A model generated the notes under the pieces. That model saw only the letters and a program-made list of their open reading frames with translations. It was not told where the DNA came from and did not search any database. The position numbers were made by a program, and so were the translations under genes. DNA of 14,804 bases, from positions 1-14,804 of the forward strand of contig JBDRNJ010000025.1 in the NCBI GenBank assembly GCA_043811375.1, in the 5' to 3' direction. This DNA is from a bacterium. Lineage in GTDB: Bacteria > Zixibacteria > MSB-5A5 > GN15 > FEB-12. This document shows positions 1 through 14,804 of this stretch, piece by piece (positions within the stretch are counted from its first letter, which is position 1; each line of letters starts with the position of its first letter).

Positions 1-1056
<1,056 letters not shown>

Positions 1057-1141
1057 ATTCAAAATTACCTCAGACAACCACGGTTGTTGCGAACACAGCC
1101 TGTTGGGCGATACTTTACGTATCGTGGCATTATGAAAAGCT

Positions 1142-1259
1142 TCTCGGTGGCGATAGCGACGGGGTCACACCTGTTCCCATTCCGAACACAGCAGTTAAGC
1201 CCGTCATCGTCGATGGTACTGCGTGGGTGACTGCGTGGGAGAGTAGAAAGCTGCCGGGA
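1142..1259 (+). rRNA. rrf: 5S rRNA (intact copy)
   Basis: Lies ~85 nt after 23S. Motifs CCCATTCCGAACAC and GATGGTACT...GAGAGTAG are present. The ends TCTCGGTGGC / GCTGCCGGGA form helix I. Confidence 0.98.
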
Positions 1260-1266
1260 TTAAATA

Positions 1267-1297
1267 AAACCCCCAATCACGTAGTGGTTGGGGGTTT
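1267..1297 (+). terminator. rRNA operon terminator-like hairpin, possibly bidirectional
   Basis: AAACCCCCAATCAC-GTA-GTGGTTGGGGGTTT, a 14-bp stem with one G-U pair, directly after 5S. The + strand U-tract is short (TTTGTCT) and the upstream flank is A-rich. Confidence 0.8.
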
Positions 1298-1318
1298 GTC
1301 TCAAGATGAGGTTACCGG

Positions 1319-1879
1319 ATGGAAAATTCCGAAAAATGGCTTAGTACATTAGATGAGAAAGGCTTCAATCTGTGGCGTGAGGCAATGGCAAATCTCCGGC
1401 AACTGCATTCCGACGTCTGGAACGGCGTGCGGTTTTTCTGGAGTATTAATGTAGTGATTATCACTGGAATGTTCGTTATCAGTCATCAAGAGTGGGCTAC
1501 ACGTGTAGAGATCGAGTTGGTGTTGCTTTGCATCCTTGGTTTTGCACTTGCGTATCAAGGTCGCAGAGTCTTTTTACAACACAGACACTACTATCTTCAA
1601 ATGCTGTTACGTAAAACCCTAATAGAAGACAAACTGAGTTTCTACACAACAAAACTATACAATACAGACTTGTCTTTTCCGTGGAGGGTTCCTTCCGACC
1701 ATCTTGAATCCTTGCGAAAGGAACCTGAGAATTGGGAGGAGTCACAAAAACTCCGCAGGGGAACAATTAGCCGCCGCCTACATATCGTGTATGTAGTGAT
1801 ACAGGTTCTCTATGCATTGTCATTCGTTACTATGATAGGTTTCTTGATTGCACGGATTGCTGGGTGTCCAATTAAGTAA
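1319..1879 (+). CDS. Hypothetical integral membrane protein, 186 aa, ~3 predicted TM helices (ORF1)
   Basis: SD-like GAGGT at 1308-1312, 6 nt before ATG. Hydrophobic segments FFWSINVVIITGMFVI, LVLLCILGFALAY and IVYVVIQVLYALSFVTMIGFLIA. Visibly more AT-rich than the trp genes. Confidence 0.8.
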   Translation: MENSEKWLSTLDEKGFNLWREAMANLRQLHSDVWNGVRFFWSINVVIITGMFVISHQEWATRVEIELVLLCILGFALAYQGRRVFLQHRHYYLQMLLRKTLIEDKLSFYTTKLYNTDLSFPWRVPSDHLESLRKEPENWEESQKLRRGTISRRLHIVYVVIQVLYALSFVTMIGFLIARIAGCPIK

Positions 1880-1983
1880 TTGGTAAATGCGAATGGCGGT
1901 TACCCCCAACGCCAAAAAGACTGATAGCCCTCTCTTATCGGTACATAGTGCAACCAATTATAAGAATAAGCATAAAGAAAACG

Positions 1984-2012
1984 TTGAATCCCACATAAGA
2001 GAAAGCTAACTT
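1984..2012 (+). promoter_or_regulatory. Candidate sigma70 promoter for ORF2 that would yield a leaderless mRNA
   Basis: TTGAAT (1984-1989), 17-nt spacer, TAACTT (2007-2012). The ATG at 2018 is 5 nt after the -10 box and has no SD. Confidence 0.4.
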
Positions 2013-2017
2013 CCCGT

Positions 2018-2674
2018 ATGTCGAACTGGGAATCTTTCAAGCGGTCTTTCGAGCGCCTAACAGCGGTACTTGCTTTTCTGGCCAGCATAGCAGCACTAAC
2101 AGCATTCATTTCTCTGTATCTTTCCGTGGACCAGTTCAACAAACAGCAGGAAATCGTCCGCCAGCAAGAAACGGAGAGGTTCGTCAATGTCATTGGCTCG
2201 CTCCAACTAGAAATCGAGGCAAACCTAGATGTTTGCAAGAGAATCCTTCAAAAGAAAGATAAGTACCTGGAGGCTACAAGCTTCCCTCACAACTCGTTTC
2301 ACTTCGCGGTCCTCGAACAAATCCTATCTACCGGAGAAATAACAGAACACCACCTTCTAGTTGTGATGCCCGATAAGGTGAATGCCGATATCTTAACCGA
2401 GTGGAAGTTCCGCGTAACTCTTTTCAACGCCTACCACCGGATGGTACTGCTCAATCAACTCATTCATCACTGCCTCGACATCATGCACCTGCAGGTACTC
2501 GTCAAGAAAGACCCAGAGATCAAAGCCCGAACGGCCCACCGGCTCAGAGAGAACGCCGGTATCCTCATTACCGATACCGAGTTCGTACGTGACCAGTTGC
2601 TCGCGTGCCTCCCTGCAATCAAACAACTTAAGGAACATTACACACAGAAACTCAATCATGCGAGGACCCAATAA
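2018..2674 (+). CDS. Hypothetical protein, 218 aa, N-terminal membrane anchor then a helical region (ORF2)
   Basis: Long ORF. Hydrophobic stretch LTAVLAFLASIAALTAFISLYLSV is followed by the coiled-coil-like QFNKQQEIVRQQETERF...LQLEIEANL. No family recognised. Confidence 0.75.
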   Translation: MSNWESFKRSFERLTAVLAFLASIAALTAFISLYLSVDQFNKQQEIVRQQETERFVNVIGSLQLEIEANLDVCKRILQKKDKYLEATSFPHNSFHFAVLEQILSTGEITEHHLLVVMPDKVNADILTEWKFRVTLFNAYHRMVLLNQLIHHCLDIMHLQVLVKKDPEIKARTAHRLRENAGILITDTEFVRDQLLACLPAIKQLKEHYTQKLNHARTQ

Positions 2675-2683
2675 GTCTGATAG

Positions 2684-2706
2684 GTCGAAACCCCTGTGGT
2701 TTCGAC
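2684..2706. repeat. Perfect 9-bp inverted repeat, REP-like or terminator-like
   Basis: GTCGAAACC-CCTGT-GGTTTCGAC, preceded by ATAG (one mismatch from the GTAG REP tag). It lies between the ORF2 stop and the second 5S copy. Confidence 0.55.
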
Positions 2707-2717
2707 ACAGAATATTT

Positions 2718-2835
2718 TCTCCGTGGCGATAGCGACGGGGTCACGCCTGTTTCCATTCCGAACACAGCAGTTAAGCCTGTCATCGTCGATGGTACTGCGT
2801 GGGTGACTGCGTGTGAGAGTAGAAAGCTGCCGGGA
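2718..2835 (+). pseudogene. rrf: Second, degenerate full-length 5S rRNA copy (probable pseudogene or divergent orphan 5S)
   Basis: Colinear with 1142-1259 (offset 1576) with 5 substitutions in 118 nt: G1146C, A1169G, C1176T, C1202T, G1238T. Two of these break Watson-Crick pairs (helix I, helix IV) without compensation. Confidence 0.85.
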
Positions 2836-2842
2836 TTAAATA

Positions 2843-2874
2843 AAGCCCCCAATCATACCAGTGGTTGGGGGCTT
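2843..2874 (+). terminator. Duplicate of the post-5S hairpin
   Basis: AAGCCCCCAATCAT-ACCA-GTGGTTGGGGGCTT. Same stem as 1267-1297 with a compensatory A-U to G-C change and a different loop. Confidence 0.7.
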
Positions 2875-2945
2875 GTCTCAAGATGAGGTTACCGGAAGGA
2901 ACCTGAGAATTGAGAGGAGTCACAAAAAACTCCGCAGAGGAACAG
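2875..2945 (+). pseudogene. Internally deleted remnant of ORF1 (5' UTR fused to an internal fragment)
   Basis: GTCTCAAGATGAGGTTACCGGA (=1298-1319) is joined directly to AGGAACCTGAGAATTGAGAGGAGTCACAAAAAACTCCGCAGAGGAACA, which matches 1719-1765 with 2 substitutions and a 1-nt insertion. About 400 nt, including the start codon, are lost. Confidence 0.85.
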
Positions 2946-2972
2946 ATTGCCACCGGTCGGATTAAAACCGGC

Positions 2973-3097
2973 GTGCGCTGGGCCAAGTCAGCGTCGTCTT
3001 GCGGGTGAAAGTCACGTCCAGCCTAAGCTTAGCGAGCAGGCTGGGAGCGAGTCTTACGGGCGACCTTGGTAACGAGGCGTCCGAAGCGTAGACAGCG
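2973..3097 (+). mobile_element. Group II intron 5' fragment (part of domain I only; no RT ORF, no DV/DVI)
   Basis: Starts with the canonical GTGCG. Contains GCGGGTGAAAGTC, helix CCAGCCT/AGGCTGG, a GTAA-tetraloop arm GGGCG-A-CCTTG-GTAA-CGAGG-CGTCC, and GAGTCTT...GAAGCGTAGACAG. These match the motif order I recall for bacterial class E/F-like intron domain I. Confidence 0.75.
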
Positions 3098-3100
3098 GTT

Positions 3101-3246
3101 GCGTTCCTCGCGATGACGGTGTTCGGGTGCCGTAGGCGTGGTTACAATCGGCAATGGCCCCATCGGAAGGTCACCGGGCCAATGTACTTTGCAAATGCCT
3201 CCAACCACGTCATTGAGAAGAACGCTCCGGCGTGCAGTGGCAATCT
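3101..3246. repeat. Inverted pair of degenerate CGTC-tagged REP-like palindromic units
   Basis: The reverse complement of 3101-3118 is CGTCATCGCGAGGAACGC, versus 3208-3225 CGTCATTGAGAAGAACGC (15/18). GTGGCAATCT (3237-3246) is the exact reverse complement of AGATTGCCAC (2944-2953). Resembles the GTCATTGCGAG...GCAATC repeat type. Confidence 0.6.
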
Positions 3247-3318
3247 CATGCCTCCGCTATCAAGTATGGGAAACATCCCATACACCCTAAAAAAGGAACC
3301 GCAGACCCACAATTCATC

Positions 3319-3346
3319 TTGACAAAATGGACTTTTGTGGTATATT
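3319..3346 (+). promoter_or_regulatory. Sigma70 promoter of the trp/aro supraoperon
   Basis: Consensus TTGACA (3319-3324), 16-nt spacer, extended -10 TG-G-TATATT (3338-3346), just upstream of the leader ORF. Confidence 0.8.
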
Positions 3347-3369
3347 TGGCATAATTAAACGTAAAGGTA

Positions 3370-3486
3370 ATGGCAGTAATGACGAAGAAGACAGGACTCT
3401 CATACTATTGGCCCGGCGTCTATTGGTGGTGGTATTATATCACCTGCCGGTCTGGTAGCTGTTGCCCTGTCCTGATCTCACCATAA
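3370..3486 (+). CDS. trpL: Attenuator leader peptide rich in Tyr and Trp: MAVMTKKTGLSYYWPGVYWWWYYITCRSGSCCPVLISP (alternative start ATG 3379)
   Basis: Hand-translated. SD-like AAAGGT at 3363-3368. Codons TAC TAT TGG ... TAT TGG TGG TGG TAT TAT. Stop TAA at 3484-3486, 18 nt before a terminator and upstream of trpE. Confidence 0.88.
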   Translation: MAVMTKKTGLSYYWPGVYWWWYYITCRSGSCCPVLISP

Positions 3487-3504
3487 GGTAATCAGAAAAG
3501 GTTC

Positions 3505-3539
3505 AAGGCCCGCTATCAGAACGATAGCGGGCCTTTTTT
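3505..3539 (+). terminator. Attenuator (intrinsic terminator) upstream of trpE
   Basis: AAGGCCCGCTATC-AGAAC-GATAGCGGGCCTT, a perfect 13-bp stem ending in a 6-U tract (3534-3539). Confidence 0.95.
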
Positions 3540-3558
3540 ATTGCATGAAAGGGTGACT

Positions 3559-5016
3559 ATGACAGACGTTAACATCCACCAGGCGATCGGGCTGGCAGGC
3601 CAACCCGGCCTGAAGGTAATCCAGCGGGAAATGCCCGCCGATCTGGAAACGCCGGTCTCAGCCTTCCTGAAACTGCGCAACCACGGCGCCCGGATTCTGC
3701 TTGAAAGCGTCGAGAGCGGCACCACCCTGGGCCGGTACTCCTTTATCGGTATGAAGCCCGATTCCCAGATAACTATCGACTCCGAAAACCTGATCATTCA
3801 AAACGGCGACAGCCCGACTAAAATCAGCCATCCCTCAGGTGGTACCCCCTTTACCTCCCTGAGACAGATGCTCCGCCTGCTGAAATCGGAGACGCCATCC
3901 GGCCAACCCCACTTGTTAGGCGGTCTGGTGGGCTATATCAGTTACGATTTCATTCATTTCTTTGAAAAAATCCCCCGGACTACCGACAACAGCCTGGGAC
4001 TGCCGCTGGCCGCCTTTTATCTGATCGATACCCTGCTGGTCTTTGACCATGTCCAGCGGCGTCTCAAACTGATGTGCCTGACGGCTGACCAGGCGGCTGC
4101 TAACCGCCGACTGGACGCCATCCTCGATCATCTCCAGTCCCCACTGACTCTGCCGATCTCCGGCACTTCCGGTCGATCCGGCAACAAACTCGTTTCCAAT
4201 TACACCGAACAGGAATTCGTCGACACCGTCATCAGGGTAAAGGATCATATAACAGCCGGGGACGTTTTTCAACTGGTGCTGTCGCAACAGTTACAGGGAA
4301 CAACCGATTCCGATCCCTTTATGATCTACCGTGCTTTGCGGATGCTCAACCCATCACCCTATATGTACTACCTCGATTTCGACGATGTCCGCCTGATCGG
4401 GTCGTCGCCGGAGGCAATGGTGAAACTTCAGGACGGCCTGGCTACTGTTCGTCCTATCGCGGGCACACGTCCCCGGGGCAAAGACGAAGAAGAAGACCAG
4501 CACCTGGCTCAGGAACTGATCAAAGACGAGAAGGAGCGGGCCGAGCATGTCATGCTGGTTGACCTGGGTCGCAACGACCTGGGCCGTTGCTGCCAAATCG
4601 GGTCGGTGCGAGTGACCGAGCTGATGCAAGTCGAAAAGTATTCTCACGTTATGCATATGACTTCCAATGTGGTCGGTCAGCTCAGACCGGAGTTGGATCA
4701 ATTCGATCTTTTCCGGGCGACATTCCCGGCCGGCACCGTTACCGGGGCGCCTAAAATCAGGTCGATGCAACTGATAGCAGAGTATGAACATGCCCAAAGG
4801 GGACCTTATGCCGGCGCCGTCGGTTATTTCAGCCCCAGCGGTGACATGGACTGGTGCATCACCATCAGGACGATTCTTATGCAGGGCCGAAAGTATTATC
4901 TCCAGGGGGGAGCCGGGATTGTAGCGGATTCGGTACCCGAGCGGGAATACCAGGAAACACGCGACAAAATCGCAGCTTTGAAAAAGGCCATCGAAATGGC
5001 CGAAGGGGGAATCTGA
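3559..5016 (+). CDS. trpE: Anthranilate synthase component I
   Basis: Motifs DLETPVSAF, LLESVE, GRYSFIG, NPSPYM, PIAGTRPRG, EHVMLVDLGRND, GTVTGAPK. ATG 3559 is preferred over TTG 3541 because SD GAAAGGGTG precedes it. Confidence 0.97.
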   Translation: MTDVNIHQAIGLAGQPGLKVIQREMPADLETPVSAFLKLRNHGARILLESVESGTTLGRYSFIGMKPDSQITIDSENLIIQNGDSPTKISHPSGGTPFTSLRQMLRLLKSETPSGQPHLLGGLVGYISYDFIHFFEKIPRTTDNSLGLPLAAFYLIDTLLVFDHVQRRLKLMCLTADQAAANRRLDAILDHLQSPLTLPISGTSGRSGNKLVSNYTEQEFVDTVIRVKDHITAGDVFQLVLSQQLQGTTDSDPFMIYRALRMLNPSPYMYYLDFDDVRLIGSSPEAMVKLQDGLATVRPIAGTRPRGKDEEEDQHLAQELIKDEKERAEHVMLVDLGRNDLGRCCQIGSVRVTELMQVEKYSHVMHMTSNVVGQLRPELDQFDLFRATFPAGTVTGAPKIRSMQLIAEYEHAQRGPYAGAVGYFSPSGDMDWCITIRTILMQGRKYYLQGGAGIVADSVPEREYQETRDKIAALKKAIEMAEGGI

Positions 5017-5582
5017 TGGTCCTGATAATTGACAACTACGACTCCTTCACTTACAACCTGGCGCAACAGATCGGCGAGTTGGGTCATGAGTTTAAGGTGA
5101 TCCGTAACGATGAAATAACCCCCGACGATGCTGATGCCATCAAATCGACTCACCTGGTTATCTCACCGGGTCCCGGCAGACCCGAGCAGGCCGGGAATTC
5201 CGTCGATCTGATCCGGCACTTTACCGGTCGGATACCGATCCTGGGCGTCTGTCTCGGACATCAGTGTCTGGCGCACACCTGTCATGGTATCATCACCAAC
5301 GCCGAAACACTGGTACACGGGAAGACCTCGATGATCTACCATACCGGTGAAGGACTATTCCAGGGTATGCCCAACCCGTTTGAGGCCACCCGCTATCATT
5401 CTCTGATTGTCGATGACGCCACATTGCCGAAAGACATCACTGTTACGGCTCACACCTCGGCCGGAGAAATAATGGGCATTCAACTCACCGATAGGTCGGC
5501 GGTCGGTGTCCAGTTTCACCCGGAGTCAGTCCTTACCAGGCATGGCAAGCTGCTGATGATAAACTTTCTGAATATGGGGTGA
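5016..5582 (+). CDS. trpG: Anthranilate synthase component II (glutamine amidotransferase)
   Basis: IDNYDSFTYNL, SPGPG, GVCLGHQ, RYHSL, GVQFHPES. The true start is ATG 5016, overlapping the trpE stop (TGATG). Confidence 0.97.
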   Translation: MVLIIDNYDSFTYNLAQQIGELGHEFKVIRNDEITPDDADAIKSTHLVISPGPGRPEQAGNSVDLIRHFTGRIPILGVCLGHQCLAHTCHGIITNAETLVHGKTSMIYHTGEGLFQGMPNPFEATRYHSLIVDDATLPKDITVTAHTSAGEIMGIQLTDRSAVGVQFHPESVLTRHGKLLMINFLNMG

Positions 5583-5585
5583 CGG

Positions 5586-6611
5586 ATGATCAATCAGGCA
5601 ACCAGTAAGATTCTGGCCGGTGAAAATCTGTCGGCCGACGAAAGCCGCCGAGTTATGCAGCAGATCATGTCCGGCGATGCGACCCCTGTCCAAATGGCGG
5701 CTTACCTGACGGCTTTGCGTCAGAAAGGGGAGACCTCCGAAGAAATACTCGGTGCTGCTCAGGTCATGCGGGATAAAGTCCACCGCGTCCGGCATCACCA
5801 GGACGTCATCTTTGATAACTGCGGTACCGGCGGCGATGGCGCTGGAACCTTCAATATCTCCACCACGGCCTCTTTCGTAATAGCCGCCTGCGGTCTGGCC
5901 GTCGGCAAACACGGCAACCGCTCGGTCTCCAGCCAGTGTGGCAGTGCTGATGTCCTGCAGGCACTGGGGGCCGACATTTCGCTCTCTTCACAGCAGATGG
6001 CCACCTGTATTGACGAGATCGGTATCGGATTCCTTTTTGCGCCTAATCTTCATCCTGCCATGAAACAGGTCGCTCCGGTGCGTCGGGAACTCGGCTTCAG
6101 GACGATTTTCAATATCCTGGGACCACTGACCAATCCGGCCTTTGCCACCCATCAATTGATTGGTGTTTTCGATGGTGACTATACCGAACCTTTGGCAGCC
6201 GCGGCCGGCAAGTTGGGAATCCGCAAAGTGGCCGTGGTCTACAACCTGTGTAATATCGATGAGTTGACCACTGCCGGAACCAATCAACTCTCCTACGCTG
6301 ACAACGGAACGGTTAGGACAGAAACACTGGAGCCGCACCGGTTGGGTTTTGCACCATGTCGACCAGAAGACTTAAGCGGTGGTTCCGCTGAAGAAAACGC
6401 CGGTATTACGATGGCGATTCTAAACGGTGAAAAAGGTCCCGGGCGTGATACGGTTATCTTAAATGCAGCAGTCGCTTTTATGGTGGCAGATAAAGTCGAT
6501 GATATCGCTTCCGGAATTGCTCTGGCCACCGAGAGTATTGACTCCGGCCGGGCTCACCGGAAACTGATTTCTTTCATCAAACTGACCCGGACGTTGGTAA
6601 ATGCTGAATGA
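5586..6611 (+). CDS. trpD: Anthranilate phosphoribosyltransferase
   Basis: CGTGGDG, FNIST, KHGNRSVSS, GSADVL, RTIFNILGPLTNP. Confidence 0.97.
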   Translation: MINQATSKILAGENLSADESRRVMQQIMSGDATPVQMAAYLTALRQKGETSEEILGAAQVMRDKVHRVRHHQDVIFDNCGTGGDGAGTFNISTTASFVIAACGLAVGKHGNRSVSSQCGSADVLQALGADISLSSQQMATCIDEIGIGFLFAPNLHPAMKQVAPVRRELGFRTIFNILGPLTNPAFATHQLIGVFDGDYTEPLAAAAGKLGIRKVAVVYNLCNIDELTTAGTNQLSYADNGTVRTETLEPHRLGFAPCRPEDLSGGSAEENAGITMAILNGEKGPGRDTVILNAAVAFMVADKVDDIASGIALATESIDSGRAHRKLISFIKLTRTLVNAE

Positions 6612-7389
6612 AATCGTAAGCAGCCGCAAAAAACAAGTGGCAGAGATGAACTTCATTGCCCGTATCGACCGGATTATGCCTTTGATCGAGTGTTTACCGC
6701 CGGTCCGCAGCCTGAAGACAAGTTTGACTCGCGACGAGGGAGTATCTCTAATTGCCGAGGTGAAGCGCCGCTCGCCCTCGAAGGGTGTTCTCAATCGGGA
6801 CCTCGAGGCTGCGGCTACCGCTTCCATCTATCAGGCGTCGGGAGCCGCCGGCATTTCCGTGCTGACGGAACCGGAGTATTTCCACGGTAATATTGACGAC
6901 CTGATGGATGCACGTTGGGCAACCGATCTGCCGGTGTTGAGAAAGGACTTCATTGTTGACGCCGGTCAGGTGTACGAGAGCCGGCTGATTGGCGCTGACG
7001 TCATTCTTCTGATTGTCGCTATTCTGAGTCACGATCAGTTGACATCACTGTACTCACTGGCGCATCAACTTGGTCTGGAAGTACTGCTGGAAGTGCACAG
7101 CGAACAGGAACTGACGGCAGCGCTGAAGCTGACGCCGGATTTGATCGGTATCAACAACCGCGATCTGAAAACCTTTGAGATAGACCTCGGCACCACCGAA
7201 AGGTTGGCGTCGATGCTGCCGGACACAACTACCAGTGTCAGTGAAAGCGGAATACACAACCGCGATGATATCCTGCGCTTGCAGGCTGCCGGTGTCGATG
7301 CCGTGTTGGTGGGGGAGGAGTTGGTCTGTAGTGCCGATCCGGGAAGGCGAATAAAGCAGTTGCTGGGAGTGGCGCATGACCAGGATTAA
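6601..7389 (+). CDS. trpC: Indole-3-glycerol phosphate synthase
   Basis: IAEVKRRSPSKG, ISVLTE, PVLRKDF, GINNRDL, SESGI. Confidence 0.97.
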   Translation: MLNEIVSSRKKQVAEMNFIARIDRIMPLIECLPPVRSLKTSLTRDEGVSLIAEVKRRSPSKGVLNRDLEAAATASIYQASGAAGISVLTEPEYFHGNIDDLMDARWATDLPVLRKDFIVDAGQVYESRLIGADVILLIVAILSHDQLTSLYSLAHQLGLEVLLEVHSEQELTAALKLTPDLIGINNRDLKTFEIDLGTTERLASMLPDTTTSVSESGIHNRDDILRLQAAGVDAVLVGEELVCSADPGRRIKQLLGVAHDQD

Positions 7390-7999
7390 GATATGCGGCA
7401 TCACCAATCTGCAGGATGCCCACATGGCTGTCGATTTGGGTGCCGATGCCCTGGGGTTTGTCTTTGCCGACAGTCCACGTAAAGTCAGTCCCGAAACAGC
7501 ACGGGAAATCATTGCCGCCTTACCGCCGTTTGTGGACAAGGTCGGTGTTTTCGTCAACGAAGATCGGGATACCGTTAGGGAAATACATAAGTTCTGTCGA
7601 TTGACCACTTTGCAGTTCCACGGTGATGAAGACCCCGACTACGTGGAATCGTTTTCCATTCCCGTTATCAAGGTTTTCGGAGTTGATGGCGATCGGGTGC
7701 TGGACCAAATCCGTGCCTGCCGTCAGCCGTACTTTCTTCTCGACGCTCACGTTGACGGTCATGCCGGCGGTACCGGCCAAACCTTTGACTGGGAGATCGC
7801 CCGACAGGCAAGCAGCCTGGGGCAGGTTATCCTTTCCGGTGGATTGAATCCGGACAACGTAGTCTCGTCACTGGAGATTGTCCGACCGTACGCGGTGGAT
7901 GTCAGTAGTGGCATTGAAAGCCGACCGGGTGTCAAAGATCCAACAAAGATGAAACAGTTCATTCAAGAGGTGCGGACTTGGGACAACCGGGTAAAATAG
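7376..7999 (+). CDS. trpF: Phosphoribosylanthranilate isomerase
   Basis: [43 protein letters not shown]. Confidence 0.97.
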
Positions 8000-9225
8000 G
8001 CTATTTCGGCGACTACGGCGGCCGCTTTGTGCCGGAGACCTTAATGGCGGCTCTGCTGGAGTTGGAAAAAGAGTATCGACTGGCCAGGCGAGACCGGGCG
8101 TTCAGGACCGAGTTGCGCGACCTGATGCAGACTTATGCCGGTCGTCCCACGCCACTCTATTTCGCACAACGTCTGACGCGCAAATGGAGCGGCGCCCGGG
8201 TGTATCTGAAACGTGAAGACCTGGCTCATACCGGCGCCCACAAAATAAACAATTGCCTCGGTCAGGGACTGTTGGCAACGAAGATGGGTAAGAAACGTCT
8301 GATAGCCGAAACAGGTGCCGGTCAGCACGGTGTCGCCGTGGCTACCGTAGCCTGCCTCTTCGGACAGAAGTGCACTATCTACATGGGTTGCGAGGACATG
8401 CAGCGTCAGGCGCCCAACGTGGATCGCATGAGGTTGCTCAACGCCGAAGTTATTCCCGTTACCGCCGGCAGTCAAACCCTCAAAGACGCTACCAATGAAG
8501 CCATTCGCGACTGGGTAACGAACGTAAAGGGAACACACTACATTATCGGCTCCACTGTCGGCCCGCACCCCTACCCGCTGATGGTGCGTGATTTTCAGTC
8601 CGTCATCGGCCGCGAGGCGCGAAAACAGATACGTAAATTGCAAGGCAGCCTGCCCGACGTTGTTGTGGCCTGTGTCGGCGGGGGCAGCAATGCCCTGGGC
8701 ATGTTCCATGCATTTGTCAAAGACACTCAAGTCAGGTTGATCGGTGTCGAATCGGCCGGAGCAGGTCTGTCCGGTGGCCGTCACGCTGCCACTCTCGGAC
8801 GGGGCCGCCCCGGTGTGCTTCACGGCAGCTTCAGTTACCTGCTTCAGGATAAATCGGGACAGGTACGAACCACCCATTCAGTAGCTGCCGGCCTGGACTA
8901 TCCCGGGGTGGGACCGGAACACAGCTTTCTTAAAGATTCCCGACGGGTCGAGTATGTTTCCGTCACAGACCGCCAGGCACTGGCGGCATTTGCCGAACTG
9001 ACTGAGATCGAGGGTATCATACCGGCCCTGGAATCATCCTTTGCCCTGGCCTATGCCGGGAAGATCGCCACCAAACTGGGGCGGGATGCCGTTATGATTG
9101 TCAATCTGTCCGGCCGTGGCGACAAAGACCTGGCCAATCCCGAAGTGATTCGTCTTATCCGCAACAAGAAAACGAGAACCACCCGCCCAACGGGTAAACG
9201 TCACCGGAGAAAGACTGGCAAATGA
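7978..9225 (+). CDS. trpB: Tryptophan synthase beta chain
   Basis: [28 protein letters not shown] (PLP lysine), [37 protein letters not shown] start preceded by GAGGTG. Confidence 0.98.
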
Positions 9226-10028
9226 AGTCCATAGGTGACACCTTCAGGCATTGCCGCCAGTTTGGACGGAAAGCTCTCATGCCGTTTTTAACGGCCGGCT
9301 ATCCCGACCGCAGGTCATTTGTAAAATTATTTCGGGCATTCAATGAATCAGGTGCCGATTTGATCGAGGTGGGTATCCCTTTCTCCGACCCTATGGCCGA
9401 CGGCAAGACGATACAGTTCTCCTCACAAAAGGCGCTTGTAAATGGTGTGACTGTCGAAAACACGCTGGCCTGCCTGTCGCAGTTGGGAGAGTCTTTTGAT
9501 ACCCCGTTGATTATAATGAGTTACTACAATCCCATATACAGCTATGGCTTCAAGCGCTTCCTGCAACGAGCCCGGCAGGCAGGTGTGCGCGGCTTGATTA
9601 TTCCCGACCTGATTCCAGAGGAAGGAACCGACGTTGAGCGTCTCTGCCGCCGTTACCGTATCGACCTGATCTACCTGCTGGCACCCACGACGGATGCCCG
9701 GCGACGCCGGATGGTTGTGAGACGGTCACAGGGCTTTGTCTACCTGGTGTCAGTCACCGGTGTCACGGGAGCCCGGAAGTCACTCCCCGTCTATCTGAAC
9801 AAATGGATCGGTGACGTAAAAACAGAATGCTGTTTGCCGGTATGCGTCGGCTTTGGAATTGCCGATCTGAAGCAGGCGCTGGCAGTAGCCCGGCACGCCG
9901 ACGGTGTTATCATGGGCAGCGCCATCATTGATATAGTCCGTCGGGCACAGGACCCCCGGCAGGCCGTGACACGGGTTAGAACATTCTTGAAGCAACTTAG
10001 AAAGGGACTCGATTATGACCTGCGTTAG
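9222..10028 (+). CDS. trpA: Tryptophan synthase alpha chain
   Basis: [45 protein letters not shown] overlap with trpB. Confidence 0.97.
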
Positions 10029-10413
10029 AGGCATCAGGGGGGCTATCAGGATCGATGAGAACACCGCCGACTGCATTCTCAGGTCGACTCGTGAGTTGCT
10101 TCTGAGCATGACCGAAGCCAATGATGTCGTCCCGGAGGACATCGCCTCGGTCTTTTTTACCACTACGGCTGACCTGAATGCCGAGTTCCCGGCCTATGCC
10201 ACCCGTGACCTGAACTGGAAAATGGTGCCTCTGTTGTGCGCCAGTGAACTCAGCGTTCCGGAGGGGATGACCAGACTGATAAGAATACTTATGCATGTAA
10301 ATACTGACCGGTCACAGGCGCAGATTAAACACCAGTACCTGGGTGAGACTTGCAGACTGAGACCGGATCTTTGTGAAGGAGGTAATGATGATGATAGTCG
10401 TGATGAAAGCTGA
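10015..10413 (+). CDS. aroH: Chorismate mutase, AroH (Bacillus-type) class
   Basis: [38 protein letters not shown]...LRPDL. Confidence 0.93.
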
Positions 10414-11404
10414 TGCCGGCGTCAAGCAGACCGGTGCAGTAATCACGAAAGTCCAGCAACTCGGATATGAGCCGCATCCGTCCCAGGGCGAAAAGAAAAC
10501 GATTATCGGTATGATCGGCAATGGGATCAAGTTTGATCCGCAAACGTTCCTGGCTATGCCCGGTGTTGAAAACGTGGTGCCCATTCTGCAACCGTTCAAA
10601 CTGGCCAGCCGCGAGTTCAAAAAGTCGTCCACGGTCGTATCGCTCAACGGCACTCGCATCGGCGGCAACAAAGTCGTCGTAATGGCCGGTCCCTGTGCCG
10701 TGGAAAGCCGTGATCAGTTGCTCAAGACAGCCGAGGTGGTGGCCGAAGCCGGTGCCAGTATTCTCCGTGGCGGCGCTTTCAAACCGCGTACTTCTCCATA
10801 TAGTTTCCAGGGGTTGGGCGAGGAAGGCCTCAAGATTCTTCGGGAAGCGGGCGACAAAACCGGCTTAGGCGTGGTGACGGAAGTAATGTCGCCCATGACC
10901 GTCGATTTGGTAGCCGCCTACGCCGACATTCTCCAGGTCGGTGCCCGCAATATGCAGAATTACTCGCTGCTGGAAGCCGTCGGTAAAACGACCAAACCGG
11001 TGCTGCTCAAGCGGGGACTCATGTCGACTGTCGAGGAACTGCTGATGGCGGCTGAGTACATACTATCCAACGGCAATCCCAATGTCATCCTGTGTGAACG
11101 CGGCATCCGCAGCTTCGAGAAGTACACTCGCAACACGCTGGACATCGCCGCCGTGCCGGTGATCAAATCATTGAGCCACCTGCCGATAATCGTCGATCCC
11201 AGCCATGCTACCGGGCACCGATACCTGGTGGCGCCGGTGTCGCTCAGTGCCGTTGCTGCCGGAGCCGACGGGTTGATTATCGAGGTCCACCCCAAACCCG
11301 AAGAAGCTCTCTCTGACGGCGCGCAGAGTTTGCACCCGGAAGAATTCGCCGAATTGATGAATAATCTGGGCCGGGTCGCGGTGGCTGTCGGCCGGGAAAT
11401 ATGA
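10391..11404 (+). CDS. aroF: DAHP synthase, type I-beta with an N-terminal ACT/ferredoxin-like regulatory domain
   Basis: MIVVMK N-terminus, [61 protein letters not shown] at 10378-10382. The start could be ATG 10388 or 10391. Confidence 0.95.
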
Positions 11405-12267
11405 AGCCGCTGTCACAGATGAAAGCCCTGATCGTCGGTCTCGGCCAGATCGGCGGCTCGCTCGGTCTTGATCTGGTGGAGTATGGCATCGTGTCTGAAG
11501 TCATCGGTTACGACCGCGACCCGACTGTCGTGAGTGCCGCCGGAAAAAGGCAGGCTATCCACTCCGTGGCTCGTTCTCTCAAAGACGGTATCAGCCGGGC
11601 CGACCTGATCATCCTGGCCACACCGATTCGCCGGACCATTAAAATGATCCCCTCCGTCTGTCGCCTGGCCGGTCCCGAGCGAGCCATACTGGATGTCGCC
11701 GGCACCAAACGACAGATATTGAAAGCCGTGAACAATGCTGCTAAGGGAACCAACTACATCAGTGGACACCCGTTGGCGGGCAACGAACGCTGTGGCATTG
11801 AAGCGGCCGACAACAACAAGTTCCGTGATCGGCCCTTTGTCCTGGTGCCGATGGTTGTCAGATACCGCACTTGGTTGTCGAATGTGAAACAACTCGTCGG
11901 TTGTCTTGGCGCCGTGCCGATGATAATGTCGGCTGATGAGCATGATCGGCTGATTGCTCTTACCAGCAATATGCCTTACCTGTTGTCAATAGTCTTAATG
12001 GATTTGGCGCTGGAGTCCGCCCGTCACAATCGGCGGTTATGGCGTCTGACCGGCGGCAGTTTCACCGGTGCTACCAGGGTGGCGGCATCTTCGGTCGATC
12101 TTTCTCTGGACATGTTCCTGACCAACTCCGATGAGATCACCGGCGTCATTGATCGCACTATGGACAAACTGCTGGCGATGAAGAAACTGTTGCAGGCAGG
12201 GGACGAGCGACGTCTAAGGGCACTGATCCGACGAACGCATCGCAAGTCCCGCACGCTGCACGGTTAG
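11401..12267 (+). CDS. tyrA: Prephenate/arogenate dehydrogenase (TyrA family), no C-terminal ACT domain evident
   Basis: Rossmann motif [45 protein letters not shown] overlap with the DAHP synthase gene. Confidence 0.92.
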
Positions 12268-12316
12268 CCGACCGGGTTTATCCCATCAGTTCTAATCCAA
12301 GTGCCGGACCGTGTGC

Positions 12317-14458
12317 CTAACGCAACAAACTCTGTTGCAACGGTGAACCGGTCACCTCCCACTGTCCTTTACCGACATTCCGGGCATCCTCAAATACCAG
12401 GAATGAATACTTACCGTAGTGGGGGACAAGCTGACCGATACGGGGGAGTGACAGAAGATCATCGGATAAAATCACCAGATAACGCTCGAACCCGTCCCAA
12501 TCGGCACCTGTGAGCACAAACGTGTGACCCTCCTTTTTGTACGTCGTTCCGTTTATTACCAAATGCAAACCCTCGTGCGTTACCCGTTGTCTCAGATAGG
12601 GCGGCAGCTCAGTCGGGTTGATTAGTATCGGCAGGTAGTCGCGGTCGTTATCCTGCAACACTTCAGGCGGCTCAACGATAACCGAATCTTCCGTCAGGTT
12701 AATGCCGAATGTTGCCGCCAGCGAACTGTCTTCACTGTCGCCGGCAGACAGCACGAATCGCAGATTTGGCCGGTTCAGGATAACGGACAGGATCGGCTCG
12801 ATCTCATCCGGGTAGAGCCTGCGGAACAGATGATAATCAGGATCAACTGTCAGCGTGGTGATCCCGGCTGGGACAGTCATGGAGAAAAGAGAGTCGACGG
12901 TGTCGAGCAGCACGATTGTGTCCAGGATGAATTCCTCGCCTGAAAATCGTAGCGGCACCAGCAACCGGTATGGCTGATTGCTTTGTTGACTCAACCGGAA
13001 CTGCACTGCCAGTGAATCCGTCTCCGATATGGATGCTACCGTCACGATATCGAGCGCCAACATTGGCGCGCCCGTGCGGTCGATCCACTGTGGGATCACG
13101 TGGTCGAGAGTTCTGCCGGATGTTTGTTCAAAGGCTTCGATCCATTCTTCCCACGAGATTTGCTGTCCACGTTGCTCACGGTATATCTGCTGCCAGCTCT
13201 CGAAGAAAGCCGCCGTGCCGATTTCCCGTTCGATCATGTGGTAGATCATCATCCCCTTGTTGTACCCAATTGTGCGCGTCTCGGGACTGGTGCGTGACCG
13301 AAATCGGCGAACGGGGAAGTCGTTCTCCTCATTGACCAGGCTGACATATTGCTTGAGGATATCCTTGCGGTAATCCCGCGCGGCGGCGGCCGACTGCTGC
13401 AGCTTGTAGCGGTAGTCAGCGCCGTAGACCGTCGCTGCTTCACACCAGTTGCCGCGATCGTAATCAACATACACGGAGTTGCCCCACCAGTTATGCAGCA
13501 CCTCATGCCCCAGCGATGTACCGATTATAAACGGCAGTCGCAATACCCGTTGTCCCAGCAGTGTCCAGGCCGGCATGCCATAGCCGGTGGGGAAGAAGTT
13601 TTCCGCCACCGTGAAACGGCTGTACGGATACGGTCCGATAAGGTCAGAATACATGCGGATGTAGTCGGCGGTAGCGGCCAGGTAGTCTTGGCAAAGCCCG
13701 GTGTCGGCCTCGAAGAAATAGGTGAACACCTCGATACCGTCCACCTGGGTCGACCGCACCACATAAGGAGCCGCCATCATCTGGCAACCATCGGACTGGA
13801 AGGGATTCTCCCAGGTCTGAACCTTGCGATTACCCATGACATCGGATGTTACCAGGTTACCATCGCTGACCGATTCCCAGCTATCAGGAATGTTCACTGT
13901 CAGGCGGAAATGCATCAGCCCATCGTCGCCCTGCGGATAGAACAGCGCCGCCGAACTGAGGTAAGCACCTACTTCAAGTATCGTACCACTTATTTCACTA
14001 CCTACCCGTTCACGAGAAAAACGAGTACCGGACATATCTTTGTGGAATACGGCTTGGAAACTGAGGTCGAATGAATGGCGGCCGCCCTGTGGTATCCGGA
14101 AGAAAACCAGCAGCGTCTCTTCGGGAGGGACAATCTGACCGATATGAACGCGCAAGTCCACCGGCAGTTCCGCAGTGTCTCCCGGGCGAACGAGGTAGTA
14201 GTCCGCTGGTGTTTTGGCGACAGTGAATGATACGATCTGTGCCGTTGGATTCAGATAGAAATGATTCCAGCTTGTGTCTGTCTGGAAAGTACCCGTATCT
14301 CTTATTGTTGCCGTATGGGTCGGTACATCCATACTCAGAGCGATACTGTGGCTGTCAAAAACAACCGGTGATCCGGAAACAGTCGCGGCCGATACCGTGA
14401 TTACAATAGCCGCAGTGATCGTTATGGCCGCAATTGTGCTATAAGTGTTATTCAACAT
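12317..14458 (-). CDS. Secreted M1-family zinc aminopeptidase
   Basis: HEVLHNWWGN...WCEA (HEXXH-x18-E), substrate loop GYGMP, catalytic-Tyr region GYNKG. Start at 14458 (MLNNTYSTIAAITITAAIVITVSAA, signal-peptide-like) has SD GAGGT 5 nt upstream. The ORF track start is 14524. Confidence 0.88.
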   Translation of the reverse strand: MLNNTYSTIAAITITAAIVITVSAATVSGSPVVFDSHSIALSMDVPTHTATIRDTGTFQTDTSWNHFYLNPTAQIVSFTVAKTPADYYLVRPGDTAELPVDLRVHIGQIVPPEETLLVFFRIPQGGRHSFDLSFQAVFHKDMSGTRFSRERVGSEISGTILEVGAYLSSAALFYPQGDDGLMHFRLTVNIPDSWESVSDGNLVTSDVMGNRKVQTWENPFQSDGCQMMAAPYVVRSTQVDGIEVFTYFFEADTGLCQDYLAATADYIRMYSDLIGPYPYSRFTVAENFFPTGYGMPAWTLLGQRVLRLPFIIGTSLGHEVLHNWWGNSVYVDYDRGNWCEAATVYGADYRYKLQQSAAAARDYRKDILKQYVSLVNEENDFPVRRFRSRTSPETRTIGYNKGMMIYHMIEREIGTAAFFESWQQIYREQRGQQISWEEWIEAFEQTSGRTLDHVIPQWIDRTGAPMLALDIVTVASISETDSLAVQFRLSQQSNQPYRLLVPLRFSGEEFILDTIVLLDTVDSLFSMTVPAGITTLTVDPDYHLFRRLYPDEIEPILSVILNRPNLRFVLSAGDSEDSSLAATFGINLTEDSVIVEPPEVLQDNDRDYLPILINPTELPPYLRQRVTHEGLHLVINGTTYKKEGHTFVLTGADWDGFERYLVILSDDLLSLPRIGQLVPHYGKYSFLVFEDARNVGKGQWEVTGSPLQQSLLR

Positions 14459-14721
14459 TGTAGACCTCATGTGTGGTTGTTTGCCGTTTATGCCATCCGT
14501 GGCCTGGATCTCCCAAGAATTCACTGATGTTTAATACCATCACAGTTTAGCTGCGTTTGTCTCGATATTCCTCGGTATCTTCATCAGCATAGTATGATTC
14601 TTTGTGACAATGTCCTAATCTATCAAACGGCTCCCTGAATGCAATCGAGATTATGGCGTTGTAAAAGCGGAGGAGCGGCAAGTCGATCGCAAACAGCATT
14701 AACGGGGGGGATCACAGTCAC

Positions 14722-14755
14722 GTAGGGCAGGTCTGTCTTCAAACCTGCTATTTTT
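14722..14755 (+). repeat. GTAG-tagged REP-like hairpin followed by a T-run
   Basis: GTAG-G-GCAGGTCT-GTCTTC-AAACCTGC-TATTTTT, an 8-bp stem with one mismatch. Confidence 0.4.
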
Positions 14756-14804
14756 ACCCCAAAAGGCGGATTCGAAGGGGGCATCGCCCCTCTTAAAGGA
14801 TCCG

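Follow-up and report, generated by a model that had tools for sequence, protein, structure and literature searches.

Organization of the locus

The window, by which we mean the whole stretch of DNA analysed here, is a complete contig of 14.8 kb, and the genome to which it belongs comprises 3.56 Mb and is 95% complete. It carries an operon of ten genes, identified by profile matches as trpEGDCFBA-aroH-aroF-tyrA:

3559–10028, forward strand: trpE, trpG, trpD, trpC, trpF, trpB and trpA, abutting or overlapping, with a trpG-trpD gap of 3 nt
10015–10413, forward strand: aroH, a monofunctional AroH-type chorismate mutase (TIGR01796, above cut-off)
10388–11404, forward strand: aroF, a DAHP synthase with an N-terminal ferredoxin-like domain (profile match)
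11401–12267, forward strand: tyrA, a prephenate/cyclohexadienyl dehydrogenase (Pfam PDH_N and PDH_C), the last gene of the operon

The original prediction, made before any database was searched, had described this operon as the full Trp branch joined to DAHP synthase, chorismate mutase and TyrA and lacking prephenate dehydratase, and both parts of that description stand: the genes are as listed, and a search of the operon and of the whole 95% complete genome for prephenate dehydratase (PF00800) gave no match. No phenylalanine hydroxylase was found in the same genome either. TyrA itself scores above the Pfam PDH_N and PDH_C cut-offs and below the NCBIfam equivalog cut-offs. The gene that follows it lies on the opposite strand (12317–14524) and encodes a 735-aa protein with a weak, below-cut-off match to M1 peptidases; it is convergent on tyrA, the two stop codons being 49 nt apart with no terminator match between them.

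Elsewhere in the genome there is a second DAHP synthase operon, aroF-aroA-aroE-aroK-aroB (G000:C87:34095–39450, reverse strand), placed after an ArgRS-like gene (judged by eye) and devoid of a leader, while aroC is solitary (C52:18015–19184, reverse strand). In many relatives aroA, aroE, aroC, aroK and aroB continue the operon that stands behind the putative attenuator described below.

On the upstream side, what precedes the trp promoter is the tail of an rRNA operon followed by a group II intron remnant. Two 5S rRNA genes (1143–1259 and 2719–2835) lie 1.5 kb apart, the DNA after each of them begins with a similar 65-nt stretch (89% alike), and the interval between them holds two ORFs, one with a weak 8xMP match (1319–1879) and one with no family (2018–2674). 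The remnant is a fragment of group II intron domain 1 (RF02005, 3008–3131, about 2970–3250 in all) which ends shortly before the trp promoter; no reverse-transcriptase ORF follows it and blastn finds no other copy in the assembly.

A leader ORF rich in Trp and Tyr codons precedes trpE

The region between the promoter and trpE contains the following elements, all on the forward strand:

3319–3346, forward strand: sigma-70-type promoter TTGACA-16-TATATT with an extended -10, 11 of 12 consensus positions, the best of 16 matches in the window
3363–3368, forward strand: Shine-Dalgarno-like AAAGGT, 1 nt before ATG 3370 and 10 nt before ATG 3379
3370–3486, forward strand: leader ORF, 38 codons from ATG 3370 or 35 from ATG 3379
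3403–3438, forward strand: putative control codons YYWPGVYWWWYY, leader codons 12–23, with 5 Tyr (1 TAC, 4 TAT) and 4 Trp
3405–3458, forward strand: predicted 1:2 hairpin over the control codons (3405–3411/3452–3458, 3413–3418/3445–3450, 3425–3431/3438–3444)
3451–3459, forward strand: segment 2, the predicted antiterminator strand, pairing with 3512–3520 (9 bp, one G-U) and forming the 3' strand of the 1:2 hairpin
3505–3539, forward strand: intrinsic terminator, hairpin 3505–3535 with a 13-bp stem (8 GC) and a 5-nt loop, U6 at 3534–3539; its 5' arm is segment 3

The placement of the leader between a consensus promoter and a terminator was thus correctly recognized at the outset, and in all five relatives checked the leader likewise has a TTGAC..TA...T pattern ahead of it. 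As the spacing of AAAGGT fits ATG 3379 better, the 35-codon form is the likelier start. The ORF contains no Phe codon, and its nine Trp and Tyr codons fall within a single stretch of 12. When all 69,859 short ORFs of the genome (8–70 aa, six frames) were scanned, the leader was alone in reaching nine such codons per 12-codon window, the runners-up having seven (2 ORFs) and six (11 ORFs). The claimed size and composition of the ORF are borne out, and the cluster is not a matter of chance. A motif scan of the same genome revealed no second leader of this family, and the leader peptide has no Pfam or NCBIfam match.

This arrangement is what one would look for in a transcription attenuator: a cluster of end-product codons in a short upstream ORF, an intrinsic terminator between the leader and the first gene, and a candidate antiterminator (3451–3459/3512–3520) whose formation would exclude the terminator. 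The predicted fold of the leader region, a long hairpin followed by the terminator, is more stable than that of any of 200 shuffled sequences (z = -3.4). At gathering score no Rfam family covers the leader; the Trp_leader family (RF00513) gives 23.7 bits (E = 0.011), below its gathering threshold of 41, and the leader is not a member of it. One metatranscriptome run (share 0.06) yielded, over 3250–5000, only short pieces in trpE and zero over the leader, which has no bearing either way.

The leader layout is conserved among relatives

A TrpE orthologue at E <= 1e-130 is present in 56 of the 285 genomes of the phylum, our own included. These provided 57 trpE loci (all 56 genomes plus locus L063), with seven further top loci left out as probable duplicates; after dropping six loci with less than 200 nt of upstream DNA, 51 were usable. 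In 50 of these 51 loci, which have 500 nt or more of upstream DNA, trpE is preceded by a Trp-run ORF together with a terminator belonging to a single sequence family, the sole case with neither being G066. The relatives sharing this layout are probably Zixibacteria. Two units were corrected by hand, namely the terminator arm of G151, where the U-run is interrupted, and the frame in which the proximal leader of G160 is read. Of the 50 operons, 36 extend through aroH-aroF-tyrA (three of them assigned through a second contig), nine end at aroF and five are cut by contig ends. Most of the 36 run on into aroA, aroE, aroC, aroK and aroB.

We also asked what precedes tyrA where it stands apart from the trp genes. 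PF02153 matches occur in 126 of the 285 genomes, and 40 tyrA loci were analysed: 16 from genomes whose trp locus lacked tyrA or was cut before it, and 24 other high-scoring ones. Stand-alone aroH-(aroF)-tyrA operons with upstream sequence were present at 19 of the 40, and in 18 of these the same terminator family, together with a leader carrying a run of Tyr codons, lies upstream of aroH (L196, L197, L198, L212, L213, L215–L217, L220–L222, L224, L226–L230, L235). An example is the run RYYRYYYYY of G035. The stand-alone tyrA operon of G026 has no family leader, and the Tyr leader of G081 appears decayed, with Cys in place of Tyr.

Beyond this group, a leader of the YYWWWY type within 500 nt of trpE was found at none of 72 loci from other phyla (L067–L138) and none of 22 loci with the more distant trpE type of the same phylum (L009–L030), zeros that are no evidence of absence, since mid-operon or short loci are frequent among them; Trp-pair ORFs do occur at a few of them (L076, L077, L098, L134). 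Inspection by eye upstream of 10 of the 65 prephenate dehydratase matches gave no homologous leader at pheA.

The antiterminator pairing favors a leader's own terminator arm

Pairing between segments 2 and 3 was assessed with a set of 39 leaders that represents each genus and class once, by binding the stretch 28–72 nt upstream against terminator arms. The mean binding of a leader's own arm was -17.6 kcal/mol, compared with -12.8 kcal/mol for the arms of the other leaders; in 38 of the 39, z was below -2 against dinucleotide shuffles, and in 38 of the 39 the own arm also ranked above the median of swapped arms. The cognate total was reached in none of 10,000 permutations, a figure that relatedness among the leaders inflates somewhat. 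Segments 2 and 3 co-vary, then, and on these sequence comparisons the antiterminator is real.

The geometry of the leaders is similarly constrained: in 32 of 72 units the last Trp or Tyr codon begins exactly 15 nt upstream of the antiterminator core, and in 56 of 73 the distance from the end of the leader stop to the terminator arm is 22–30 nt. In five genomes the 500 nt upstream of trpE contain two complete leader-terminator units arranged in tandem, with a single promoter-like match ahead of them (loci L031, L032, L143, L144 and L149 of G029, G032, G165, G166 and G160, respectively); in G029 and G032 the stop codon of the first leader overlaps its own antiterminator strand.

Most leaders share a D/G-S/G-G motif after the aromatic run, and such a shared peptide motif could be taken as a sign that the peptide itself matters, either by arresting the ribosome in response to a free amino acid sensed in the tunnel, for which TnaC is the model, or by acting in trans. 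The motif is, in fact, encoded by the antiterminator RNA strand, and in 15 of 72 units that strand is read in another frame, which argues against a function of the peptide. The N-terminal parts of the leaders have no visible common motif, the peptide has no Pfam or NCBIfam match, and arrest by a plentiful amino acid would, judging from the folding geometry, throw the switch the wrong way for a biosynthetic operon. We regard a nascent-peptide or peptide-product mechanism as highly improbable.

Control codons follow the content of the operon

The original prediction proposed that, if the leader senses both amino acids, Tyr codons should co-occur with tyrA and aroH in the operons of related genomes. 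For this comparison, codons were counted over the 18 positions before the antiterminator strand, which was anchored in a 38–72 nt window; the anchor is blind to amino-acid identity, and the total aromatic count decided the frame. In trp+tyr operons, at least two Trp codons occur in 36 of 36 leaders and at least three Tyr codons in 31 of 36, so the Tyr codons are conserved in orthologous leaders. Trp-only operons likewise have at least two Trp codons in 9 of 9, with at least three Tyr codons in just 1 of 9 and at least two in 3 of 9. Stand-alone tyrA operons show the reverse, with at least two Trp codons in 0 of 18 and at least three Tyr codons in 17 of 18. Genus means for trp+tyr, trp-only and tyrA-only operons are 3.5, 0.9 and 5.3 for Tyr and 2.7, 3.2 and 0.2 for Trp. 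Two genomes, G035 and G108, hold both split operons, and there the trp leader has no Tyr codon, while the tyrA leader has 8 and 5, respectively, and no Trp. The proposed comparison thus came out as expected, Tyr codons being kept where aroH and tyrA are in the operon and mostly gone from trp-only operons.

A more conservative reading is that the attenuator responds to Trp only, with the Tyr codons being either structural, since TAT and TAC can pair with the GRUAG strand, or inherited relics, and slowing the ribosome too little to operate the switch. There are points in its favor: one Tyr codon in our leader, and a mean of 0.6 per trp+tyr leader, is predicted to be paired with segment 2; three trp-only leaders keep two or three Tyr codons; and the aroR leader of Corynebacterium glutamicum ignores Tyr, according to the accessible part of the report (PMC11802643). 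On the other hand, four of the five Tyr codons here are unpaired with segment 2, as are 2.9 per leader on average in trp+tyr operons. TAT/TAC triplets in these leaders are frame-specific (3.5 in frame versus 0.1 and 0.8 out of frame) and both Tyr codons are used (97 TAT, 26 TAC), and base pairing alone is thus no explanation for them. Moreover, Tyr codons stand both before and after the Trp run, within the stretch where a stalled ribosome would free the antiterminator, and the same scaffold stands before 18 tyrA operons with Tyr as nearly the sole aromatic codon. A Trp-only attenuator therefore seems unlikely to us, although it deserves more weight than a mechanism based on the peptide.

How often codons and operon content changed together was counted on two trees, neither of which has an outgroup root, so that fission versus fusion of the operons is undecided. 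The TrpE-G-D tree (INDEPENDENCE) has 39 rows, 11 close relatives having been set aside, and contains three changes of operon class; here the presence of at least three Tyr codons changed as predicted in 2.3 independent pairs on average and in the opposite direction in 0.0–0.1 (p = 0.5); with just three pairs, loss of Tyr codons upon loss of tyrA cannot reach significance. The AroH-AroF-TyrA tree, which has 43 rows with 11 others set aside, contains six such changes, and the state of at least two Trp codons was lost along with the trp genes in 6 of 6 independent pairs (sign test, p = 0.031). Rank tests at genus level (p = 0.0003) overstate the association because kin are not independent. If a multivalent leader is one in which each codon type is selected as a control codon, the Trp side is covered by the 6 of 6 pairs, while on the Tyr side the codons are in frame, class-specific and matched by Tyr-only homologues, with only three independent losses.

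Several leaders depart from the rule. G152 and G153 keep RYWWWY although no tyrA match is present in the genome, G157 keeps two Tyr codons, and so does the trp leader of G109 though tyrA stands apart there; G201 has tyrA in the operon, yet zero Tyr codons; and one Trp codon is kept in 5 of the 18 Tyr leaders. As aroF, which encodes the common first step, is still present in trp-only operons, some value may be left in the Tyr codons of their leaders. A phenylalanine-hydroxylase-like gene occurs in four of the six trp-only genomes that lack tyrA (PF00351-domain open frames of 620–645 aa at G002:C33, G091:C27, G151:C146 and G153:C3), and these proteins are a possible alternative route to tyrosine.

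There is also a hint that Phe codons track prephenate dehydratase, with which the lack of both in our own case agrees. Genus means are 1.7 Phe codons with the enzyme in the genome and 0.4 without it; among seven independent pairs, 3.7 go in the same direction, 0.1 in the opposite one and 3.2 are equal, which is not significant (p about 0.125). The Tyr-run leaders of G128 and G136, where prephenate dehydratase is present, add five and three Phe codons. For the Phe codons of G029 and G032, a lipoprotein encoded after tyrA was considered as the reason and dropped, as the protein proved to be a DUF6599 member.

A proposed mechanism of attenuation

Folding of the leader was modelled at equilibrium with a ribosome footprint, of assumed size, masking the RNA over 20 nt behind the A site and 12 nt ahead of it. 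With RNA extending to 3522, the modelled probability of the antiterminator is 1.0 with the A site at codons 10–24, falls to 0.6 at codon 25 and is 0 for codons 26–37. As the last Tyr is codon 23, all nine aromatic codons are inside the permissive zone. In the same model and at this RNA length, the antiterminator is also favoured when the ribosome is absent or at the stop codon. For a ribosome at the stop codon, the 1:2 hairpin reaches a probability of 0.87 only if the RNA extends no further than 3500; in the full-length RNA the terminator wins whatever the ribosome position. The equilibrium model alone thus gives no switch, and it follows from this modelling that timing would have to decide and that the leader switch would be kinetic.

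That the model always ends in the terminator might suggest a different explanation, in which the leader ORF is incidental and the terminator is either constitutive or governed by a bound protein or tRNA, as with TRAP or the T-box. The 95% complete genome yielded neither TRAP (PF02081; 0 matches, with a control that does find the B. subtilis protein) nor TrpR, and there is no T-box match in Rfam, either at gathering score in the window or up to E = 10 in 3250–3600. Control codons that are in frame and vary with operon content, in an ORF whose geometry is kept throughout the family, would be hard to account for if the ORF were incidental, and we give this explanation very little credence.

The reading we prefer, at a probability of about 0.8, is that of a classical ribosome-mediated transcription attenuator with dual input from Trp-tRNA and Tyr-tRNA. 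This had been the central claim of the original prediction, and it gains support from the match between codons and operon content, from the Tyr-only homologues and, in the folding model, from an antiterminator left free at the nine Trp and Tyr codons. We infer translation of the leader, ribosome stalling, its timing and the response to each amino acid as follows. RNA polymerase would start near 3353, and a ribosome would translate the leader. Upon shortage of charged Trp-tRNA or Tyr-tRNA, it would stall within codons 12–23 and open the 1:2 hairpin, leaving 3451–3459 free to pair with 3512–3520 as the antiterminator; the terminator would then be too late to form, and the ten genes from trpE to tyrA would be transcribed. 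When both tRNAs are charged, the ribosome would pass over segment 2, which would stay covered or refold into the 1:2 hairpin, and transcription would end at the U-run 3534–3539. The two inputs may have equal weight, in which case the leader would act as a true OR gate.

Comparison with known attenuators

With E. coli trpL our leader shares a short ORF with cognate codons, the 1:2, 2:3 and 3:4 hairpins, an intrinsic terminator and a biosynthetic operon downstream; unlike trpL, it combines Trp and Tyr codons, its operon adds aroH, aroF and tyrA, and its family includes homologous Tyr-only and tandem forms. Leaders with several kinds of control codons are known from thrL (Thr and Ile) and ilvL (Ile, Leu and Val). 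The present leader resembles them in matching several end products, but here the pathway is aromatic, the codons are Trp and Tyr, and the codon set can be traced as operons split. The mechanism as such is textbook; what appears to be new, as far as the open literature goes, is the probable dual Trp/Tyr input, in a family whose codons follow operon content.

Besides trp, leader-peptide attenuators are known for his, leu, thr, ilv and pheA (accessible part of PMC1183508). The closest precedent among tested aromatic leaders is the C. glutamicum aroR-aroF system, in which Tyr and another aromatic codon likewise stand ahead of a DAHP synthase gene and attenuation was reportedly demonstrated experimentally (Neshat et al. 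2014); according to the accessible portions of PMC11802643 and PMC11525245, its Phe-Tyr-Phe leader responds to Phe and not to Tyr. In contrast to aroR, which as described there has no Trp, our leader has five Tyr codons and those of its relatives have up to eight. Attenuation ahead of aromatic-pathway genes has been predicted, as here, for uORFC-13-1 before aroF in Acholeplasma, a proposed Phe sensor (PMC8632094), and for tyrA operons, where the accessible text names putative attenuators and no leader peptide (PMC1173090). Like five of the relatives (the leader of the window is single), the Salmonella mgtCBR operon carries a pair of short ORFs with attenuators in a single leader; there mgtM and mgtP sense ATP and proline (PMC3641672, accessible part). 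The tandem units of the relatives differ in that the same aromatic-codon module is present twice. The available parts of PMC3082878 and PMC4833913 have nothing on Tyr leaders. Within the open literature we found no leader shown to respond to Tyr; aroR, the only leader with a Tyr codon for which we found a test, is Tyr-unresponsive in the accessible reports.

The suspicion that a Trp/Tyr bivalent leader had not been described also proved justified as far as the open literature goes, as no Trp+Tyr leader was found in it. Subscription comparative attenuator surveys, reportedly including those of Vitreschak (2004) and Lopatovskaya (2010), may predict Tyr or Trp/Tyr leaders.

Significance for the leader family

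The broader picture, which we find rather probable, though less so than the dual attenuator itself, is that of a single scaffold used throughout the phylum, in which control codons are rewritten when the supraoperon splits or joins (Trp+Tyr, Trp or Tyr, with Phe where prephenate dehydratase is present), sometimes in tandem, and which includes a true response to Tyr-tRNA. If this picture is true, the family would include a Tyr-tRNA-responsive ribosome-mediated attenuator, of which we found no demonstration in the open literature, and would provide a natural series for the evolution of attenuator specificity and gain. On a shared RNA scaffold, the family offers matched leaders of the Trp-only, Tyr-only, dual, triple and tandem kinds, and short synthetic leaders, introduced into a laboratory strain, make it testable how multivalent attenuators weigh their inputs and what becomes of regulation after operon fission. 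Another possible use of the scaffold is as a tunable biosensor for Tyr and Trp.
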